From positions 124,001-188,000 of IMG/VR virus record IMGVR_UViG_3300029993_000005: 64,000 bases of DNA; one strand, given 5' to 3'. Both the position numbers and the translations under genes were made by a program. Numbering within the stretch: position 1 is the stretch's first letter; each line of letters starts with the position of its first letter. The notes beneath the pieces are model-generated. The model was not told the origin of the DNA, did not search any database, and worked only from the letters and a program-made list of their open reading frames with translations. This document shows, piece by piece, positions 1 to 64,000 of this stretch.

Positions 1-507
1 ATGAGTACACCAAATGTATCAACCGTTCCAATTACTCCAATCCCTCCTAAACTACCACTAACTGCGGCCGAAATAAAGGCTGTTGTTATTCAGTATTGCT
101 TAGACAAGAATATGGCGGTTAACGCAGAAGTAGGGTTGTGCAAATATGGAAAACTAAGGGCTGACATACTAGCCCTGACCTTTGCTGGTGACACTACGGT
201 AATAGAAATTAAAAGCTCAGTTTCTGATTTCAAATCAGACAAGAAATGGCATAACTACTTGCCATTCGCAAATAAATTTTATTTTGCAATGAGTCCTGAG
301 GTCTACGCCAAAGTGCAGGACTCAATACCAAAAGAAGATGGTATTGGTGTCATGTTGATTACACAAGCAACTCATACTTACGGCAAACCTAGATTGCATA
401 TAGAACGCAAATCCAAGCATAAAGAAATAGAAGCTAGCATCAATATTGAGCTGATAATTAGACTGGCGTTCCGCAATGCTATGTTCAATCGCCTACACCG
501 GAAATAG
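1..507 (+). CDS. MmcB-like PD-(D/E)XK nuclease / DNA repair protein
   Basis: Motif RADILAL...VIEIKSSVSDFKSDKKWHNYLPFANKFYF matches the MmcB (DUF1052) pattern. Confidence 0.7.
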   Translation: MSTPNVSTVPITPIPPKLPLTAAEIKAVVIQYCLDKNMAVNAEVGLCKYGKLRADILALTFAGDTTVIEIKSSVSDFKSDKKWHNYLPFANKFYFAMSPEVYAKVQDSIPKEDGIGVMLITQATHTYGKPRLHIERKSKHKEIEASINIELIIRLAFRNAMFNRLHRK

Positions 508-522
508 AGGACTCAAATATTC

Positions 523-2133
523 ATGAGTACCAAGCCAGAGGCTTATGCGCGTGATCTAACCTGTGTCTATTGTGGTGGATCCTTGCCGGAAACTCATTCA
601 GCCTATTCTAAGTTGAGCAAGTACACCAAGGTAAAGACTGGTAACAAGTTGGCATTTTGTTGTTTGAGTCATGCTACGTTGTTCAACAATGCAAAGCGAA
701 CTCCTGAACAATTAGCCGATATTGGTGCAAAGACAAGTGCTGCACGTAGCAAACCAATACCAGCACACGATCTAAAATGTAATCATTGCGGCACCCCTAT
801 ACATCTAGGTCACAAAGCCTACAAAACAATAGGTGCCTATAACAAAGCAAAGGCTGGATTAATCAACGTCTTTTGCAGTCTTAATCATGCTCAGCTTTAT
901 ATCAATGAGCATCGTACCCACCAACAGAAACTCAAACGTAGGTCCACCATTTCTACTGGCTGTGTACAAAATGATAGTTCTAGCCAACGCCATGAGACAA
1001 TGAAGAACCGGGGTTCTTATAACCAGAGCAAGCCTGAACTAAGAATTTTTCATAAGCTGCGTCGAGTATTGCCGAACTTAGAATATCAGTATAGGAAGCG
1101 TGAGGGCTATCCCTATGCCGCTGATTTTTACGACCCCGACTCAGATACTATATTTGAGTATCAGGGCTTCATGACGCACGGTGGTGCTCCCTATGACTCT
1201 CAATCGTCCGAACATGCGTTAAGGGTCAAGCAGTTAAAACTCAGGGCCAAGACCGATAAATGGCTTGCTAAATTAACCTTAAAGATATGGACTAGTAGCG
1301 ATCCGCAGAAACGAGCGGCTATTCGTAAATCCAATATCAACTTTGTTGAATGGTTTACTGAGGAACAGTTTGAGACCTGGTATTCGACATTCCTTGCTCA
1401 ACACCTTGGCTCCGATAAATCAAAAGGACTGGCCTACAAATTTGGATCTCAAGTACTGTGTGCTTACGACGAGCTATTACGTGCCCGCCTATTGAATAAG
1501 TACCCTGATCTTATAACATTCTATCCCTGGGAAGACGTCAACAAGGTGGCTAAACTTCTGCTACCAAAAGACGTAATGTACGCTCGTAAATTAGAGGTGT
1601 GCGTAATACCCAACGATATAGCTGATCAATTCTGTGCCAAATATCACGTGCAGGGTAAATGTCGGGGAACTACTCTATCTATAGCTTTGGTTCAAGGACA
1701 TAGAATAATTGGGGCCATGACCTTTGGGACCCCTCGGTATAACAAGAATTTCGACTATGAATTATTACGCTTGTGTTTCAGCTCAGCCATAGTCGGCGGG
1801 TCCTCTAGAATGTGGAAACTCGCAGTCTCCAAATTAGGCAACCCTTCAGTAATATCCTATTGTGATCTCTCCAAATTTAACGGTAACGTTTATAGACAAT
1901 TAGGTTTCAAGCTCAAGAGAACCCCAATCCCAGGTCTTCATTGGTATAACCCGCTAAATGGACGCCATGTAACTGATAACCTATTACGTCAACGAGGATT
2001 TGATCAACTCGTGGGTTCTAAAATAAATACTGTCTATGGAAAAGGCACTAATAACGCTGAGCTCATGACCAGTCACGGATTTATACCTGTATATGATGAG
2101 GGGCAGGCTACCTTTATCTATAACCCAATTTAG
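523..2133 (+). CDS. Free-standing homing-type endonuclease: 2x Zn-binding repeat + Vsr-like nuclease + Mom-like GNAT domain
   Basis: Two CxxC...FC(C/S)xxH repeats; ADFYDPDSDTIFEYQGFMTHG nuclease motif; C-terminal YH.QG...GAMTFG.PRYNK.FDYELLRLCF...VISYCDLSKF.G.VY..LGF; paralogous to 3603..5564. Confidence 0.7.
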   Translation: MSTKPEAYARDLTCVYCGGSLPETHSAYSKLSKYTKVKTGNKLAFCCLSHATLFNNAKRTPEQLADIGAKTSAARSKPIPAHDLKCNHCGTPIHLGHKAYKTIGAYNKAKAGLINVFCSLNHAQLYINEHRTHQQKLKRRSTISTGCVQNDSSSQRHETMKNRGSYNQSKPELRIFHKLRRVLPNLEYQYRKREGYPYAADFYDPDSDTIFEYQGFMTHGGAPYDSQSSEHALRVKQLKLRAKTDKWLAKLTLKIWTSSDPQKRAAIRKSNINFVEWFTEEQFETWYSTFLAQHLGSDKSKGLAYKFGSQVLCAYDELLRARLLNKYPDLITFYPWEDVNKVAKLLLPKDVMYARKLEVCVIPNDIADQFCAKYHVQGKCRGTTLSIALVQGHRIIGAMTFGTPRYNKNFDYELLRLCFSSAIVGGSSRMWKLAVSKLGNPSVISYCDLSKFNGNVYRQLGFKLKRTPIPGLHWYNPLNGRHVTDNLLRQRGFDQLVGSKINTVYGKGTNNAELMTSHGFIPVYDEGQATFIYNPI

Positions 2134-2143
2134 TAGGACTACT

Positions 2144-3628
2144 ATGTTCACAAATAATAGATTGTTGGGGGTCAATGGAAAGACCATCAACATGAGTCAT
2201 CAGGTGTTTGGTAATAACGGAGCCTCTGTAGCCATGCGTAGTTATAAAGGCCGTGATGATGGCTCAAAAGTAAAGTTGAGTGCCAATGTAGTGGGGAGTA
2301 GTGGCGGTGGTGGAGCCTCTATGTCTGTTAATGGTTTCTGGCAATCTAATTACCAGTACTACATGACAGGGATTATCCCGGCAGACCCCCATCTTATTGA
2401 TACCTCAACGTTAGCTCTGTTCTACAGAGATATTTATATGTTCGATAGTGTCGGCGGGTCAGTAGTTGACATATTGTCGCATTTCCCATTCTCCAGTTGG
2501 GAACTCAGAGGCCTGGATGCTCAAGATTTAAAACCTTTCAATGACGCATTAGAAAGGTTGAATATTCAGACGATGCTACCCTTAATCAGCACCGCCCATT
2601 TAACTGATGGTTTCTTTTGTGGCTCCTTAGTATTCGATCCTAAGTCCAAACAGTTTATAGACACGATGTTGCACGATGCCTTGTCCTGTGCAGTTATTCC
2701 CTCACCGTTCTTTGGAATTGACCCTACGATTAATGTGCGGGTTGGCCAAGCAACACAGCAGTTCATGCACGATACATCAGAATACGCACGTCGATATCTG
2801 CAGCAAATGCCTCATCAGTTTGTCGACATGTTGAAAAGCGGTGCATTTACATTAGATCCAGTGACCACGATGTTTATTCCACGTCGATCCACAACGGATA
2901 GAGCTTATACATCGTTTCTACACCGTATTCTTCCGATGTATTTGATTGAGAAGACTCTGTTTCGTGGAACCTTAGTTGAGACTCAAAGACGTCAACGGGC
3001 AATGACACATTTGACGGCCGGTGACGATACATGGACTCCTACATCAGAAGAATTGAATCAATTGGTACAGTCTTTTCAACAGGCTGAATATGATCCTTTA
3101 GGTGGTTGGATATCTACACGTAACGCAGTGCAAGCAGTTGATCTCAGGCCTGGCGGAGATTTTTTTAAGTTTTCTGATATGGCTGATATATTTGTTCCCT
3201 ATAAGTTAAGGGCTTTAGGTGCCAGTGAATCATTCATGAGTCAGGAAGCCTGTTTGATAGGCTCTACCCAAATTAAACTTCAGAATGGTACGACCACGAG
3301 TATAGAGAGCCTAAGTCCTATCCATGGTCTAGCACCTCATGAACTAAAGAAAGGTCAGTGGTTTCCTCTAAATTTAGAACTACCCAATCGAATTTCGAAT
3401 TCTGCTAAAACTGAAGCTTGGTCATATCAAGGTTATAGGGAAACTTTTACGGTAACCACGGAAGATGGTAAACAAGTCACAGGGACTGAAAATCATCCAT
3501 TTTTTGTTTTATGTGAAGACGGAACTACTAAATGGAAACGTCTAGACGAGCTAAAAGAAGGTGATTTAATTGCGGTAGACGAAGAAGAACAGGAAGTTAA
3601 TAATGCCCAGACCACCGTCAGCAGCTAG
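2144..3628 (+). CDS. Portal protein N-terminal part (N-extein, 369 aa) fused to split intein N-half
   Basis: RBS AGGAC before ATG 2144; portal-like segment ...YKLRALGASESFMSQEA joins TYASQEAGYSLFLE... of ORF 5564; then intein block A CLIGSTQI. Confidence 0.8.
   Translation: MFTNNRLLGVNGKTINMSHQVFGNNGASVAMRSYKGRDDGSKVKLSANVVGSSGGGGASMSVNGFWQSNYQYYMTGIIPADPHLIDTSTLALFYRDIYMFDSVGGSVVDILSHFPFSSWELRGLDAQDLKPFNDALERLNIQTMLPLISTAHLTDGFFCGSLVFDPKSKQFIDTMLHDALSCAVIPSPFFGIDPTINVRVGQATQQFMHDTSEYARRYLQQMPHQFVDMLKSGAFTLDPVTTMFIPRRSTTDRAYTSFLHRILPMYLIEKTLFRGTLVETQRRQRAMTHLTAGDDTWTPTSEELNQLVQSFQQAEYDPLGGWISTRNAVQAVDLRPGGDFFKFSDMADIFVPYKLRALGASESFMSQEACLIGSTQIKLQNGTTTSIESLSPIHGLAPHELKKGQWFPLNLELPNRISNSAKTEAWSYQGYRETFTVTTEDGKQVTGTENHPFFVLCEDGTTKWKRLDELKEGDLIAVDEEEQEVNNAQTTVSS
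3251..3625 (+). mobile_element. Split intein N-half (IntN, 125 aa)
   Basis: Cys1 block A CLIGSTQIKLQNG; block B GKQVTGTENHPFF (TxxH) followed by WKRLDELKEGDLIAV; acidic tail DEEEQE then stop with no blocks F/G. Confidence 0.93.
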
Positions 3629-5564
3629 AATAAAAACTTTAAAATGTTCTTACTGCAATGAAATCATTTCAGAGACTCACGAAATATATAAGACTAGACG
3701 GGACTACGATGAAGCTACAGCTGGACTACGCACTGTGTTTTGCTGTAAAGGGCATAGTGTGTCTTATCGCCATGATAATTTAAGCCCGGAAGATAAATTT
3801 GCATATCATGAAAAGATAGCGACGTCCCGTAAAAATCGTAGTCCTGAAGAGAAACATTTGTCAGGGACTAAACTTAGAGACACCAAAGCTAATTTCTCGG
3901 AGGAGAAAAAAGCAGATATTCGAAGTAGAATCCAGGCAACGGCTAAAGCTAATGATTCCTATGCAAAGGCTGCATTGAAACGTGAGATCACCCTAATTGA
4001 GACTCATGGTCTGGACTACGGCAAGAAACGTCAGGTCAAAGCCCGAGAGACTATGCTGAGGGAGCATGGAATTCCATGCTCCCTAGTTAGCGGTAGTGTT
4101 TTTAGGGCCAAAGCTGAGGCTACAAATGTGGAACTTTATGGTTTTCATAACGCTACAATGAACCCACAAATTGCAGCGAAAACCGTAGCTACTTATACTG
4201 AACGTCATGGCGGTATGGGAAGAGCAAGTCCTAGCGCTAATGCTGAGTATAAGAAAACCATGATAAAAGAATATGGTACTGATCAACCAATGCAAGTTAA
4301 AGAGTTTGTAGACAAGGCTAGGGAAAAGTTTAGGCAAATAGGGCGTCTAAAGTCCAACGCTACTAAAATAAAAAATAATACGACGCCTAAAGAGGTTGCT
4401 TGGAAAGGCCATGCAACTAAAAAACTTAATGGCACGTACACAACTAATAAACAAGAGCAATACATCCTCCACTGTCTTAGATCTTTACTGGGGTGTCAGG
4501 TAGAATACTTGTATAGAGACCACCCGGATTACCCATGGGAAGCTGATTTCTATGATCCCGACTCAGATACTATATTTGAATACCAGGGTTACTTTACACA
4601 TGGTGACGAAGCTTATGACAAAAACAATAAACAGCATAAGCTAAAAGTTGCTGACTTAAGTACAAAAGAAGGCTGGGCTCCAGCTCTGACATTGAAAATA
4701 TGGACTAAACTAGATCCGTTAAAAAGAAAAACTGCTAAAAACAAAAACCTATCTTTTGTAGAGTGGTTTAATATCGAGCAATTTCATGTTTGGTTCTATA
4801 CTCAAATAGCCAAACTGTTTAACGCTAAACATAGCAGGGTCAAGAGTGGATGGTTTAAATTAGCTCCTGACTATTATTTAGCATCCCACTGTGCATTAGC
4901 TAACGTTAGACTTCCGAAAGGTAGAATTATTGTATTTTACCCATGGGACGATTTGAAAAAGCTTTCTCTTATAATTTCGAAAGAAAAAGAAATAATTTAT
5001 GCTAGAAAAACTAAAATATCAATCATAACCAAAGAAACAGCGGATAAATTCTGTGAGAAATATCATATGCAGGGATCCTGCCGAGGAACCGATTTAGCTT
5101 TAGGACTTTATGTTACAACAGCAGAAAATAATAATCGACTAGTTGGAGTCATGACATTTGGGAATCCTCGTTATAACAAGAAATTTGATTATGAACTATT
5201 ACGTTTATGTTTTTCTTCTTTAGTTGTTGGTGGCTCTCAAAAATTGTGGTCCGCAGCTAATAAGTATTTAACAGGTTCAGTAATAAGCTATTGTGATTTA
5301 TCCAAATTTTCTGGGGCTATCTACACTAAATTAGGATTTATCCAGAAAAATAAACCCAAATCTTCAATTGTTTGGTACAACCCGGAATCAGGAATTCGCA
5401 TCACGGATAACCTATTGCGCCAACGAGGATTCGATCAATTAATTGGTAAAAAATTGGGAATCATATATGGCAAGGGTGAATCTAATAATGCACTTATGAA
5501 AAAATATGGTTTTATTCCTGTTCAAGACCAAGGGCAGTCCGTGTACATTACGGAGTTAAAATAA
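3603..5564 (+). CDS. Free-standing endonuclease between the intein halves (Zn repeat, T..E.YG repeats, Vsr-like nuclease, Mom-like GNAT)
   Basis: ADFYDPDSDTIFEYQGYFTHG motif; GNAT-like C-terminus as in 523..2133; overlaps portal-N stop by 26 nt, and its TAA overlaps the next ATG (TAATG). Confidence 0.75.
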   Translation: MPRPPSAARIKTLKCSYCNEIISETHEIYKTRRDYDEATAGLRTVFCCKGHSVSYRHDNLSPEDKFAYHEKIATSRKNRSPEEKHLSGTKLRDTKANFSEEKKADIRSRIQATAKANDSYAKAALKREITLIETHGLDYGKKRQVKARETMLREHGIPCSLVSGSVFRAKAEATNVELYGFHNATMNPQIAAKTVATYTERHGGMGRASPSANAEYKKTMIKEYGTDQPMQVKEFVDKAREKFRQIGRLKSNATKIKNNTTPKEVAWKGHATKKLNGTYTTNKQEQYILHCLRSLLGCQVEYLYRDHPDYPWEADFYDPDSDTIFEYQGYFTHGDEAYDKNNKQHKLKVADLSTKEGWAPALTLKIWTKLDPLKRKTAKNKNLSFVEWFNIEQFHVWFYTQIAKLFNAKHSRVKSGWFKLAPDYYLASHCALANVRLPKGRIIVFYPWDDLKKLSLIISKEKEIIYARKTKISIITKETADKFCEKYHMQGSCRGTDLALGLYVTTAENNNRLVGVMTFGNPRYNKKFDYELLRLCFSSLVVGGSQKLWSAANKYLTGSVISYCDLSKFSGAIYTKLGFIQKNKPKSSIVWYNPESGIRITDNLLRQRGFDQLIGKKLGIIYGKGESNNALMKKYGFIPVQDQGQSVYITELK

Positions 5565-5680
5565 TGAAGTTTGTAAAAATAGTTTCAATTGAGGCCTCTG
5601 GTAAAAACCATGTATATGATATAGCCATGGCTAAAGACGAGGATCCCTCATTTATTGCAAATGGTATTATTGTGCATAAT
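5564..5680 (+). mobile_element. Split intein C-half (IntC, 39 aa)
   Basis: MKFVKIVSIEASGKNHVYDIAMAKDEDPSFIANGIIVHN: block F VYDI, block G terminal HN, followed by +1 Thr (5681-5683). Confidence 0.95.
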
Positions 5681-6469
5681 ACCTATGCCAGCCAAGAAGC
5701 GGGGTATAGCCTATTCTTGGAAACAACTAATAGCTATCGGACAGACTTAACCGAACGTATTTTCAACTCAAAATTATTTCCGTTGATAGCCGTTGTTAAT
5801 AATCTGTATAAAGATCCTAGTAAAGGTAGAGCCAAGGGTGGTCAGCTACTTGATTTTTTGTTTAACAGAAACAATCGTAACAACTTGAAAATGCCACAAC
5901 TTCACTGGCATAAGGAGTTGGAAGCCAAGGGTGAAGACAACATGGCTGAACTCCTGGAATTAGCCTCTGACAAGGGTGTACCTATTCCATTGAAGATGTG
6001 GATGGCTGCTTCCAAAATTGATCCAGAATCATTGTTACGTGACCTATCTGAGGACCAAGCCTTACGCGATAAATTAGCTCAGTACACGGGTAAGGACACT
6101 AGCCATGAGGGTGAGGACGATCATGAGTTCTCTGATGAAGACGATAACGCGCATGATGGTCGGGGTGTAGACGTCAGAGGCTCGGTTCCAGGTGAACGTT
6201 TAACTACTCAACGCCTAAGTCAAATGATTCAAAGTCCACGTGTTCCGCTATTAGCCCGCGAGTTTGGGGACTCTGGTGACTCATGGACCTTCACAAAGAC
6301 GGGTAAGGTCAAACATGTTCCTTCAATAGCTAAGGCTGACCGTAATGCTAAGGCCAATGACACGATATTGAAAATTGCCAAACAGGCGGACAGGGATCCT
6401 CATTATCGTGAAGAATTAAAGAAAAGGAATCAGGCCAAACTCGGGCGTACAAAAGTTAAAGACATGTAA
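5564..6469 (+). CDS. IntC fused to portal protein C-terminal part (C-extein, 262 aa)
   Basis: After HN: TYASQEAGYSLFLETTNSYRTDLTERIFNSKLFPLIA, a portal stem-like helix continuing the N-extein. Confidence 0.8.
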   Translation: MKFVKIVSIEASGKNHVYDIAMAKDEDPSFIANGIIVHNTYASQEAGYSLFLETTNSYRTDLTERIFNSKLFPLIAVVNNLYKDPSKGRAKGGQLLDFLFNRNNRNNLKMPQLHWHKELEAKGEDNMAELLELASDKGVPIPLKMWMAASKIDPESLLRDLSEDQALRDKLAQYTGKDTSHEGEDDHEFSDEDDNAHDGRGVDVRGSVPGERLTTQRLSQMIQSPRVPLLAREFGDSGDSWTFTKTGKVKHVPSIAKADRNAKANDTILKIAKQADRDPHYREELKKRNQAKLGRTKVKDM

Positions 6470-6477
6470 GGACCACT

Positions 6478-6735
6478 ATGTATTCGTTCCTAGTAAAGGA
6501 AGTTCCTGTGTCAGTAAGTCTTGAACCAGAATACCAGTGGTTTACCTATCACGGACGTTCACCCGTTCTAATTAAGTTCCAAGGTAAGTCACTGGCTATT
6601 GGAAAGGGAAAACGTTTTGGTGTTCGGCCCTCGACTTCGGGCACTGAAATTCGTTTAGTTTTTCCCGAGGATAAGTCAAAGGTATTAACCATTAGCAGAG
6701 AACAGGCTGAAAGTTTAGCCAAAGGAGTGAAGTAA
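6478..6735 (+). CDS. Hypothetical phage protein
   Basis: 85-aa ORF, RBS AGGAC, in operon. Confidence 0.6.
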   Translation: MYSFLVKEVPVSVSLEPEYQWFTYHGRSPVLIKFQGKSLAIGKGKRFGVRPSTSGTEIRLVFPEDKSKVLTISREQAESLAKGVK

Positions 6736-7136
6736 TGGACACGCATTCTTCAGAAACCGGGGTCGACATAGAACCCGATAAAGAGTCCACTATTAAATAC
6801 TACGGTATTTTATTTGACGACTATACACCTCCAGTCGAGGGTCAAATTCTCAGGGACTGCTTAGCTCTGCAGAACATTGCGGGGCACTCAGTTGATGAAT
6901 TAGTTATTGTTTGTGAAAGTGAGGCCCCCGATTCTTTACTAAAAGCCTTGGGCTTACGCAGAGTAGGGGACCCATCTTTAACCGATGACTGGATTGTTTA
7001 TCGCACTCAAGAAGAGTGGCCCGAACCTCCTGATAATGCCACAACAGTAACGCAAAGAGACTTGTGGGTACAGCTAGGAAAAGAGAATCTGACGGTCATG
7101 GACGAGCAACATACTAATGGCTACTATTTGCCGCCT
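6735..7136 (+). CDS. Exon 1 of intron-interrupted hypothetical protein (predicted spliced product 165 aa)
   Basis: ORF runs into intron P1/P2; predicted 5' splice site after ...CCG CCT (7136), a codon boundary. Confidence 0.65.
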
Positions 7137-7479
7137 TTTTACCTGGGGCCGCTTAGCAGTAATGTTAAGTGATAAGGTTTTGAATTGCTGGAAACCCCTT
7201 AGAGCTTCTTGAACCACAACGCGTAACCACCAAATGGTTAGATGGTTAGATCGTGAAGGTTTGAAAATCAAGAAGATTGGGCAATCAGCAGCGAAGCTCG
7301 AAAGAGAACGTTCAACGACTAGGCCGTAAGGCCGTACCTACCAAGTGGTGGGGAAGTGGAGCCCTCCTAGAAATTTAGGATGAAGATATAGTCTGAACAT
7401 CTGGTGAAAGCCAGAGCAGCTACTCGATGGTAAGACGAGCAAGCGCCTTTAGCCTAACGAGCTGAGGGGAACATAAATG
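7137..7479 (+). ncRNA. Group I self-splicing intron, subgroup IA2, no internal ORF
   Basis: P AATTGCTGGAAA 7183-7194; Q AATCAGCAG 7283-7291; R GTTCAACGACTA 7310-7321; S AAGATATAGTCT 7383-7394; P2 CTTAGCA-GTAA-TGTTAAG; P7.1 GGCC-GTAA-GGCC; P7.2; P8; P9 with GAAA loop; 3' end GAACATAAATG resembles the T4 td intron end. Confidence 0.9.
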
Positions 7480-7575
7480 CAAGGAAGACTTAGTCCAGAT
7501 ACGATTAGTTTGTTACGTCCGGCACCAAATGGCTACGTTCCAACTGACCCCTCTCTTATATTGATTTGGTCCTAA
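7480..7575 (+). CDS. Exon 2 of intron-interrupted hypothetical protein (QGRLSPDTISLLRPAPNGYVPTDPSLILIWS*)
   Basis: In frame with exon 1 if splicing occurs at 7136/7480. Confidence 0.65.
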   Translation, partial: QGRLSPDTISLLRPAPNGYVPTDPSLILIWS

Positions 7576-7697
7576 CCCGTTTTTTAATTAAGCATAATTC
7601 TAAGTCCCAATTTAATAGTATCTCGAACTTGATGTCCGAATCGTTTTGTTTGCGCTTTGACGATTAGCTCTGTGGGAAGGGTCGGGCACTAAGTCTT

Positions 7698-7738
7698 GGG
7701 AGGGCCTACGGCTTCGAGGCTTGCCCTCCCTCTTTTTT
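7698..7738 (+). terminator. Rho-independent terminator
   Basis: GGGAGGGC/GCCCTCCC stem followed by TCTTTTTT. Confidence 0.7.
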
Positions 7739-7862
7739 ATTTAATTTAAGTCTAATCCCTAATCCCTAATCTTTACCTTTACCCAAGAGACGGCTAGCTC
7801 TTGAGGTTCCAAACTTCAGCCGTCTCTTCGGTGTTCATTAGCTTCAACAGGGCACCAAAATC

Positions 7863-9026
7863 ATGAGTGGATTAACATCGGCTATCAGCCAAGCAGTATC
7901 CCAAATTCAGGCTAATACCACGGGCAGCGTCAATGGTGCAATTCAGGGCCTAACTGGTGCTCAGGCTAACGCACGTAACGCCATTGCCTCAGGTATTAGC
8001 GGTGCAGTAAATAATACAGTGAAGGCCCTAAGCAGCACCGTAATAGGATCAGTTGGAAGCCTAATTCAAGGTAATGTGAGCGGAGCCTTGTCCAATCTGA
8101 CAAATGCCCCAGGTAACATCATCAGTTCGGCGTTAGCGGGCTTAGGTGGTCAAGCTAATGTCGCACTAAGCGGTGCTGGCTCCCTAGGCTCTATGGTCGG
8201 TATAGGCGGTGCTAATCCAGGTAATAGTTTGGGCGGTGCCAATGCAAGGCCTGATCCTTTATTGAGTTTCTGCTGGTATGCTCAGCTACCGGTAATTAGT
8301 CCGGGTTCCACCCAGAACGCAGCATCGGCTAGCACCACGTCAATTCTCAATAATTTAAGTTCGACGTTACTAACTGGTTTGTCCTCGTCTGTTGGCGGTG
8401 CCGTATCCACGTCTAATGCATCGTCCTTGCCCTGGTATTACGTTGAGGAAGCTGCATTACCTTTTCGTAACTACAGCCTCAAGTCTATTTTCAGAGAAGG
8501 TAGAGAACGTCATTACCCAGATCGCTACAACGTAGATCAGCTCAAGCTCGCAATTTATGCTGATTCGGATAACACCAGCACTCAGTATCTGCAAGCTTGG
8601 AACAACGCAATTATTACACCCTTTAGTTCGGCAACAGCAGCAACTCTAGCCGGTGGGTGGGGTAGACCCTCCGACTACAAGAAATCGATCTTTATCTACA
8701 TGCTTGACGTTACAAAAAACGTGCTGGCCATCATTGAGTACATCGAGTGCTGGCCTGTTACCATTGCCGAATACAACATGGATAGTGGAACATCGACGCG
8801 TATTGTTAACCACGTGAGTTTTAGTGTGGGTGACGTTTTCATTAACTTGATACCCGTACCCTCGACTTTCACCCAGAGCATAACCTCAAGTCTAAGTAAC
8901 AACGCAATAACTTCAGTGATTAACGGGTTTGCCAATTCTGGAATTTCAGGTGCTATTCAATCAGTGCAATCCTCAATTTCTAGTTTAGCACCAGCTGTTG
9001 GTTCGGCAATTAACGCAATATTTTAA
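7863..9026 (+). CDS. Tail tube-like / tube initiator protein (T4 gp19/gp54-like core) with Ser/Gly-rich flanks
   Basis: Core VEEAALPF...YPDRYNVDQLKLAIY...QAWNNAI...DYKKSIFIYMLD...ECWPVTI resembles the tube fold; heads the tail operon. Confidence 0.6.
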   Translation: MSGLTSAISQAVSQIQANTTGSVNGAIQGLTGAQANARNAIASGISGAVNNTVKALSSTVIGSVGSLIQGNVSGALSNLTNAPGNIISSALAGLGGQANVALSGAGSLGSMVGIGGANPGNSLGGANARPDPLLSFCWYAQLPVISPGSTQNAASASTTSILNNLSSTLLTGLSSSVGGAVSTSNASSLPWYYVEEAALPFRNYSLKSIFREGRERHYPDRYNVDQLKLAIYADSDNTSTQYLQAWNNAIITPFSSATAATLAGGWGRPSDYKKSIFIYMLDVTKNVLAIIEYIECWPVTIAEYNMDSGTSTRIVNHVSFSVGDVFINLIPVPSTFTQSITSSLSNNAITSVINGFANSGISGAIQSVQSSISSLAPAVGSAINAIF

Positions 9027-9066
9027 ACAATAAAATTTATTAAATCCTTTCCCTAGGAGTTTAGCT

Positions 9067-10332
9067 ATGAGCGGTAATAACAACCAAGGGGTTCCTGGTG
9101 GTCCTCCGGTCGTGCATCAGGTAACAACCATGGAATTTCCGAAAGAGAAACAGTTGGCACTGCAGGCCCGAAGCCAAGCAAAGAATACGTCTACTGCCCA
9201 TTTTCCTAATCAAAAAGGACAACCTGGATACAACAAACCTAATGTTCCAGTAATGCAGCCTGTGGCAAATAGTGAGTTGCAACGTTCGCATCAAGGACCA
9301 AGTCCGGCAGTGATTAATCATCAAGCATTAGTTGATCCAGGACTTCATGGTCTAGCACCAGTACAACGTGCGACACCAGCACCAGCACCAACACCTCTAC
9401 CTGAATCGGATACGAAAGTAGTTAGCCCAGAGTTGCAAGTTGAATCAACGTTGCCTGGATTCAGCACTGCCGTGGCTGATGGTGAATTTGTATCATTGGC
9501 ACTACCTTCGCGTTTTGCCTACTACGGTTTCAAAGATATTTATATCAAGCCCTTTGTGGCCAGACATTTGAGTAAGCTCCAACGGGCACACACAGAACGC
9601 TCACTTTTGCATATGGTAGAAGCTGTGTCTGACGTTATGTACACTTCGGATCCTGCCTATGGTGGTCAACCAATGGCCTTCTATTTGACGTTACCTGATT
9701 TCTTCTTTGCTCTGTATTGGCTGCGTATCAATGGCTTCACCAAGTCTAACTATACTCACACTACGGTCTGTAACAATCAAGACCATATTGATCAGGTAGA
9801 GATTCATGAACAACTTGCTGAGTTTAAGAAGGCTGTGGCGGCCGGAGAAATGACGCCAGAGCGTTATGCTGAACTCGAAGCACAGGCCAAGGCCCCAGAA
9901 ACACTGAAGATTAGTGAACTGATTCGCAACACTAATATTAAGGTTCGTCAGTTGGAGACCATTCCAGATCCGGAGGTCTTCCACTTCAGTGATACATCAG
10001 ATATGTACTTTAGACCACCAACCATGAAAGACGTGTTGGAAATGGCTGACCATCCTGACATGCGAGACAAGGATAAGCGTGTGGAGTTTGGATTCCTATC
10101 TGGTCTGGCCTCACACATCCAACATCGGGAATACGTATTGACCTTGGACCAAAGGCTATCTATTGTCGGTGAAGCATCTATGGACCAAGTGCAATTGATA
10201 AAAGATTTTGAAGAAGAACTCGCCCATTATGGCGTCGTCGAAACGGTAACTGTTACTTGCAAAGGGTGTGGCGCATCGAGGGTAAGCAAACTTACTCTCG
10301 GTGCGCACTCATTTCTTCCCCCTTACAAGTGA
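9067..10332 (+). CDS. Baseplate hub / tail assembly chaperone (T4 gp26-like)
   Basis: LALPSRFAYY...IKPF, C-terminal CKGCG Zn motif, position before tape-measure-like genes. Confidence 0.55.
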   Translation: MSGNNNQGVPGGPPVVHQVTTMEFPKEKQLALQARSQAKNTSTAHFPNQKGQPGYNKPNVPVMQPVANSELQRSHQGPSPAVINHQALVDPGLHGLAPVQRATPAPAPTPLPESDTKVVSPELQVESTLPGFSTAVADGEFVSLALPSRFAYYGFKDIYIKPFVARHLSKLQRAHTERSLLHMVEAVSDVMYTSDPAYGGQPMAFYLTLPDFFFALYWLRINGFTKSNYTHTTVCNNQDHIDQVEIHEQLAEFKKAVAAGEMTPERYAELEAQAKAPETLKISELIRNTNIKVRQLETIPDPEVFHFSDTSDMYFRPPTMKDVLEMADHPDMRDKDKRVEFGFLSGLASHIQHREYVLTLDQRLSIVGEASMDQVQLIKDFEEELAHYGVVETVTVTCKGCGASRVSKLTLGAHSFLPPYK

Positions 10333-10342
10333 TAAAGACATA

Positions 10343-10495
10343 ATGGACCGCTACATCTTGTTGGCTTCTGAGTTCAATATTTATCCTCCCGACACAATAC
10401 CTATCTACCGATTGCAACAACTGTCGGAAGCTGCGGCTGCGCGTAGGGACAGACGCATTGAGGCTGCACAACAAGGTCTAGTTTTCACTGGTTAA
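10343..10495 (+). CDS. Small tail assembly chaperone partner (gp51-like position)
   Basis: 50-aa ORF MDRYILLASEFNIYPP... directly after the chaperone. Confidence 0.45.
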   Translation: MDRYILLASEFNIYPPDTIPIYRLQQLSEAAAARRDRRIEAAQQGLVFTG

Positions 10496-10519
10496 TACTT
10501 AAATAGAGGCTGGACGGCT

Positions 10520-12412
10520 ATGCCACAATTCAGATCGGAAACAGAAAGAAAGAAGTGGGATAGCCTTCAAACCAGTGCGGGCGCTAGCTTGGCCAACATC
10601 ATTAAAGGCCAAGCTAGTGCCGCTGATTTTCAGAAAGTAAGTTCAGTGTTAAGTGGACTAAATACCCTGGCCCAGAATGTATTTGACGAGGCGATTAACG
10701 CAGCGTCAGTGCAGGCCCGTGTGTTCCAAGGTTACTATGAACGAGCGGTAGCCGAACGTAAAGTAGGTGACCTAACCGCATTTGAACTGGCGTTAAACGA
10801 AGCCTTGAAAGGTCAGGCCTCAGAATTAATAGAACAAATCCATGATGCAATAACACTGGAGTTGTTTCAACAGTCTGACGTTCTTGAAAAGTCGATGGGT
10901 GGTCGTTTTGATCATCTCCAGGAAATGCTACCTAAAGATGCGCCGTCAGTCAATGACCTGCTCTCAGCTAACGAATTGTTGGCCGAGAGGTTAGAAGCGA
11001 CCGATGATAGGAAGTGGGATGCGCGTCAAGGTGGGCTGGTTGACCGCATCCAGGACATGTTTAAGAGCGTGCTGTCTGACATTGCCGAGCAAGTGCAGAG
11101 GGCAAAGGCTAGACCCCAGTATTCCCAAAAATTGTTGACCCACGATCCTGATTCTGGACGTACCGTTGACATGGATACTGGGGCCTTAGTTAAAGCTCAG
11201 TCTTTAGTCAACGGGGGTCATCAGCTTGTTCCTTACACTGGGGATGATCCACAGCACACTGGAGATATAAACACTCGTGCTTCTTCTGCGTCTTCGATAA
11301 CAAATCAAGCACCACCTGTTATACAGCTATCACAGAAAGCCGAGCACCAGATAACCACAGCCGCCGACAATCAGACTTCGCTCTATAAGCAATTGATGGA
11401 CTTCTTAAAAAATCCATCAGCAAACAAAGGCCGAGGCTCAATGTTTGGTGGCCCAAGTATTCCAGATGCAGCTGAAGAGAATAACGAACAGGATAAGGCA
11501 GATACGTGGTGGCGTTCATTCAAGAACACGATGGGCGACAGTTTTAAAAAGGCAAAGGACTGGAGCAAAGATAATAAGGGCTGGGTAGCTGGGCTAGGTG
11601 ATACCTTAGCCGCAATGATTTTAGACCCAACATTGTTCCAGACTCTGGCTGACGACCTAGAGAAGTATCTGACATGGGACAAGCTCAAAGACGCAGCCGA
11701 GACCAGCTGGAACTACATTAAGAACAACGGTGTAGCCGCAGTAGACTGGGTACTGAAGAAATTAGGTTTAGGAAGCATTGAAGAAGCCAACAAAAATGTG
11801 ACAGAAAAAGGTCCGTTGGCCTCGACTATAGCTGCAGTCAAAGATAAGAATTCCAGTACATTGACCAAGATCGGTAATGCGCTGGTTTCACCTGACGAGC
11901 AGAAATGGATTAAGAAAAACGTTGTTGAGCCGATCACTAATCCTAAATCGACGGATTCAAAGACTGTAGGTCCCCCGAAATCGTCGATGAATGTTAAGTC
12001 TGATGTTAGCAATGCCTATAGTACGGCTTGGAATCTTTTGAAGTCCCCCTTCCAAAGTGATGCACAAGCCAGCAGTTCGTCGACTAGCAATCCAAGCGCA
12101 ATTCCAACGTCTAGTGCTTCGGGAACTGCTGCAAACACGACGGTAAACGGCAATAACAGGTCGACGGTGGTCAATTCAAACCTGACTGTAAGTCCCCCGA
12201 CTACGGGCACCTCATCAGTTCCAGCCAAACCCGTGGTCATGACGCCAGGATCTGCTAATCCAGCACCTGGAACAATGCCACAAACCGCCAATGGATCAAC
12301 AGCTAATAGACCTGCTGCGGGTACTCCACAAATAAGCTTGTCTACATTTGGTTTTACCTCTGGTGTTGACGACAGCTTGGCAATGATGAACACCACGTTC
12401 TTTACTAATTGA
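10520..12412 (+). CDS. Tape-measure-like tail protein
   Basis: Helical N-terminal region, W-spaced repeats, S/T/P-rich tail, position. Confidence 0.45.
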   Translation: MPQFRSETERKKWDSLQTSAGASLANIIKGQASAADFQKVSSVLSGLNTLAQNVFDEAINAASVQARVFQGYYERAVAERKVGDLTAFELALNEALKGQASELIEQIHDAITLELFQQSDVLEKSMGGRFDHLQEMLPKDAPSVNDLLSANELLAERLEATDDRKWDARQGGLVDRIQDMFKSVLSDIAEQVQRAKARPQYSQKLLTHDPDSGRTVDMDTGALVKAQSLVNGGHQLVPYTGDDPQHTGDINTRASSASSITNQAPPVIQLSQKAEHQITTAADNQTSLYKQLMDFLKNPSANKGRGSMFGGPSIPDAAEENNEQDKADTWWRSFKNTMGDSFKKAKDWSKDNKGWVAGLGDTLAAMILDPTLFQTLADDLEKYLTWDKLKDAAETSWNYIKNNGVAAVDWVLKKLGLGSIEEANKNVTEKGPLASTIAAVKDKNSSTLTKIGNALVSPDEQKWIKKNVVEPITNPKSTDSKTVGPPKSSMNVKSDVSNAYSTAWNLLKSPFQSDAQASSSSTSNPSAIPTSSASGTAANTTVNGNNRSTVVNSNLTVSPPTTGTSSVPAKPVVMTPGSANPAPGTMPQTANGSTANRPAAGTPQISLSTFGFTSGVDDSLAMMNTTFFTN

Positions 12413-12421
12413 GGACTATAC

Positions 12422-13999
12422 ATGGCCTACTCTATGATGGACGCGGCTCAACTCGTCCCACTTAGGGATGATCATGAAGCTGAACACTCTATGGGCGAAG
12501 CCTTGCTTCTCAAGCTAACAACAATGCCATTGGAGGATATGCTGAGTACTTTGGTGGTCCCTGTAAACCAGGTGAAGGACGACATCGTTTCTACCTGGCA
12601 GGGCCTAACCGAAATGTTCATGCAGAAACATGAAGACGAGGATGTGACTGCGTTCATTAGCAGAGGCGCTGCCGAAGCCCTAATTCAGTTTCAGGACGTA
12701 CACGAAACTGCAGTTACACAGGCCAAGCACAAGGATAAAAAGAAGCATCATTTCCTAGAGCGCCTGATCAAGCGTTGGATAAAAAAGGTTCTTAAGAAAA
12801 TAGCCAAAAAATTATTGAAAGAAGTTATTAAGCTAGGACGCTGGGTGATAGAGAAGATTTTCAAGAAGGCCTTTTCTGCCGTCATAGACTGGTTCGTTCG
12901 TCCAGTGTTGGTAGAAGTCTTAGAATTCATTGGTTTAAACCCCGAATTATGGCCCTTCGTTGCCGTGGCTGGTGGACTAGCTCTGTTGGGTGGTGGACTC
13001 TACGAACTGTTCTTTAAGTCGGGTGGTTCTGCCCCTCCTAGCGATGTCGGACCAGCCAATATTCCGGCTGTTAATGAGCAACATGGAGCCTCCACTTCAT
13101 TGACTGCGCCAGCTCCTTCTACTGTGTCACCCTCAGCAAAAACTGCTGCTCCTGCTCGTCCTTATGGCGGGGCCGTAGCTTCAATGGCCCCGGCTAGTTC
13201 TCGTGTGTCAGTAAGTGCGCCAGAAACAACTGAAACTTTATTGTCCAAGGGCAATCAGCTTTTAGGTAAGGAAAGCCTGACAGTTCAGCAGGCTATTGAG
13301 GAAGCTTCGAAAAGGGTTGGTGTTGACGCCGGTATTCTAACCGCGTTCGCGTACAAGGAATCAACGTTTGAGGCCGGAGCTAAGGCATCAACTTCTAGTG
13401 CTGCTGGTCTTTTTCAGTTTTTAAAAGGCACTTGGAAGCAGGTAGTTGGGGCTTACGGTGATATGTACGGAGTATCCCAGGATGCCTCACCCCTAGATCC
13501 TCTTGCAGCTGCAATCATGGGTGCTGCTTTCATTAAGCATGAAATCTATCCGTCGATCTCCAAAGTAGTTCCTAATCCAACAGTGACCGATTTGTATCTA
13601 GGTCATTTTATGGGACCCTCAGCGGGTGCTCATTGGCTTAAGAATTACAAAGATAATCCAAATGCTTTAGCCTATTTGGACTGGCCTGACGCAGCTGCTT
13701 CAAATCAATGGGTGTATTACGACAAAGGCGGTAATCCACGGACCTATGCAGAGATCTATTCTATTTTTACAGGGTCTATGTCTGCAGTTGAAGCAGCTTA
13801 CGACGCTAGAGCGAAAGTTAATACTACGACCAATTCCACGAGTATTAAGACGACGCCTAGCACTGCCACACCTGTAGCGCCTATCACAGGAACAGCCCCT
13901 GCGGGCACCGCGCAGGCTACAGGAGGACCTGTAGGATCGGATGCACCACCAAAAACATTAATCAATACGAAAGCTGGAATATACGCAGTTAATTCGTAA
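12422..13999 (+). CDS. Tail-associated lytic transglycosylase (SLT) with TM segment
   Basis: ASKRVGVDAGILTAFAYKESTF...SSAAGLFQFLKGTW...DLYLGHFMG SLT motifs. Confidence 0.8.
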   Translation: MAYSMMDAAQLVPLRDDHEAEHSMGEALLLKLTTMPLEDMLSTLVVPVNQVKDDIVSTWQGLTEMFMQKHEDEDVTAFISRGAAEALIQFQDVHETAVTQAKHKDKKKHHFLERLIKRWIKKVLKKIAKKLLKEVIKLGRWVIEKIFKKAFSAVIDWFVRPVLVEVLEFIGLNPELWPFVAVAGGLALLGGGLYELFFKSGGSAPPSDVGPANIPAVNEQHGASTSLTAPAPSTVSPSAKTAAPARPYGGAVASMAPASSRVSVSAPETTETLLSKGNQLLGKESLTVQQAIEEASKRVGVDAGILTAFAYKESTFEAGAKASTSSAAGLFQFLKGTWKQVVGAYGDMYGVSQDASPLDPLAAAIMGAAFIKHEIYPSISKVVPNPTVTDLYLGHFMGPSAGAHWLKNYKDNPNALAYLDWPDAAASNQWVYYDKGGNPRTYAEIYSIFTGSMSAVEAAYDARAKVNTTTNSTSIKTTPSTATPVAPITGTAPAGTAQATGGPVGSDAPPKTLINTKAGIYAVNS

Positions 14000-14011
14000 T
14001 AAGGTTTAATC

Positions 14012-14941
14012 ATGGCGAACTCAGCATATACCGTTTTGATCCAACAAATGGCAAACCCCAACGGGGCACCCACTATTTCTGTGCAGGCACCTATGCCAGA
14101 GACCGTGGCCTTTGATGTTGGAGCTACCTATGACCAACCTCTACTCCCAGGTTCCTCAGACAAGGGTGGTGTTATATCAAAGATAATGAAGGCTATGGGT
14201 GTCAGAGGTGCAGTTCAGGCGATGTCCGTCCAATTGTGGTCAGGTAATACGGAAACCGAACTCACTATTGAAATGGACTTCCATACTGAAAGTGATCCTA
14301 TAGCTGACGTCAGAACACCTATTTTGAATTTAATGAAGTTAGTGGTTCCTGGTATCGGCGATAAGTCAGGACTACTGTCTAGTCCTGGACCCTATGTTAA
14401 TTTTACGGTCCTAGGTGCCGCAATTGCTAATAGCGCATCAACCGTTGGAGCCGTAGCCGGGGGACTAGCCGGTTCAGCCGTGAGTGTAGGTAAGAACATT
14501 GTATCTGGTGCTTTAGGTACTGCCAATGGCACACCCCCGACTACAGGTTCGTTAAATAACACAGCACTTCAGACGAATGACGGGGCTAATAATTCGCAGG
14601 CAGCAACACCCACGGCTAATAATCTTATTGGGACTTCAGCATTTTGGAAATCTCAGATCAAGAATCAGATATCAATACGCATCGGTAATTACTTGTATTT
14701 CGACTCGGTAGTTGTTACCCGAGTCTCAAAAACTTACACCTCGAATTTTGATGCCCAGACAGGTCTTCCTCACCATGCAAGAGTAGCTGTTACGTTTAAG
14801 CCTCTCTTTATGTTGTGCCAATCTGACCTAGAGTCCTTGTACATTAATCCGACGGGTACTGCGGCACCCAGCACCAATAGCTTTACTATGCCTGGGGCTA
14901 ATGTAGGACCCTCGTCGAATAGTTTTAACTTTACCTTGTAG
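14012..14941 (+). CDS. Baseplate/tube-junction protein
   Basis: Position; IRIGNYLYFDSVVVTRVSKTY...ARVAVTF tube-like motif. Confidence 0.5.
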   Translation: MANSAYTVLIQQMANPNGAPTISVQAPMPETVAFDVGATYDQPLLPGSSDKGGVISKIMKAMGVRGAVQAMSVQLWSGNTETELTIEMDFHTESDPIADVRTPILNLMKLVVPGIGDKSGLLSSPGPYVNFTVLGAAIANSASTVGAVAGGLAGSAVSVGKNIVSGALGTANGTPPTTGSLNNTALQTNDGANNSQAATPTANNLIGTSAFWKSQIKNQISIRIGNYLYFDSVVVTRVSKTYTSNFDAQTGLPHHARVAVTFKPLFMLCQSDLESLYINPTGTAAPSTNSFTMPGANVGPSSNSFNFTL

Positions 14942-14949
14942 GCTAAACC

Positions 14950-15300
14950 ATGGCTCTAGAAAATTATACAGGTGACTACGATTGGTCAGCCTATACACCT
15001 TTGGACTCGACGGGCACCAATTACGATATCTTTAGTTCTGCCTACAAAAATGTACGATTCAATGTCCAGGTCCAGACTCAATATACAATTAAAACTAAGG
15101 ATATAGCTAACTTTCCGGGCTTAGCTTATACCTTGTACGGAGATACGTCGTTGTGGAGGGCCCTGCTAGCCTATAACGGGCTGTCTGACCCGATATCGGA
15201 CCTTGCCATAGGTATGGTTATCAATATCCCGGCCAAGGCCAGTCTAAGTGCCTATCTATCGCAGCAATCCACCAATAAACAGGTGACGATTAATATCTGA
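14950..15300 (+). CDS. LysM-like baseplate protein (T4 gp53 / P2 gpX-like)
   Basis: YTIK...LAYTLYGDTSLWRALLAYNGLSDPISDLAIGMVINIP. Confidence 0.75.
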   Translation: MALENYTGDYDWSAYTPLDSTGTNYDIFSSAYKNVRFNVQVQTQYTIKTKDIANFPGLAYTLYGDTSLWRALLAYNGLSDPISDLAIGMVINIPAKASLSAYLSQQSTNKQVTINI

Positions 15301-15315
15301 AGTGAAGGACTGATC

Positions 15316-16440
15316 ATGGCCTACGCGGTCCAGAACATATTAGAGGTATCGCTGTATATCAACAATATTGAATTCCCGTTAGACACAATCAACACGCTTA
15401 ATTTTCTATGGTTGGGTATGAGTGCTCGTAAGGCCCTGCTACCAACGTTTCATCTTTCGATATCCGATGTTAGACATAGTTTAGACAACATTGGTGTACC
15501 CGATGGAATTCCTATTAGGATTGTGGTGAAGCCCCAAGCATCGTCCACCATTATTTATAATTTTCGACAGTTCCATCACAAGAAACAGTTCAACGGAAGT
15601 TTCTTTAGCTACGAAATTGACGGCTATCTAGATTTTCCAAAATACTGGATGGGGACTTCTAATGTAGGAATTCAAGGAACGTCTAGCAGTGCTCTAGCAT
15701 CAATTGCCAATACCTGCGGCTTGCAGTTTAACGGTGCGTCCACCAACGATGCTCAGCTCTGGCTACCTAGGAACCAGACCTACGCTGAATTCGCATGTAG
15801 CATAGCCGACAGAGGTTACATCACGGATAGTTCTTACGTTGAATTGGGAGTGGACTTCACAGGCACTCTAATCTACAAGGACGTGAATAATCTCCCTACC
15901 TCACAGTACACAATAACTCTAGGCCAACTAGACCCGAGTAGTTTCACGGCATCAGACTATGAGCCTGTAGCGCGCTCAGGAATCGTCAATAAAATGACGG
16001 GTTACCAGAATACGAAATACGGACAGAGCATTAGTTCACAGACGGCTAGTACTAGCTTTGCTCAATTGGCGTTCACTCCGGACACGACGGCCCCGCTTTA
16101 TAACACGGCAATGGTGGGACAAATTGATAGAGGTTACTTATCGTATGGGGGCCTAGACGTTGGTAATACACATGAAAACTATGACAAAGCAAAATACCAG
16201 AATTTAAGATACAGCAATCTCTATAGTTTGGACGTCAAATTCTTGATGCGTATGCCCACAGGACTGAACCTATTCGACACCTTTACATTCAGTGTCGATA
16301 GCGAGGCAACAAAACAGGATAAAGCGTATGCCGGTACCTATATTGTGAGTGCCCGTTCACAGTTTATGACTGGTGCCAATTTCGCAGAGATGATACTGGG
16401 TACCAGGACCGGAACCAACGGCACGTATATTAGCGGATAA
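15316..16440 (+). CDS. Baseplate hub protein (gp27/gpD-like)
   Basis: Size and position between LysM protein and spike. Confidence 0.55.
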   Translation: MAYAVQNILEVSLYINNIEFPLDTINTLNFLWLGMSARKALLPTFHLSISDVRHSLDNIGVPDGIPIRIVVKPQASSTIIYNFRQFHHKKQFNGSFFSYEIDGYLDFPKYWMGTSNVGIQGTSSSALASIANTCGLQFNGASTNDAQLWLPRNQTYAEFACSIADRGYITDSSYVELGVDFTGTLIYKDVNNLPTSQYTITLGQLDPSSFTASDYEPVARSGIVNKMTGYQNTKYGQSISSQTASTSFAQLAFTPDTTAPLYNTAMVGQIDRGYLSYGGLDVGNTHENYDKAKYQNLRYSNLYSLDVKFLMRMPTGLNLFDTFTFSVDSEATKQDKAYAGTYIVSARSQFMTGANFAEMILGTRTGTNGTYISG

Positions 16441-16444
16441 GATC

Positions 16445-16774
16445 ATGACTCCAATGAACTTTGTTAAGCGCTTCAAGAAAGAATTAATTGAAGTGTCAAA
16501 CGTCTTTGGCCATTTGAAAAGTTCTTACGTTGATGAATCATTGGCTCGTGGCTATGGATTCCGCACCTACGCAGCACTTGTAGCTAGGCTTAAAGACGAG
16601 CCCTTATGTGAGCTTCACCCTGAGCTGTTTGATTATCAGGCATTTAGTGAACGGTTTATTGAACTCGATGGACATAAGCTCAAGGCACAGGTAGCGACAG
16701 AAACAGCAAGAACTATTTTGCCAGTATTATCTAGGACATATCATGAGCTTCAAAGCACACAACGAAACAATTAA
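16445..16774 (+). CDS. Hypothetical protein inserted in baseplate operon
   Basis: 109-aa charged ORF with LARGYGFRTYAALVA motif, unlike structural neighbours. Confidence 0.5.
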   Translation: MTPMNFVKRFKKELIEVSNVFGHLKSSYVDESLARGYGFRTYAALVARLKDEPLCELHPELFDYQAFSERFIELDGHKLKAQVATETARTILPVLSRTYHELQSTQRNN

Positions 16775-17354
16775 TAGCCGTGAAGACTATGGTCAAGGTT
16801 ATTACGCTGGAACAGTAACCGCAAACCAGGATCCCAAAGGTTTAGGTATGGTTCAAGTCAACGTACCGGGACTTTTTGATACCTCTAGTGGACCAGTTCC
16901 TTGGGTAGGTGCCTTAAAAGACTCTCCCTTTGGTTTTGGAACTGGACCCAAAGGACAATATGGCTGGTACGGCAGTCCACAGGTAGGCTCCAAGGTCAAG
17001 GTTGAGCTTCAGGGTGGTGACCCACACAGGCCGCTCTATACAACGCTGTACACAGCACCTGACGCTAATTCGGTATTTGCACAGCCATATACCTGGGGTT
17101 TTCAAGATCCCTCAGGTAACAGCCTTGTAGTCAATATGCAAACAGGAACTTGGACTTTTACTCATTCATCTGGTGACCAAGTAGCCTATGACGCTACCGG
17201 TGATCGCGTGACTCTTATTCAGGGTAACGAAAATCTGAATGTGCAAAAGGCTATGACCGTAATCGTTCAAGGTAACTGTCAAGTTTATAGCAATACCCGC
17301 ATAGACATTCAGGCTCCGCTTACTACACTAAACTCAATTCCTCCGGCACCTTAA
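16743..17354 (+). CDS. Baseplate central spike (gp5/gpV-like OB fold + beta-helix)
   Basis: YAGTVTANQDPKGLGMVQVNVPGL...PW...PQVGSKVKVELQGGDPHRPLY. Confidence 0.85.
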   Translation: MSFKAHNETINSREDYGQGYYAGTVTANQDPKGLGMVQVNVPGLFDTSSGPVPWVGALKDSPFGFGTGPKGQYGWYGSPQVGSKVKVELQGGDPHRPLYTTLYTAPDANSVFAQPYTWGFQDPSGNSLVVNMQTGTWTFTHSSGDQVAYDATGDRVTLIQGNENLNVQKAMTVIVQGNCQVYSNTRIDIQAPLTTLNSIPPAP

Positions 17355-17356
17355 TC

Positions 17357-17617
17357 ATGGGACAAACTGCACGTCAAATGGATACACATAGTCATGGCGG
17401 CTATATTCTAACTGGTAGCCCAGATACCTATGCCAATGGTATTCGGGTTGCACGTCAAGGTGACTTAGCTATTTGCAATATACATGGAGTAGTGACCTTA
17501 ATTCAGGGTTCGGCTACCGTTTATGCTAATGGGGAACGAGTTACACGCGTACAGGACATGCTCTCGTGCGGTGCTTTCATAATTACAGGTAGTCCGGATG
17601 TTTATACGGGTGATTAA
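17357..17617 (+). CDS. PAAR-domain spike tip protein
   Basis: ARQMDTHSHGG..TGSPDTYANGIRVARQGD..C..HG...GSATVYANG..VTRVQD.LSCG. Confidence 0.9.
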   Translation: MGQTARQMDTHSHGGYILTGSPDTYANGIRVARQGDLAICNIHGVVTLIQGSATVYANGERVTRVQDMLSCGAFIITGSPDVYTGD

Positions 17618-17620
17618 ATC

Positions 17621-18544
17621 ATGACTTTTGCACTTCCTCCTCTAACACTACCCGCAGATATTATTGCCAAACAAGCAGCAATACAAACACCTCCAGGTGT
17701 TGACGCTGGATTCTACAACACCATTTTAGGTCTCTCAGATGCTGGCGGTTTATTTACAAATCCGTTTGCTGTTCACATCGCTGGATTAAACACAATCACC
17801 TCACAGCTGACGTCTATAGAGGGTGTTGCTGGGTCCGTTGGTGGTGCAGCAGACTTGTCCACTATCATGGGCCATGTATCAGATATGACCACGATATTTA
17901 GTAACATAGCTACCAATATTGTGCCAACACCTCTACCCATGTCTAGTGTTCTGTCAGCTGCTGTTACTTCAAGCTGTGGGTCGCTGCCCGATATCAATCC
18001 TAATGACTCGCAATGTCTAGCCCCGTTCGTCACGGCCCTAGGTGTTCCCCAACTAGGGCAGATAATGAATTTATCTCTGTCTCAGTATTCATTAGCGCAA
18101 TTGTGTGGAACGGTTAGTCCTACAAATCCTGTGCCTCTGTTAAATCAGTTTTCATCTATGTTGACTAATATGACAGCTGGTGCAACATCCTTTCTGTCTT
18201 CTACGGCTTCGATGGTTACTGGTTTGTTGGAGTCCTCAGTAGAGGACTTGGCTGGAGCCTTGGGAAGCGGGGTATCCTCTATTGAGAGTGCACTAGGTTC
18301 TTGTTTTGGCTCGCCTATAGCTAGTTTTGGCTCCAGCATGTTTAGTGCTATTAAGGACCAAATGTCTACAGGTCTAGCCTCGTCTATGCGCCACATGGTT
18401 GAAACTAATTATGCTATGAAGTTCATGATCACAGGTACGGACAGCACGGGTGGCGGAAGTTTTGGAGGCATTCTTGGATCAGGTGTTGCCTCAGCTATTA
18501 CGGACTACCCAAGTAACATAAATGTTGGACACATAATTCCGTAA
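17621..18544 (+). CDS. Hypothetical virion protein
   Basis: 307-aa Ser/Ala/Gly-rich ORF within baseplate operon. Confidence 0.5.
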   Translation: MTFALPPLTLPADIIAKQAAIQTPPGVDAGFYNTILGLSDAGGLFTNPFAVHIAGLNTITSQLTSIEGVAGSVGGAADLSTIMGHVSDMTTIFSNIATNIVPTPLPMSSVLSAAVTSSCGSLPDINPNDSQCLAPFVTALGVPQLGQIMNLSLSQYSLAQLCGTVSPTNPVPLLNQFSSMLTNMTAGATSFLSSTASMVTGLLESSVEDLAGALGSGVSSIESALGSCFGSPIASFGSSMFSAIKDQMSTGLASSMRHMVETNYAMKFMITGTDSTGGGSFGGILGSGVASAITDYPSNINVGHIIP

Positions 18545-18575
18545 GCCAGACCGAATTTTATAATAAGGATTAGTC

Positions 18576-18995
18576 ATGGCTACACCCCAGATAACTAACT
18601 TTGCTTTGAACCTGACAGGTGCAACCTGGATTGACGCAAATTCTCAGTTCACCGTCAATGGAATGCCTGATCGATTGCCCGATGTACTGGCTGTGCAAAA
18701 TTCTTTGTACAACATTTTTAACTGCGCAATAGGTGCAAGGGCTCGTATATTTCAGCCGGAATACGGCTCGATGTGGTACGAGTTTTTGCAAGAACCTATT
18801 GACCAGACAACGGCCAACAAAATGCAGATAGCCCAGATACAGGCTATTGCCAGATGGGAACCACGAATCACCGTTGATTTCTCTAACTCATACATCAATC
18901 CGAATCTGTCACTCCCTGGCTACGACGTAAGAATTGCCTTCTCTCTGAACTTGACATCAACCAAACAAAATATAACTTTTCAGGTGGTGGTTTAA
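18576..18995 (+). CDS. Baseplate wedge protein gp25/gpW-like
   Basis: NSLYNIFNCAIGARARIFQPEYGS...FLQEP...IARWEPRI. Confidence 0.9.
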   Translation: MATPQITNFALNLTGATWIDANSQFTVNGMPDRLPDVLAVQNSLYNIFNCAIGARARIFQPEYGSMWYEFLQEPIDQTTANKMQIAQIQAIARWEPRITVDFSNSYINPNLSLPGYDVRIAFSLNLTSTKQNITFQVVV

Positions 18996-18997
18996 AT

Positions 18998-20815
18998 ATG
19001 TCCACGACTTCAACAAGCTCTAGTTTAAATAGCCCTACGATGTTTCTAACGCTAAGTAATCTAACGGCGGATGTGGAACAATTCGTAACTCAGTTTCAGC
19101 AGTATCTTTTGACTCAGCCTACTTGGGCCGGGAACTTAACGACTCAAACGTCAGAGACTCTGGTTGAACTGATATCTACCATTGGTGTTTTTGCGCAGGC
19201 TCGTATCATACGTGAGGCTGAGGACGTGTTCTCAGAAACTGCTGAATCTGATTCAGCTATTTTAGCCATCACCCAAATGCAAGGCCTACGTATTGCACGC
19301 TATCTGCCTGCTGGTATGACGTGCACTATCACTTCGCCGGTAACAGTTACGCTGGCCCCCTTGACTCAATTTAGTTGCGCTGGAAATAATTTCTTTAACA
19401 GAGATGCACTCCAGCTTTTAGCCAATACTCCGCTGCTTACTACATTGTTCGAGGGTCAGATTTTCAGTTACTCGATGAACGGTTTGGGTACAGAGCATCA
19501 GACCTTTGTTTCCAGTCAGGATGGATTTGTTGTCTCCGACCAAGATACGATGGTGCAAGTAAATAATACAGTGGTACCCAAGTCTTATGGCGGACTGTGG
19601 AACTTTGACGGGCTTCCTGGATTTGCTGATATCACAATGAGCGATGGGCGCTTACTTATACAGTTCGGCAGCCTAGGTGGTATCAACGGTCAGTTCGCAA
19701 CTATTCCTCAGACCAATGATGTAGTTGTAGTTTCGTTTCCCGTAACTCAGGGTGCTAGCGGCAACTCGATTGTCAGTAACGGAAAGACATTAACAGTAAC
19801 TGGGTTTCCTTTGATTACTGGGACCGCTACGGCTAACCCAAGTGGCGGTGCAAACGATAAACCGGTAATTGCGTACAAGAACGTAGCAGCCGGTGGATTC
19901 GGTACCTATAGTTCGGCTGTCACCAAATCGCAATATGTAGCAACTATTGGAACCTATCCAGGAATTATTGATGCAGTAACGCAGGCTCAGCGTGAAATAG
20001 ATCCTTCGGACTACAGATGGATGAACGTCATCAGAGTTTCGGGCTTAACAACTAGCCCTTGGACACAGGCTCAGATTCAGACGTTCACGAATTACTGTCA
20101 GACTGTCACGATGTACTCCACGTATTTCCTGTGGCAGGATCCGATAGCGGTCCCCCGTGATGTCGCATTGGAAATTTATGTCTTTAACTCTGCCTTGTTA
20201 GAACAAGTAGAAGCAGCCTGTACTGTGGCTATCAATAATTTGTTTGCCCCGCGTCCCGGTATATTGATGACCAACTTCTACATCAGTGATTTGATAGCCG
20301 TGTGCAAGCAGGCTAACCCCGGACTTATTTCGTATATTATTCCGCAGGCACCTACAGGGTCCATGATTGTGACTGCGCCAGAAAGCCCGCAAATCACATA
20401 TGAAACGGTTCCTGGTGGGGGCACCCTGGGGCCATTAGTTTACGCCTACAGTATCAGCACCACGTTAACAAATGGTCAGGTCGGTATTCCTCAGAACTGG
20501 GTGTTTCCTCAGATCATTACAGAGATTGATAGCTATGCTGTGGTTCTGAACTGGCCTGCCGTATATGGTGCTGCTTCCTATCAAGTTTGGGGACGAGCAC
20601 CGGGTACATCTGAACTAGGGTTGTTAGCTACAGTCTCTGCATCCACCTTAACCTTCACTGATACAGGGGCTATTACACCTACGGGTACTGTTCCTACTAG
20701 CTTAGACTTTCCGATTCAGTACAATAGTTTGAATAGCTTAACCCTGACTGTTAATTACTCAGATCGTCAACAAAAGTTAATTAATTCATTACCTTCAAGA
20801 CTGTCCAACGGTTAA
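18998..20815 (+). CDS. Baseplate wedge protein (gp6/gpJ-like)
   Basis: Follows gp25; SGGANDKP...AVTKSQY motif typical of gpJ/gp6. Confidence 0.75.
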   Translation: MSTTSTSSSLNSPTMFLTLSNLTADVEQFVTQFQQYLLTQPTWAGNLTTQTSETLVELISTIGVFAQARIIREAEDVFSETAESDSAILAITQMQGLRIARYLPAGMTCTITSPVTVTLAPLTQFSCAGNNFFNRDALQLLANTPLLTTLFEGQIFSYSMNGLGTEHQTFVSSQDGFVVSDQDTMVQVNNTVVPKSYGGLWNFDGLPGFADITMSDGRLLIQFGSLGGINGQFATIPQTNDVVVVSFPVTQGASGNSIVSNGKTLTVTGFPLITGTATANPSGGANDKPVIAYKNVAAGGFGTYSSAVTKSQYVATIGTYPGIIDAVTQAQREIDPSDYRWMNVIRVSGLTTSPWTQAQIQTFTNYCQTVTMYSTYFLWQDPIAVPRDVALEIYVFNSALLEQVEAACTVAINNLFAPRPGILMTNFYISDLIAVCKQANPGLISYIIPQAPTGSMIVTAPESPQITYETVPGGGTLGPLVYAYSISTTLTNGQVGIPQNWVFPQIITEIDSYAVVLNWPAVYGAASYQVWGRAPGTSELGLLATVSASTLTFTDTGAITPTGTVPTSLDFPIQYNSLNSLTLTVNYSDRQQKLINSLPSRLSNG

Positions 20816-20833
20816 TCTAAGGACAACTAATAA

Positions 20834-22093
20834 ATGACTCAATATCTGTACACCGTAGATCCGCCTGGCATGAACACTCCGGCGGAGAACAAGAGACTGG
20901 GTTACAGAACACCCAGGTCAATATTGCTGCCACCCTATCTGCAGATAAACAACGATTACTACACCGAGTTTGTGAACGCAATCGATGTGGTGTTCGAGGC
21001 CGCAATTGATATTCCAACAGAGACTCTAGGTAACCTACGCAACATGTGGGTCACTAATCCGCTGCTCGAACAGCAACAGATATATGACTCGCAGATGATC
21101 GACTTTGGGGCCTGGTCTCAACCCGAACGCGATCTTTTGGTCAAGCAGGTTAATGCACTGGGTATGAAGTTGATGAATGCCGGTATCGTCACCAATGACA
21201 GCTATCAGGTCATTAGCCGATGGGTTGGTATGTACTGGTTTGGTAAGGGTACAGAGGCCTTCATCAGCTTCATTAACTACTGTCTCAGTTCATCGCTTGT
21301 TGTTACTACGTTGTGGACTCAGGACTACGTTAATTTTACACCAGCGGGTGACCCTACAATTGGCACCCCCATTTGGGAAGGTGGCCCTTGGTATCCGACG
21401 ACCCACGTTGAGATTGTTGCCCAAGGGGGCCTTCAGGGTCTTGACCTAGCAACTCTCATTTCATTCTTCTACGAGATTGCTAACTATAATTTAGTGCTCT
21501 ACGCAGTAGATCAAAGTTTTGATATGTGGATTGTTGATCATATAGCGCCTGACTACACATTAGCAACAATTGTTGCTGTTGGACTCTGGGCTAATAATTC
21601 GTTGGTTATGTCTAATGTACTGAGCTATGGTGCAGATGGTCCACCCACATTTAGCACTGCTCCACAGATGCCGACTGCTGCCTACTCGGTTGAACCAACA
21701 TTAGATAATTTTAGTGAAGTATATCTGTTAGCCCAACCTACGGGCTGGATTCAGAATACAAATGGACAGACCGTACCTGTCTATAATTTCCATGATCAAC
21801 CAGCAACTCTGGGGCCTATTGTCAGCCCAACGTTCATGGGCAATCAACCGGCTACTAATCAAGAAATTATTATGATTTTGGGACCCTTCTCCTGGATTGA
21901 GGTCCCAGGTGACACGCGAGGTAACGAGCGTATACCAGGTTTCGCCATGATACCTGTGCCCCGAACAGTTGCTTTGAACGAGCTTCCTGACCAGATCGTA
22001 GGAACGACCCGAAATAATTTATTGTGTAATCCAGATGGGTGGACCGAAATGGTTGCCGGTTCTGGACTCTATACACCTTACTGGAATACGTAA
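20834..22093 (+). CDS. Baseplate wedge protein (gp7/gpI-like)
   Basis: Position after gpJ; YWFGKGTEAFISFINY motif. Confidence 0.55.
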   Translation: MTQYLYTVDPPGMNTPAENKRLGYRTPRSILLPPYLQINNDYYTEFVNAIDVVFEAAIDIPTETLGNLRNMWVTNPLLEQQQIYDSQMIDFGAWSQPERDLLVKQVNALGMKLMNAGIVTNDSYQVISRWVGMYWFGKGTEAFISFINYCLSSSLVVTTLWTQDYVNFTPAGDPTIGTPIWEGGPWYPTTHVEIVAQGGLQGLDLATLISFFYEIANYNLVLYAVDQSFDMWIVDHIAPDYTLATIVAVGLWANNSLVMSNVLSYGADGPPTFSTAPQMPTAAYSVEPTLDNFSEVYLLAQPTGWIQNTNGQTVPVYNFHDQPATLGPIVSPTFMGNQPATNQEIIMILGPFSWIEVPGDTRGNERIPGFAMIPVPRTVALNELPDQIVGTTRNNLLCNPDGWTEMVAGSGLYTPYWNT

Positions 22094-23221
22094 ATGCCGT
22101 ACACTCAAGAAAGTCCAATCTTTTATGACCCTGTAGAACTGGTGTTCCGACCAATGGACGGCAATACTATCTTCACACCAGCATTGCTGCCCATCAGTGC
22201 TGCAATAGGCAATACGATTCAGATTTACGGTGATGGCATTTACGTGGGTCAGCAGTCAACACCTACTGATTACGTATCTTATTTTGTCAACACTAGTACT
22301 GGCAGTAATTTAAACCCTGGAACCAAGGCCCTGCCTTTTCAGTCTTTCGAATATGCTGCCTCCTATGTGCAGGCGCTGTTCCCCAATGGTTTATATAATG
22401 GTTACATAGTGATTCTTTTGCAAGCGGGGCAGACATTCCCCATGATTGCCGATTTCAACACCTATGGCGGAAATCTGAAGATCGCGTTTTACGGTGATCC
22501 TCAGTACGGTGATTATAATTCGGCACCTATAGGCACAGGTGCTGATCCCTCAATGATGAGTGACCTTGAGCGTCCAATCTTGGCTCCCGCAAGTTCTAGC
22601 CTTAATGCACAGTGGAAGATTGCAGGGTTCAACAAGTACGGTGGTTCTATTGACTTCATAGGTATCAGTATTCAACTCCCGGCAGCACCTGCTAGTCCTA
22701 GCCCAGGACCCACATTGTATGGTCCTCAATCAGATGTAGTTCGATGCCCCAATCATGATCAATCGGGTTACGCAACACTGATTGGATCCTTAGTCAATAT
22801 GACTGATCCAACTGCTTATTGGGGGCTCATCGGTGTACAGGCGCGCTCAAGTGGAACTACCTTTGTGCAATACGGTTCGCAGTTCTTGATCAATGGTCTG
22901 CAAATGAGTGCGGCTAATAGTCCAACTATTGCTCAGTTAAATGCTAGGAAATATTTCATCAAGTTCTATGCAGATTACGCGGGCAACAATCAACAATTGA
23001 TATTGGTTGGCAACACCACAGCTAATTCCTCATTTGCCTCAGGTCAGCTTAGAGTGAATTGGGCGGATGTTCAGTCAATGACCGTTGCCTCAGGTAAGAC
23101 CAACCAAGCATCTTATCCAATAGCATTTGACCTGACTTATGGCTTACGTACTTATGTCTACAACATAATTTATGACCAGCAGCAACGGCCTATCAACTTC
23201 TTGTGTGCAGAAGCCATCTAG
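22094..23221 (+). CDS. Hypothetical baseplate/tail structural protein
   Basis: YFVNTSTGSNLNPGTKALPFQSFEYA motif seen in tail proteins; operon position. Confidence 0.5.
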   Translation: MPYTQESPIFYDPVELVFRPMDGNTIFTPALLPISAAIGNTIQIYGDGIYVGQQSTPTDYVSYFVNTSTGSNLNPGTKALPFQSFEYAASYVQALFPNGLYNGYIVILLQAGQTFPMIADFNTYGGNLKIAFYGDPQYGDYNSAPIGTGADPSMMSDLERPILAPASSSLNAQWKIAGFNKYGGSIDFIGISIQLPAAPASPSPGPTLYGPQSDVVRCPNHDQSGYATLIGSLVNMTDPTAYWGLIGVQARSSGTTFVQYGSQFLINGLQMSAANSPTIAQLNARKYFIKFYADYAGNNQQLILVGNTTANSSFASGQLRVNWADVQSMTVASGKTNQASYPIAFDLTYGLRTYVYNIIYDQQQRPINFLCAEAI

Positions 23222-23348
23222 CGATTCAGGTGCAACCAAATCAAGAACTGATGTGTATGTGTCATTCATATACGTGATACCGGAAAATAAAATTCCAAGT
23301 TGAGGGCTGACTTGAAACTCTTACAAACAATTATTAGAGGCTACTGAT

Positions 23349-25067
23349 ATGTCAGGTGGAACACCAGTTTTTGTCATAACCGATCTAGGATTAGCAGTAG
23401 CCTCGACTGCTGCTCCTACTGGCCCATTTATTTCGTTAACTTCCTTCGCTATTGGTAGTGCTTTTGGTTATACCCCAGAGCCTACTGACACAGGATTGAA
23501 TGGAACGCTTTTATACACAGGTGTTCCAACATCATATGAAAATATAGGCAACAATACGCTCAACATTATTTGTAATTTACCTCCGGGTACGGGTCCCTTT
23601 CAATTTGGTGAGGTGGCCCTGTACCTGGCTGGTGGCACAATGTTTGCGAAAGCTGTATTCGACACGCCCCAACAGCAATATAGTTCTCTAGGTTCAAATG
23701 TAATATCGTCCTACACCTTCAACTGTTTGATCAAGCTTCAACAATCAACGGCCGTGTTCCAGATCGATACTATCTGTGCCCCACCCACACTTTGGAATGC
23801 TTATCAATGGTCTGATATTTATCCACCCGAACTATCGGCCAACCCTGATATTCCATTGGTTATGTGTGCTGAGCTGAGTGAGCGTGGTGATTCAACGTTG
23901 TTGTCAAACACGAGTGCTTCCTTGTGGACTATTGACTCAACCTATGACTACTACAACATAGGGACGACCATCAATTTATTCCCGGTCGAGAATTCAACCA
24001 CCTCATGGGTGCAGGTACCGGCATCCGACTGCAATCCAGCAGATTTAACGGCACCCAATCGAAGATTCGTTATCAGAACTTACGAGGGTTATTTCCGATC
24101 AGTTTCAAGTGTGGTCACCGCCGGTTCTAATTATCAATTTAATTTGAATGTGACGAATGACGGAACCTACAATAATATCCCGTTGCCCGTAGCACCTGCT
24201 ATTGGTTCTAACATTGCGATCTTTAGAGACGATGGTGCGGTATTCGCAGATCAGATTGCAGGCGGTGGGACTCTAGCTACTGTAGGCAATCCTGGATTAG
24301 CTTACGGTGGATCAGGACTGGTCATGCCCACTGCCGGGGAAATAACAGCCTACGGTTTGCTCCATGGTCCTGCTGATGGCTCAACCTGGCCGGGTATGGG
24401 ACGCAAGCTTACCTCAGCTGATGACCTCAACGATACGACTTTGCCTTCCGGTTGTTACGATACTGCCATTGGGGCTTCTGGTGTTCCGGCTAATTGGCCC
24501 CCCGTAAGTTGGGATGGTATTCTGCAGATCGTGAACTACGGGACGATCACTCAGTTCTATAACCCTGAGGGCTATGGGGGGTCCAACACTGGTGGTATTA
24601 CTGGCGTGCCTATGTACTACCGCTCGTATAGCAACCAAGCAAGTGCCTGGTCTGATTGGTTCTCTGTTGCAGTGGTTGGAAAATCGTCACCAACAAGCTA
24701 TAATTTTGCACCTCAACTGGCGTCGACAAACTATATACCAAGCCCCTCTAGTGTGGAGACCTTGAATTTAAGTTTCACGGCTCCCTGTACTGGATACGTG
24801 CTGGCCTTTGGTACTGAAAACAAATCACAATTTGAATCCAACACAATAGGTCAAGGTTCAACCTTAATGGTAGTTTCTATCACTACTAGCGATAGTCTTA
24901 GTGCCTCAGGTCAGGACCATACGCAGTTGTCAAAGACGGATTATGCAAATCTTTTGGTCAATATGGGGACCACTATTACTATTGATTTAACAGTGACCGC
25001 TGATGCTGCAGGGAATTTCCCTCAAGCCTCATTGATTTTAGGCTACACATTCTACCCTGCATGGTAA
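23349..25067 (+). CDS. Tail fibre with baseplate-anchor (DUF3751-like) N-terminus and pyocin-knob-like domain
   Basis: ITDLGLAVA...GPFQFGEVALYLAGGTMFAKA; DLNDTTLPSGCY...YYRSY...WSDW. Confidence 0.7.
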   Translation: MSGGTPVFVITDLGLAVASTAAPTGPFISLTSFAIGSAFGYTPEPTDTGLNGTLLYTGVPTSYENIGNNTLNIICNLPPGTGPFQFGEVALYLAGGTMFAKAVFDTPQQQYSSLGSNVISSYTFNCLIKLQQSTAVFQIDTICAPPTLWNAYQWSDIYPPELSANPDIPLVMCAELSERGDSTLLSNTSASLWTIDSTYDYYNIGTTINLFPVENSTTSWVQVPASDCNPADLTAPNRRFVIRTYEGYFRSVSSVVTAGSNYQFNLNVTNDGTYNNIPLPVAPAIGSNIAIFRDDGAVFADQIAGGGTLATVGNPGLAYGGSGLVMPTAGEITAYGLLHGPADGSTWPGMGRKLTSADDLNDTTLPSGCYDTAIGASGVPANWPPVSWDGILQIVNYGTITQFYNPEGYGGSNTGGITGVPMYYRSYSNQASAWSDWFSVAVVGKSSPTSYNFAPQLASTNYIPSPSSVETLNLSFTAPCTGYVLAFGTENKSQFESNTIGQGSTLMVVSITTSDSLSASGQDHTQLSKTDYANLLVNMGTTITIDLTVTADAAGNFPQASLILGYTFYPAW

Positions 25068-25108
25068 GTAGATTGAGGTGAGTAATTAGACTTTTGCTAG
25101 ATAAAAAT

Positions 25109-25145
25109 AAAGGCCAGATTCCACGGTTAGGAATCTGGCCTTTTT
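25109..25145. terminator. Bidirectional Rho-independent terminator between convergent operons
   Basis: AAAGGCCAGATTCC-ACGGTTA-GGAATCTGGCCTTTTT. Confidence 0.9.
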
Positions 25146-25161
25146 CACCTTTTAAATCATT

Positions 25162-25572
25162 TCACAACGGAGTATTTGGTACATAGTACAGTCGCCCCGT
25201 TATTGCTGCACCGCCCGACAAATTAGTATTAGTGAGTACAACGGTAGTAGTTGCCTGGTCCAACACCAACAAGCTATTAACGATGAACGTGTTGGTTACC
25301 GTGGAGGGCGGGCTAACGACAGTCACCGTTGTTACAACAGTTAAAGGAGCAGTTGTCTGAAGAATTAGTCCCGCAGTACCTTGACTCAGGGTTAGGCTAG
25401 ACGCAGCAGGGATGTTGAAGGCTTCGACTACTGATCCATTCGTAGCATCGAATGCAACCTGCGCAGTAGCTAGATTTCGTGTCACATGATTCTGACCTAG
25501 CCAGGCCCTAACCTCAGCGACCAGAGTATTCAATGGCGCGTTAGGCAGACTTGTTATGCAATTGTTTGTCAT
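25162..25572 (-). CDS. Small beta-rich virion protein
   Basis: Thr/Val-rich 136-aa ORF at end of fibre cluster. Confidence 0.55.
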   Translation of the reverse strand: MTNNCITSLPNAPLNTLVAEVRAWLGQNHVTRNLATAQVAFDATNGSVVEAFNIPAASSLTLSQGTAGLILQTTAPLTVVTTVTVVSPPSTVTNTFIVNSLLVLDQATTTVVLTNTNLSGGAAITGRLYYVPNTPL

Positions 25573-25748
25573 TTGAAACCTCTCGGGGCCTTAATAAACT
25601 GGGTGTTTCGGGCAACCCCGGGTCCGCCTGTACCTGATCGGAAGCCCATATTAAATGTAGATCGAATGCCTGTATTAATGGTAGAATTGGTCGGTCTGGG
25701 AACTGCTGTAGTGACTGACATCCTCATATTGCGTTCGGCTCTTGGCAT
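25569..25748 (-). CDS. Small basic hypothetical protein (59 aa)
   Basis: AGGA RBS before ATG 25748; TGA overlaps the next ATG (ATGA). Confidence 0.45.
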   Translation of the reverse strand: MPRAERNMRMSVTTAVPRPTNSTINTGIRSTFNMGFRSGTGGPGVARNTQFIKAPRGFK

Positions 25749-25756
25749 CTTGAATC

Positions 25757-27160
25757 CTATGTTGTGGGTAATTCTGCCACTACTTCTAAATTGAAATTGA
25801 TCGTACACAAGGCACCTAACAATTGATTGCATGTAGGCAACGTCAATCTAGATACCTGATTCGATTGTTCTGTAGTTGTAATCGTGGTGTTAGTCAAATT
25901 AGTTTCGGTGACATTCAAGAAATTTAGGGTTGGTGCACCTAATCTCTTGAAGGCGTAATTCACCATCATCTGGGCCGCATCTCCGTCAGATAGTCGGCCA
26001 GCCCAACCCAGTGAATTATTGTTAAACATCTCATAGTAGAACAGACATCTAGCCGTTGTAATACTCAGGTCCTCGTACTCGTAACCTGTGTACGAGGGTC
26101 CTAGTTCCCATTGAACCTCTGTTAAATTCAGTGTAAAGGTCCCTGGTGTTAAAGCCGTTGCTAGCTGTATCCTACAATAATTATTAGCACCAATGGTCTT
26201 ACCCTGGACTGATGGAACATTTATGGTCTGTGTGTAAAGGGTCCAAGCCCCGGATGTCAACGTAATTGCTGAGCCCGCAGTAGTCACCGTTGTTGAACCT
26301 GAGGTCCCGAAATTTTGATAACTCGTTGGTGTTAGGGTCATCGCTTTAGACGGGTTAGCCCAGAAACTAATAGTCGCAGTCTGTCCTGAATACGTCGTTA
26401 CATCGTTCACGGACTGACTGATATAGGGTGTGCCTGTACCCGCCGTTTCTTGCCACACAAAATAGGTTGAACTGCCAACAGGAAACGTCGTAGCGCTCCC
26501 TGTGCTTACCGTGGACCCATTGCTAAACATGTACCAGCGGTCAGCAATGAAGCCAGCCTGAGCCCCTGCAGCGGGCACTGATCGCTGCCAGACAATGAAG
26601 CGCCCGTTTATGATTTTGTTCTTTGGTTCATTGACGATGAAATTACCACTAGTATTAGGACTCACACCATTGATCGTCTTTACCAACTGTGTAGTCGTGT
26701 TCAATGGTGTGTAGGCCGCAACCCAAATGGACCATGCACCACTCACGTACTGACGTACATAAATAGAGCCGTCAAACGTGCCACCCAAGGCCGTAAACAA
26801 TTGAGTAACCGCTGATGTTGTGCCATTATTAGTAACCAACAACGTTGCATTGAGGGCTCCCGTATTTGTGGGGAACGTTCCTGATGCTGTTGATGGTGCA
26901 TAATAAAATCCAGTACTGAATGAGGTATCGAGATTTGTTATTGTGGCACCAACCCCAGTTATGCCGTATGTAGAGGCTACAGTAGTTGTGAGCGTTGTAG
27001 CCAGAATAGAAGCACTAGCCAATTCTTTAACTATCCCCGAACTATTTAAGGTCCATAAAGTACCGTCTGCGTAATTTATGGCTAACTGGCCTGCTGTTAA
27101 GTTATCTGCTGCTGGGGCAAGTCCCGGTGTTGAGTTACGAAGATGCAGGAGTTTTGTCAT
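25757..27160 (-). CDS. Tail fibre / receptor-binding protein with T4 gp37-like N-terminus, knob and CBM-like domain
   Basis: LHLRNSTPGLAPAADNLTAGQLAINYADGTLW; KNKIINGRFIVWQR...ADRW...VQWELG. Confidence 0.75.
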   Translation of the reverse strand: MTKLLHLRNSTPGLAPAADNLTAGQLAINYADGTLWTLNSSGIVKELASASILATTLTTTVASTYGITGVGATITNLDTSFSTGFYYAPSTASGTFPTNTGALNATLLVTNNGTTSAVTQLFTALGGTFDGSIYVRQYVSGAWSIWVAAYTPLNTTTQLVKTINGVSPNTSGNFIVNEPKNKIINGRFIVWQRSVPAAGAQAGFIADRWYMFSNGSTVSTGSATTFPVGSSTYFVWQETAGTGTPYISQSVNDVTTYSGQTATISFWANPSKAMTLTPTSYQNFGTSGSTTVTTAGSAITLTSGAWTLYTQTINVPSVQGKTIGANNYCRIQLATALTPGTFTLNLTEVQWELGPSYTGYEYEDLSITTARCLFYYEMFNNNSLGWAGRLSDGDAAQMMVNYAFKRLGAPTLNFLNVTETNLTNTTITTTEQSNQVSRLTLPTCNQLLGALCTINFNLEVVAELPTT

Positions 27161-27212
27161 ATTTTATATAGCGGGATCCTAAATCCCCACATCTCCTAAC
27201 TAAATTCTCTAT

Positions 27213-27440
27213 CTAGGTGCTCGTGCCTCGTCCGTTCATCCTCAGTAGTCGCTGTTCTTGTTCCCAATCATCGCGGCATTCTGTATTGCAGAATACGTGA
27301 GGCGATTTGACTGGCGTATCACAATAATAGCAGCTACCAGAGAATAATAACGTGCTTGACCTAGCACGATTACGAACGGCCTGTATTGCGCGAGCCATGT
27401 TTTCTGCCTCTGCGTCTTGAACAAAATCTAAATCATCCAT
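27213..27440 (-). CDS. TraR/DksA-like C4 zinc-finger protein
   Basis: MDDLDFVQDAEAE...CYYCDTP...FCNTECRDDWE. Confidence 0.6.
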   Translation of the reverse strand: MDDLDFVQDAEAENMARAIQAVRNRARSSTLLFSGSCYYCDTPVKSPHVFCNTECRDDWEQEQRLLRMNGRGTST

Positions 27441-27544
27441 GAGCCTAAGTCCTGTTTTAGTGATATTTTTATTGTTACCGTTGCCACTATATAAAATTAA
27501 CAGGGCACGATACTAACTTGTATCGTTCACCAATTTATAAAACT

Positions 27545-27573
27545 AAGGCCCCCTGTACAAGCGGGCCTTTTGT
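27545..27573 (+). terminator. Terminator-like hairpin with U-tract on + strand
   Basis: AAGGCCC...GGGCCTTTTGTT. Confidence 0.5.
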
Positions 27574-27590
27574 TAATTACTAACTTTGAA

Positions 27591-28832
27591 TTACGTACCT
27601 GTGTAAGTACCTTCATCCAGGGTCAATGCACTCGTATTGACCGAGAACACACCCGCGGACACAGACAGACCGGAACCAGCTTCGGCCAAGCCCAATGCCG
27701 ATGCAGTAGCCACCGGAAGATTTGCTGTAGGCACGGTTGCAACCCAGGTGGATACACCCGAGCCATTGGTAGACAAAATCAGGGAATCGCCAGATGAGGC
27801 ACCGACTTGAGCAGCAGATATGGTAGCAACCCAAGTAGGAGCACCTGCACCGCTGGTTGTGAGTACTAAATTATCACCAGCTGAGGCCCCCAATTGAGCA
27901 GCTGCAAACGTACCTGATGTAATAGACGCAGCGGTGAGCACAACAGCGCCAGTCTGACCATTAACTGAGGTAACAGCACCTTGTGTTGATATAGTGCTCC
28001 AAGCTGTACCGTTGGAGATTAAATAGTCACCACCGGCAAAGGTCAGCAACGTTCCTGAGGGTGGCGTGTACGTGCCCGCCGTACTAGCGATGTAGTACCA
28101 GCCCTTATTACCCGTAGCAGCCGCAGGAAGGGTAGTTGTACCCGGAATAAACGGTGCTTGATAGTCCACAGCACCAATCAGGGACGCCGGAATATTGGCC
28201 AAAGGCACTAAGCCACTCGAGTCCAGTGGCGCAACACCATTTGCCACGTTAATTTCTGACGTCGAAATACCACCCAAATAAGACAAAGCGGCAGCAGTCG
28301 TGGTCTCTGTGAATAACGTAGCACCAACGGTAGATGCACCAATTGCTGTTTGAGCCGCAGCTGTTGAGGCTGCGGTAAATACAGCAGCACCCACTGTCGT
28401 ACCGCCAAGACTAGTCACAGCCGCAGTTGCGCTGGCCGTGGTAAACAATGCTGCACCCAAAGTCGAGGCCCCGATAGCCGTCTGTGCAGCGCCGGTCGAA
28501 GCAGCGGTGAAAACTGCTGAACCTACGGTAGTACCGCCCAAGGCCGTGACTGCAGCAGCTGCGGTACTGGCCGTAAATACAGCGTTACCAACAGTAGAAG
28601 CTCCAAGATTGGTGGGGGTTAATGTCACGTTGCCTGAAACCGGACTTACGCTATTAACCGAAGTAACGGTCCCGCCACCCGCACCACCCAGCGAAACTAC
28701 AACGCCACTGGAATTTAGTGCATACAACTTTTCATCTGCCGTGTTAATTGCTAATTGACCGGCAACCAATTCATCAGCACCTGGAATTAATCCTGGTGTG
28801 GAACTACGTTTCATTTGGACAACTGCAGCCAT
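27591..28832 (-). CDS. Tail fibre segment with T4 gp37-like N-terminus and Ala/Thr-rich repeats
   Basis: VQMKRSSTPGLIPGADELVAGQLAINTADEKLY; GASTVG.AVFTA(S)TAAAA repeats; ends LDEGTY. Confidence 0.75.
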   Translation of the reverse strand: MAAVVQMKRSSTPGLIPGADELVAGQLAINTADEKLYALNSSGVVVSLGGAGGGTVTSVNSVSPVSGNVTLTPTNLGASTVGNAVFTASTAAAAVTALGGTTVGSAVFTAASTGAAQTAIGASTLGAALFTTASATAAVTSLGGTTVGAAVFTAASTAAAQTAIGASTVGATLFTETTTAAALSYLGGISTSEINVANGVAPLDSSGLVPLANIPASLIGAVDYQAPFIPGTTTLPAAATGNKGWYYIASTAGTYTPPSGTLLTFAGGDYLISNGTAWSTISTQGAVTSVNGQTGAVVLTAASITSGTFAAAQLGASAGDNLVLTTSGAGAPTWVATISAAQVGASSGDSLILSTNGSGVSTWVATVPTANLPVATASALGLAEAGSGLSVSAGVFSVNTSALTLDEGTYTGT

Positions 28833-28853
28833 GATAGACTACTCCTTAAAATA

Positions 28854-29402
28854 TTAACCAACGAATGCACCCGCATCAAGAAAGTCTTGCAACGGTTCCC
28901 ACGTACCGTCAACCCTGACAAAAGGTTCGTCAGGTACTACCGGAGCTTCCGGTACCGCTGCCGACGCCGGAGTCATAGTAGAAGTTTGTACTACTAAATA
29001 CACATCATTCGCAGAAGCTGGAGATTCTAAGGTAAGTCCTGTTTCACCTACGGTGTAATTAACAACTTGTACGCCGTATCTGTAGACCAGAATATTCGCG
29101 GTTCCTGATGGACCTACCTGAAGCAAAGTTGAACCTTGATTGGGAAAACAAATAAAGGTGGAACTGACAGTGAATAATTGATCACAGAACACAGCGAATG
29201 GTGCCATGTACCTCCATTGTCCACCTTGAGAGTTAATAACCCATTGATAAATACCTGCAATAGCACTACCGTTGTTCTGTGTCAGAATCACACTTAAACT
29301 TTCAGATGGTTCTAAGGGTAGACTATCAACCGTCGGTGATTGACTAGGCACCAAGGTACCATTTGACTGGACAACTGTGTAGGGGAAAAATATTAAACTC
29401 AT
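28854..29402 (-). CDS. Tail fibre connector-like protein
   Basis: VPEAP..DEPFVRVDGTW motif; ends LDAGAF. Confidence 0.5.
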   Translation of the reverse strand: MSLIFFPYTVVQSNGTLVPSQSPTVDSLPLEPSESLSVILTQNNGSAIAGIYQWVINSQGGQWRYMAPFAVFCDQLFTVSSTFICFPNQGSTLLQVGPSGTANILVYRYGVQVVNYTVGETGLTLESPASANDVYLVVQTSTMTPASAAVPEAPVVPDEPFVRVDGTWEPLQDFLDAGAFVG

Positions 29403-29445
29403 GGTCTACCTCGGTGACTAGTCGTTGATTTTATACAGTGGTTAG

Positions 29446-30093
29446 TTATTCCCCACCTTCTTTATTTTCTGTTGGTGCTTCTAATTGATACGTATTCGGA
29501 CTCAAGAGTTCCAATCCATCCATTGCTGTTGCGGCAGTGAGCTTAAGTCTTGCCTGATAGACATTTTTAATATGCGGAACAATCCGTGTATGGAACTCCG
29601 GATGACAGCGCATGGTGTTCAGGTGATCGGCCGGAATCGATCCTTGGCTAATCATGTAGTTCTCGACTCTGGCTTGAAGTTCAAGTAACCATTCCTCTTG
29701 CTGACAAGCTTCAGTAGCTTCAAGCAAGGGAAGGTGAGCGTATTTGCGATGAGGCTCAAGCTTATCCATGTTTTCTTGGATATCTACGAGTTCCATCTTA
29801 GCTGCTTGCAAATTCATTTCCCATGTAGGGACATCAGCCAAGGCTTCAGCAATATCGGCTCTAGCATAAAGTTTCTCGCTAGGCTTTGCCTTTGGATCAT
29901 CCAATACCTCTTCAGCAGCCATGATCTTGGCATCACGTTTGAGTTTCTGTGCTTCAGCATGCCTAAGCTTGCCCTCGATATCTATCTTCTGCCCGTACAT
30001 CAAGGACCATGCACCATCTGCGGTTTTGCAATCACCGGCCATGAAATACGTTAATTGGAATTTGGAGTTCTGACGATGTGGTTTTGAGTTCAA
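29446..30093 (-). CDS. Hypothetical coiled-coil protein
   Basis: 215-aa helical ORF. Confidence 0.55.
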   Translation of the reverse strand: MNSKPHRQNSKFQLTYFMAGDCKTADGAWSLMYGQKIDIEGKLRHAEAQKLKRDAKIMAAEEVLDDPKAKPSEKLYARADIAEALADVPTWEMNLQAAKMELVDIQENMDKLEPHRKYAHLPLLEATEACQQEEWLLELQARVENYMISQGSIPADHLNTMRCHPEFHTRIVPHIKNVYQARLKLTAATAMDGLELLSPNTYQLEAPTENKEGGE

Positions 30094-30151
30094 TTTGGTA
30101 CCTATATTTGTAGGAAGGGGTTTTGACTTTATTGTTTTGGACTACTAATTT

Positions 30152-30508
30152 CTATTCTTCCCATTCAGGAATTTCTACGGTTTGTCCTGCTAACTTATGC
30201 GTGCAGTCATTCAAGAATTGAATCATCCCATCCTTAATAAACGAGTGACACACCATAGCCTTCTTTTCCTGCACTATCTCGCCGCTCTTAATCTTTGACC
30301 TAATCTCTGGATTAGACGCGGACGGAAACCACTGGTCCCATTTAACTAATACACTAGGGCTAACAGTTGGAAAGAATACATTGCCATTAAACGTCCAGAC
30401 AGGGTGGCCGGTTCCCGCCACATGCACCATGTGCATGGACTCACAACCAGGACACTCAAACAACATAGATTTTGTTCCGTTTGGTTTGTCTTTGGTATAA
30501 AATTTCAT
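30152..30508 (-). CDS. DUF6527-like Zn-binding protein
   Basis: FECPGC...WTFNGN...PTVSPSVLV...CHSFIKDGMIQFLNDCTHKLAGQTV. Confidence 0.75.
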   Translation of the reverse strand: MKFYTKDKPNGTKSMLFECPGCESMHMVHVAGTGHPVWTFNGNVFFPTVSPSVLVKWDQWFPSASNPEIRSKIKSGEIVQEKKAMVCHSFIKDGMIQFLNDCTHKLAGQTVEIPEWEE

Positions 30509-30535
30509 GGCTTAACCTGTCTGGGATTTTAGTTA

Positions 30536-31144
30536 CTAGGGAGCAACCCAAACGATTGCTTGAATTTCATCAATCGCACTATCGGTTGACGTTGTGATAG
30601 CCAAGATCGAAGCAGCTAGTGTCAAATTCTGATTGATAATTGCTTGTTTATTAGTTTCGCTATCAGTCAATACTTGCTGAATTTGTGCAGCTGTATGGGC
30701 AACCATAGCACCGACACCACTTGAATTGGTACAATAGAGTTGCGTCGTCCAACCCCCAACTTGTCCTGCTGCGGTAAACGAAAGTGCAGAAGCACCTAGG
30801 ATATTTAGTTGATCCTGTACTTGAGACGGATAGGTATAAGCCGAACCCAAGGCACTAGAGGTAAAACCAGCAACCAATGCCGCTTGATACCCGGTAGCCA
30901 CGATTGCAATCTGTTGAGACTGAATACCGGATAGACCATATAGAAGAACTTCAACCTCTTCAAGCGTCAGAGTACCAGCAGTGTCCACCCAATATTGAGT
31001 GCGATCCGCTGCATTCGTGGAATACGGATTCCATGTTGGTGTGGTAGCGTACAGCGATACAAACGTCGAGGGTAATGTCGGTTCCGAATAACCTTCGCCT
31101 TCAGGGGTCAACGGATACACCAACGGTGAGTACATGGTTGTCAT
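30536..31144 (-). CDS. DUF4376-like tail fibre assembly/tip protein
   Basis: GFTSSALGSAYTYPSQVQDQLN...AHTAAQIQQV...AIVW. Confidence 0.75.
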   Translation of the reverse strand: MTTMYSPLVYPLTPEGEGYSEPTLPSTFVSLYATTPTWNPYSTNAADRTQYWVDTAGTLTLEEVEVLLYGLSGIQSQQIAIVATGYQAALVAGFTSSALGSAYTYPSQVQDQLNILGASALSFTAAGQVGGWTTQLYCTNSSGVGAMVAHTAAQIQQVLTDSETNKQAIINQNLTLAASILAITTSTDSAIDEIQAIVWVAP

Positions 31145-31169
31145 CTTATTTCCTTAGTTACGATTACGG

Positions 31170-31493
31170 TCAGTAAGGTACAACAAACCCAGCCGGAACC
31201 GGGATCGTTGCATTAGATAGGCAATGGCCCTTGCCCATTAGGTGATCGATCATTGGGCCGATAATCTGTGCCCAACGTTTGCCTTGAATCAAAGCGTTAC
31301 CGGTCCTAGCACTTATGGTCTGAATAGGAGGACCACCGAACAAGGAGTTGCCTTCTTCACCCTCAGCGATTTCCATATTCTTGGCCCTGTTCTTCGACCC
31401 AAACAGTGCTTGAGCTACCAAGAACAGGGCCAGAAATGGCATGAAGACGATGCATATTACGGCTAGGCCAAACAGCTGAAGTCTAGTCATCAT
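31170..31493 (-). CDS. Small membrane protein
   Basis: N-terminal hydrophobic helix; TISARTG...W...ID...GHC motif. Confidence 0.55.
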   Translation of the reverse strand: MMTRLQLFGLAVICIVFMPFLALFLVAQALFGSKNRAKNMEIAEGEEGNSLFGGPPIQTISARTGNALIQGKRWAQIIGPMIDHLMGKGHCLSNATIPVPAGFVVPY

Positions 31494-31499
31494 CGTTCC

Positions 31500-32117
31500 T
31501 TACGCGACAGAAGGTGCAGCCCACACAATGGCTTGAACTGCGTCCACTGGATTAGGCGTAGCGTTGGTAACGGCCATGATCTGACCTGCTAACACAATGT
31601 TCTGCTGGATATTAGCCAATTTCGAAGCTACGAAGTCAGAGCCTACCTGTTGGATTTGTGCAGCCGTGTGGGCACGCATTTCCCAGTTACCGGTGGAGTC
31701 TGCGCACCAGAACGTAGTAGTCCATCCTGCCGCCTGACTAGCAGCCAACTGCGACAGGGTGATTTCCCCGTTAAGATTCAGTTGATCTTGTAGCTGAGAC
31801 GGGTATGTGTAGGCCTCACCTAATGCACTGGATGTAAAGCCTGCGAAGATCGCGGCCTGACATCCGGCACTAACCAATGCTACCTGTGCGGTCTGAATAC
31901 CCGTTAGGCCGATCAGCAGAATCTCTACTTCTTCGACGGTGAGAGTGCCCGCTGTATCCGCCCAGTATTCCGTGCGGTCGGCCACATTAGCCGAATAGGG
32001 ATTCCATGTTGGGCTGATACCGTATTGGCTAACGAATGTCGACGGCAGCTCAGGTCTGGAATAACCTTGTCCTTCTGGGGTCAGTGGGTAGACTAAAGCT
32101 GAATACATGGTTGTCAT
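31500..32117 (-). CDS. DUF4376-like tail fibre assembly/tip protein (paralogue of 30536..31144)
   Basis: Near-identical N-terminus MTTMYS.LVYPLTPEG.GYS. Confidence 0.75.
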   Translation of the reverse strand: MTTMYSALVYPLTPEGQGYSRPELPSTFVSQYGISPTWNPYSANVADRTEYWADTAGTLTVEEVEILLIGLTGIQTAQVALVSAGCQAAIFAGFTSSALGEAYTYPSQLQDQLNLNGEITLSQLAASQAAGWTTTFWCADSTGNWEMRAHTAAQIQQVGSDFVASKLANIQQNIVLAGQIMAVTNATPNPVDAVQAIVWAAPSVA

Positions 32118-32130
32118 TTCATTTCCTTAA

Positions 32131-34212
32131 TTACATGTTGACGCCGAGATTGCCATTGTTGACCGAAGCGCCTGCGAAGAGGGTGGCCGTTAGAACCGTA
32201 CCTGCGACCACCGTATCACCACTGTAGGTTATGACGTTGGTTGTCGTCGACGTGTTACCTATTGCAAAGATACCAGTCATAGAATTGCCAGCGGCATTAC
32301 CGAAAGACGTTGTGGTCGTTAGGCCCGTACCAGCGACAACTGTTGCACCAGAATACGTAAAGGTGTTTGTCGTCGAAGTGCTGTTACCTAAAGCGAAGAT
32401 ACCTATGTTGCCGTTACCTGCGGCCATACCGCGATAAGCACTGGTACTCAGAGACGTGCTGGAGGCAACAGTGTTTCCGCTGTATGTGTAAGCATCTGTG
32501 GCGGCCGACGTGTTCGAAATCGCAAAGATACCGGTTGTCGAATTACCTGCTGCCGTACCTGCAATCATGTTGCCCGTCAACCCCGTACCTGCCGCAGTGG
32601 TATCACCGCTATAGGTTAGGATGTTGGTTGTGGTCGAAGAGTTACCCATTGCAAATATACCGACCGTGGTATTACCAGCAGCCCCACCACCACCCAACAC
32701 AGCGGTTAATGCGGTCGATGCCACCACACCAGCCGTCGCAAACGTAAACGCGTTCATCGTTGTGCTACCAGACGATCCGCCTAATGCCAGATAACCTATT
32801 GAGCTTGTACCCGCACCCGCACCACTGCTAACGTTGGCCGTCATTGCTGTCGAGGCTGCAACCAAGTTACCGCTATACGTGTATTTGTTTGATGTCGTAG
32901 TGGTGTTACCAGTGGCAAATATTGAGTACGTACCATCTGGGTTTTTGAACTGCGTGAGCGATGCGAGTAACGTGTAGGTCGCGCTTGCTGTTTTAAGAAT
33001 CGTGAATGTGTACTGGTCTACACCATTCTGATTACCCGTGCTCGGGGTTATACCACCCAACCACCGGGGAGTTATTGCTGTACCGTCTATCTCGAACGCA
33101 TTAGCAACATATGCGGTAGTACCCTGGGTAGCCATCAGCACGGCCGTCATCGAATCACCAACAGACATCGCAGTGTTCAGCGAGGTCGACGACGAGAACG
33201 CAAAGTTTATAGTCCAGTTGTTTGCTGCGTTGGTGGTGTAATACTGAACCTTACCACTTGCCAGATATAGATTCTGCGTTGAGCTAGGAGCTGCACCTAC
33301 CACATCTGCAAGGTCCGTGGTGTTAGTAAGCTTGATTGCCTGAGCTGTTGCTGAACCATTGAATATCTGTGTAGTTGAATAAGGACTACCTGAACCACCG
33401 CTTGGTGCCGTCGACTGCCAAGTTGTACCGTTGGATGTTAATACGTTTCCAGAAGTACCTGGAGCTACAGTTTGTAGTGCTGACGTTCCATTACCTAACA
33501 ATACATCATTGGCTGCTAGCGTTGCAGCCCCCGTACCGCCCGATGCTACACCTAAAGCGGTTCCAATATTCAGCGCACCTCCGATACCCACACCGCCCGT
33601 AACAACTAAGGCCCCAGTGGAACTAGACGTTGAGGCTGTCGAAGCCGTGACAGTCGTTGCCCCATTGGACGTCAGGGTCGTGAAGGCCCCCGTACTCGGT
33701 GTAGTCGAGCCAACGGGAGTCCCATTCAAGGCTGCAATAGTTAATGAATTAGCATTAATTGCACCGCTTACACCTAGGCCTCCAGTAATAACCAAGGTGC
33801 CTGTCGTTGTGGACGACGAAGCAGTGCCAGCGGTCATTGTTACTGCCCCCGATGCAGCCAAAGTGGTGAATGAAGCAGTGGATGCGGTAGAACTACCGAT
33901 TGGAGTATTTTGCAAAGAACCTGCGTACACAGCACCACTAATACCTAGGCCCCCAGTAATAACTAGAGTTCCTGTCGTAGTGCTAGTGCTTGCTGTTCCT
34001 GCTGTTAAAGTCGAGGCACCTGAGGCCGTCAACGTAGTAAATGATGCAGCACTTCCATTACCCGTAATTTGGATGATAGCCGATCCAGTACCCACATAAA
34101 GCAAACCTGAAGACAAATTAACAGCTAGTTGCCCGGCTACCAATTCATCTGATCCAGGTACTAGTCCCGGACTTGAACTTCTTTTTAACTGGACAACTGC
34201 AGTCATGATCAC
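32131..34212 (-). CDS. Tail fibre: gp37-like N-terminus + S/T-rich shaft + W.GG.P domain + ~41-aa repeat propeller-like tip
   Basis: VQLKRSSSPGLVPGSDELVAGQLAVN; PRWLGGITPSTGNQNGVDQYTF; AAGNSTTGIFA...TYSG.TV..GT.L repeats. Confidence 0.75.
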   Translation of the reverse strand: MIMTAVVQLKRSSSPGLVPGSDELVAGQLAVNLSSGLLYVGTGSAIIQITGNGSAASFTTLTASGASTLTAGTASTSTTTGTLVITGGLGISGAVYAGSLQNTPIGSSTASTASFTTLAASGAVTMTAGTASSSTTTGTLVITGGLGVSGAINANSLTIAALNGTPVGSTTPSTGAFTTLTSNGATTVTASTASTSSSTGALVVTGGVGIGGALNIGTALGVASGGTGAATLAANDVLLGNGTSALQTVAPGTSGNVLTSNGTTWQSTAPSGGSGSPYSTTQIFNGSATAQAIKLTNTTDLADVVGAAPSSTQNLYLASGKVQYYTTNAANNWTINFAFSSSTSLNTAMSVGDSMTAVLMATQGTTAYVANAFEIDGTAITPRWLGGITPSTGNQNGVDQYTFTILKTASATYTLLASLTQFKNPDGTYSIFATGNTTTTSNKYTYSGNLVAASTAMTANVSSGAGAGTSSIGYLALGGSSGSTTMNAFTFATAGVVASTALTAVLGGGGAAGNTTVGIFAMGNSSTTTNILTYSGDTTAAGTGLTGNMIAGTAAGNSTTGIFAISNTSAATDAYTYSGNTVASSTSLSTSAYRGMAAGNGNIGIFALGNSTSTTNTFTYSGATVVAGTGLTTTTSFGNAAGNSMTGIFAIGNTSTTTNVITYSGDTVVAGTVLTATLFAGASVNNGNLGVNM

Positions 34213-34257
34213 CCCTTAGTATTTTGCTTGTTCCTCACCCTGTCATAAAATTGCACC

Positions 34258-35061
34258 TTACTTATATAGGCCTTTCAGGATTTCTTTTGCTTTTTCATAC
34301 TTAGATTTATCCTTGGCCGATGCATTGCCGCCCTGGCGATTAACGTAGAAATTTAACCTTTCCATGGCTTTAGCTTCACTATCGGATGCACGTTTCAAGG
34401 TCTTTGCTATGTGATCAGCGCTCTTTGTGAACGTACCTTCTGGAACAACTCCGTGTTCAGGTTTCACGTCTTTAATCCATTTATCCGCCTCAACTTCTAC
34501 ACTACCTATAGACGTGCTGTTACCTGGGTTTTGCAATGAGTTATAAATAGAGGCCTCAAGTTTTTCGACCTCAACTAAGCGTAGAGCTGCTTTGATACTT
34601 AATTTATCATTCGGCATTTGCAAATCCTTTAATTGATCTTCTAGGATTCCTAAGCCACCACCTACAGGATCATCTAGGTTATGACCTGGTGGCAGTGCGT
34701 ATAAAGGGTATCCAGCGCTAGCAGTTTCTGCAGGTTGCCCATAGGCTTGTCGTAATGCGTTCTTTGCATCGTAGAGACGGGCTTTATCCCCACCTTGAAG
34801 ATTACGCCCCTGGCTGTTTATATACCCAGAAAGTTTTGACATCGCCTGCTTGTAGTCCGTCGAATGCTGCTTCAATACATGAGCAATTTCAGAAGCACTT
34901 TTTGTGTACGTACCCTCAGGCAACACCTGATCTGGTTTTCGGGCCTTACCTTTGTAGCCCTGCTTCATTTCCCGCTGCCACTGGTAGTTCTTATTATTGT
35001 TTGGCGGATCAGTTACCTGAGTTTCAGCCAAGAGACGATGCACAGCTTTGCTGAGGTTCAT
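34258..35061 (-). CDS. Protein with two DUF3175-like domains
   Basis: Two copies of V.PEGT(Y/F)TKSA..IA..LK......AM..L..Y.N.QG.N....DK.....AK..L. Confidence 0.55.
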   Translation of the reverse strand: MNLSKAVHRLLAETQVTDPPNNNKNYQWQREMKQGYKGKARKPDQVLPEGTYTKSASEIAHVLKQHSTDYKQAMSKLSGYINSQGRNLQGGDKARLYDAKNALRQAYGQPAETASAGYPLYALPPGHNLDDPVGGGLGILEDQLKDLQMPNDKLSIKAALRLVEVEKLEASIYNSLQNPGNSTSIGSVEVEADKWIKDVKPEHGVVPEGTFTKSADHIAKTLKRASDSEAKAMERLNFYVNRQGGNASAKDKSKYEKAKEILKGLYK

Positions 35062-35075
35062 TTAGCAGTCCTATA

Positions 35076-35675
35076 TTAGATAGAAGTTTTAGAGAGCCAC
35101 CCAGTCGTCACATCGTAGGCTTCCCACTGTTCAACTGTAGTGAGCTTAACTATTGCTTCGTGATGAACTTTCTCATTAGAGAAATTCTGTTGAATAACAG
35201 ATGTCACGGCCGTACACAACTTGTTAGCTTGTTGAGGATTAATAGTTAGCCATACATTGTTTGGGGCCTTGAAGTCAATTGAGGATCCGGACCCATAATT
35301 AGCTAAGTCTCTAAGATAAAGCCACGTAGTGTTATCGACTACTAGTGAGGCCCCGTTCATAGCGATTTCAATATCCTGACAAGCTAGCCAACGTTTATTT
35401 GCTACCTTGGTCAGAAGAATTTTCTGCCCTTCTGTTACTGTTACTGGCGTCTGAATCCAAGTCTTGACATAGGAAATTCCTTGTTCCTCAGGTACGCCTT
35501 CTACAGTAGTTATAAACATTGAGGCTTGCGGCTTTGGTGTAGCTATTAACTCTGCAACGTCAAAACCTTGAAGGTGATGTGCTTTTAATTCTGCCGGAAA
35601 TGATACTAATGGGTGTCTTAATCGAAGTTCCGTTTCAGACATTACTGTTTTTGTTTTACGATCAATCAACAACAT
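35076..35675 (-). CDS. DUF4376-like tail fibre assembly protein
   Basis: ELRLRHPLVSFP...; DFKAPNNVWLTI...V...F..E...I...D.T.GW. Confidence 0.65.
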   Translation of the reverse strand: MLLIDRKTKTVMSETELRLRHPLVSFPAELKAHHLQGFDVAELIATPKPQASMFITTVEGVPEEQGISYVKTWIQTPVTVTEGQKILLTKVANKRWLACQDIEIAMNGASLVVDNTTWLYLRDLANYGSGSSIDFKAPNNVWLTINPQQANKLCTAVTSVIQQNFSNEKVHHEAIVKLTTVEQWEAYDVTTGWLSKTSI

Positions 35676-35712
35676 TGTTCCCCCTAGCTACCGATGTTTT
35701 GAGTGCAGGCCA

Positions 35713-36588
35713 TTAGGTACCATTTACATTATAGACTCCGTTAGAACAGGCTTCCGTCAGGTTTAAAGCTGCGGTTAAAGAGGTACCTGTAGCCACAGCA
35801 CTAGTTGAATAGTTGTAAGTGTTCGTGCCTGCTGTGGAGGCACCTCTAGCTATAACACCCAAACTTGAATTACCTGCCGCTGCTCCCGCTTGGACATCCG
35901 CCGTTGCAGTACCCGCAGTTACTGCATCAGACGAATAAGTGTAAACACGAGACACACCATTGTTACTTGCAAAAAACACACCAAACGTAGAGTTTCCACA
36001 TGCACATCCATTACCTGATGAAACCACGCCCAAGCCCGTACCCGAGGCAACGGTTGCTGCCCCATACTGGTACTTAGAAGTAGTAGCATTACCTGCTCCA
36101 GCACCCGCAGAGAATACGCCCTGTGTTGAGTTACCCGCAGCACCCCCTGTGTTATTGAATGATGATAGATTCAAAGATGTAGCAGCTGCGGTAACTGCAC
36201 TACTATAAGTGTAGGAATTGGTGATGTCCGTGCCACCACCCCTAGCAAAAATCCCAATAGTAGAATTACCTGCAGCCAAGCCTTCACTTACATTATTAAT
36301 AAATGAAGTGCCAGCAGCTATTGAACTACTACTCCAGGTATAAGTGTTGGATATCTTCCCACCACCAATGGAAAATATGCCAACGTTATAGGTGCCAGCC
36401 GCAGACATCCCAGAGTTGCCCACAGTTGCAGTTAATGAAGCACCCGTGGCAACCCCGTTAGTGCTAAAAGTATAGACGTCGGTCACACCGCCTACAGTCA
36501 ATGCAAATACCCCATAGGTACCATCAGGAGGACCCGGCGGTACATACGGAGTTTTCTTGCTAGCTAACAAAAAGGTAAAGTTTGCCAT
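35713..36588 (-). CDS. Stand-alone ~41-aa repeat propeller-like adhesin/tip protein
   Basis: Repeats AAGNSTxGIFA.G...T..YTYSS..V.AGT.L. Confidence 0.65.
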   Translation of the reverse strand: MANFTFLLASKKTPYVPPGPPDGTYGVFALTVGGVTDVYTFSTNGVATGASLTATVGNSGMSAAGTYNVGIFSIGGGKISNTYTWSSSSIAAGTSFINNVSEGLAAGNSTIGIFARGGGTDITNSYTYSSAVTAAATSLNLSSFNNTGGAAGNSTQGVFSAGAGAGNATTSKYQYGAATVASGTGLGVVSSGNGCACGNSTFGVFFASNNGVSRVYTYSSDAVTAGTATADVQAGAAAGNSSLGVIARGASTAGTNTYNYSTSAVATGTSLTAALNLTEACSNGVYNVNGT

Positions 36589-36589
36589 T

Positions 36590-39500
36590 TTATGTTTCCA
36601 TGTTCAAACCGATCACAAACACCATGTAGTAGCCACCGACCGTATCCCACATAATGCCTAACACATCATTACCCGAGGCTGTTAAGGCTGGTGCTGTTCC
36701 ACCGGCAAACTGAGTACCCGAGGGCCAATTAATAGTTTGTGATCCGCCATTACCTATGCGAAGGAAAGCCACTTGTCCCGTTGAAGCCCCCAAAGTATTA
36801 GTGAAAGCAAACGTCGTTGTCCCGGTAACTGAAATTACCCACTCGCTTGCTAATCCTAAGTTCAATGTTTGTGTCCCGGACGTGGCTCCCAAATTAACTA
36901 CGCTGTAGCTGTATGCGGGACTCTGAACACGACCGGTAAATGACGGGCTGCTTAAGCTGGCCGGAGTGTATGTTAATGCTGTTGTAACATCAGAACTAGT
37001 CAGTGTAACAGCACCTGTTCTGGAATTAAAACTAGTTACACCAGCACCACTAACCGCAGCAGTAACAAAAGCCGTCGTTGCTACCTGAGTTGTGTTGGTA
37101 CCCGACGTAGCTGTTGGCGCTGTTGGAACTCCGGTTAACGCCGGACTAGCTAGAAGTGCACCGCCAGCGCCTGTGATGTCAGCACTACTCAGAGTTACTG
37201 TTCCTGAACGCGTATTGAACGATGTCACTGCAGATGCGCTTACTTGAGCCTGGACAAATGCTGTGGTTGCCAACTGGGTTGTATTCGTGCCTGTCGTGGC
37301 CGTCGGTGCGGTCGGCACACCTAATATACCTGGGCTTGTTGTTGGCAACGGTGTATAACCCAATGCGGTTATTACGTCACCCGAGACCAGACTTACAGCA
37401 CCAGTGCGCGTGTTGAAACTAGTTACTACACCAGAACTAATTGCAGCCTGGACAAAGGCCGTAGACGCAGCTTGTGTTGTTGACGTTCCTGTTGTTGCTG
37501 TAGGAACTGCTGGAACACCCGTGAATGTAGGACTAGCCAGTGGTGCTGTGGTTGCCGCATTAGCCGCTGTGTACCCTAGAGCTGATGCAATATCCGAACT
37601 AGTTAAGGTAACAGCACCAGTACGAGAATTAAAACTGGTAACTGCATTGCTAGAAAACGCACTGATCGAGGCATTCACAAAAGCCGTTGTTGCAAGCTGC
37701 GTCGTATTAACTCCAGTCGTAGCTGTCGGTGCCGTTGGTGTGCCAGTAAATGCGGGACTAGCTAATGGAGCAGTTGTTGCAGCATTTGCAGCGGTGTAGG
37801 TTAATGCGGTATTAACATCACTGGCAGTTAATACCACTGCACCAGTACGAGAATTAAAACTAGTTACACCACTAGCACTTGCGGCCACGACGGCATGAAC
37901 AAAAGCGGTTGTTGCCAATTGAGTGCTAGATGTTCCTGTACTAGCGGTTGGTGCCGATGGAACGCCCGTGAAAGTGGGTCCAGCCAATAGGGCACCGCCA
38001 GCATTTGAAATATCTGTGCTAGTTAGAGTTACAGCACCAGTACGAGAATTAAAGCTGGTGACTCCCGCAGGAATATCCGCAATTTGCGTATTTACATAGG
38101 ACTGCGTAGCATAGTTTGCATCATTAGTGAAGGCACTGACATTTGATGGAACAGTGGGGATCGTCGGTTTATTGCTAAGATCTGTGTATGACCCAGTTGA
38201 CGCAACGGTAGCCAAGCCCCCAATATCCGAAGTTGTTAAAACAACGGTTCCAACGCGTCCTGCAACCGACGTCACATCCGAAGTAGTGCCAGAGATGTGT
38301 TGCCATTGACCGCCATTGAACAGCGCTACATCGTTGACACTCCAGTCTGAGTTCCCGTCCAGATCGGTGGTGCCTGCAACACTTACTTTATAGAATTCAC
38401 CTAGAGTCCCTACACCTGAGGTCAAAGTCGGTGTGTTAGTCGCCGCGTTCCACACACCTTCGTAAGTTAGTCCGCCGGTAACACCTGAGAGTGCAGCTTC
38501 AACAAACGCAGTGGTAGCTAATTGGGTTGTGTTCGTGCCGTTTGCTGCCGTAGGACCAGAAGGAATTCCAGTGAATGTAGGACTAGAAATAGGTGCCACC
38601 AGCGATTGGTTGGCCGCCGTGTAACCCAGAGCCGTTGTTATGTCACCAGTGGTAAGAGTTACCGCGCCGGTCCGCCCGTTAAACGACAATACGTTGGCGG
38701 ACACACTAATTGTCCCATCGCTAGCGATAGTCGTACCAAAACCCTGTTTAACACCACCCAATACTGACGAGGTGGCGATGGGTAAACTATAGGGAGCACC
38801 AACACTAATTTCTCCGTTCAAAACAGAAATATTGGCACCAATGGTTACTCCACCCAGAACGGTGGACGTTGCTTCAGGTAATGTGTAGGGGTCATCAACG
38901 GAGATAACTCCATCATTTACTTGAATATTTTGACCAATAACTACACCACCTAGCGTAGACGTAGTGGCTTCCACTAGTTCATAAGGCGCACCAACACTAA
39001 TTGTTCCATCGCCAGCAACACTGACGTTGGCCCCAATCTTTACACCACCTAAAACAGAAGAAGTACTGACCGGAAGTGTATAAGAATTAACGCCTGAGAT
39101 CGTCCCGTCTGAGGCAATCTCAATATTGGCACCTTGTTTAACACCGCCAAGAACTACTGCGGTTGCAACAGGCAACGTGTAGCTAGCTGCATTGGCGCTT
39201 AGTACACCCTCGGCGGTGATCGTCAGGTTGTTCCCCACTATTACTTGACCCAATTGAACAGTGGTCGCAATAACCGGAGTCACAGCCGCTTCTAGTCCTG
39301 GAATATTTGCAATATTAATTTCAACATTGCCAAAACCGTCAGGCGTTTGGTCATTCACTGACGTTATGGTGCTATTCGAAGCAGTGATCGGATAAGCAGC
39401 CCACACTAAGCCTAGTCCCGGTTCAATAATTGAACCCGAAGTCCACAGGGTTCCGTTGCGCCAGAGTTTAGTTGTTGACGGAACAGTCACAGGTACACTT

Positions 39501-39754
39501 ACATCGAAATAAAGTTCTAATGGCGCACCGAAAACAATTCCTTCACATACGAATGTGTAGGGAAGTACGAACCGCCATTGAGAACCATCAAACAAATACA
39601 TACCCTGATCTTGACTACCTGAGGCAACAGGAAGCACTGCTACTTGGTCGGTGACTTGCTGAGGACTTGGCAGGCTAACGACCCATGGAGCATTAACAAT
39701 TGCCTGCTGGGTCCCCATATTGAGCGTTACTTGGTAATAGAAATTGCTTTCCAT
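36590..39754 (-). CDS. Long tail fibre with GVTSFNSRTGAV / APLASPTFTGVPTAPT repeats
   Basis: Repeats visible directly; LP.AT..VLGGV repeats; C-terminal INWPSGTQFAGGTAP domain. Confidence 0.85.
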   Translation of the reverse strand: MESNFYYQVTLNMGTQQAIVNAPWVVSLPSPQQVTDQVAVLPVASGSQDQGMYLFDGSQWRFVLPYTFVCEGIVFGAPLELYFDVSVPVTVPSTTKLWRNGTLWTSGSIIEPGLGLVWAAYPITASNSTITSVNDQTPDGFGNVEINIANIPGLEAAVTPVIATTVQLGQVIVGNNLTITAEGVLSANAASYTLPVATAVVLGGVKQGANIEIASDGTISGVNSYTLPVSTSSVLGGVKIGANVSVAGDGTISVGAPYELVEATTSTLGGVVIGQNIQVNDGVISVDDPYTLPEATSTVLGGVTIGANISVLNGEISVGAPYSLPIATSSVLGGVKQGFGTTIASDGTISVSANVLSFNGRTGAVTLTTGDITTALGYTAANQSLVAPISSPTFTGIPSGPTAANGTNTTQLATTAFVEAALSGVTGGLTYEGVWNAATNTPTLTSGVGTLGEFYKVSVAGTTDLDGNSDWSVNDVALFNGGQWQHISGTTSDVTSVAGRVGTVVLTTSDIGGLATVASTGSYTDLSNKPTIPTVPSNVSAFTNDANYATQSYVNTQIADIPAGVTSFNSRTGAVTLTSTDISNAGGALLAGPTFTGVPSAPTASTGTSSTQLATTAFVHAVVAASASGVTSFNSRTGAVVLTASDVNTALTYTAANAATTAPLASPAFTGTPTAPTATTGVNTTQLATTAFVNASISAFSSNAVTSFNSRTGAVTLTSSDIASALGYTAANAATTAPLASPTFTGVPAVPTATTGTSTTQAASTAFVQAAISSGVVTSFNTRTGAVSLVSGDVITALGYTPLPTTSPGILGVPTAPTATTGTNTTQLATTAFVQAQVSASAVTSFNTRSGTVTLSSADITGAGGALLASPALTGVPTAPTATSGTNTTQVATTAFVTAAVSGAGVTSFNSRTGAVTLTSSDVTTALTYTPASLSSPSFTGRVQSPAYSYSVVNLGATSGTQTLNLGLASEWVISVTGTTTFAFTNTLGASTGQVAFLRIGNGGSQTINWPSGTQFAGGTAPALTASGNDVLGIMWDTVGGYYMVFVIGLNMET
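37011..37177. repeat. 167-bp perfect repeat copy 1 (copy 2 at 44696-44862)
   Basis: Base-by-base identity GCACCTGTTC...GCCTGTGAT between two fibre genes. Confidence 0.9.
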
Positions 39755-39798
39755 GTCATGTCCTTAACTTTTATTTTGATTGATTTTTAATCACGATT

Positions 39799-40473
39799 TC
39801 ACCACTGCAGGCACGCATTCACTGCATTTAATACAGGTAGACGCAAAGGAACTGTGGAAGTACTGCCATTGATAATGTTTGTGGTGACCGTGAATTCATC
39901 AGCATCTGCATGCGCGTTCAGTCCATTAATATCCCAGAACCAACCGGCGCTTAAGAACGCATCAGTAGGCTGACCAACTAATTCTGGATTAGCTACAATA
40001 TGCCCATCGCCATACACCGATTTATCGTAAGCCGCATAATTGTTTCTGAACGTTAGATGGAAGCCACCGTGTCCACGGAAAGCCCAGCCATCACCAGAAT
40101 CAGCATCACCGTTGCCATTACGATTAGCATAGACAAGATTTGCCAGCTTCTGAGGATTGTTAATATAGTCAGGCGCGTAAGCATAATTTGTATGTGTAGG
40201 GTCCATAGTAAATCTGGAAGGCCAAACAGTAACCAAACGTTCAGGAGTGGTGTAATTCAAATTCTCCGACCAGAAGGTAAAACCTTGAGTTTCGTAAAGC
40301 GATTGAGCTACGAAATAACGGACACGTCGTGGCTCCTGATCAATTTGGAATCGGGCCATCGTCGCGTTGATAGCATCAGTTAGGGCTTGAACTTGATTCG
40401 GGTCCTGAGCTTGCTCCTGACCCACTTTCGGGGCTAGCTGTTGAAGTTGTATCGTTGTTATCGAAAACGGCAT
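39799..40473 (-). CDS. Endolysin, glycoside hydrolase family 19-like
   Basis: FVAQSLYETQGF..WSENLNY...DGWAFRGHG..HLT..NNY...SAGWFW...INGS; RBS GGAGGT before ATG 40473. Confidence 0.85.
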   Translation of the reverse strand: MPFSITTIQLQQLAPKVGQEQAQDPNQVQALTDAINATMARFQIDQEPRRVRYFVAQSLYETQGFTFWSENLNYTTPERLVTVWPSRFTMDPTHTNYAYAPDYINNPQKLANLVYANRNGNGDADSGDGWAFRGHGGFHLTFRNNYAAYDKSVYGDGHIVANPELVGQPTDAFLSAGWFWDINGLNAHADADEFTVTTNIINGSTSTVPLRLPVLNAVNACLQW

Positions 40474-40897
40474 TGTGACCTCCATCAATATATAAAAGAG
40501 CAATCGTGAAAGATTGCTCTGTGTAACGTATTGGATTTAATTTGTATTGAACAATCAGCGATACTGTGTACAGTCCATCCTCTAGGTCACCTGGAACCGT
40601 CACCTCATAGGCCATGTCTTTTACATCGTCTATGAGGAGTTCCGGGGACACAAGTTTATATTTTTTATTTTCAGATTGAATTATGGACCGCACGTACAAA
40701 GGTCCTGGTAAATCTTGAAGAGCAGGTGTCGGAATATAATTTTCCACTCCACCCTTGAACCTAACCATGGCTGATGGCTCTATATCTAACTGCGGTTGTT
40801 CTCTTATCCAATAGACAGTTGTCCCACCTATTGCTCCTAGCACGCTACATATTAAGGCCAGTGCCAGACTCAATAGAAACCCCTTACGTCTATTCAT
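40376..40897 (-). CDS. Bitopic membrane protein in lysis cassette (paralogue B)
   Basis: N-terminal TM; DGLYTVSLIVQYKLNPI. Confidence 0.6.
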   Translation of the reverse strand: MNRRKGFLLSLALALICSVLGAIGGTTVYWIREQPQLDIEPSAMVRFKGGVENYIPTPALQDLPGPLYVRSIIQSENKKYKLVSPELLIDDVKDMAYEVTVPGDLEDGLYTVSLIVQYKLNPIRYTEQSFTIALLYIDGGHNAVFDNNDTTSTASPESGSGASSGPESSSSPN

Positions 40898-41411
40898 TGC
40901 GCTGTACCTCAGTAACTTGAGGACTTGGACTTGACGTCACGAGTATTCGAGCTAATTGAATTCGTACATTGGCGGTTTTGATTGGATTTAATTTGTATTG
41001 AACATCAACACTAACGCTGTAAGTTCCTGGAGCTAGACTAGAAGGTATCCTAACTGATTGGGCACCCAAGTCCATATGTTGAGGATCTTTGACCCTAACA
41101 TCCGGATACACATAAGCGGTATCCCCGTAAGCATCAACCAACGTTACATGATAGACAGCCATAGACGTATCGGCTGTCAAATGAAAAGGATCAGCCAATT
41201 TTGCTGTTGCTCCGGCAGGAACATCTAGCGTAGTGACTGATCTTCGATCCAAATTATTTAGTGTTGGCTTCTGGGTGTACCAGAAAACACTGATGGCCAT
41301 CGCCGCCGGGACTATACACATAGAGGATACTGCAAAGGCTGTGTCTGCTATGTGGAAAGCTTTGACCACCAACGCATGTTTAGCTACTTTTGATGCGAGC
41401 GTGATTAACAC
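40890..41411 (-). CDS. Bitopic membrane protein in lysis cassette (paralogue A)
   Basis: TM near N-terminus; PGTYSVSVDVQYKLNPI. Confidence 0.6.
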   Translation of the reverse strand: MLITLASKVAKHALVVKAFHIADTAFAVSSMCIVPAAMAISVFWYTQKPTLNNLDRRSVTTLDVPAGATAKLADPFHLTADTSMAVYHVTLVDAYGDTAYVYPDVRVKDPQHMDLGAQSVRIPSSLAPGTYSVSVDVQYKLNPIKTANVRIQLARILVTSSPSPQVTEVQRNE

Positions 41412-41426
41412 GATTGCTCCTCCTTG

Positions 41427-41822
41427 CTATTCTATCTTTGGCGGTTCATTGCTGTTAATGATGATTGTGGTGTTTGCCGTAGCATTTGACTTGGAATTAG
41501 ACTTAGAGCTTGATCCATCCTCATCTTCAATGCCTAATCTTCTCTTGATGATGTTTTCAAATTCTTTCCAGGCTCTGTTGCCCATTAGGCCAGCAACCGC
41601 AATCAAAACCCCCATCAACGGACCCGTTGTGTTCGTCCATTCACAGAGCCAGAAAGTAACTAGTCCTGTGAATCCGCTTGTAACCACGTCTCGTGCAAAA
41701 CTAGCAGGGCTAAATTTGGAAGCACTATTTAAATACTTCACTGCCCCACCAGCACATGCAACACCAATTACCCATATATAAGTGACGAGACTGTAGCCGA
41801 ATGGGTCTTTGTCGCCAACCAT
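41427..41822 (-). CDS. Holin (LydA / holin_3_3-like, 3 TM)
   Basis: YIWVIGVACAGGAVKYL...VVTSGFTGLVTFWLCE...LIAVAGLMGNRA. Confidence 0.8.
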   Translation of the reverse strand: MVGDKDPFGYSLVTYIWVIGVACAGGAVKYLNSASKFSPASFARDVVTSGFTGLVTFWLCEWTNTTGPLMGVLIAVAGLMGNRAWKEFENIIKRRLGIEDEDGSSSKSNSKSNATANTTIIINSNEPPKIE

Positions 41823-41910
41823 AGGAACCCCTATTCGTTAACTGCTGCTATTTTGAGTTTTCGGATTTCTATTCTGCTGTAATTAAATTGGGGATTAGCC
41901 TAATTTTAGA

Positions 41911-41920
41911 TAGTAAATAA
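41911..41920 (+). promoter_or_regulatory. Candidate phage promoter motif TAGTAAATA (also 49613, 55772, 60390, and CAGTAAATA at 63568)
   Basis: Recurs in short intergenic gaps upstream of + strand genes. Confidence 0.45.
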
Positions 41921-41943
41921 GGGATACAAATGGAGAACCGCAA

Positions 41944-42252
41944 ATGAAATTCAACACTAACCAAGCCTCTATTTCCTGCTTGGTATCGGCTTCAGCCCAA
42001 GCTCAGAACACAGATGAAACATTGCTTCCAGTATTCAATCGAATACTTACGGAGGAAATTAAGTTTGCGACCGAAAACACAGAGTTAGACCAGTTGCTAC
42101 ATAGCGTCAATAAGAGAGTGGCTATTAGATTTGGACCTAGATTTTATGTGTGGACGGCTGACGCAGATACAGAACAACGAGCGTGCGACAATTCACAAGA
42201 ATTAGTATTGATCTTGGACTCGGTGAATCCCACCTCTTTTACCCTTCAGTGA
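41944..42252 (+). CDS. Hypothetical protein
   Basis: 102-aa ORF after TAGTAAATA motif. Confidence 0.5.
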   Translation: MKFNTNQASISCLVSASAQAQNTDETLLPVFNRILTEEIKFATENTELDQLLHSVNKRVAIRFGPRFYVWTADADTEQRACDNSQELVLILDSVNPTSFTLQ

Positions 42253-42283
42253 TCACTGACCAGTAACTACTGTTGATAAATTT

Positions 42284-43207
42284 ATGACCAATATAAAAAG
42301 AGAACGTCTGTTTGTAGTGGACGGTAATTGGGCCCTACACAAAGCAGCATCCACACTCCACACAAATCGTCCGATTGAGGATGCGCTCCCCTATCACCTG
42401 TTAGGTATCATAATTAAAGATGCACTGGCATTGCGCGCACCTTACTTGTGTGTTGCATTTGATGGACCCGATGTATTCAGGTACAAGGTCTATCCTGGAT
42501 ACAAGGCGAGCCGCAAATTAGGAAAGGCTAAGCGCAAGGCTGAAACAACCAAAAATAGTTCAGCTAGTGACAGAGCCGTCAACGAACTCTACAGTTATTT
42601 GCCATGTATCTATAAATTGTTTGACGAATTAGGCATCGTCTACTATCAACCGCCAACATTCGAAGCTGATGATGTACTGGCGTCTGTAGCTTTTAAATAT
42701 GGCGGCGTCCATGAGGTATTGATTGGCACCAAAGACAAAGATGCTAATCAATATTTGATGCCCCATGTACGATTGACCTACACGTACAGGGATAAAGATA
42801 AAAATACAAAACGGGTGTTTATTACGCATGACGATGTTGAAGCTAAATTTGGGTTACGCGCTGACCAAATGGTGGACTATCAAACATTGATTGGGGACAA
42901 GGGTGATGATGTTCCTGCAATCAAAGGCTTTAGTCCAGCTAGGGCAAAGAAAGTGCTGACCGAGTTCGGAACATTGTCCAACTGGTATAAGAAATCTACA
43001 GGTGACGAAAAAGCGTTCATCACGTCTCAATTAGAGAATTTGAGACGCAATAGAAAACTCGTTCATCTGGTGACTAATTGTCCACCACCGAACGAATTGA
43101 ACGAATGGAAAATCCCGAAGATTAAGCCAACAAATAAATGGTTAAGTCGCACCTATCACGAGTTCCATGCTATGTGCTGGCCTAAGTCTAAGGGACTCTT
43201 TGGTTGA
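42284..43207 (+). CDS. 5'-3' exonuclease / flap endonuclease (PolA 5'-nuclease / T4 RNase H-like)
   Basis: FVVDGN, AFDG...FRYKVYPGYKASR, FEADDVLAS, TKDKDANQ, LIGDKGDDVPAIKG. Confidence 0.92.
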   Translation: MTNIKRERLFVVDGNWALHKAASTLHTNRPIEDALPYHLLGIIIKDALALRAPYLCVAFDGPDVFRYKVYPGYKASRKLGKAKRKAETTKNSSASDRAVNELYSYLPCIYKLFDELGIVYYQPPTFEADDVLASVAFKYGGVHEVLIGTKDKDANQYLMPHVRLTYTYRDKDKNTKRVFITHDDVEAKFGLRADQMVDYQTLIGDKGDDVPAIKGFSPARAKKVLTEFGTLSNWYKKSTGDEKAFITSQLENLRRNRKLVHLVTNCPPPNELNEWKIPKIKPTNKWLSRTYHEFHAMCWPKSKGLFG

Positions 43208-44086
43208 TTACATATTGACACCCGAGCAGCCATCGCTAGCACCGGCACCCGCACGCAAGTTCCCAACCAGCGAACCTCCAACTGTAGTCACCCCGCTGGA
43301 GTAGGTGTAAGTAGATGTTGCTTGTGTGCCGGATGAGATGTTTCCTAAAGCAAATATACCTAATGTCGAATTACCGGCAGCAGCCCCTTCGTTACTTGTT
43401 GAACTTAGCGCTGTTCCCGCACCTACAGTATTGCCTGAGTAGGTGTATTTGTACGTAGTAGTGAGTGAGTCACCTCGCGCAAATATGCCGAACGTAGAAT
43501 CCCCAACAGCAGTACCGCTATCAACGAATAAGGTAAGTGCGGTACCTGTCGCCACAGTGTTACCTGAATAGGTGTACACATCGGTAGAGGTGAACGTACC
43601 ACCCTGAGCAAACACACCCAAAGTTGCGTTACCCGCTGCACCTCCGTAGTTAGCAGCAAATGTTAGATTTGTGCCAGCCGTCGTCGCGTTAGTACCCCAC
43701 GTGTACGTATTGGTTACATGCCCGGAGCTACCTAAAGAAAACACTCCAACAGTAGAATTTCCTGCAGCGGCACCCCCGTTCACTGTGGCGGTAAGAGATG
43801 TTGCTGGACTGACTATAGAAGCATAGTAGCTGTAGTTATAGCTAACGGTGCTTAAAGCAAATATACCGTTCGTGCTAGTACCTGCCGCCGCACCAGCGGT
43901 GCCCCCAGGACTTAAGGAACCACCGACAGCAGTTGTAGCTCCTGAGTAGAAATAGACATTGGTAACACTAGGTGCCTCAGTGCCCATTGCAAATACTGCC
44001 ATGGTTTGTGGAACACCACGGTCTCCAGGGAGAAGCGAAGCACTAGCACTTGCCAACAAAAGAAGCATTATGTCATTCATGTTCAA
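43208..44086 (-). CDS. Stand-alone repeat propeller-like adhesin/tip protein (paralogue of 35713..36588)
   Basis: AAGNSTLGIFALG...TYTYSGNTV..GT.L repeats; ATGA overlap with upstream fibre. Confidence 0.65.
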   Translation of the reverse strand: MNMNDIMLLLLASASASLLPGDRGVPQTMAVFAMGTEAPSVTNVYFYSGATTAVGGSLSPGGTAGAAAGTSTNGIFALSTVSYNYSYYASIVSPATSLTATVNGGAAAGNSTVGVFSLGSSGHVTNTYTWGTNATTAGTNLTFAANYGGAAGNATLGVFAQGGTFTSTDVYTYSGNTVATGTALTLFVDSGTAVGDSTFGIFARGDSLTTTYKYTYSGNTVGAGTALSSTSNEGAAAGNSTLGIFALGNISSGTQATSTYTYSSGVTTVGGSLVGNLRAGAGASDGCSGVNM

Positions 44087-46755
44087 GCCTCGATGTTCAG
44101 ACCAATTACAAATACCATATAGGTCGAACTAGTCGTGTCGTAACGGACGGCCACCAAATCAACACCCGACGCGGTGAAAGTAGGTGCTGTTCCTCCATTT
44201 GCGAACTGAGTACCCGACGGCCAACTGATGGTCGACGAACCCCCGTTAGTTATCCGCAAGCAGATGATCTGTGATAGACCGGCAGCCAGCGTATTAGTGA
44301 AGGCAAAAGTCAAAGCCCCAGTCACAGTCAACGTCCATTCGGTAGCGGATACTAAGTTCAACGTCTGTGTACCCGACACTGAACCTAGAGCAACCACAGT
44401 GTAGCTGGAGGCCACCGTCTCTACACGTCCCGTAAACTGTGGGCTAGCAATTGGCGCACCGCCTACACCAGTCACGTCAGAAAGTTGCAACGTAACGGCA
44501 CCTGTACGAGTATTGAAGCTTGTAACAGAAGCTGAACTAAGTTCATTCAGAACAAACGCGCAGGTTGCTAATTGGGTGCTATTGGTTCCATTTGCTGCGG
44601 TTGGTGCCTGTGGAATTCCCGTGAATGTTGGGCTAATTAAGTTAGCAGGCGTATAAGTCAGTGCACCAGTTACGTCCGTAAAACTTAGGTTCACCGCACC
44701 TGTTCTGGAATTAAAACTAGTTACACCAGCACCACTAACCGCAGCAGTAACAAAAGCCGTCGTTGCTACCTGAGTTGTGTTGGTACCCGACGTAGCTGTT
44801 GGCGCTGTTGGAACTCCGGTTAACGCCGGACTAGCTAGAAGTGCACCGCCAGCGCCTGTGATATCTGAAGCTTCAAAAGTAATGGCCCCGGTTCTTGAGT
44901 TAAAACTTGTTACTCCAGCTGATGCAGCAATAGCGGAAGTAACAAAAGCTGTGGTCGCCAACTGAGTATTGTTGGTGCCCACCGTTGCCGTTGGTGCCGT
45001 AGGCGTACCTGTGAACGCTGGACTAGCAATGTTGGCCGGAGTGTACGTTAGAGCCGTCGTTATATCTGAATTGGTTAGAGTTACTGCCCCTGTTCTCCCA
45101 TTAAATGAAGTGACACCGGAACCGGCAATAGCAGAAGCAACAAAAGCAGTGGTTGCTAATTGATTCGTTGACGTGCCAGGCGTAGCCGTTGGAGCCGAAG
45201 GAACACCTGTAAATGTAGGGCTGGCTAGCAGTGCTCCACCTACACCAGAAATATCCGAGGCTAAAAAGGTGATAGCCCCTGTTCTTGAATTAAAAGAAGT
45301 AACAACACCTGAGGCTAATGTGGCCTCGACAAAAGCGGTTGTTGCTATTTGTGTGGTCGAGGTACCCAGGCTTGCTGTCGGAGCTGTCGGTACACCAGTC
45401 AACGAAGGATTAGCCAACGGAGCATAACTGTTGGAAATAAATGCCGTCGTTGCTAGTTGCGTAGTGGACGTACCTGGACTAGCAGTTGGTGCCGTAGGAA
45501 TCCCTGTAAATGCAGGACTAGCCAACAAGGCTCCACCAACACCCGTTAAATCGGAAACCAAGAAAGTCACTGCACCCGTTCTGGAATTGAAAGATGTGAC
45601 TGTATTTAATCCCAATTCAGCTAGGACAAAGGCTGTGGTTGCGATCTGGGTATTGTTGGTGCCTAGACTTGCTGTAGGGGCCGCAGGAACGCCTGTAAAT
45701 GTAGGGCTGGCTAACGGTGCGGGATTAAAACCCAAGGCCGTTGTGACGTCTCCTGACGCTAATACTATGGCCCCCGTTCTTGAATTAAAAGAAGTCACTG
45801 GCGAACTGGAAGCCGCTACATTCAACAGACCGCCAGAAGTAATGGTCAAGGTGTCACCAATCTGGACAACACCTAATTGCGTGGTTGTCGCTATTTGGGG
45901 ACTAGGTGCCACACTAGTTGCGGTTCTTTCAAAGACCGAGAACAGGTCTCCAACAATTGGAGGACTCATTAAAGGGTTGACGAAACCCAGAGTCACGAAA
46001 TTTCCACTGATCACCGTTGTCTGAACATAGCGACAAATACTGTACAAGTTCCCGGTCACAAATTCCAGAATGACCTGACCTAGATACGAAGGGGTCATTG
46101 CTTCAACGTAGTCGGACAGGGCAATAGTCACCGACTGTGTGTCGAACGAAGTGATGGTCGCCGTTGCTTGGTTAGCAAAATTGTAGGCATCGAAATTCCA
46201 CAGGCCCGTCTGATTTGTGTAGGCTAGAAATGACGATTGATAATTCGTTATTCCGCTGATCACATAAGCATTAGGAGTTGCCTGGTTGCTCGGCGGTAAA
46301 TAGTCAGGACTACCTAGAACAGCCATGCGGAACGCGTTATCGGACTCAGCGAATTGCAACCACATCGCGTAGTTTTGTCCCACCATCGATAGATAGCAGT
46401 CGATCCGGATAGAATTACCTGGCGGTGTAATTGCAGCTGCTAATTTGACTACCAATTCGTTACCAGCACCCAAAGCGAATAGTGTGCCGTCCTCAGTGAA
46501 CAGTCCTACTTCACCGAAAGAGAAAGGTCCGAGTTCAGCATTCAGGAACAAAGAATAAACAACTATGTTGGCTGTGACCGGTGTTGGCAAACTCGGTGTC
46601 ATTGAGAATACCAAGGATCCATGAATGTTGGTATCTGTTGCTTCAGGCACGTAATTAAAGGCAGATCCTAATTCGGCAGTAGTAATAGTGATAGGACCTG
46701 TATCCGCGTTTAGAAGAGCGGCACCCGCGTCCGTCAGTTGAAATAGAAAGCTCAT
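44083..46755 (-). CDS. Long tail fibre with DUF3751-like anchor and SFNSRTGA/ASPTFTG repeats
   Basis: FQLTDAGAALLNA...GPFSFGEVGLFTEDGTLFALG; C-terminal ISWPSGTQFANGGTAP. Confidence 0.85.
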   Translation of the reverse strand: MSFLFQLTDAGAALLNADTGPITITTAELGSAFNYVPEATDTNIHGSLVFSMTPSLPTPVTANIVVYSLFLNAELGPFSFGEVGLFTEDGTLFALGAGNELVVKLAAAITPPGNSIRIDCYLSMVGQNYAMWLQFAESDNAFRMAVLGSPDYLPPSNQATPNAYVISGITNYQSSFLAYTNQTGLWNFDAYNFANQATATITSFDTQSVTIALSDYVEAMTPSYLGQVILEFVTGNLYSICRYVQTTVISGNFVTLGFVNPLMSPPIVGDLFSVFERTATSVAPSPQIATTTQLGVVQIGDTLTITSGGLLNVAASSSPVTSFNSRTGAIVLASGDVTTALGFNPAPLASPTFTGVPAAPTASLGTNNTQIATTAFVLAELGLNTVTSFNSRTGAVTFLVSDLTGVGGALLASPAFTGIPTAPTASPGTSTTQLATTAFISNSYAPLANPSLTGVPTAPTASLGTSTTQIATTAFVEATLASGVVTSFNSRTGAITFLASDISGVGGALLASPTFTGVPSAPTATPGTSTNQLATTAFVASAIAGSGVTSFNGRTGAVTLTNSDITTALTYTPANIASPAFTGTPTAPTATVGTNNTQLATTAFVTSAIAASAGVTSFNSRTGAITFEASDITGAGGALLASPALTGVPTAPTATSGTNTTQVATTAFVTAAVSGAGVTSFNSRTGAVNLSFTDVTGALTYTPANLISPTFTGIPQAPTAANGTNSTQLATCAFVLNELSSASVTSFNTRTGAVTLQLSDVTGVGGAPIASPQFTGRVETVASSYTVVALGSVSGTQTLNLVSATEWTLTVTGALTFAFTNTLAAGLSQIICLRITNGGSSTISWPSGTQFANGGTAPTFTASGVDLVAVRYDTTSSTYMVFVIGLNIEA
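44696..44862. repeat. 167-bp perfect repeat copy 2
   Basis: Identical to 37011-37177. Confidence 0.9.
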
Positions 46756-46776
46756 TGCCTATCCTTTTAATTTATT

Positions 46777-48651
46777 TTAATAGCCGATGACAATCCAGGT
46801 GCAGTCTACAACGGCGTGTGGCTCTATGGCCCCAGTAGTGCAGCTATATGGCGCTGTATAGACACCGATCTGCACAAGCGGATTACCGGATGTATATGCT
46901 GATACCGAACAGGAGAAACCAGATACTCCAACGTCGGAGGCGACCCCACCCAAGTAAGCTGTTGTGAACGCTATAGGAAGCGTCTGCACCACGACGTTCA
47001 CACCAGCCGCTATAGTTGTCACACCCCACTGAATGATGAATGATTTACTGGAACCGCCTATCGGTATCTCGAAATACCCAGGATTACCAAACGAGCCGGT
47101 GAAGTCAGCCAAGGGCGCAAAGTTGCCGGAGATGGCAGCCAATGCAGCTGCGACAAAAGCAGTACTAGCAAGTTGAGTTGAATTTGTACCTGGATTTGCT
47201 GTTGGTGCTGACGGAACGCCCGTGAACGTAGGGCTGGCCAGTAGTGCTCCACCAGCACCCGTAATATCAGAACCAGTCAATGTCACAGCACCTGTGCGTG
47301 AATTAAAACTAGTCACAGCTCCACTAACACTCAAAACACCAGCGCCAGTCACAGCTAGTCCTGAACCAACAGAAACAATTCCGGGGACACTAGTTGTAGC
47401 AATCGGAGGTAGCGGAACGACAACATTCCCTGAACCATCAGCGGCCACGCTGTTGACTTTTAATACAGGGCTAAAGCCAATATCTAATGTTCCGTCACCG
47501 GCAACCGTAATATGTCCATTCGATGAGGCCTTGACTCCACCCAACACAGACGTTGTGGCTATGGGCAAAACATAAGTTCCGGGCGCACCAATCAAACTAG
47601 AATATAGACCCGTGGTTGCTACCGTAGCTAGACCCGGAATATCCGAGGCTACAAGTGCAACATTACCAACCTGACCGTTGACGGATATAACGGGGCACGA
47701 ACTAGGGTTAATGTTTAACAGGCCCTGGCTAGTGACAATCAATGAAGTTCCGATCTGTACGGCCCCCAAGGAACTCGTGGTCGCAATCGGTAAATTAGGA
47801 ATTGTGGTGGATAGTTGTTGACGTCCAAATACTGTAATTTGGTCACCCACTATTGGATAAATCATGAGTGGATTCACGAAACCCAGAGTCACGAAGTTTC
47901 CACTAATAACAGCCGACGAAACATAACGACAAATACTATAGAGCGCACCTGTCACGAATTCAAGAATGACCTCACCTAAATATTCCGGATTCATGCCCGA
48001 TACATAGGAGGCCAAAGGAATTGTTACACTAAAAGCATCGAAAGAAGTGATAGCTGCTGATGCTTGATTAGCGTAGGCATAGGCATCGAAATTCCACAGT
48101 CCAGTTTGATTTGTGTATGCTAGAAACGAGGACTGTGAACTGGTGACACCACTAATTATGTACGCATTGGGAGTAGCTTTATTGGACGGTGGCAAATAAT
48201 CAGGACTACCAAGAACCGCCATCTGAAATTGATTATTTGACTCTCCTAGCTGTAGCCACATTTCGTAGTTCTGACCCACCATCGATAGATAACAATCAAT
48301 GCGAATTGAATTCCCAGGAAATCCTACGGACTGTGCTAATTTATAAATTAGAAGATTGGAAGCACCTAGTGCAAATAAGGTTCCATCACCAGTAAAGAAT
48401 CCAACCTCACCAAAGTCAAATGGACCAACCTCGTAGTCCAAGTAAATAGAATAGCGAACAACGTTTGCTGTTGCAGCTACGGGCAAGCTAGGGGTAGTCT
48501 CGAAAATTAGTGATCCATGAATGTTGGTATCCGAGGGCTGCGGAATGTAGTTAAAGGCCGATCCCAGTTCACAATTGGTAAGTACAATAGGTCCAGTATT
48601 AGCATTTAGAAGCGCGGCACCTGCCGTTGTAAGCTGAAGAACAAAACTCAT
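46777..48651 (-). CDS. Tail fibre with DUF3751-like anchor and IIQWG...PIAF tip
   Basis: N-terminal ~290 aa closely similar to 44083..46755; GYFEIP...FIIQWG...LPIAF. Confidence 0.8.
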   Translation of the reverse strand: MSFVLQLTTAGAALLNANTGPIVLTNCELGSAFNYIPQPSDTNIHGSLIFETTPSLPVAATANVVRYSIYLDYEVGPFDFGEVGFFTGDGTLFALGASNLLIYKLAQSVGFPGNSIRIDCYLSMVGQNYEMWLQLGESNNQFQMAVLGSPDYLPPSNKATPNAYIISGVTSSQSSFLAYTNQTGLWNFDAYAYANQASAAITSFDAFSVTIPLASYVSGMNPEYLGEVILEFVTGALYSICRYVSSAVISGNFVTLGFVNPLMIYPIVGDQITVFGRQQLSTTIPNLPIATTSSLGAVQIGTSLIVTSQGLLNINPSSCPVISVNGQVGNVALVASDIPGLATVATTGLYSSLIGAPGTYVLPIATTSVLGGVKASSNGHITVAGDGTLDIGFSPVLKVNSVAADGSGNVVVPLPPIATTSVPGIVSVGSGLAVTGAGVLSVSGAVTSFNSRTGAVTLTGSDITGAGGALLASPTFTGVPSAPTANPGTNSTQLASTAFVAAALAAISGNFAPLADFTGSFGNPGYFEIPIGGSSKSFIIQWGVTTIAAGVNVVVQTLPIAFTTAYLGGVASDVGVSGFSCSVSAYTSGNPLVQIGVYTAPYSCTTGAIEPHAVVDCTWIVIGY

Positions 48652-48722
48652 GATTTGGCCTCGGGTTGAAATTTAATATTGCTTATATCCGTAAAATTGC
48701 GCATTTTCCTCAAAGGCTTTTA

Positions 48723-49622
48723 ATGACCCGTATACGCCCCCTATCATCACATTCAATTGGTTCTGACTTCGTTCAGGTCTACCGAGAGGCTATGGCTGAA
48801 CAACTAGTAACCGACAAAAATACACCGCACAGGGTCTTGAACTTGCGTCCCTCACAAATGCCGTTCTGTCCTCTAAATTTCTTTATTCAGCATGCAGTTC
48901 GCGGCCTCTATAGAGACCTGGACATGAAGGGCACTTTCTATACGTCTGTAGGGACCACTGTTCATGAAGTACTTCAGAATTTTCTGTGCAGAAGCGGAAG
49001 ACTACTAGCCGACTACTATTGTCGTGAATGTGATACCTGGCACCGCTTTTCATACGTCCATGAATGCTGTGAGTTTCCAACCGCGTACCATGAAGTCTCA
49101 ATAAAGTGGGGAGGTGTGCAGGGGCACATCGATGCTGTCTACCAAGATAGAAAAGGGAAACTTTGGGTATTAGATTTCAAAACAACATCAATTGACGGAG
49201 CTGAGGCCAAGAAAAAAGATCCAGGGGTAGCCTACAGAGAGCAGATCGAGACTTACGCTGTATTGTTCGAACTTCAGTACGGCTTGCAAATCGAAGGAAT
49301 CATGGATGCCTTTATTATTCGTGACAATCCAGAAAAAGATCCCGTGATATGGGCACGTCCACTAACCGATGCACTAAGGTCCAAGGTAAAGACCCGGCTG
49401 AACAAATACAAACGTATGCACAGAGATGCGCTGGATGCAGAGACTGGCCCAGAAGTAGTAGCTTTGTTGAATTATGGACGTTGTGTTGATCCTTATTGCA
49501 AGGTCTGCAAGCTTAGCGATGCATCGTTGAGGACTCGTCTTAAGCACGCGTATCGAATGGGTAAAGCCAATGGCAACGTGCCGATCCGGGCAATGGCTAA
49601 CCGTGCATTGTCTAGTAAATAA
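48723..49622 (+). CDS. Cas4/RecB-like PD-(D/E)XK exonuclease
   Basis: LRPSQMPFCP, GTTVHE, GHIDAVY...VLDFKTT, YREQIETYA; start approximate. Confidence 0.8.
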   Translation: MTRIRPLSSHSIGSDFVQVYREAMAEQLVTDKNTPHRVLNLRPSQMPFCPLNFFIQHAVRGLYRDLDMKGTFYTSVGTTVHEVLQNFLCRSGRLLADYYCRECDTWHRFSYVHECCEFPTAYHEVSIKWGGVQGHIDAVYQDRKGKLWVLDFKTTSIDGAEAKKKDPGVAYREQIETYAVLFELQYGLQIEGIMDAFIIRDNPEKDPVIWARPLTDALRSKVKTRLNKYKRMHRDALDAETGPEVVALLNYGRCVDPYCKVCKLSDASLRTRLKHAYRMGKANGNVPIRAMANRALSSK

Positions 49623-49674
49623 AGAGTGAGTTAATGATTGACACGTACACGTAAGATAGACTACGGAGAATGTC

Positions 49675-49863
49675 TTGGAACTACGCGAATTCATATTGCA
49701 GGAAAAGGAATTGCTAGACGGCTTTGCTTGGACCTACGCACAGCACATAAAGAAAGGAAAGGCCTTGACCAATATAAGGCCTGCAGAAGAATGGACCATA
49801 TTATTAACCGAATATTTGGAGACCCGAAAAGATGGCAATCAAAGACAAAGTGAAGCTGCCTGA
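49675..49863 (+). CDS. Small hypothetical protein (alternative frame 49638..49853 also open)
   Basis: GGAG RBS before TTG 49675; frame choice uncertain. Confidence 0.35.
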   Translation: MELREFILQEKELLDGFAWTYAQHIKKGKALTNIRPAEEWTILLTEYLETRKDGNQRQSEAA

Positions 49864-50080
49864 ACGTCAGCCTGAAAGCCTCACTGTAACAGTTTCAAGA
49901 ACAGCTCAGATTCGGCAATTCGAACCTGTTCATGTGTCAGTGACTCAGGTCTATACCGTGGGCGACAGCATAAGTATTAGTTCATTGCGACGGACGGCCC
50001 TAGAGGCTATCGGCTCAGCAGTTGAGCAGGCAATTGACAAGGAGATTGACCGATACTCAACGCACGTAAGAGACGATTAA
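49832..50080 (+). CDS. Hypothetical protein
   Basis: VTVSRTAQIRQFEPVHV motif; operon position. Confidence 0.55.
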   Translation: MAIKDKVKLPERQPESLTVTVSRTAQIRQFEPVHVSVTQVYTVGDSISISSLRRTALEAIGSAVEQAIDKEIDRYSTHVRDD

Positions 50081-50081
50081 C

Positions 50082-50321
50082 ATGGGTCGCTACGATACGG
50101 TGTACTTTAATTGCCCCGCGTGCTCGGACCTCAATTCTGAGCAAACGAAAGTCGGAGCCTGCAAATTCGACGGTTATCCAATAACTGAAGTTCCAGCTGA
50201 AATTGCTAAATCCATTCTCAATGATTGGACCACCTGTTACTGCCAACACTGTGGAACCCACATCGTGTTCGGTCACATAGACAATCAAATAATCCCATTA
50301 GTTTGTAGAGAGCACGCATGA
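50082..50321 (+). CDS. Small Zn-ribbon protein
   Basis: CPAC...EQTKVGAC...CQHC. Confidence 0.6.
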   Translation: MGRYDTVYFNCPACSDLNSEQTKVGACKFDGYPITEVPAEIAKSILNDWTTCYCQHCGTHIVFGHIDNQIIPLVCREHA

Positions 50322-51472
50322 CCACAAAAAAAGTAGAAGACGTAGACTCCACAGATAATTCTAATAGACTGGCCCTCAAGTACAGGCCTCGCACGTTCGC
50401 ACGAGTCCTAGGCCATGAGACGGTCGTGACCCGTCTTAGGGGCATGGTTGCCAAAGGCACACTGCCCTCTGTTATTGCATTCTTTGGGCCACCGTCAGCA
50501 GGCAAGACAACGCTAGCCCGTGTTCTAGCCGCAGAATTCAATGGACGACCAGTCGAACAACAACCGTCGTTCAAAGAGTTAAATGCGGCAACTCAGCGTG
50601 GAATTGATGATGTACGTGATCTAGAAAAACTCTCCAAGTTTAGACCCATGGACTGCAAGCAACGATTCATCGTTATCGATGAGGCCCAGCAGTTCATGAG
50701 CAATGCTGTGGCAGCGCAGGGATTGCTCAAGCCTATGGAGGAACCGGGGAAAAGCACAACTTGGATTATTTGTTCCATGGAGCCTGATAAGTTTCAGGGT
50801 TCTAAAGTCGGGCGTGCAATCCTTAGTAGAGCTACACAATTTGTGCTTAATCCACCTACAGCCTCGGACATGCTGAAACAGGCATTACGCATAGCCAAGG
50901 GTGAGTCCATGGACTATGTATTGACTGAAGACCGATCTATTCTGAAGGCTATCGTAAAGGCTAGCAATCAAGAACTGCGAGTAGTCGCCAACTTAATGGC
51001 CGACCTTCAGAATTACTACGATGGACTGGGGGTCAAGCCTAAGTTTCTTTCAGCCGAGAATGTCTCTGACGTCTTGGCCTCAACCGAAAGCTCAGATGAC
51101 GAAGTAGCGTTGAAGTTCATGGTTGCTTTGTATTCTCTAAACTATAAGAAACTACAGCGAGCACTTTTAGACGTTACAGATGGTTTTGGTTTCATAAAAA
51201 AGATTTGTTGGTTATCCTCATTTATTCTAAATACTGAAGTCCTGGACGGTGTACGACATTCGAAAGTTTGGTCCTCACCCTTAAATAAGAAACTGCATGT
51301 TCAAGTAAAGGCCATGAACACGAGTTTTGATTTGATAGCCCAAGTGAATGCAAAGCTGATCCAGGTCCAGGGTCTGTCCATGCAATTCCAGGTCCAGGCC
51401 ACCGAGCTTTTATCCTCCGAATTGTATGGGTTTATTAAGAGTGTTTGCTATCGTGATCGTGAAGTTAAATAA
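50318..51472 (+). CDS. Clamp loader ATPase, DNA Pol III gamma/tau (DnaX)-like
   Basis: LALKYRPRTF, GPPSAGKTT (Walker A), IDDVR, VIDEAQ (Walker B), LLKPMEEP, ILSR. Confidence 0.9.
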   Translation: MTTKKVEDVDSTDNSNRLALKYRPRTFARVLGHETVVTRLRGMVAKGTLPSVIAFFGPPSAGKTTLARVLAAEFNGRPVEQQPSFKELNAATQRGIDDVRDLEKLSKFRPMDCKQRFIVIDEAQQFMSNAVAAQGLLKPMEEPGKSTTWIICSMEPDKFQGSKVGRAILSRATQFVLNPPTASDMLKQALRIAKGESMDYVLTEDRSILKAIVKASNQELRVVANLMADLQNYYDGLGVKPKFLSAENVSDVLASTESSDDEVALKFMVALYSLNYKKLQRALLDVTDGFGFIKKICWLSSFILNTEVLDGVRHSKVWSSPLNKKLHVQVKAMNTSFDLIAQVNAKLIQVQGLSMQFQVQATELLSSELYGFIKSVCYRDREVK

Positions 51473-51488
51473 CAGCAATAGGTAACAT

Positions 51489-53750
51489 ATGAACGTAGTC
51501 CACAGTATCAGACTAAAAGACGTAGGTGTTTTTAAAGACGTCGAGCTTAAGGTAGAGCCTGGCATTACAGTTCTGTACGGACTGAACCGAAGTGGTGGAC
51601 GAGCCTCAAAGAACTCGAATGGTGTGGGCAAGTCCCTGATTACCAGTTCTTTGGCTGATCTCTTGTACGAGGAGCCTATTGTTGGTGAAAAGTCTGATCG
51701 TATGCGTGTCGGTAGCCGTTATACGTCGTTCACCGATTATAGGGGACGTAAAGTAGACTTGAGTCGAGTTATGAACGGGCGTTCCGAAAAGATTGGAATT
51801 TCTGTTGATGATAAAGAATTAAAGCTTAGGACGTCTACCTACAACAGACAGACCCTGAAAAAGCTGTGGCCTATTAGTCAAGAAGAATATCAGACCTACG
51901 TTCATATAGATGGTCGAATTCCACACCCCTTGGTCATGGGAAAAAGCGTTGAACGCAAAGCATTCTTTACTGCGTTCTTCGGCTTGGACAAAATGGATGC
52001 TGAACGCAAACTCTACACTGCTGAATTATCCAAATTATCCAAGATAAAATCTGCGTTCCAAGAATTAAGGACTGCTTACACTAAAGCAAAATTAGATTTA
52101 TTGGACACCGAGGCAGAGACTCAAGTCACTGAGCTGGTCACCAAGTACAGACAGCAACTAAAGAACGTACAGCAACGGTTCAATAAGGCACAAGACATAT
52201 TGCGTTTACTGAACTTTGCGACATCCGCAAAGTCCCATATCTCTACATTGGCCAAGGCCTGTGGGGGGACTATAACGGAGGAAGAGGTTGAACGCTGTGT
52301 GTCAGATAATAAATGGGAATTGAAGAAAGCTACTTCCGACCTAGAAGACGCTGAGAACTGGACGCTATACCAACGCGAAACTTCGAACTACACAAAGGCT
52401 ATCGAGAAATTAAGTAAGAGCACGAGAGCTAGGATAGAAAAATATGGAGTCAAGAAGGCCTTGACCCTGGCTAAAGCGAAGACCAAAGAGCGACGCGAAC
52501 TTCTTCATAAATCAGAAGAACTAAGAGAAGAAATAGGCACCGCCAAATATGCATTAGACCGATTAAAACTCGAACGCGTGATGAGACCTCAAGGGGAATT
52601 AGCTGATCTTGAAACAGCGCTTAGGTCCTACGTGCATCAGTTGGAACATGCCTTACAGTTCAAGTCGGGTACGTGTGAAACTTGTGGGCAATCTGTGACA
52701 GTAAAAGACCCGAGGACCCTAGAGTCCAAGGTCACTAAATTGAGGTCGCAAATTGAACAGCATAGGACCTACACTGAGTTCAAGAAGGCCCAGGCAGAGA
52801 GAACTAAACTAACAGAGATTTTTACATCGGCTAGTGCTGAACTTGAAGAGGTAAAAGCTAAAAGTTTAGCATTAACTACATGGTCTTCTGTCTACGAAGA
52901 ACTGATTGATCTTCCGTCCAAACCTTCTCCGTTTGAAGGCAAGAAATTGCAGGCTGAGGTCATGCGCAGGGTCATGGCTGAATTAGTTGAGCGCAGATCC
53001 TTGTTCGATTATTTAGTGCCCCATCTAGAAACTATTCTTGAGTTCCAGGCATTGACCAAAGACGACTTGGAGTTGGCTACCCAAGTTGATGATATGTCAG
53101 AACGCATGAATCGGGTTCAAGAGCGGTTGGCTAAGGTTCAGGTCAAGCTTGAAGTGCATAAAACGGTGAAGACTCGTATCTCTGAAATGAGAACCCGTCT
53201 TGTATCAATGAAGCACGAATTAAAAGACGAACCGGCACTTAAGTTATTAGTCCAAGGTTTCCAAGATAAGGTCATGAAGAAGATGGCTGTCGAGGCTATT
53301 GGTCAACGCTTAATGGCATTAGTCAACACTTATGCGGCAGCAGCCTTTCCTGAGAACTATAGGTTCGAGATTCAATGGGGTTCACAAGTCGATATCTTGG
53401 TTCATCGAAAATATGGCAAGCGTGTATTGACGTCAGATGTTCGAAAACTCTCTGGTGCCGAATCTACAATATTTACACTGATATTGGTATGTGCACTTTT
53501 TGCTTTCGTTCCGTCACACAAACGCTGCAATCTTTTGATACTGGATGAACCGAGTGCTCGTCTATCGAAAGAAATGACTGACGTACTGCAACACTTGCTT
53601 AAGGTCCTCAACAAATTCATACCTTCAATCATTGTTGTGACGCCTAAAAACGATGAAATTTTTGAGGGTGCCCGAGCACTCACAATTGTCAAACAGAATG
53701 GTTACGCAACAATTAGATCGGGTTTCCCTCATCAACAAACTAGCAATTGA
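51489..53750 (+). CDS. SbcC/Rad50/T4 gp46-like recombination ATPase
   Basis: NGVGKS Walker A, CETC zinc hook, LSGAE signature, LILDEP. Confidence 0.9.
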   Translation: MNVVHSIRLKDVGVFKDVELKVEPGITVLYGLNRSGGRASKNSNGVGKSLITSSLADLLYEEPIVGEKSDRMRVGSRYTSFTDYRGRKVDLSRVMNGRSEKIGISVDDKELKLRTSTYNRQTLKKLWPISQEEYQTYVHIDGRIPHPLVMGKSVERKAFFTAFFGLDKMDAERKLYTAELSKLSKIKSAFQELRTAYTKAKLDLLDTEAETQVTELVTKYRQQLKNVQQRFNKAQDILRLLNFATSAKSHISTLAKACGGTITEEEVERCVSDNKWELKKATSDLEDAENWTLYQRETSNYTKAIEKLSKSTRARIEKYGVKKALTLAKAKTKERRELLHKSEELREEIGTAKYALDRLKLERVMRPQGELADLETALRSYVHQLEHALQFKSGTCETCGQSVTVKDPRTLESKVTKLRSQIEQHRTYTEFKKAQAERTKLTEIFTSASAELEEVKAKSLALTTWSSVYEELIDLPSKPSPFEGKKLQAEVMRRVMAELVERRSLFDYLVPHLETILEFQALTKDDLELATQVDDMSERMNRVQERLAKVQVKLEVHKTVKTRISEMRTRLVSMKHELKDEPALKLLVQGFQDKVMKKMAVEAIGQRLMALVNTYAAAAFPENYRFEIQWGSQVDILVHRKYGKRVLTSDVRKLSGAESTIFTLILVCALFAFVPSHKRCNLLILDEPSARLSKEMTDVLQHLLKVLNKFIPSIIVVTPKNDEIFEGARALTIVKQNGYATIRSGFPHQQTSN

Positions 53751-54487
53751 AAACTATGACTATACTTGGAGCATTCGGAGTTGTTCATCTATCACCATTA
53801 GAGGTGGTTCAGGCCCTAACCGAATTAAGAACCTCATATACGTTGGTCAGCCGTGAACGTAATTTGAAGGTCCATACTTCAGATGGACTATGCGAGGCAC
53901 AACCGGCATGGCCTATTGTCATTGACTCATTAAAGGCTCTCAATAAAGTCAGAGGTGTTCCTCATGATCGGCATGTCTACCTGATAGTTGATAGCAGGGC
54001 TGCACTTTCACATACCAACGTTGATAAAACGCTGTGGCCCGAATCAGGGACTCAAGCTGAGTTCAGGACTAATCTTAAAAAAGCGTTGAGATTAGCGGCT
54101 AAGTCTACATATGAATGGCGGCTAGTCAACAGTGAACCCTCGATTACGGAGTATGTGAATTCAGCGACGAAGCCCTCATTCTTGAACTTCATTCAGACAG
54201 AGCTATACAAGATCACGAACTATCAATTGCGTAAAGAGGTACAGGGGCTAACCATTGCCTATTTGGCGGGGGCACTGCCTATCTCTGTACTGAGGCGTCG
54301 TATCAAGAGCAGTCATAAATTAACTGCTCTTGGGACCTATGTTCTTTCTGACAAGGCCAAACAGTTGAAGGACGCAATAGCTATGCTGAAGACCACGTCT
54401 ATGGAACAGGTAGTCAAATCCACGGGTTTCCAGCAGTTTGAACTAATGTATGTGACAACCAGTCACGCTAAGTCCAGTTTGAAATAG
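53747..54487 (+). CDS. Hypothetical protein
   Basis: 246-aa ORF in replication cluster. Confidence 0.55.
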   Translation: MKTMTILGAFGVVHLSPLEVVQALTELRTSYTLVSRERNLKVHTSDGLCEAQPAWPIVIDSLKALNKVRGVPHDRHVYLIVDSRAALSHTNVDKTLWPESGTQAEFRTNLKKALRLAAKSTYEWRLVNSEPSITEYVNSATKPSFLNFIQTELYKITNYQLRKEVQGLTIAYLAGALPISVLRRRIKSSHKLTALGTYVLSDKAKQLKDAIAMLKTTSMEQVVKSTGFQQFELMYVTTSHAKSSLK

Positions 54488-54534
54488 ACAATTTTATAAA
54501 GTAAGTCGACAATTCAATCTGGAGTTATAAAAGC

Positions 54535-54909
54535 ATGACTTCCTATATCCGGCTGTACTTGGTTCCCACACAACCGACAGCTACTCAGCAAGTGATAGAC
54601 GTAGATTCAACCCTATTGGTCTTGTCCCAAGGTCAGTTTTTACCTGTTCAAAGTGCACCTACTTTGACTCTAGTAGGGACACCTACCAGTTCTAGTTTTG
54701 ATCCGTTCACCAGTGCGCAACTAGCTTTAACAATTAGTACGGAGCAGACTCAAGAAATAAAAGTATGTTGGCGAGAACCTGTAGGCACCGATCAGTTTCC
54801 TAATGAAGATGTGATCACAGAAGTTGACCCGAGTGGTGGAACCTGTGTTTGCGGCATAACCTGCAACGGCACTGACTTGGCCTATGTTATGGTCCAAAAC
54901 GTAGCCTAA
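54535..54909 (+). CDS. Hypothetical, virion-protein-like composition
   Basis: Thr/Val/Pro-rich 124-aa ORF. Confidence 0.5.
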   Translation: MTSYIRLYLVPTQPTATQQVIDVDSTLLVLSQGQFLPVQSAPTLTLVGTPTSSSFDPFTSAQLALTISTEQTQEIKVCWREPVGTDQFPNEDVITEVDPSGGTCVCGITCNGTDLAYVMVQNVA

Positions 54910-54927
54910 ATTTAAAAGGATTTTCAA

Positions 54928-55770
54928 ATGTCGAGTAATCAATATGGGCTTCCCTTGGCTAAGCCTATTACCCAGTCAATACTTCCCATCGTTATGCCTG
55001 ATGGTCGGCTTTACGGGTTTTATCCAATTAGCGAGCACACATTCACAGGTACTGAAACTTCATTTGCACTAAGTCAAGGCTCGGTTCCTATCACCACTGT
55101 AACGTTGGCACCAAAAGTTTATACCAATGTTTATGATGAACAGCGTGTTGAACAATACATGGCAGCTCAATGGCCGTCCAATACTGAAGGTGTGTTCCCT
55201 TGGCGCGGTTACGAAGAACTGGTAACCGTTGACCAGCCACAGAATATTGGGACTTATAGCTGGTGGTCAATGCCTGTCAATCACATCATGAAGCACTTCG
55301 GGCGCGGTATCCTGTGGAACGCCTTAATGTTCAACATGAATCAAACACCGTTTGTGCCTACACCTCCGGAGCCGCCTGTCGTGACTACACCCCAAGTTCT
55401 CCAATGGGCGACGTCCCTTAATCAACAGGCTTTTAGTCAAGACTGTGCGTTTATCGACTTTAACTGGGTGAATCTGTTTCAAGCCGTGATTGTGAGCGAT
55501 CCAAGCCAAGAAGGTAACGGCGTGGTGCCCATGTCTATCTCGACGGTTAGCAACCCCACTGGCGGCTATTTTAAGGCCTCTGTGGTGACCGGGGCGACCG
55601 TAGGTCAAACTATTTATCCGGGTGGTGGCGCGGTCTTTAATACCGTGCGTATTTTGCGCCTTCAAGATCCACCGGCTGGCACCTACACGTTCAACTTCAA
55701 CATCACGTACACGTTGAACGGCAGCAACACAATGAACGTGCCAGCAGTCTTGACCTTAACTGTTGTGTAA
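54928..55770 (+). CDS. Hypothetical with Ig-like C-terminus
   Basis: PPEPP linker then PAGTYTFNFNITY...LTLTVV. Confidence 0.5.
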   Translation: MSSNQYGLPLAKPITQSILPIVMPDGRLYGFYPISEHTFTGTETSFALSQGSVPITTVTLAPKVYTNVYDEQRVEQYMAAQWPSNTEGVFPWRGYEELVTVDQPQNIGTYSWWSMPVNHIMKHFGRGILWNALMFNMNQTPFVPTPPEPPVVTTPQVLQWATSLNQQAFSQDCAFIDFNWVNLFQAVIVSDPSQEGNGVVPMSISTVSNPTGGYFKASVVTGATVGQTIYPGGGAVFNTVRILRLQDPPAGTYTFNFNITYTLNGSNTMNVPAVLTLTVV

Positions 55771-55812
55771 CTAGTAAATAGACTATAACGAAAACAACAA
55801 AGCCCCTTCCCG

Positions 55813-56883
55813 ATGAACGCAACTATAGATTCAGATCTGATTCAAGAAGCACTGAGGGTAGCTCTACGTTTGAGTCCTCCAAGCTCAGGTAACGTAACCC
55901 TAAATTCGGATGGCACCAAACTATTTCTAATCTCTAGTGCTGAACTCAGCCGGTGCCGAGTTCTAGTTCCATGCGTCCTTGAGGGTGAAGCCTTATTCGC
56001 GATTCCAACAGCCGCGATTCAAGCTTCGGTCAAGGGCCGCAAGGAACTGTCAATTGTCTACGACAAGACTGTGCTCAATATAAAAAGTGGGCGATACAAA
56101 GCACAGTTGGCAACCGTAGACGCCATTCAAATGGACGAGGGTGACGAGAAAGCAGCCGACATTAAGACGTGGGTCATTACAGCGGAACAGCTTGAATGGT
56201 TAAGAACTGCTGTTGCTGCTGTAGCATTAAAGCCAACGGCTAATGTCACGGCATTCATGCCGGTCTCCATCAAGTTGGGCCCCAAATATGCGTTTGTTGC
56301 GTGCTACGATGAACAACACATGGCATTTGCTTTTGATCGATCAATGAAAGGTGACTTGGAAGTTACTATTCCATTGGATACGTTGACCGCTGTCTTAGAC
56401 ACATTCAAGAACCTAAGTTGTAAACTGCAGGTCACGCCATCGGCCCTCCACGTTCGAAATAAATTGGTTAGCGTCCAACTAGCACTTCCGTCTATGGAAG
56501 ATCAGAAGATCAACGGGTCTGATGTATTAGAGAAGTCAAAAGAAGTACTCAAGGTTGATGGACAGTCCATTATATTCGTCAAGAAAGACGTTTTGATATT
56601 CTTGGATAATGCCAGAGCCGTTGCAGAAAAAAGTCGAATGGAACTTAAGGTTAGTACCGAAGTTGGAAAACTAGGACTATCCGTTACAACAGGTCAGGGG
56701 CGCGCACAGGCTACGATCAAGGCTAACACAAAGGCAGAAACCAGTTTCAAAGTAGACTTTGAATTCTTCGAGGAAGCGGTCCGCAAGTGCACGGATGATA
56801 TCCAGATGAAGGTAGTAGGTTCAGACTTTCTTTCGTTTGTGGGCAAGAACGCTACCATCCTTGTAGCCTTAAACGAGGACTAA
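55813..56883 (+). CDS. Sliding clamp, DNA Pol III beta-like
   Basis: 356 aa with three-fold alpha/beta repeat character and near a DnaX-like gene; weak motif evidence. Confidence 0.6.
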   Translation: MNATIDSDLIQEALRVALRLSPPSSGNVTLNSDGTKLFLISSAELSRCRVLVPCVLEGEALFAIPTAAIQASVKGRKELSIVYDKTVLNIKSGRYKAQLATVDAIQMDEGDEKAADIKTWVITAEQLEWLRTAVAAVALKPTANVTAFMPVSIKLGPKYAFVACYDEQHMAFAFDRSMKGDLEVTIPLDTLTAVLDTFKNLSCKLQVTPSALHVRNKLVSVQLALPSMEDQKINGSDVLEKSKEVLKVDGQSIIFVKKDVLIFLDNARAVAEKSRMELKVSTEVGKLGLSVTTGQGRAQATIKANTKAETSFKVDFEFFEEAVRKCTDDIQMKVVGSDFLSFVGKNATILVALNED

Positions 56884-56888
56884 TTGAC

Positions 56889-57302
56889 ATGGCGCGAACT
56901 AAAGTTAAGGACGAAGAACCGACAGTCCCCATCAAGATGTTGCTGGATGTTGAGCCTGGGCTTTTCTACGAAGTTGGGGATGCCCATCTAACGTTCTTCA
57001 GAGAAGAGAAGGCAACTACATTTTGGTTGGGTCCTAAAATTCCATTAGCCTGTATGTTCGAGGCCCATTGGATTGTTCTGGACGGTGAACGAGTGGGTTT
57101 GCACTTTGTTACCCAGTTCCAGGTAACCAATGGTGGAGGCTATCTTTTAGGATACCTGAATAAAGGACGAGGAAAGGCCTCCAAAGTAGAAGTGCTCTTG
57201 AAGTCTAAGAACATCGTCATCTACTCGTTTCCCAATAGAGGGGCGCTAATTATTGCCTGCAAGATTGGGCCTGATGTACTTACAATCTTCGAAGAGCAGT
57301 AA
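56889..57302 (+). CDS. Hypothetical protein
   Basis: 137-aa ORF. Confidence 0.55.
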   Translation: MARTKVKDEEPTVPIKMLLDVEPGLFYEVGDAHLTFFREEKATTFWLGPKIPLACMFEAHWIVLDGERVGLHFVTQFQVTNGGGYLLGYLNKGRGKASKVEVLLKSKNIVIYSFPNRGALIIACKIGPDVLTIFEEQ

Positions 57303-57321
57303 TTCTAAACTGGAATTAATA

Positions 57322-57870
57322 ATGGCTAAGACCGAAGAATTCGATCTGCAAGACTTACTAGCTGAAATTCGTAACGATCCAAGTTTTACCAAGTTCAAGC
57401 GTGTGGTCAGAATTACAGGCACGCGCCTGAACCTAGAAAAAGATAGAGAAGAAGCACTAGCTAGTCATGCAGCACGGACCAGCAGAACATTACACGGTTC
57501 AAAACGATATTCCCCAAAAGACTTGATTGATGCAACGCTTACTGATGGACGGACACGTAGTCGATTAGTAGAAATCAGGGTGAAGGCCTCAAATCATATT
57601 GAGCTTTTAGAAGATGCCTGTGATGCAATCAAACATCATTTGTTCACCGAGTACCACGAACAGTTAAAAGCGTTTTCTACTGTTGATCAACGATCAGCTC
57701 TAGTCAAAAGAGTCCAACGAGTAGCCCTAAACATGGTGGCTGAAGGTCGGACCCTGCTCGATCTATTGGACCAGATCATCAAGGACATCGACCAGAACGG
57801 ACATAGCTTACGTAATTCTATGGAGCTTTTAAAGTTGCTCGACGGGGCTAAGAGTGGAGTCGTTATATGA
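57322..57870 (+). CDS. Helical hypothetical protein (UvsY-like position)
   Basis: Coiled-coil composition; function inferred from context only. Confidence 0.45.
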   Translation: MAKTEEFDLQDLLAEIRNDPSFTKFKRVVRITGTRLNLEKDREEALASHAARTSRTLHGSKRYSPKDLIDATLTDGRTRSRLVEIRVKASNHIELLEDACDAIKHHLFTEYHEQLKAFSTVDQRSALVKRVQRVALNMVAEGRTLLDLLDQIIKDIDQNGHSLRNSMELLKLLDGAKSGVVI

Positions 57871-58343
57871 CAACAGAAACGATAAGAGTTCCTGATCTAC
57901 GAAACTTCTTCAATGACATGGGGTATCTAGGAATTAGTCAGGAAGTTTCTAGTTTGTGGACCTATTATGAACGGGCAGTAAACGACGTAACTTATCAAGA
58001 ATTGCGATTGGTGGGTAACTCTGTAATTATCCAACAGGCGTCCGATCAATTTGGACTATCCGTTCTAGCCTTACAAACAAATGAGTTACGAGTCTACGAG
58101 CATGCAGCATTTATGCTGGCTCAGGCCCTACCCTATTTCGTGCGTGGCTCCTCTGTTCTGCACCTTCATTTTCTAGGCACCGGTTACCAAGCATTTATAG
58201 GATTGGACCTGAGTCTATTAGGCCTGCAAGCAGAATTGATAAAGTTGGAAGGATCGTTAGAACTAGTAAATAGACATGGAGTACCCTACGACAAAGAAAT
58301 ATCCAAAGTCACAGGTGCTCTAGTTAAGGTAAAAGGAAAATAA
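57867..58343 (+). CDS. Hypothetical protein
   Basis: 158-aa ORF, ATGA overlap. Confidence 0.55.
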   Translation: MTTETIRVPDLRNFFNDMGYLGISQEVSSLWTYYERAVNDVTYQELRLVGNSVIIQQASDQFGLSVLALQTNELRVYEHAAFMLAQALPYFVRGSSVLHLHFLGTGYQAFIGLDLSLLGLQAELIKLEGSLELVNRHGVPYDKEISKVTGALVKVKGK

Positions 58344-58344
58344 A

Positions 58345-58839
58345 ATGAACAATAATTATTTGGTAGCTACAGCACCTTCATTGTCATCAGCTACGGTTGA
58401 TGCCTCGGGATCTCGCCATTTCGTTTTGATAGACCTGGGTGAGTTAGGTCCCTGGTCCCTTGCTTCTTTAGCTGTCAATCAAAAATTGAATATCCGGACC
58501 TTGTCACTAAACCCTAAATACGACTATTCAACTGATATTTCCGCAGACGAAGGTTCAGCTATCGTTAAATTTCTCGTGTCTATGGTTGCTCAATTCGGTA
58601 AAGCCCCGTTGATTATTACCGGCAGTCCGGCCGTGACCCTAGCCTTGGCACTAACTGTGCAGTATGCAACAAACAACCCAGACTTGAAGAACCTGAACAT
58701 CGTATTAACGGCCGAAGTCGATCCTCAGTCCCAGTCAAATGTGGCGGTCAACCGTGTATCCTTGAGTAATAGTGAAATATCTGGAATATCTGCTTTGGGG
58801 TCGCCCACGAGTTTAAATCTAGCTTTCACCAGCGTTTGA
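58345..58839 (+). CDS. Hypothetical protein
   Basis: 164-aa ORF. Confidence 0.55.
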   Translation: MNNNYLVATAPSLSSATVDASGSRHFVLIDLGELGPWSLASLAVNQKLNIRTLSLNPKYDYSTDISADEGSAIVKFLVSMVAQFGKAPLIITGSPAVTLALALTVQYATNNPDLKNLNIVLTAEVDPQSQSNVAVNRVSLSNSEISGISALGSPTSLNLAFTSV

Positions 58840-58845
58840 TGTGAT

Positions 58846-60381
58846 ATGACAGGCACTATCACCATCCATGCACGAGAGGCATTCTTCATCAAGAAACAGG
58901 ATATTAGTCCTAAAATAAGATCAACGTTGATCGACAAATATCGTCACATGTTTTATGAGGTTAAAGCCTGCAAAAAATGCGAGTTCTATGAAGAAAGATT
59001 GGCTGACGAGAAACAGCATCTTGAGGTCTGTGACAATTGTGCAGCTTTCAAGGGTGGCGCGGAACTGGCAACAGAAGTTAAGGTAGGTAAGAATTCGTAT
59101 ATCCGAACACCTCTGGGCAATCCTGGGCCTTTAAAATCGGTGCTGGACCATCAAGAAATTAAGTACAAGTTCAAGTCCCATTTTCCGGATAAAAAGTTTA
59201 GTACCCCTATTAAGTTCACTGGGACTTTGAGAGACTATCAACCAGAGGCCGTTGAGGCCATGGTTAAAAAGAAGCGAGGCGTAGTAAAATCCAGGGCGCG
59301 TACAGGGAAGACGGTAATGAGTTGTGCCGCCATTTGTAGAATTGGCAAAAAAACAATTATCATGGCGTCTCAACGTGAATGGCTTTTAGGTTTTCAAGAA
59401 ACATTCATCGGGTCAAAAACACAGAAAGCCTTAACTGACTGCAACCCCGATAAGATAGGTTTTGCACGCAAGATCGAGGACTTCAAAAAATACGACGTTT
59501 GTTTGGTAACGGTTCAGACTTTCTACAGTGAAGGTGGACAGCGCTTGCTAAGAAAGATTCGTGACATGTTTTCAGTTTTAGTCTGTGACGAGGTACACAC
59601 AGCAGCTGCCTCCAAATATGCCTCAGTTATTTCCAAACTTAATTGTGGCTGGAAGATAGGTCTTTCTGCGACACCCTCAAGGAAAGATTTTAAATTTTCG
59701 TTGGTACGTGATTTGATGGGGCCAAATATCGCCGACCTTAAGGTTGCGCGGTTAAGGCCCCATGTTCGTTTGATACGTACCGAATATGTGAAGAAAGGGA
59801 AGGGACAACAATTGTGGCCTTATATTGTTGGATCCTTAGAAAAAGATCCGAAACGTTTAAAGCTTATTGCCAAATGGGCCTTGCAGGACGTCAAGAACGG
59901 GCACATGGTACTCATACCTTTTGCCCAAGTAGCGCCCATTAAAGCCCTCGTAGCGGCTATCAACACGATGGCTGGTAAGACCGTGGCCTACCCATTCTAT
60001 GGGGGCCTTAAAAAGGCGGATAGGGATAAGTACATTGAAGGTGCGCGTCGGTACACTCACAAAATATTGGTGGGTAACATCAAACTCCTGTCCACCGGTA
60101 CCAACATTCCCAGGGCCAGTTGTTTGTATGAGTCTACACTTTCTAGTAATATGGAAAATGCTGAACAGCGGGTGTCTCGTATTCTCACACCTATGGACGG
60201 CAAGATCACACCTATTCTCCGTATCTTTTTGGATGATGCTCATGTTAGACGTGCGTGCTTAAGGACCGAATGGTTTGGGTGTATCAAGCCCATGTTCAAG
60301 CCCGTCATTTCAGAAAAAGACACAGAAATCCTGAAGGCTTATTTTGCTGACAAAGACCGGGTCCCCAAGGTGGAATGGTAG
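58846..60381 (+). CDS. Superfamily 2 DNA helicase (UvsW-like)
   Basis: LRDYQ, RARTGKT, LVCDEVH, GLSATPSRKD, STGTNIP, EQRVSRIL. Confidence 0.9.
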   Translation: MTGTITIHAREAFFIKKQDISPKIRSTLIDKYRHMFYEVKACKKCEFYEERLADEKQHLEVCDNCAAFKGGAELATEVKVGKNSYIRTPLGNPGPLKSVLDHQEIKYKFKSHFPDKKFSTPIKFTGTLRDYQPEAVEAMVKKKRGVVKSRARTGKTVMSCAAICRIGKKTIIMASQREWLLGFQETFIGSKTQKALTDCNPDKIGFARKIEDFKKYDVCLVTVQTFYSEGGQRLLRKIRDMFSVLVCDEVHTAAASKYASVISKLNCGWKIGLSATPSRKDFKFSLVRDLMGPNIADLKVARLRPHVRLIRTEYVKKGKGQQLWPYIVGSLEKDPKRLKLIAKWALQDVKNGHMVLIPFAQVAPIKALVAAINTMAGKTVAYPFYGGLKKADRDKYIEGARRYTHKILVGNIKLLSTGTNIPRASCLYESTLSSNMENAEQRVSRILTPMDGKITPILRIFLDDAHVRRACLRTEWFGCIKPMFKPVISEKDTEILKAYFADKDRVPKVEW

Positions 60382-60425
60382 CTTACGGCTAGTAAATAAG
60401 TATAGAACTATCAACGAGACGAACT

Positions 60426-60587
60426 ATGTTTTTTACAACTGTCCAATCGCCTATTACGTACAACCCAACTGAGGCCTCCCTATCTTTGTTAAAAGGCCTT
60501 CATCTTCTGTACCCACATATGATGAATGAAGATCAAACTATGTTCTACGCACCTAATGGACATAGTTTGGAGGTGAGGCTTCAATGA
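60426..60587 (+). CDS. Small hypothetical protein (53 aa, not in ORF track)
   Basis: ATG 60426; TGA overlaps the ATG of the next gene. Confidence 0.4.
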   Translation: MFFTTVQSPITYNPTEASLSLLKGLHLLYPHMMNEDQTMFYAPNGHSLEVRLQ

Positions 60588-61369
60588 ACGAGATCAATGG
60601 TGGTTCGTCCAGGGCTAAGGTCCCCTATGCTAGGGGCTCTACTTACACTAGGTCCGGGTCTAAGTCAGGGTCTCCCGTCTATGATCCTAAAGACGAGGCC
60701 TCGGTAGAAGACCTTCAGAGTATCAATAAAAAAATAGTTAAAAAACAAGAATTAGCTAAATCAGAATCCAAATCTAGTAGTACTCGTATTATGGTGAAAC
60801 AAGGAATAGCTATCAAACAGGTGGTGCCTTCATCTGTCTGGCGCTGTGCTCCATTTAAATGGGACCCCTTACCTTTTTCTGTAGAGAATGAAAAACTTAA
60901 TGACAGAATTATTGAGGCCGAGGTCCAGAACCAAGGCTTATCCATGTTTCTGGACGATGTAAGAATTCCCATTGTTTATGGTGTGTCAGGCAACCCCGAT
61001 GACGTACAGGCCCGTTATTTCGCGGCCTTCCTAGTCGACGCTCATCTACAGGCCCTAGGATCAAAAGCAAATGTAGTGTGGCATACCTTGTACGGTGGAT
61101 TTGACAATCCGTTACTCAAGTCCCACACGGATAACGATTTAATAGAAAAACCCTCATTATTGGTTCTCACCAATTTGAGCCCCGCTAGTACAGGGGTGAA
61201 ACTGGATAAGGCTAAAGATCTGCTGGAGAAGTTTCAAGACATTCCACGTATAGTGGTCATGGCCGGTGAAGACCCTTTGTCATTCCTGTCCTGCAGACTA
61301 TACAGTGAAGTAAATGCTTTAGCCTATTTCTGTCAAAGCTTGGTCAAACGAAAAATGGATATTATATGA
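60584..61369 (+). CDS. DnaC/IstB-like helicase loader, degenerate P-loop
   Basis: YGVSGNPDDVQARYFAA at the Walker A position, LLVLTNL at Walker B, IPRIVV; upstream of DnaB-like gene. Confidence 0.45.
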   Translation: MNEINGGSSRAKVPYARGSTYTRSGSKSGSPVYDPKDEASVEDLQSINKKIVKKQELAKSESKSSSTRIMVKQGIAIKQVVPSSVWRCAPFKWDPLPFSVENEKLNDRIIEAEVQNQGLSMFLDDVRIPIVYGVSGNPDDVQARYFAAFLVDAHLQALGSKANVVWHTLYGGFDNPLLKSHTDNDLIEKPSLLVLTNLSPASTGVKLDKAKDLLEKFQDIPRIVVMAGEDPLSFLSCRLYSEVNALAYFCQSLVKRKMDII

Positions 61370-61710
61370 AGGACCCTCAAGTTGTTATTCAGTTATCAAC
61401 GTTTTCGTTAGCTAAGACTTGGAGACCAGGAGTCCGTAAGTCAAAACCTATTGCTACTCTGACCGGCGTTATTCATAACGGTGGCGGGTTTAACTGCAAA
61501 TTCAGTTTCAACTTTGGACATAGATCACAATTGGTGTTTGAGGACGCTCGTATATTTGATGGTTCCGAGCCTAAGACACTAGCTTTGTTAGTAAAGAATC
61601 GATTACTGGATTGGGCAAAGGCAACTGATTCCATACCTGAAGAACTAAGATCCGAGCTGGTTCAAAGCATATTGAAACATGATCAAGGTCAAGGTCACGG
61701 CTCGTCATGA
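61366..61710 (+). CDS. Hypothetical protein
   Basis: 114-aa ORF, ATGA overlaps. Confidence 0.5.
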   Translation: MKDPQVVIQLSTFSLAKTWRPGVRKSKPIATLTGVIHNGGGFNCKFSFNFGHRSQLVFEDARIFDGSEPKTLALLVKNRLLDWAKATDSIPEELRSELVQSILKHDQGQGHGSS

Positions 61711-61913
61711 AATGGTCAACCAATGAAAAAGTTGATAAAACGTTGCAGGACTATGCTCAAAGAGTTATTGATACTGAGGACGACAAAGAAAGATTTGCTG
61801 TAGCCCTAGGTTATATTGGTGCGGCCTGTACTTTGTACAGAGGAGAGCCATTGTTGAATAATTATATTTGTATATTAGCCCAATTAGCTTTATTTCCATT
61901 GGACATTAAATGA
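61707..61913 (+). CDS. Hypothetical protein
   Basis: 68-aa ORF, overlapping start/stop. Confidence 0.5.
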   Translation: MKWSTNEKVDKTLQDYAQRVIDTEDDKERFAVALGYIGAACTLYRGEPLLNNYICILAQLALFPLDIK

Positions 61914-62236
61914 ACAGCGATTACACCAAGTTAGTTAAAGATTTGCGGCTCCTGTATTTCACTACGGTAGTGCAAGAGCTAAATGATGAACAAACCCGTC
62001 GTTCACTAAGAATCCTGTTTCTAGAACACTGCTACTCAAGTCCCGGAATAACTAGCGCCCAAATACAATGTGATAAATCCAATAACCCACCGTCCGTTGT
62101 TGAGGCTAAGGACTTGGCGATTCGAGTTAAAGTTCAATGGTCTGCTGGTGATCAGACAATGATTTATATGTCGGTATATAAAGTCAGCGTGTTCCACAAT
62201 TTAAAAGAAGTACCAAATGGGTTGAATCCAGAATGA
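61910..62236 (+). CDS. Hypothetical protein
   Basis: 108-aa ORF; IQCDKSNNPP motif. Confidence 0.5.
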   Translation: MNSDYTKLVKDLRLLYFTTVVQELNDEQTRRSLRILFLEHCYSSPGITSAQIQCDKSNNPPSVVEAKDLAIRVKVQWSAGDQTMIYMSVYKVSVFHNLKEVPNGLNPE

Positions 62237-62358
62237 GAAGTAAGTTAAGGCGCAAATGCGCTATCTGTTGGTGGCTAGTCCTAGTATTTGTGGTTGTCCC
62301 AATATCGACTTATTTATATGTAGCAGCGGTCTTAACCGAGGGTTCTCAATATGAATAG
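62233..62358 (+). CDS. Small membrane protein (41 aa, not in ORF track)
   Basis: ATGA overlap; basic N-terminus then WWLVLVFVVVPISTYLYV. Confidence 0.4.
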   Translation: MRSKLRRKCAICWWLVLVFVVVPISTYLYVAAVLTEGSQYE

Positions 62359-62524
62359 TCGACAACGTAGGGTTAACCGCCGAGCTGATCTAAGAAAACC
62401 TTATTGCTTTGTTCTTGAGCCAGAACACGATTTCTATGAAAGACTAGTGGCTGACTATATTGAACCCGACGAACCTATAGCTAAGGACAGACCGCTATTA
62501 AAAGGCGAGTTAGGAACGATCTAG
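62351..62524 (+). CDS. Small hypothetical protein (57 aa, not in ORF track)
   Basis: MNSRQRRVNRR... open to TAG 62522-62524. Confidence 0.4.
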   Translation: MNSRQRRVNRRADLRKPYCFVLEPEHDFYERLVADYIEPDEPIAKDRPLLKGELGTI

Positions 62525-62568
62525 GTTATCAGGTTATCTATTAAACTAAATAAATATAGGTTTCAGCT

Positions 62569-63438
62569 ATGATTTATATGGGAAGTAAAGCGAGTTTCGG
62601 CAAAGAAATAATGAGGACTATGCTGTCCAGCAGACCAGATGCTACAGTTTATGTAGAGCCATTTGCCGGTGGTATGAACATGATGAAATATGCTCCACCA
62701 ACAATGAAAAGAATCGGGAATGACATTAATGAATTCCTGATTGCCATGTGGAGAGCATTGGATAAGGGCTGGACCCCACCTAAGTTCGTTAGTCGTGCAC
62801 TCTAAGTAGAGTGCAAAGCTAATCACTATGCACGGTCAGCGGCCCTAACCAGCTACATTGGGTTTGGTTGTACTTTTGGTAGTGCATGGTTTAGTAGTTA
62901 TTTAGACAAAGGTAAATTCAAAGACGGTAGTGTACGTAACTATCAAGCTGAGGCCTTAAAAAGTATACTCAAACAACTTCCGGCCCTAACGGATGTTGAG
63001 TTCTTAAACAAAAGTTACTCGGATTTGGAAATACCTGACGGTGCTTTAGTATATTGTGATCCCCCCTATGAAGGAACTGCAGGTTATAAAGATGCATTTG
63101 ACAACTCCAAGTTCTGGACCTGGGTTAGAAAACTTTCATTAAGATGTACTGTCTTTGTCTCTGAATATAAGGCTCCACCAGATTTTAATTGTGTTTGGAG
63201 TAAAAATAGAAAAGTGACTCTGCATAATGCTTCTAACAAAATATCCAAACAAAGAGTAGAAAAACTATTTGTCTGGAGCGGAGCATCAATCAGAAAAGAG
63301 GAGAATGCTATTTTGATTCTGTGGACTGAACCCTTAGTTGAGACTAAAGCTTTCTTAATTGAGCCTAAGTCCGATAAGCAACGTCAGAAACTTTTATCTT
63401 TGAATAATCGATTCGTCAATGACTCAAATCTAGATTAA
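62569..63438 (+). pseudogene. Dam-like (D12 class) DNA adenine methyltransferase interrupted by in-frame TAA at 62803-62805
   Basis: YMGSKA...YVEPFAGG...GNDIN and YCDPPY in the same frame; continuous open frame between them apart from one TAA. Confidence 0.85.
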
Positions 63439-63605
63439 AAGCATCTGGTCTACCAGTTGAATGAAAGAGTTCAAGATCAAGATCCAACACTGAATAAATA
63501 CAGGGTTGATTATCCCTTGGCTTTAAACCAACCATTAACTGTTGTCCATTGTGGAATTATTGACTAGCAGTAAATAAGAGTAGAGCAACATAAAAGGATT
63601 AAGGT

Positions 63606-64000
63606 ATGGCCCGATTAGTTAGCCTGAAAGCAGAGTTAGCAGTGCTTAGAGGTATGTGTAGCAAGAATAAAAAGATAGCGGGGGCCCTACTCTCAAATAC
63701 AGACGAATCATATTTTTACTCAGAAGAAAGTGTAGAACTCTACCAGGCAATCAAGCGGCATATGCATGAATCGGGGACAGCCCCCAGCTACAGACTGCTT
63801 ATTGAAGACCCGGAAATCAGTGAAGACGCAAGATCCCACATGCGGGATAGCCAGGCATCAGTGCTAACTGTTGAAGACGCTGATAAAGCTGCACGCATCC
63901 TCAACCGTTATCGTCAGACACGTGGACTCTTCAACTTAGCCTCCCACATCAATGATGCGATGAAGGGTTCCCGTCTCAATATTGATAACCTGTTAGAGGA
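63606..64000 (+). CDS. DnaB-like replicative helicase N-terminus (partial, runs off window)
   Basis: LKAELAVLRGM...DESYFYSEESVELYQAI resembles the DnaB N-domain; RBS AAGG. Confidence 0.6.
   Translation, partial: MARLVSLKAELAVLRGMCSKNKKIAGALLSNTDESYFYSEESVELYQAIKRHMHESGTAPSYRLLIEDPEISEDARSHMRDSQASVLTVEDADKAARILNRYRQTRGLFNLASHINDAMKGSRLNIDNLLE

What the first reader, a model, noticed from the sequence alone, without database searches (positions are those of the whole stretch)
523..2133. A second, paralogous nuclease-GNAT gene directly upstream: the portal N-half is bracketed by two sister endonucleases
Seen: same architecture as 3603..5564 (two Zn repeats instead of one, no YG-repeat block). 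The two share a 23-nt identical stretch (1135-1157 = 4557-4579, CCCGACTCAGATACTATATTTGA) and near-identical FDYELLRLCFSS and LTDNLLRQRGFDQL motifs. An MmcB-like nuclease is next door, so three nucleases, a split intein and an intron fall within 7.5 kb. Inference: local duplication or repeated invasion. The different N-terminal DNA-binding modules may give different targets, for example the intron-free allele of 6735..7575 (collaborative homing).
Basis: partly seen in the sequence, partly recalled or inferred. Interest (0 to 1): 0.6.

Follow-up and report, generated by a model that had tools for sequence, protein, structure and literature searches.

The report
Mobile nuclease–Mom gene beside portal
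The gene at 523..2133 is a selfish, free-standing "Hef-like" homing-endonuclease gene (zinc fingers, a Vsr-like nuclease and a Mom-like acyltransferase) inserted just upstream of a jumbo phage's portal gene; it is a new member of a known family, and its sister lineage sits inside the portal's split intein.

Summary
ORF 523..2133 (536 aa, "A") and ORF 3603..5564 (653 aa, "B") are 46% identical over 413 aa. They share the exact 23-nt stretch and both quoted motifs.

Both proteins have N-terminal Zn modules, a ~135-aa nuclease domain and a C-terminal GNAT domain. The nuclease core aligns with the EDxHD/Vsr-like prototype I-Bth0305I. The GNAT domain's best solved match is phage Mu Mom. In cultured phages this nuclease+GNAT unit is annotated "Hef-like homing endonuclease".

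Most of about 50 related portal loci have MmcB directly followed by an intact portal. A-type genes occur in three distinct phages, always between MmcB and portal. B-type genes occur in six, always between the halves of a split portal intein. Only this phage carries both.

A tree separates an A clade from a B group, and A and B share only 56% nucleotide identity. They are old, site-specific sister lineages, not a recent local duplication.

The group I intron is real (7128..7416), but it is absent from A-only and B-only relatives, so collaborative homing has no support.

Verdict: a new member of a known kind. The open question is what the Mom-like domain does.

The parts
523..2133 (+). Gene A: free-standing Hef-like homing-endonuclease gene (536 aa), the finding
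   Evidence: ORF. Paralogue of B. Present at this site only in this phage, L005 and L058/L059.
556..684 (+). Zn module 1 (aa 12-54; C14, C17, H25, C46/C47, H50), predicted DNA-binding treble-clef-like finger
   Evidence: Matches the single module of B. Only weak Atlas leads to zf-FCS/YacG/DUF2116 fingers of phage HNH endonucleases. Copy number is 1-3 among homologues.
772..900 (+). Zn module 2 (aa 84-126; C86, C89, H94/H97, C118, H122)
   Evidence: 35% identical to the module of B, E 4e-9.
985..1392 (+). Nuclease domain (aa 155-290), Vsr-like/EDxHD type; conserved E172, D201, E212, H219, H231, D260, R264, E276
   Evidence: Profile finds 3238 cluster representatives, mostly as a C-terminal domain behind DUF7487/NUMOD3 repeats. 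Conserved columns. hhalign to a Hef-like protein: probability 90%, E 1.6e-6. hhalign to I-Bth0305I: E 5.7e-4, with the catalytic residues aligned.
1135..1157 (+). 23-nt stretch identical to 4557-4579; encodes P205-E212 of the nuclease core
1393..1557 (+). Linker between nuclease and GNAT domains (aa 291-345)
   Evidence: Confidently modelled (pLDDT above 90) in the AF2 model. Conserved only among A/B-type proteins.
1558..2130 (+). Mom-like GNAT domain (aa 346-536)
   Evidence: phrog_1384 Mom-like 1.5e-8, phrog_3339 'homing endonuclease' 1.1e-32. AF2 pLDDT 96. Best Foldseek PDB hit is Mu Mom 8bv8, E 1.1e-6. VIA-align Z 13.3.
1..507 (+). MmcB-like gene: conserved upstream neighbour that marks the insertion site of A
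   Evidence: PF06319, E 1.9e-19. Syntenic in most relatives.
2144..3262 (+). Portal N-extein (likely start at 2144)
   Evidence: phrog_16240 portal, 2.5e-129. Start inferred from relatives.
3263..3628 (+). Intein N-part (about 121 aa, begins CLIGST)
   Evidence: PF14890, 7.5e-9. Boundary set from intein-less portals.
3603..5564 (+). Gene B: sister Hef-like endonuclease gene between the split-intein halves
   Evidence: The same slot is occupied in L006/L007, L060, L061 and two further contigs.
5564..5680 (+). Intein C-part (39 aa, ends VHN)
5681..6469 (+). Portal C-extein
   Evidence: phrog_16240, 4.6e-61.
7128..7416 (+). ORF-less group I intron in the gene that starts at 6735 (context only; no link to A shown)
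   Evidence: Rfam RF00028, 81.4 bits. Absent in 7 relatives.

Best explanation
Gene A (523..2133) is a free-standing, site-specific homing-endonuclease gene of the Hef-like family. It is inserted as a single ORF, with its own ribosome-binding spacer, into the short gap between the conserved MmcB-like gene and the portal gene. The protein is modular. Two tandem Zn fingers are predicted to read an extended DNA target. A Vsr-like (EDxHD-type) nuclease domain is predicted to cut the allele that lacks the gene during co-infection with a related phage, so that recombinational repair copies A and its flanking markers into that genome. A C-terminal Mom-like GNAT domain keeps most residues that are essential in Mom and is probably an active enzyme. 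Its most likely role is to modify DNA (adenine) so that the resident genome is protected from its own nuclease. Gene B is the sister lineage and uses the classical 'fractured gene' slot inside the portal's split intein. What is shown here: the paralogy, the domain folds and homologies, the fixed insertion sites and the presence/absence polymorphism. What is inferred: DNA cleavage, homing, the target site and the role of the Mom-like domain.
For: Sporadic, site-fixed distribution. Of about 50 related portal loci, most have MmcB directly followed by an intact portal. A-type genes occur only between MmcB and portal (this phage, L005, L058/L059). B-type genes occur only between split-intein halves (six phages).
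Tree. A clade 98/97, B group 81/87, A+B 100/100.
Nuclease domain. Conserved E172, D201, E212, H219, D260. Its D-to-E (+11) and D-to-H (+18) spacings equal those from Vsr D51 to F62 and H69, the positions the Vsr-like homing endonucleases are described by (PMC2677866). hhalign to the Acinetobacter phage Meroveus 'nuclease/acetyltransferase' gives probability 90%, E 1.6e-6. That protein matches I-Bth0305I at 9e-6. Direct hhalign to I-Bth0305I gives E 5.7e-4 and aligns E172/D201/E212/H219 with E170/D196/E206/H213. D196 and H213 are the residues mutated in PMC3239194.
Architecture. The nuclease profile hits 3238 cluster representatives, mostly behind DUF7487/NUMOD3 DNA-binding repeats.
GNAT domain. 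AF2 pLDDT 96. Best PDB hit is Mom 8bv8. H375, R416, D448, Y457 and W474 align with Mom H58, R111, D149, Y159 and W181 (residue roles from PMC13219725).
Naming in cultured phages. Proteins with the same unit are called Hef, Hef-like or homing endonuclease in 298-414 phage records. Hef cleaves nrdB in phage U5 (PMC2988022) and is placed in the EDxHD family (PMC3239194).
Both A and B keep every invariant column of the family.
Against: No cleavage, target site or homing event can be shown in silico. The link of the nuclease domain to Vsr/EDxHD is weak at the sequence level. Pfam Vsr and DUF559 find nothing in the genome. hhalign to E. coli Vsr is insignificant. The probability for I-Bth0305I is only 29%, and its D222 aligns with His231 rather than an Asp. 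The fold of the nuclease domain could not be searched on its own. The Mom residue S124 has no conserved equivalent, so the chemistry of the GNAT domain may differ or be lost. Only three independent A-type loci are known. Promoter and terminator scans show nothing above chance.
Confidence: 0.7

Rival explanations
1. A and B are single-chain restriction-modification-like weapons, as proposed for REase-Mom fusions of jumbo phages. The Mom domain marks the phage's own DNA, and the nuclease attacks host or superinfecting-phage DNA. The genes are not themselves mobile.
For: Iyer et al. 2021 (PMC7824862) describe Mom domains fused to REase-fold nucleases in jumbo phages and predict this role. Most Mom-like catalytic residues are conserved. 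The GNAT domain is the most conserved part of the protein.
Against: B sits exactly in the homing-endonuclease slot of a split intein, and related portals carry a LAGLIDADG intein or mini-inteins at this spot. Each lineage is tied to one insertion site and is absent from most close relatives. The N-terminal long-target DNA-binding modules are typical of homing enzymes. The two models are not exclusive: a homing endonuclease can also exclude competitors.
Confidence: 0.15
2. A arose by a recent local duplication of B (or the reverse) within this genome, and the 23-nt identity is a remnant or a gene-conversion tract.
For: The genes are adjacent and co-oriented. The 23-nt exact match is somewhat longer than expected (1.4% of codon permutations).
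Against: Nucleotide identity is only 56% over the aligned codons, and only 47% of identical residues use the same codon. A is closer to A-type genes in other phages (52-59%) than to B (46%). The tree separates the lineages. Other phages carry A without B or B without A.
Confidence: 0.03
3. A drives 'collaborative homing' of a neighbouring ORF-less element: the group I intron at 7128..7416, or the HEG-less mini-intein form of the portal intein.
For: The intron has no ORF of its own. Trans-homing by free-standing endonucleases is documented in T4 (PMC2790892, listed). L005 combines A with a contiguous mini-intein that has no endonuclease.
Against: The intron lies 5 kb downstream of A and is absent from L005 (A only), L006 (B only) and five other relatives. 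L058/L059 carry A beside an intein-less, intact portal. A's presence therefore tracks neither the intron nor the intein.
Confidence: 0.07
4. A is a decaying or domesticated remnant with no nuclease activity, for example a DNA-binding regulator or a pure DNA-modifying enzyme.
For: Homing-endonuclease genes commonly degenerate. The same genome holds a third, clearly degenerate Mom-like copy.
Against: A keeps every invariant or nearly invariant residue of both catalytic domains across 12 full-length homologues and 50 nuclease-domain homologues. The ORF is intact and tightly packed in the operon.
Confidence: 0.05

Closest known systems
Hef and Hef-like free-standing homing endonucleases (phage U5 Hef; F-LimIII/VII/VIII/X of Dickeya phage LIMEstone1; multi-copy genes of Campylobacter phages)
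   Same: They share the two-domain core of a Vsr-like nuclease followed by a Mom-like GNAT. They are free-standing genes placed between conserved phage genes. Several copies per genome are possible, with 9-12 places per genome in Campylobacter phages.
   Different: The A/B nuclease domain is a divergent subtype with a longer helical insert. By tblastn it is found only in Lak megaphages among GenBank phages. The N-terminal modules are different Zn fingers, plus DUF7487 repeats in B. The sequence of U5 Hef itself was not examined here because the paper is not held.
I-Bth0305I, the EDxHD (Vsr-like) homing endonuclease family (PDB 3R3P)
   Same: The catalytic core aligns: E172/D201/E212/H219 with E170/D196/E206/H213. 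Both have a bipartite layout with N-terminal DNA-binding modules and a C-terminal-side nuclease.
   Different: I-Bth0305I is intron-encoded, has NUMOD/HTH modules and has no GNAT domain. Its D222 aligns with a His here. The statistical support is modest (E 5.7e-4, probability 29%).
'Fractured genes': split inteins with a free-standing endonuclease gene between the halves (Dassa et al. 2009, PMC2677866)
   Same: Gene B reproduces this arrangement exactly: N-extein plus intein-N, the endonuclease gene, then intein-C plus C-extein, all on one strand, with a Vsr-like endonuclease.
   Different: The host gene is a portal, which is not among the eight enzyme types listed there. The endonuclease carries an extra Mom-like domain. 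Gene A lies outside the intein.
Phage Mu Mom (tRNA-dependent adenine carbamoylmethylation; PDB 8BV8; PMC13219725)
   Same: It has the GNAT fold with the Mom-type C-terminal insertion and is the best structural match. Equivalents of H58, R111, D149, Y159 and W181 are conserved.
   Different: There is no conserved equivalent of the essential S124. Two invariant Cys residues (C418, C447) are specific to this family. The domain is fused to a nuclease and to DNA-binding modules. Pfam Mom does not reach threshold on A itself.
REase-Mom fusions of jumbo phages (Iyer et al. 2021, PMC7824862)
   Same: The domain fusion is the same, and it occurs in jumbo phages. PA5oct proteins appear among the structural matches.
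   Different: That paper reads the fusions as restriction-modification-like defence. Here the genomic behaviour (intein slot, fixed sites, presence/absence) is that of a homing element.
T4 seg/mob free-standing homing endonucleases (intronless homing)
   Same: They are intergenic, co-oriented single-ORF insertions next to essential genes and are sporadic among relatives.
   Different: They have different catalytic families (GIY-YIG, HNH) and no modification domain.

Membership tests
Hef-like homing endonucleases | Two-domain core: Vsr-like nuclease directly followed by a Mom-like GNAT domain | tested here: met
   hhalign of the nuclease profile to the Meroveus 'nuclease/acetyltransferase' (475 aa): probability 90%, E 1.6e-6. 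The GNAT domain matches 298 phage records named Hef-like or homing endonuclease. BFVD two-domain matches include CP21 and PA5oct.
Hef-like homing endonucleases | Site-specific DNA cleavage near its own locus and preferential inheritance | not testable with these tools
   Needs enzyme assays and phage crosses. Only the genomic signature is available.
EDxHD / Vsr-like homing endonucleases | Conserved composite catalytic motif (E, D, H, D) in register with I-Bth0305I/Vsr | tested here: inconclusive
   E172/D201/E212/H219 align with E170/D196/E206/H213, but D222 aligns with His231. hhalign E 5.7e-4, probability 29%. The bridge through the Meroveus protein gives 9e-6. E. coli Vsr: E 0.24. Pfam Vsr and DUF559 give no hit. 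Only 1 of 50 family members touches Pfam Vsr, at 0.0077.
EDxHD / Vsr-like homing endonucleases | Restriction-endonuclease-like fold of the catalytic domain | not tested
Indirect support only: BFVD names such as 'Restriction_endonuclease_like', Atlas leads to DUF559 and a weak hit to PD-(D/E)xK exonuclease 3k93, E 0.046.
Mom family (PF25680) | GNAT fold with a Mom-type insertion, closest to Mom | tested here: met
   Foldseek best hit 8bv8, E 1.1e-6. VIA-align Z 13.3, rmsd 2.5, 129 aligned residues, 18% identity. phrog_1384 at 1.5e-8.
Mom family (PF25680) | Pfam gathering score reached | tested here: not met
   No PF25680 hit on A or B at E up to 0.1. Homologues of the C-terminal domain do pass: P0019 32.3 bits and P0043 30.7 bits against a cut-off of 27.1.
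Mom family (PF25680) | Residues essential in Mom (H58, R111, S124, D149, R151, Y159, W181) | tested here: inconclusive
   H375, R416, D448, Y457 and W474 are conserved, and K451 lies near R151. The S124 position is variable (S/T/A or other).
Homing endonuclease gene (mobile element class) | Presence/absence polymorphism at a fixed site among close relatives | tested here: met
Fractured gene with split intein (applies to gene B, the comparator) | N-extein plus intein-N, free-standing endonuclease ORF, then intein-C plus C-extein on one strand | tested here: met
   The same layout is found in five other phages.
Recent tandem duplicate | The paralogues are each other's closest relatives | tested here: not met

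The most novel reading that the evidence does not exclude
The Mom-like domain of Hef-like endonucleases is an active, targeted DNA-modifying enzyme, possibly dependent on aminoacyl-tRNA like Mom. It would mark the endonuclease's own recognition site in the resident genome. These genes would then be mobile single-chain 'homing restriction-modification' elements whose immunity does not depend on disrupting the target site. That would explain how a free-standing copy such as A can sit beside, rather than inside, its target.
Probability: 0.25. Interest if true: 0.75.

Novelty: new member of a known kind. Interest (0 to 1): 0.4.

Why it matters
The locus is a compact natural experiment on the life cycle of inteins and homing endonucleases. 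At one portal codon position, related phages show five states: no intein, a mini-intein, an intein with a nested LAGLIDADG domain, a split intein with a free-standing Hef-like gene, and, in this phage only, a second sister gene just upstream. It also places a widespread but biochemically unexplained fusion (Vsr-like nuclease plus Mom-like GNAT) in an unambiguous homing context. That argues against a purely defensive reading. It also makes the role of the Mom-like domain testable, now that Mom's own tRNA-dependent chemistry is known.

Tried and rejected
- Single-sequence AF2 of the whole protein failed (pLDDT 34). An alignment-based model was used instead.
- phmmer and profile searches of PDB sequences found nothing useful for A, B or the nuclease domain. 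The only hit was a weak one to 3k93.
- Pfam and NCBIfam give no family for the nuclease domain.
- Pfam DUF559 and Vsr models on the whole phage genome gave no match even at E 10.
- hhalign to E. coli Vsr was insignificant.
- Foldseek and VIA-align PDB searches were saturated by GNAT hits, so the nuclease fold stays untested.
- Megablast of the first 9 kb against GenBank phages gave only a 49-bp match inside the intron.
- Co-occurrence of the intron with A or B: none.
- A stand-alone GNAT found between MmcB and portal in distant relatives was considered as a possible ancestor of the Mom-like domain and rejected (hhalign E 0.29).
- The promoter and terminator scan showed nothing above shuffled expectation.
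- The original Hef paper (PMC1275590) is not held, so the architecture of U5 Hef rests on annotated 'Hef/Hef-like' homologues.
Full report
**1. What is at 523..2133**

The window is bases 124001-188000 of a 230,110-bp IMG/VR virus record, a jumbo phage that CheckV estimates at 97% complete. The first 9 kb hold co-oriented genes in this order:
- an MmcB-like gene at 1..507 (PF06319, E 1.9e-19);
- ORF A at 523..2133 (536 aa);
- the portal N-half fused to an intein N-part at 2093..3628;
- ORF B at 3603..5564 (653 aa);
- the intein C-part fused to the portal C-half at 5564..6469;
- a KMPT-N gene, then a gene starting at 6735 and a tail-tube gene.

By comparison with relatives the portal most likely starts at ATG 2144. 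That is 10 nt after A's stop codon, which is followed directly by an AGGA ribosome-binding motif. A is packed just as tightly behind MmcB.

**2.

- A and B are 46% identical over 413 aa (E 7e-125).
- Each of A's two N-terminal Zn modules matches B's single module.
- The 23-nt string occurs exactly at 1135-1157 and 4557-4579.
- That string encodes residues 205-212, the most conserved block of the nuclease core.
- Over the aligned codons the genes are only 56% identical in nucleotides. A run of 23 nt or more appears in 1.4% of codon-usage-preserving permutations. The stretch is real, but it says little beyond strong protein conservation.
- B has a DUF7487 repeat block (E 4e-12) that A lacks.

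**3. Domain anatomy**

*N-terminal Zn modules.* These CxxC...H...(C)CxxH modules occur in 1-3 copies among homologues. There are only weak leads to zf-FCS/YacG/DUF2116 treble-clef fingers of phage HNH endonucleases.

*Nuclease domain (aa 155-290).*
- No Pfam, PHROG or NCBIfam model covers it.
- A profile of it finds 3238 cluster representatives (2511 at E below 1e-10). Most are 250-450-aa proteins carrying it at the C-terminus behind DUF7487 or NUMOD3 repeats.
- Fifty members share invariant or nearly invariant E172, D201, E212, H219, D260, R264 and E276.
- The D-to-E (+11) and D-to-H (+18) spacings equal those from Vsr D51 to F62 and H69. These are the positions by which Dassa et al. defined the Vsr-like homing endonucleases (PMC2677866).
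- The link was tested directly in several ways:
  - The profile aligns to the 'nuclease/acetyltransferase' protein of Acinetobacter phage Meroveus with 90% probability, E 1.6e-6.
  - That protein weakly hits Pfam Vsr and matches I-Bth0305I at 9e-6.
  - The profile aligns to I-Bth0305I itself at E 5.7e-4, placing E172/D201/E212/H219 on E170/D196/E206/H213. D196 and H213 are the residues mutated in the published structure (PMC3239194).
  - Against this, the probability is only 29%, D222 falls on a His, E. coli Vsr is not matched, and the Pfam Vsr and DUF559 models find nothing in the genome.
- I therefore call it Vsr-like/EDxHD-type with moderate confidence. Its fold was not searched separately.

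*C-terminal domain (aa 346-536).*
- An AF2 model built on a 76-row alignment has pLDDT 96.
- Its C-terminal domain is a GNAT fold. The best Foldseek match is phage Mu Mom (8bv8, E 1.1e-6). VIA-align gives Z 13.3.
- PHROG 'Mom-like DNA modification protein' matches at 1.5e-8, and homologues of this domain pass Pfam Mom.
- In the alignment to Mom, H375, R416, D448, Y457 and W474 match H58, R111, D149, Y159 and W181. These residues are important or essential for tRNA-dependent momylation (PMC13219725).
- The essential S124 has no conserved counterpart, and two invariant cysteines are specific to this family.

**4. It is a Hef-like homing endonuclease**

The nuclease+GNAT unit occurs in 298-414 GenBank phage records. 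It is annotated 'Hef', 'Hef-like homing endonuclease', 'homing endonuclease' or 'nuclease/acetyltransferase'. Campylobacter phages have up to 9-12 places per genome. In T4-like Acinetobacter phages it sits on the opposite strand between the major capsid and vertex genes.

Hef is an experimentally active homing endonuclease that cuts nrdB in phage U5 (PMC2988022). Taylor et al. placed Hef-type proteins in the EDxHD family. Iyer et al. noted the REase-Mom fusion in jumbo phages and read it as restriction-modification-like (PMC7824862).

**5. Distribution in relatives: the decisive evidence**

Forty-seven IMG/VR loci with related portals (54-100% identity) were mapped by tblastn, together with loci recovered through the homologues. 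They show the following:
- Three loci are the same phage from other samples.
- Most of the remaining loci have MmcB followed by a short gap, an intact portal and KMPT-N. In close relatives the gap is under 100 bp.
- A-type genes occur in L005 and L058/L059, always between MmcB and portal. They sit beside a portal with a contiguous mini-intein (L005) or with no intein at all (L058).
- B-type genes occur in L006/L007, L060, L061 and two further contigs. They always lie between a 459-474-aa portal-N/intein-N ORF and a 278-295-aa intein-C/portal-C ORF, and never together with an A gene.
- At the same region of the portal, L048 has a mini-intein and L042 has a full intein with a nested LAGLIDADG domain.
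- A maximum-likelihood tree gives an A clade (98/97), a B group (81/87) and A+B together (100/100).
- The genome holds only these two copies of the nuclease domain.

Both genes are therefore sporadic and site-bound, which is the signature of homing elements. They are old sister lineages with different insertion sites, not a recent local duplication. This phage is the only one seen with both.

**6. The intron and 'collaborative homing'**

A 289-nt, ORF-less group I intron is present at 7128..7416 (Rfam, 81.4 bits). None is found in L005, L006 or five other relatives. A also occurs beside an intein-less portal (L058). Its presence therefore tracks neither the intron nor the intein. The idea is not excluded, but it has no support.

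**7. Mechanism and rivals**

The most likely mechanism is as follows. A binds a long target through its Zn modules and cuts the A-less allele near the MmcB-portal junction during co-infection. It is then copied in by recombinational repair.

The Mom-like domain is probably catalytic, and I favour a self-protective DNA modification. This step is inference.

The main rival is a non-mobile restriction-modification-like weapon. It does not explain the intein slot and the fixed sites, although it could coexist with homing. Recent duplication, collaborative homing and decay are each contradicted or unsupported (section 5).

**8. Verdict**

The gene is a new member of a known kind: a Hef-like/EDxHD free-standing homing endonuclease, next to a known 'fractured gene' arrangement. 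The points of interest are the portal gene as host, the full series of intein states at one site, and the unexplained Mom-like domain.

Noticed in passing
L005:11023-11460 versus window 3263-3628 and 5564-5680: The contiguous mini-intein of L005 sits 6 codons downstream (after ...SYAAAE) of the insertion point used in the window, L006 and L048 (after ...GDA). The extein is quasi-repeated here (A|SYASAE|SAYS), so one intein family seems to use two sites 18 bp apart.
   Followed up: partly
L042:11060-12570: A related portal (a 1113-aa ORF) carries a full-length intein with a nested LAGLIDADG domain in the same region. Together with the intein-less, mini-intein and split-intein relatives, this shows every stage of the intein/endonuclease cycle in one gene.
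   Followed up: partly
window 7128-7416: An ORF-less group I intron (RF00028, 81.4 bits) interrupts the gene that starts at 6735. Bases 7273-7321 are 92% identical to an unannotated stretch of Vibrio phage 11895-B1, the only megablast hit of the first 9 kb.
   Followed up: partly
G000:C1:196056-196838 (L004:1126-1908), outside the window: A 261-aa ORF holds a third, degenerate Mom-like domain (hhalign probability 96%). The equivalents of H375, R416 and D448 are lost, and it has no nuclease domain. It is probably a decayed remnant of another Hef-like gene.
   Followed up: partly
L037:9350-9886, L045:9296-9886, L053:8976-9569: In more distant relatives, a stand-alone ordinary GNAT acetyltransferase (Acetyltransf_1) occupies the MmcB-portal gap, the same spot where A is inserted here. 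It is not detectably related to A's Mom-like domain.
   Followed up: yes
L006:5880-6527: Immediately upstream of the split portal of L006 lies a 215-aa ORF that matches only the C-terminal part of Pfam DUF7487 (positions 133-220). It has a D...E-x-K-like motif and may be another short endonuclease gene at the upstream site. Similarity to the A/B nuclease profile is not significant.
   Followed up: partly
window 2093-2143: The longest portal ORF starts at 2093 and overlaps A. Relatives begin at the residues encoded from 2144, so the overlap is probably an ORF-calling artefact.
   Followed up: yes
L057:1598-3025 (Acinetobacter phage Meroveus) and Campylobacter phage records: In T4-like Acinetobacter phages, the Hef-like nuclease/acetyltransferase gene lies on the opposite strand between the major capsid and capsid vertex genes. 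Campylobacter phages carry 9-12 places per genome. Database names for the same protein range from 'hypothetical' to 'homing endonuclease'.
   Followed up: no
L005:1-3683 and L046:1809-3314: Other genes upstream in related phages also carry inteins: a 1234-aa ORF with Intein_splicing and LAGLIDADG hits in L005, and intein N and C matches in L046. This phage group is rich in inteins.
   Followed up: no

Follow-up and report, generated by a model that had tools for sequence, protein, structure and literature searches.

A putative jumbo-phage portal gene in two pieces with complementary intein halves and a homing-endonuclease gene nested between them

How a phage might obtain an intact portal protein from a gene that lies in two pieces, 1.96 kb apart, is the question raised by a locus of an uncultivated jumbo phage that is kin to Ralstonia phage phiRSL1 (IMGVR_UViG_3300029993_000005). 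The stretch of DNA analysed, hereafter the window, covers 64 kb of a genome of ~230 kb and comes from metagenomic data. All genes of the locus lie on the plus strand. The portal N-extein (2144..3250, 369 aa) runs into an intein N-half, IntN (3251..3628, 125 aa and a stop), while a 39-aa intein C-half with blocks F and G, IntC (5564..5680), precedes a 262-aa portal C-extein that begins with Thr+1 (5681..6469, including the stop). The gap between the portal pieces is occupied by a nested homing-endonuclease gene (3603..5564, 653 aa) in a different reading frame. Every sequence feature that a preliminary description had listed for the two portal ORFs was found where it had been placed, and its proposal of a natural split intein stood. 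Its picture of a bare split intein did not, as the nested endonuclease gene had been missed; given this gene, the locus is a "fractured gene" as Dassa et al. 2009 use the term. Sequence features and comparison with homologues strongly support that the gene named portal by annotation consists of two pieces that end and begin in complementary class-1 intein halves, so that the full-length protein would need trans-splicing. We give a probability of about 0.85 to the reading that a free-standing endonuclease gene broke an intein in the portal gene and that the split subunit is joined by trans-splicing.

The two intein halves are encoded by separate ORFs, each with its own start and stop signals. 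The first ATG of the N-piece ORF is at 2093 and the ORF ends at 3628; by homology the start is the ATG at 2144, which is preceded by AGGA. The stop codon (3626-3628) directly follows an acidic DEEEQE tail. The IntC ORF starts at the ATG at 5564, with GGAG 9 nt upstream, and Shine-Dalgarno-like motifs precede all three starts of the locus. The endonuclease ORF shares 26 nt with the IntN ORF at one end and 1 nt with the IntC ATG (TAATG) at the other. In all five split loci compared, the stop of the endonuclease gene abuts or overlaps the IntC ATG.

That both halves are genuine intein sequences, as had been claimed, was borne out by profile searches. IntN matched TIGR01445 (intein_Nterm) over the full profile with 33.2 bits (cut-off 24.5) and PF14890 with 36.1 bits (GA 35.8), and IntC matched TIGR01443 (intein_Cterm) with 26.5 bits (cut-off 15.6). 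IntN matched the Mxe GyrA intein (phmmer, 4.6e-7) and also CDC21, DnaB and DnaE inteins; IntC matched the C-terminal end of the Spl DnaX mini-intein (2e-4) and residues 2-36 of the 36 residues of Npu DnaE IntC, and because of this last alignment the break is placed at the canonical split site. The catalytic motifs are intact. Cys1 (CLIGSTQI) lies at nt 3251 and is invariant in six aligned alleles, block B is TENH at residues 79-82 (TDNH in relatives), and IntC carries VYDI at residue 17 and the terminal His-Asn at residues 38-39 (...IIVHN), followed by the Thr+1 codon at 5681; relatives have ...VHN and then Ser. IntN consists of a core of ~109 aa and an acidic tail of 16 aa, DEEEQEVNNAQTTVSS, which is unique to the window phage; in relatives, the stop follows directly after ...VAVxD. 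Net charges are -2 for IntN residues 85-109, -3 for the IntN core, -5 for the tail and +2 for IntC residues 1-15, a charge complementarity that is in the right direction and weak. Taken with the profiles and a colinear host protein, Cys1, block B, the terminal His-Asn and the +1 residue point to a class-1 intein, predicted to splice in trans.

The host protein is continuous once the intein halves are removed. The exteins together come to 631 aa (369 + 262), and the N piece matched positions 27-377 of the 643 positions of the phrog_16240 "portal protein" profile (E 3e-129), with the C piece taking up positions 377-638 (E 5e-61). A search for uninterrupted homologues, which had been suggested, was run, and 13 uninterrupted portal homologues served as the alignment reference. 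In this alignment the N-extein occupies columns 17-398 and the C-extein columns 399-723, so that the exteins abut exactly with no gap, overlap, missing or duplicated residue. The end of the N-extein, ...SESFMSQEA, aligns with ...SEALLSGDA of the homologues, and the start of the C-extein, TYASQEAGYS, with SYASAESAYS. The proposed continuous protein of ~631 aa was thus confirmed as colinear with all 13 homologues. Matches to the intein-half and portal profiles lie far beyond what chance would be expected to give.

The three-gene layout recurs in relatives L029/L030, L031 and L032 and in the P0009 contig. Identities in these split loci are 45-71% for the exteins, 53-61% for IntN (window compared with L030, L031 and L032), 67-79% for IntC and 44-53% for the endonuclease. 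This divergence bears on the possibility that the portal pieces act unjoined, with the intein halves serving as a mere non-covalent dimerisation handle. There is precedent in intein-less genes fractured by homing endonucleases, the products of which assemble non-covalently (e.g. Aeh1 NrdA; PMC2677866, PMC3045599). Across the split alleles, however, Cys1, the Thr and His of block B (T-x-N-H) and His-Asn with Ser/Thr+1 are invariant although the halves are only 53-79% identical; the residues kept are those needed for chemistry alone. In addition, a HINT domain of ~160 residues retained in each of 12 subunits, within a highly conserved segment, would be unlikely to be tolerated. We consider unjoined action very unlikely.

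Contiguous inteins at the same site were found in two relatives. L026 carries a contiguous 498-aa intein at the same codon, with an insert of ~360 aa exactly at the break point (LAGLIDADG-like motifs in it were read by eye), and L028 carries a contiguous 134-aa mini-intein, also at that codon. Both belong to the same intein family as that of the window, with IntC regions 51-68% identical. Contiguous inteins at this site have Arg or Thr where the split IntC has Met, and at least 11 protein clusters, 44-62% identical, start with Met and then IntC. On the extein tree the split alleles are scattered beside intein-less sisters, as would be expected of a mobile element.

Removal of the interruption at the level of RNA or translation, by a group I or II intron, bypassing or a double frameshift, could instead yield a contiguous precursor that splices in cis. 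Phage homing-endonuclease genes are often carried in group I introns, and the window contains a genuine intron of this kind 1.5 kb downstream of the locus, at 7128-7416. The Rfam scan that recovered this neighbouring intron (E 5e-20), and so had a positive control, gave no match at E<=1 in 3251-5680 or in L030, L031 and L032. The interval 3251-5680 is wholly protein-coding, which leaves no space for a ribozyme core. In the split alleles the stop after IntN and the Met start and Shine-Dalgarno motif at IntC are all conserved. The spacers of L030, L031 and L032 are 53-112 nt long with 12-14-nt inverted repeats, and that of L031 is closed by stops in all three frames. Known bypasses span tens of nucleotides, compared to the ~1,900 nt that would have to be bypassed here (PMC2677866). 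Such removal is therefore highly improbable.

It was also considered whether the locus is a dead gene, belongs to a defective phage or is an assembly chimera, with a functional portal gene elsewhere in the 230-kb genome. The data are metagenomic and the window shows 64 kb of that genome; within these 64 kb no second portal copy was found. Against a dead or chimeric locus, the exteins keep 140 of the 144 portal columns that are invariant in the 13 uninterrupted portals, and none of the three ORFs is disrupted or truncated compared to relatives. The DNA of the locus is identical in four IMG/VR contigs, independently assembled from four samples, and at least four divergent phages share the layout, with the split locus in synteny between an MmcB-like gene and a tail-tube gene. 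Because of this identity and conservation, the split locus is no assembly artefact, and the refutation that the preliminary description had itself put forward on that ground failed. We give almost no credence to a dead or chimeric gene.

The identity of the host protein as a phiRSL1-type portal is held at the level of annotation, from PHROG and RefSeq names together with synteny. The N-extein shares ~70% identity with ORF211 of phiRSL1, which carries the name "portal protein", and RefSeq uses the portal name for these proteins in phiRSL1, BcepSauron, Motura, PaBG and Erwinia/Dickeya jumbo phages. The best match to phrog_16240 was that of L009 (E 7e-202). A size of ~630 aa and a place between terminase/RuvC genes and the tail-tube gene also fit a portal. 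In contrast, neither sequence nor profile searches matched the host protein to Pfam or NCBIfam portal models or to solved portals in the PDB, and for the related L028 precursor the AF2 model (pLDDT 46.8) was too poor for a test of the portal fold; Foldseek with this low-confidence model recovered only inteins. The portal assignment of the preliminary description was thus upheld by names and synteny, and the Pfam, NCBIfam and PDB-sequence searches did not add to it. That the host is instead some other conserved protein of phiRSL1-like phages, with a role in the virion or in packaging, is unlikely.

The nested endonuclease gene encodes an N-terminal Cys/His-rich module, DUF7487 helical repeats (PF24308, E 4e-12), a putative restriction-endonuclease-like core at residues ~283-405 that is possibly Vsr-like, and a C-terminal Mom/GNAT-like domain (466-653). 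It also matched phrog_3339 and phrog_559, and aligned at full length with homologues (48-51% identity, 98-99% coverage). With the AF2 model (pLDDT 78), Foldseek matched the C-terminal domain to Mu Mom (8bv8, E 1.9e-7), and fold matches in BFVD were named "endonuclease-like", "homing endonuclease" and "Restriction_endonuclease_like", or were of the Vsr/MutH/HJR nuclease type. Campylobacter phage "Hef-like" proteins matched the C-terminal domain as well. No GIY-YIG or Vsr match was found in Pfam, and comparison with Vsr and PDB chains gave no significant sequence or profile match; the hhalign alignment with E. coli Vsr was weak (E 0.08) and placed D315 and H333 at Asp51 and His69, both within the motif ...EADF...EYQGYFTHG.... 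A paralogue of 536 aa (523..2133, plus strand), 46% identical to the nested endonuclease over ~400 aa, is free-standing, with the MmcB-like gene on one side and the portal gene on the other. It matched phrog_3339 "homing endonuclease" (E 1e-32) and phrog_559 (E 1e-31), and no homologue of it was found within up to 8 kb flanking the portal genes of intein-less relatives.

We propose that the portal gene formerly carried an in-frame class-1 intein, between ...GDA and SYA..., which was broken when a free-standing homing-endonuclease gene inserted at the canonical endonuclease-insertion loop. The co-oriented, overlapping ORFs would probably be read from one transcript encoding portal(1-369)-IntN, the endonuclease and IntC-portal(370-631). 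IntN and IntC would then pair to form a HINT fold; the N-S acyl shift would begin at Cys1, with Thr+1 as the attacking residue in transesterification and the terminal Asn39 cyclising. Once the intein halves were released, the portal subunit would be seamless, 631 aa long and joined at ...SQEA-TYASQ.... The endonuclease may cut intein-less portal alleles of co-infecting relatives, with the whole cassette being copied in. Translation of the C piece would be tied to a selfish gene, which appears odd for a protein present in 12 copies per virion. Portal trans-splicing could act as a gate on head assembly, and the IntN/IntC pair may prove orthogonal as a ligation tool, as the preliminary description suggested.

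The mechanism, that of a fractured gene, is already known; a portal as its host was not found reported in the literature searched, in which the earlier claim that a split intein in a portal is without precedent holds. The fractured genes described by Dassa et al. 2009 (PMC2677866) comprise gp41-1, gp41-8, NrdJ-1, NrdA-2, IMPDH-1 and terminase, so this family already holds a phage packaging protein; their IntC is 33-54 aa, their IntN 88-105 aa, and a spacer of 27-51 nt with a hairpin precedes the endonuclease gene. Like these loci, that of the window is from a phage and has host-N with IntN, a free-standing endonuclease and IntC with host-C, all co-oriented, with the break at the canonical endonuclease-insertion site; its IntC falls inside the published range, and L030-L032 also have a short spacer and hairpin before the endonuclease gene. 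It differs in its host, by annotation a portal and not an enzyme of DNA synthesis or repair, in the 26-nt overlap in place of a non-coding spacer and hairpin, and in its longer IntN (125 aa), due to the 16-aa tail. Its endonuclease, large and with DUF7487 repeats, the putative restriction-endonuclease-like core and a Mom/GNAT-like domain, appears unlike their GIY-YIG or compact Vsr-like enzymes. EDxHD/Vsr-like homing endonucleases such as I-Bth0305I and Hef (PMC3239194) are likewise phage enzymes, free-standing or associated with introns or inteins, with an N-terminal DNA-binding region and a restriction-endonuclease-like core, whereas that of the window has an extra C-terminal domain of the phage Mu Mom fold.

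Contiguous portal inteins are known from actinobacteriophages (bioRxiv 10.1101/2025.01.02.630785). These and the inteins of L026 and L028 also lie in a portal gene, but as single ORFs that splice in cis, whereas the window intein is in two ORFs parted by another gene. The DnaE split inteins (Npu/Ssp) share with it class 1, Cys1 and the same structural split position, yet their halves are encoded far apart, lack an endonuclease gene and use Cys+1; in the window 1.9 kb separates the halves, an endonuclease gene lies between them and the +1 residue is Thr (Ser in relatives). The AceL-TerL and GOS terminase split inteins are divided at an atypical position; either their IntN is very short or their IntC is long. 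They too are split inteins in a phage head-assembly or packaging protein, and the window intein differs from them in its canonical split site and Cys1.

The split portal gene lies in the first 6.5 kb of the window, within a run of co-oriented ORFs. This run comprises an MmcB-like gene (1..507), a 536-aa endonuclease paralogue (523..2133), the N piece (portal N-extein and intein N-half, IntN; ending at 3628), a 653-aa ORF nested between the intein halves (3603..5564), and the C piece (intein C-half, IntC, and portal C-extein; 5564..6469). Of the two candidate start codons of the N piece, the ATG at 2144 is the biologically relevant one, rather than the first ATG at 2093, based on the M-F-x-x-N-R-I/L-L-G-V start of its homologues and an AGGA upstream of 2144. 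Every intein motif listed in the preliminary description was located. Cys1 of CLIGSTQI is encoded at nt 3251, TENH forms intein residues 79-82, and an acidic tail precedes the IntN stop codon at 3626-3628. The 39-aa IntC carries VYDI at residue 17 and terminates in His-Asn, and the Thr+1 codon follows at 5681.

Profile searches assigned both halves to inteins. IntN matched TIGR01445 (intein_Nterm) over the whole profile at 33.2 bits (cut-off 24.5), and IntC matched TIGR01443 (intein_Cterm) at 26.5 bits (cut-off 15.6). PF14890 matched the N piece at 36.1 bits (GA 35.8), and the C-terminal 36 positions of that profile matched the C piece. When compared with PDB sequences, IntN matched the inteins Mxe GyrA, CDC21, PI-PfuI, DnaB and DnaE, and IntC matched the C-terminal end of the mini-intein Spl DnaX (2e-4). 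IntC also aligned with Npu DnaE IntC (36 aa) over residues 2-36, and the intein is therefore split at the canonical position. The top PDB matches of IntN, the designed repeat proteins 'Cake' and 'Bagel', involved only a short low-complexity stretch and were rejected as spurious. A search with the IntN region returned portal N pieces and no other host protein, and thus gave no evidence of this intein family in other host proteins.

The exteins are colinear with uninterrupted portal proteins. The N piece covers positions 27-377 (E 3e-129) and the C piece positions 377-638 (E 5e-61) of phrog_16240, 'portal protein'. The preliminary description had proposed a search for uninterrupted homologues, and tblastn identified them, named portal protein, in several jumbo phages: Ralstonia phage phiRSL1 (~70% identity), Burkholderia phages BcepSauron, BcepSaruman and BCSR5, Achromobacter phage Motura and, more distantly, PaBG and Erwinia/Dickeya jumbo phages. 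The window junction ...SESFMSQEA / TYASQEAGYS... aligns exactly on ...SEALLSGDA SFASAESAYS... of phiRSL1. In an alignment with 13 uninterrupted portals, the exteins occupy columns 17-398 and 399-723 and so abut, as expected from the earlier claim that intein removal leaves a continuous sequence. This fit, together with the retention of 140 of the 144 invariant columns, gives the exteins the appearance of a gene that is fully under purifying selection. No second portal copy was found within the window. The alternative that the locus is a pseudogene or an assembly artefact, the latter raised in the preliminary description, is contradicted by the extein conservation, the intact ORFs and independent assemblies: the window DNA is identical over up to 11.6 kb in four independently assembled IMG/VR contigs, each from a different sample; one of the contigs spans 230 kb.

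The host protein is identified as a portal at the level of annotation: the family carries that name in PHROG and RefSeq, and the gene order (terminase, RuvC, ..., MmcB-like gene, portal-family gene, ..., tail tube) fits. A profile of the 13 uninterrupted portals had no match among PDB sequences, none of the 13 had a portal match in Pfam, and one of them, that of the intein-less relative L009, had none in NCBIfam. The insertion site falls in a stretch that is among the best conserved of the protein, directly before a predicted helix of ~38 residues; in terms of portal folds, it could be the channel (tunnel) loop ahead of the long wing helix. The extein residues that flank the intein (3221-3250 and 5681-5716) are unusually diverged in the window phage (...SQEA / TYASQEAG versus the consensus ...SGDA / SYASAESA). 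Thr+1 is found in the window allele only, and every other allele seen has Ser+1.

The gap between the portal pieces is filled by the 653-aa ORF, which the preliminary description left out. The N and C pieces share a common frame that differs from that of this ORF, which shares 26 nt with the IntN ORF and whose TAA overlaps the IntC ATG (TAATG). Its start is preceded by AGGA and the IntC start by GGAG. We infer co-transcription of these genes; scans for sigma-70 promoters and terminators found fewer sites than in shuffled controls and were uninformative. The 16-residue acidic IntN tail DEEEQEVNNAQTTVSS (3578-3625) is absent from relatives, whose IntN stops after ...VAVxD, and it appears to be the product of a lost stop codon and spacer, such that the IntN ORF now enters the endonuclease ORF.

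The nested ORF belongs to the phage 'homing endonuclease' families phrog_3339 and phrog_559, contains DUF7487 repeats, and is full length relative to homologues of 48-51% identity. An AlphaFold2 model built on 13 homologues had a mean pLDDT of 78. In Foldseek searches against PDB, the C-terminal ~200 residues matched the Mom protein of phage Mu, which has a GNAT-like fold (8bv8, E 1.9e-7), and matches in BFVD bore the names endonuclease-like, homing endonuclease (PA5oct, Campylobacter phages), restriction-endonuclease-like and Vsr/MutH/HJR-family nuclease. The segment ...YPWEADFYDP...EYQGYFTHG... has the strand-strand-strand-helix-strand order of the restriction-endonuclease-like/Vsr/MutH/HJR nuclease superfamily. 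Alignment of the family to E. coli Vsr by hhalign placed D315 and H333 on Vsr Asp51 and His69, at a non-significant E of 0.08, and phmmer and profile searches against PDB sequences found nothing meaningful. The Mom-like domain (4998-5561, residues 466-653; phrog_1384), which has the GNAT-like fold of the Mu DNA-modification protein Mom, is the part common to the Campylobacter 'Hef-like' and PA5oct 'homing endonuclease' proteins. The paralogue between the MmcB-like and portal genes (523..2133) is a free-standing second member of this endonuclease family, 46% identical to the nested protein over ~400 aa, and no equivalent was found in the fetched flanks of the portal genes of intein-less relatives.

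The split arrangement recurs in other phages. None of 50,697 phage records matched the locus in a megablast search. A search with the C piece, in which a length filter left out full-length portals, returned at least 11 clusters, 44-62% identical, with the same IntC start (M-x-F-V-x-I-x-S-I...H-V-Y-D...D-P-S-F-I/V-A-N...V-H-N); none of the proteins in these database matches had a functional name. Genomic context was obtained for four of these relatives (the portal loci L029/L030, L031 and L032 and the P0009 contig), and in each the syntenic position is occupied by an N piece that includes an intein domain, a C piece and, between them, a DUF7487 endonuclease of 461-736 aa. Identities among the split loci are 45-71% for the exteins, 53-61% for IntN, 67-79% for IntC and 44-53% for the endonuclease, and the splicing residues are invariant among the aligned alleles. 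Function of the portal pieces by non-covalent complementation is hard to square with this strict conservation of residues needed only for catalysis. Removal of the interruption at the RNA level is also unlikely: no Rfam family matched the interval or the relatives' loci in a scan that did find a group I intron 1.5 kb downstream (E 5e-20), the interval is wholly coding, the Met start of IntC and the stop of IntN are conserved, and stops occur in every frame of the L031 spacer.

The downstream intron is ORF-less (RF00028; match 7128-7416, 81.4 bits, E 5e-20), has an inferred span of 7137-7479, and interrupts a gene that begins at 6735. Joining U7136 to C7480, with G7479 as the intron end, yields in-frame ...NGYYLPP-QGRLSPD...LILIWS, which agrees with the C-terminal sequences of the homologues in L031 and L032, where the gene is uninterrupted.

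The portal site itself has several allelic states. It is empty in most relatives (L001-L004, L009-L025, L027). At the same codon, the L026 ORF (1113 aa) is contiguous and includes an intein of 498 aa (L026 9075-10568), and the L028 ORF (748 aa), likewise contiguous, includes a mini-intein of 134 aa (L028 9075-9476). The L026 intein carries an insert of ~360 aa at the exact break point of the split alleles, with LAGLIDADG-like motifs recognized by eye. Together with the empty and split alleles, L026 and L028 form a full evolutionary series at one portal codon. The L028 precursor, a natural contiguous protein picked to avoid reading through a stop codon, gave an AlphaFold2 model with a pLDDT of 46.8 whose Foldseek matches were all inteins with poor TM-scores, and the model was thus uninformative on the portal fold. 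In a maximum-likelihood extein tree the split alleles were scattered: L029 was sister to phiRSL1, the window to intein-less L009, and L032 to L026/L028, and L031 fell near the Motura clade. Homing of a mobile element, or repeated loss, would be expected to leave such a patchy mobility signature. In L029/L030, the same split-intein family lies six codons downstream (...SFASAE / C...HN / SAYSTF...; 5233-5565 and 7001-7117), with an endonuclease that lacks the Mom-like domain, and this shifted insertion points to ectopic movement inside the conserved segment.

The sequence of the locus best supports a reading in which it follows the fractured-gene mechanism that Dassa et al. 2009 described (PMC2677866). 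The two precursors would be translated separately, IntN and IntC would come together, and the exteins would be joined into a 631-aa subunit by class-1 chemistry (Cys1, block B Thr/His, terminal Asn and Thr+1). The nested gene product, a putative active endonuclease, would target intein-less alleles and aid spread of the cassette into them. A further reading, which we consider improbable, is that trans-splicing of the portal goes beyond a parasite that the phage tolerates. All 12 portal subunits would need ligation, and translation of the C piece is seemingly coupled to the endonuclease gene; therefore, splicing, or its redox or temperature sensitivity via Cys1, could in this clade control when procapsids are initiated or whether their portals are sound, which would explain persistence of the split state over ~50% sequence divergence. 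Gating of head assembly is speculation, as is orthogonality of IntN/IntC as a ligation tool; the family comprises at least 11 such natural pairs that have diverged from one another, with Ser or Thr at +1, and these are candidates for screening as orthogonal ligation tools. The finding also flags genes now called 'hypothetical protein' in annotation pipelines.

Contiguous portal inteins are known from actinobacteriophages (bioRxiv 10.1101/2025.01.02.630785), and fractured genes that carry split inteins have been described for gp41, NrdA/J, IMPDH, DnaE, ligase and terminase. No description of a split portal came up in full-text searches that paired split inteins with portal proteins, or inteins with the portals of jumbo phages, in line with the preliminary description, which knew of none. 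The present analysis adds the distribution of the split portal across a clade and, for a single site, the complete set of allelic states. This one-codon series (empty, full intein, mini-intein, split with nested endonuclease, and a copy shifted six codons) illustrates the 2009 gene-breaking model and makes it testable. Inverted repeats upstream of the relatives' endonuclease genes (L030 5579-5610, L031 4978-5043, L032 4707-4771) recall the hairpins of Dassa et al.; the spacers of L030-L032, with inverted repeats of 12-14 nt, resemble those loci. The window differs from them in its host protein, in its much larger endonuclease of different architecture, and in its overlapping ORFs, where the Dassa loci have a 27-51-nt spacer with a hairpin (PMC2677866); its 16-aa IntN tail stands where the stop codon and spacer of the relatives would be. 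The split portal thereby widens the fractured-gene and split-intein phenomenon from enzymes of nucleotide metabolism and packaging to a virion assembly protein that is needed stoichiometrically.

Follow-up and report, generated by a model that had tools for sequence, protein, structure and literature searches.

The window analysed here is a stretch of 64,000 nucleotides (positions 124,001 to 188,000 of IMG/VR record IMGVR_UViG_3300029993_000005) from the 230-kb genome of a phiRSL1-like jumbo phage. It possesses a portal gene which is contiguous in homologues and is found here as two ORFs. The class-1 split intein which interrupts it at nt 3250/5681 consists of an N-terminal half (IntN) of 125 aa and a C-terminal half (IntC) of 39 aa (Table 1). 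Joining of the exteins in silico gave a protein which aligned without gap or overlap with the portals phiRSL1 ORF211 and BcepSauron gp251, and the match to the portal PHROG profile (phrog_16240) ended at profile position 377 in the first ORF and continued from 377 in the second. The intein-free junction reconstructed in the initial annotation, ...CAGGAAGCC followed directly by ACCTATGCC..., was found to be exact. Alignment with the BcepSauron portal suggests that nt 2144 is a likelier start codon of the portal than nt 2093, the start of the longest ORF. The MmcB-like gene precedes the portal also in L007, L008, L015, L016 and L018.

The ORFs which carry IntN and IntC begin at 2093 and 5564, respectively, 3471 nt apart, and so share the same frame. 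The ORF situated between the two halves (3603-5564), which encodes the 653 aa protein named HEG-2, is read in the +1 frame with respect to the portal and is translated separately. Its start overlaps the end of the IntN ORF (3628) by 26 nt, while at the other end, in the sequence TAATG at 5562-5566, the last base of its TAA stop is also the first of the ATG which opens the IntC-portal-C ORF, with a GGAG 8 nt upstream of this ATG. All these coordinates and frames, together with the overlap, the offset and the TAATG coupling, had been given before and were reproduced. A contiguous intein disrupted by sequencing error was considered and ruled out, since the portal frame contains 83 stops from the IntN stop to the IntC start. 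The arrangement is also not an assembly artefact, because three further IMG/VR contigs with a 100% identical portal N-extein carry both endonuclease ORFs, and the HEG-2 protein was found on 11 contigs.

Table 1. Position of genes, extein and intein segments and protein domains in the portal region of the window.
Feature	Position (nt)	Strand	Details
MmcB-like gene	1..507	+	Pfam PF06319 E 1.9e-19; conserved left neighbour of portal in relatives
HEG-1, free-standing Hef-like endonuclease, 536 aa	523..2133	+	between MmcB-like gene and portal; matches the same PHROGs as HEG-2
Portal N-extein	2144..3250	+	phrog_16240 portal E 2.5e-129, profile positions 27-377; gapless against phiRSL1 ORF211 and BcepSauron gp251
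IntN, N-terminal split-intein half, 125 aa and stop	3251..3628	+	Cys1 (CLIGST), block B T-E-N-H; Pfam Intein_splicing E 7.5e-9
HEG-2, Hef-like homing endonuclease, 653 aa	3603..5564	+	orthologues about 50% identical in the same split-intein slot of L007, L008, L009, L015
HEG-2: single CxxC...CCxxH zinc-ribbon-like module, aa 12-55	3636..3767	+	read from sequence; aligns to both HEG-1 modules
HEG-2: five to six helical T..E.YG repeats (N-terminal part of DUF7487)	3978..4337	+	Pfam PF24308 E 4e-12, aa 146-243
HEG-2: Vsr-like (EDxHD-type) nuclease domain, aa about 261-405	4383..4817	+	D315, E326, H333; structural match to Vsr
HEG-2: Mom-family GNAT domain, aa about 446-653	4938..5561	+	AF2 pLDDT 95.4; Foldseek top match Mu Mom 8BV8; phrog_1384 Mom-like E 1.4e-7
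IntC, C-terminal split-intein half, 39 aa	5564..5680	+	blocks F and G, end ...IIVHN; Pfam Intein_splicing profile positions 120-155
Portal C-extein, first residue Thr+1	5681..6469	+	phrog_16240 profile positions 377-638, E 4.6e-61

Both intein halves match the Pfam Intein_splicing profile. The window, like five diverged relatives, has intein blocks A, B, F and G together with Cys1, T-x-x-H, HN and Thr+1. The intein is inserted at a conserved portal motif (consensus SGDA/SYASAES, the slash marking the insertion point), and the break within it lies at the canonical endonuclease-insertion point. The nearest solved intein of IntN is Mxe GyrA (E 4.6e-7), and the acidic tail of IntN exceeds those of the relatives by 13 aa. 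The two halves are predicted to form a complex with an ipSAE of 0.70 against 0.00 for the best control. Of 78 solved complexes 51 attained this value, as did 2 of 108 mismatched pairs; the prediction may succeed by memory of solved split inteins. A structured spacer or hairpin upstream of the endonuclease is kept in the relatives and lost in the window, where the endonuclease start overlaps IntN instead.

HEG-2 is composed of N-terminal DNA-binding modules, a nuclease domain and a C-terminal GNAT domain. The initial annotation had described a zinc repeat in this protein; a zinc module is present, but it is single, and the repeated modules belong to the paralogue HEG-1 (523-2133). The T..E.YG repeats noted there correspond to the DUF7487 repeats over aa 146-243. 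They are modelled by AF2 as stacked helical hairpins with pLDDT >90 and presumably constitute a DNA-binding array. DUF7487 is matched by 45 of 66 family members, and the zinc-ribbon and HTH modules differ from member to member across the family.

Comparison of the nuclease model with 48,161 chains by VIA-align placed Vsr (1cw0) at the top with Z 8.2, followed by the homing endonuclease I-Bth0305I (3r3p; Z 7.2 over 93 of 98 residues) and then by domains of DUF559/RAP type, such as the DUF559-like 3hrl (Z 6.2). The Vsr match is of middling strength. Foldseek alone gave no significant match for the nuclease model. The residues D315, E326 and H333 show conservation of at least 90% across the 66 members and do not vary in 7 orthologues. 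E326 aligns with the position of Vsr Phe62, and the final Asp of the EDxHD pattern has no confident placement. HEG-2 also matches the phrog_3339 'homing endonuclease' profile (E 1.4e-35). In the HEG-2 subfamily the nuclease domain spans about 145 aa and contains a helical insert, compared with about 85 aa for most members of the family. Conservation among six orthologues is 0.56 for the GNAT, 0.56 for the nuclease and 0.34-0.40 for the DNA-binding parts. HEG-2 is assigned to the Hef family. As had been proposed for this ORF, it is a Vsr-like endonuclease positioned in the endonuclease slot of the intein in a separate frame.

The paralogue HEG-1 lies directly upstream of the portal and was absent from the initial annotation. 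It possesses two zinc modules, a Vsr-like nuclease and a Mom-like GNAT, and is 46% identical to HEG-2 over HEG-2 aa 248-649. Its position is empty in phiRSL1, BcepSauron, L007 and L008, while an orthologue (P0008, 53% identical) is found at the equivalent position in L016 beside an intein-free portal. HEG-1 is a second, independent free-standing insertion. The genome carries only these two copies of the family, both at the portal.

A C-terminal GNAT resembling Mu Mom had been noted, and this assignment was confirmed. Mu Mom (8BV8) was the top match of the GNAT model in the PDB by Foldseek (E 2.5e-8 over 207 columns), and the same comparison by VIA gave Z 13.1 with 21% identity. In HMM searches of the kind recommended in the initial annotation the Mom-like profile phrog_1384 was matched (E 1.4e-7), but the Pfam Mom model PF25680 was not matched in the HEG-2 protein (P0001) at E <= 0.1. 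PF25680 was matched by 11 of the 66 family members at E <= 1e-3, and the profile-profile alignment of the GNAT to Mom was partial. About twenty positions do not vary among 68 diverged GNAT domains. They include the residues corresponding to Mom H58, E108, R111, D149, Y159 and W181, of which H58, R111, D149 and Y159 are active-site residues. The activity of Mu Mom requires H58, R111, S124, D149, R151, Y159 and W181. The invariant W591 aligns with Mom W181 and is followed by helices in the model, like the Mom-type post-core insertion. The counterpart of Mom S124 is not conserved; it falls, depending on the alignment, at position 545 (Ala in 51, Ser in 14 and Thr in 3 of 68) or 546, and Ser is present in both window copies under one alignment. 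For Mom R151 there is only an offset invariant Lys, and conservation is likewise absent at W48, a dimerisation residue. Domains of this kind were found in 8,061 cluster representatives, nearly always at the C-terminal end of proteins of 400-800 aa. They are 45-55% identical across proteins which share only 13-20% in their N-terminal parts, and the domain also exists as stand-alone copies (P0133 and P0036). The C-terminal domain is a genuine Mom-family GNAT common to the whole Hef-like family, and by sequence comparison the HEG-2 group is placed as a sister group of Mom rather than Mom proper.

Analysis of 51 IMG/VR portal loci revealed that most have an empty site. One of them (L057) contains a mini-intein of about 128 aa at the same portal site and one (L050) an intein of about 490 aa with an in-frame LAGLIDADG domain. 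At this site L007, L008, L009 and L015 have homologous split inteins, each with an endonuclease that is likewise homologous. In one of the 51 loci a homologous split intein is located 6 codons downstream, and its slot is occupied by a natural HEG-2 orthologue devoid of the GNAT (P0010). Empty, mini-intein, LAGLIDADG-intein and split-intein-plus-endonuclease alleles form a series at one portal motif, along with the GNAT-less variant 6 codons downstream, and an endonuclease occupies the intein slot in six lineages. This series fits the earlier suggestion that a free-standing endonuclease invaded a mini-intein. In a tree of the N-extein, the eight intein-bearing portals need 8 changes and the nearest neighbour of each is intein-free; five of these eight rows (L007, L008, L009, L015 and the window) come from outside the portal-based IMG/VR scan, and four were found via the endonuclease, so that such rows are enriched. 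Fully scattered presence on the extein tree is what is expected of a mobile element. The intein, the endonuclease and the exteins show about equal divergence between lineages, so that the patchy pattern could also result from prolonged vertical inheritance in which the element was repeatedly and precisely lost.

The absence of visible recent spread, together with the loss of the spacer in the window, also accords with a decaying relic in which the intein no longer splices, the portal consists of two non-covalently associated pieces, and the endonuclease is inert or domesticated. Split NrdA of phage Aeh1 works as non-covalently associated pieces (PMC3045599). However, none of the splicing and nuclease residues checked has been lost in any lineage, despite 40-50% divergence, the ORFs are uninterrupted and the intein halves are predicted to dock, and such decay is regarded as very improbable.

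The arrangement is that of the fractured genes of Dassa et al. 2009 (PMC2677866), in which split-intein halves flank a free-standing Vsr-like or GIY-YIG endonuclease, and HEG-2 itself belongs to the Hef-like homing endonucleases. The full reading, in which a phiRSL1-like jumbo phage carries a portal gene fractured by a class-1 intein with a Hef-like homing endonuclease gene, is considered highly probable. Like those loci, the portal region has an essential phage gene split at a conserved site, an IntN which closes the first ORF and an IntC which opens the second, a break at the canonical insertion point, and a Vsr-like endonuclease in its own frame between the halves. Hairpins upstream of the endonuclease are likewise shared by the relatives of the window, whereas the window itself lacks the spacer hairpin. 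The host gene differs: the hosts named in that paper are DNA-synthesis and repair enzymes and a phage terminase, and the words 'portal' and 'acetyltransferase' do not occur in its text. HEG-2 is also much longer and ends in a Mom-family GNAT, while the example modelled there has its Vsr domain at 196-315. Portal proteins are known intein hosts in actinobacteriophages, where out-of-frame endonucleases are among the non-canonical types (bioRxiv 10.1101/2025.01.02.630785); in contrast, the present cases are from proteobacterial jumbo phages, with a truly split intein and a Hef-type endonuclease bearing a GNAT tail. New in the present case are the portal as host gene of such a fracture, the upstream paralogue HEG-1, the allelic series and the scattered presence of the intein on the extein tree.

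With I-Bth0305I (PMC3239194, PDB 3R3P) and U5 Hef (Sandegren 2005), HEG-2 shares the Vsr-like core with a conserved Asp, an extra Glu at the Vsr Phe62 position and a His, and variable N-terminal DNA-binding modules are common to Hef-like and EDxHD homing endonucleases. Unlike HEG-2, I-Bth0305I is intron-encoded, carries NUMOD/HTH modules and terminates with the nuclease, without a GNAT. For U5 Hef, cleavage of nrdB has been reported (PMC2988022, citing Sandegren 2005). The classic Hef proteins Acj9 p227, NCTC12673 gp072 and PA5oct gp145 matched the family nuclease HMM with E 7e-17 to 3e-10 and the GNAT HMM with E 3e-28 to 5e-48, and the gene of Acj9 p227 is located between nrdA and nrdB.

Iyer et al. 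2021 (PMC7824862) had already drawn attention to the same fusion of Mom with nucleases of the restriction endonuclease fold in jumbo phages, and the idea of a one-gene restriction-modification-like unit, raised in the initial annotation, is already published there (section 3.4.7). In that interpretation the protein would be a weapon and not a homing endonuclease: the Mom domain would shield the phage genome, the nuclease would attack the DNA of host or competitor, and the intein position would be incidental. The strong conservation of the GNAT is compatible with this, as is the multi-copy state in some phages. The family occupies 9-11 places in Campylobacter phages, and PA5oct, cited for five 'momylating enzymes' (PMC7824862), carries members. 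However, the gene lies exactly in the endonuclease slot of the intein in six lineages, its presence is patchy with empty sites in close relatives, and the phage studied here has only two copies, both at the portal. Further, the family includes classic free-standing Hef genes beside conserved genes such as nrdB, and the N-terminal DNA-binding modules vary, as expected with different specific targets. This homing context points to a homing endonuclease rather than a restriction-modification-like system, and the weapon interpretation is considered improbable.

A mechanism of splicing and homing can be proposed for the Hef-like endonuclease from the anatomy, folds, residue conservation, allelic series and patchy distribution observed. 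The portal would be made as two polypeptides, portal-N-IntN and IntC-portal-C, the second translationally coupled to the endonuclease ORF, and the intein halves, if they associate as predicted, would trans-splice to give an intact portal. The endonuclease would recognise DNA through the variable zinc ribbon and the helical repeats and cut by its Vsr-like domain. Its target would be the intein-free portal allele of co-infecting relatives, and recombinational repair would then copy the intein and the endonuclease into the cut genome.

The function of the GNAT may be considered by analogy with Mu Mom (PDB 8BV8; PMC13219725, PMC7261163). Both share the GNAT fold, the post-core insertion and the six conserved counterparts described above, but identity is only 16-21%, Mom is a stand-alone dimer while the HEG-2 domain is fused to a nuclease, and the S124, R151 and W48 counterparts are not conserved in the HEG-2 family. 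The donor of Mu Mom is now reported to be Gly-tRNA(Gly), not acetyl-CoA (PMC13219725); therefore an assay with acetyl-CoA, or a search for acetyl-CoA-binding residues, as put forward in the initial annotation, would be the wrong test of this domain. In the preferred reading, which we regard as somewhat short of an even chance, the GNAT may bind adenine in duplex DNA at or near the sites of the enzyme and probably modify it with an aminoacyl-tRNA donor as in Mu Mom, which would provide self-immunity. Such immunity would matter most for free-standing copies, because their target survives in their own genome, while at the portal site it is not needed as intein insertion already destroys the target.

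Alternatively, the tail could be a non-catalytic, Mom-derived duplex-DNA clamp, base-flipping or dimerisation domain which aids nuclease binding or DNA distortion without group transfer. The S124 counterpart is Ala in most members, and the S124A substitution abolishes catalysis by Mu Mom (PMC13219725); with this go the unmatched R151 and W48 and the failure of P0001 to reach the Pfam Mom model. The GNAT-less P0010 persists in a split-intein slot, so the GNAT is not required for gene persistence there. However, the invariant positions with the H58, R111, D149 and Y159 counterparts and the stand-alone copies of the domain speak against this, and the high GNAT identity despite divergent N-terminal parts suits a fixed small substrate or cofactor better than variable DNA sites. 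A non-catalytic tail is thus considered possible but rather doubtful.

It is tentatively suggested, as a minority expectation, that Hef-family endonucleases may be bifunctional, with tRNA-dependent Mom-type adenine modification and site-specific cleavage in one polypeptide, marking or immunising their own recognition sites. If true, a bifunctional Hef enzyme would be a self-contained selfish drive which cuts others and protects itself. The fractured portal provides a natural test bed for this, with GNAT-bearing copies, a GNAT-less orthologue, and empty, mini-intein and full-intein alleles at one motif.

The portal gene of this phage belongs to the fractured genes described by Dassa et al. 2009 (PMC2677866), split-intein genes with an endonuclease between the intein halves, and the locus is of a known kind, the endonuclease being Hef-like. 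The initial annotation had described the endonuclease ORF under study (HEG-2) as lodged within a split portal intein and inferred that it had invaded this intein; the observation is confirmed and its main interpretation holds up. The window covers bases 124,001-188,000 of an IMG/VR virus record that is 230,110 bp long and rated as 97% complete. Portal similarity places the phage among the jumbo phages, as a relative of Ralstonia phage phiRSL1 and Burkholderia phage BcepSauron (73-76% portal identity to these in tblastn). No near relative turned up among phage records in a megablast of nt 1-8000 of the window, and the tRNA gene search found none in the window. We place the portal start codon at 2144. 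The first portal ORF matches the portal PHROG profile up to position 377 and the second from position 377.

Coordinates of the portal locus and of compared features (window positions unless a locus is named)
Feature	Position	Strand	Remark
MmcB-like gene	1-507	+	
HEG-1, second endonuclease, 536 aa	523-2133	+	
Portal N-part	ends 3628	+	
HEG-2, 653 aa	3603-5564	+	
Portal C-part	5564-6469	+	
Extein residues flanking the intein	3230-3250, 5681-5704		
Spacer, IntN stop to endonuclease start	L007:4889-5003		compare window 3540-3640
Spacer, IntN stop to endonuclease start	L009:4894-5003		compare window 3540-3640
Spacer, IntN stop to endonuclease start	L015:3898-4003		compare window 3540-3640
Split intein with GNAT-less endonuclease	L064:5959-9781		homologous to that of the window
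DUF7487-type genes (609, 221, 829 aa)	L013:175-2861, 4001-6490		unrelated metagenomic phage contig
GyrB/topoisomerase II-like ORF, 1007 aa	G000:C1:38422-41445	minus	same phage, outside window; = L076:1423-4446

The last 125 residues of the first portal ORF begin with CLIGST and include T-E-N-H, while the first 39 residues of the second end with IIVHN and are followed by Thr. Both pieces, the N- and C-terminal halves IntN and IntC, are matched by the Pfam intein splicing model. When these pieces were removed and the exteins joined in silico, the product aligned without gaps to the phiRSL1 and BcepSauron portals, both of which are uninterrupted. The geometry described initially proved correct on checking: the HEG-2 ORF overlaps the IntN ORF by 26 nt and is coupled to IntC by TAATG, the IntN and IntC ORFs share one frame at an offset of 3471 nt, and the intein-free junction is reconstructed as CAGGAAGCC/ACCTATGCC (here and below a slash marks the insertion point). 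Across the IntN-IntC interval the portal frame contains 83 stops, and the intein is therefore truly split and not a contiguous one with an error. A contiguous intein broken by sequencing error was ruled out by these stops together with the repetition of the layout in independent contigs and relatives; another genetic code for the interval was rejected, as nothing in the genome calls for it. The predicted IntN-IntC complex scored 0.70, and none of three controls rose above 0.00; 51 of 78 solved complexes attain this mark, as do 2 of 108 mismatched pairs. Solved split inteins may partly account for the pass. The extein residues flanking the intein read SQEA/TYASQEAG in the window and depart from a consensus, SGDA/SYASAESA, that is well conserved in nearly all relatives whether or not they carry an intein; this divergence could stem from co-conversion, from adaptation to splicing or from an old immunity of the target site. 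The GyrB-like ORF of the same phage shows intein-splicing and HINT matches in two places, near residues 151-284 and 800-872, on either side of the GyrB and Toprim domains, and probably holds one or two further inteins.

Orthologues of HEG-2 with 41-51% identity occupy the same slot between homologous portal intein halves in four metagenomic contigs (L007, L008, L009 and L015). A fifth lineage, found in three contigs of one phage (L018, L019 and L064), carries a homologous split intein 6 codons downstream of the window's site, at SGDASFASAE/.../SAYS, between Glu and Ser. The same intein family therefore occurs at two neighbouring sites of one portal motif. A scan of IMG/VR with the N-extein alignment gave 51 portal loci, three of them from the same phage as the window, and most of the 51 have an empty site, SGDA/SYA.AES. 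Exactly at the window's site, one locus (L057) has a mini-intein of ~128 aa and another (L050) an intein of ~490 aa that includes a LAGLIDADG domain in frame; each has intein blocks in common with that of the window. An N-extein tree was built with junction-proximal residues excluded. On it the eight intein-bearing portals require eight changes, the same as with shuffled labels, and the nearest neighbour of each is intein-free; five of these eight rows (the window and the four contigs with HEG-2 orthologues) came from outside the portal-based scan, four of them having been found via the endonuclease. Repeated precise loss would produce such a scattered pattern likewise. Divergence between lineages is about equal for intein, endonuclease and exteins, thus no recent sweep is visible.

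In three of the relatives (L007, L009 and L015) a spacer of 100-110 nt separates the IntN stop from the endonuclease start. It has a conserved core, GCCGGCCAGC...TTTTGCTC[CG]TATCA..CTAG, enclosed by a long outer stem whose sequence varies by locus with complementarity kept. L008 and L018 have different hairpins, and Rfam gave no match to the structured spacers of the relatives. By analogy, these structures may be control hairpins of the kind found by Dassa et al. upstream of free-standing endonucleases (PMC2677866). In the window the spacer is wholly lost, with the ATG of the endonuclease falling within an extended IntN tail.

HEG-2 is composed of a CxxC...CCxxH zinc module, T..E.YG repeats, a nuclease domain and a C-terminal domain of ~210 aa. 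The zinc module is single, and the zinc repeat proposed initially is absent. Five to six T..E.YG repeats are present, corresponding to Pfam DUF7487, and form stacked helical hairpins in the AlphaFold model. The suggested Vsr-like nature of the nuclease agrees with an exhaustive VIA structural comparison of its model, in which Vsr ranked first (Z 8.2) of 48,161 chains and I-Bth0305I third (Z 7.2, with an alignment covering 93 of its 98 residues), followed by DUF559, RAP and VRR-NUC type domains. Foldseek alone was insufficient, giving no significant match for the repeats-plus-nuclease model. Residues D315, E326 and H333 are conserved in at least 90% of 66 family members. Searches of PDB sequences with phmmer and the family profile found nothing for the nuclease or the C-terminal GNAT domain, and NCBIfam gave just sub-threshold XF1762 matches.

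A scan of 1.84 billion cluster representatives with the GNAT domain retrieved 8,061 proteins at E <= 1e-3 and 2,732 at E <= 1e-10. The domain is almost always C-terminal in proteins of 400-800 aa, and stand-alone copies exist. Among the 66 sampled members, 45 match DUF7487 and the modules in the N-terminal parts vary, being of HTH, zinc-ribbon or NUMOD type. The domain is present in 309 genomes among the phage records, usually under the annotation 'Hef-like homing endonuclease'. The family HMMs for nuclease and GNAT both match three classic Hef proteins, Acinetobacter phage Acj9 p227 (between nrdA and nrdB), Campylobacter phage NCTC12673 gp072 and PA5oct gp145. By these profile matches HEG-2 is a member of the Hef-like family, and its GNAT tail is a family trait, not one peculiar to the portal locus. 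Iyer et al. 2021 had noted fusions of Mom domains with REase-fold nucleases in jumbo phages and took them to be restriction-modification-like (PMC7824862), whereas the family evidence here identifies such fusions as Hef-like homing endonucleases. The three DUF7487-type genes of L013 lie within 6 kb, which shows that the DUF7487 family can be multi-copy and free-standing.

HEG-1, directly upstream of the portal start, is an intact Hef-like paralogue of HEG-2, with which it shares 46% identity from the nuclease onward; it has two zinc modules and a Mom-like GNAT. It forms a clean insertion that separates the MmcB-like gene from the portal start and is absent from phiRSL1, BcepSauron, L007 and L008. 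In another relative (L016) a HEG-1 orthologue (53% identity) adjoins an intein-free portal with Asn as the +1 residue. This distribution indicates that the two insertions occur independently. The equivalent position in L009 is occupied by a DUF7487 protein of 215 aa; upstream of the portal there thus seems to be a hot spot for insertions of this kind.

The GNAT model of HEG-2 (68 homologues in the alignment) reached a pLDDT of 95.4. The likeness to Mu Mom noticed initially was borne out by this model, for which Mu Mom (8BV8) was the best Foldseek PDB match, before ordinary GNATs (E 2.5e-8, 207 columns); VIA-align gave Z 13.1 at 21% identity. With hhalign the family matched Mu Mom alone weakly and a 43-sequence Mom alignment at 68.5% probability over just 50 columns. 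When Mu Mom was added to the 68-domain alignment, H58, E108, R111, D149, Y159 and W181, whose mutation abolishes or strongly lowers momylation (PMC13219725), fell on columns invariant in 68/68. Compared pairwise, six portal-intein orthologues have a mean identity of 0.56 in both GNAT and nuclease and of 0.34-0.40 in zinc module, linker and repeats. Three positions count against activity. In the motif-A region, forced longer alignments agree neither among themselves nor with MAFFT, and the counterpart of Mom's essential S124 is therefore either position 545 (Ala 51, Ser 14, Thr 3; Ser in both HEG-1 and HEG-2) or 546. The sole match to R151 is an invariant Lys that is shifted by one residue, and the W48 counterpart shows no conservation. 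The domain could instead be a Mom-derived DNA-binding module. Because the invariant positions fall at Mom's active site and stand-alone copies exist, we lean, tentatively and with considerable doubt, to an active Mom-type transferase. The endonuclease of the fifth lineage (P0010) ends just past the motif opening the GNAT domain, which has thus been lost. This sole GNAT-less orthologue found at the portal intein is one whose target is already destroyed by the insertion, which makes immunity unnecessary there; its occurrence, in a single lineage, fits a self-immunity role of the GNAT.

Portal inteins and out-of-frame endonucleases within inteins were described previously (bioRxiv 10.1101/2025.01.02.630785); the details added here are a portal host in this phage group, a tandem paralogue, the allelic series and the GNAT-less variant. 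With the portal of phiRSL1-like jumbo phages, a structural gene joins the hosts of fractured genes. Natural split inteins are of practical use for protein ligation, and this portal intein family offers several diverged split pairs with Ser or Thr at +1. One portal site presents an unusually complete natural series, from empty site, mini-intein and LAGLIDADG intein to split intein with free-standing endonuclease, with a GNAT-less split-intein variant nearby, a series relevant to the question of how inteins gain and swap their endonucleases. Of general interest is the role of a strongly conserved Mom-type domain in homing endonucleases, a question that has become testable since Gly-tRNA was identified as the Mom donor (2023-2026).
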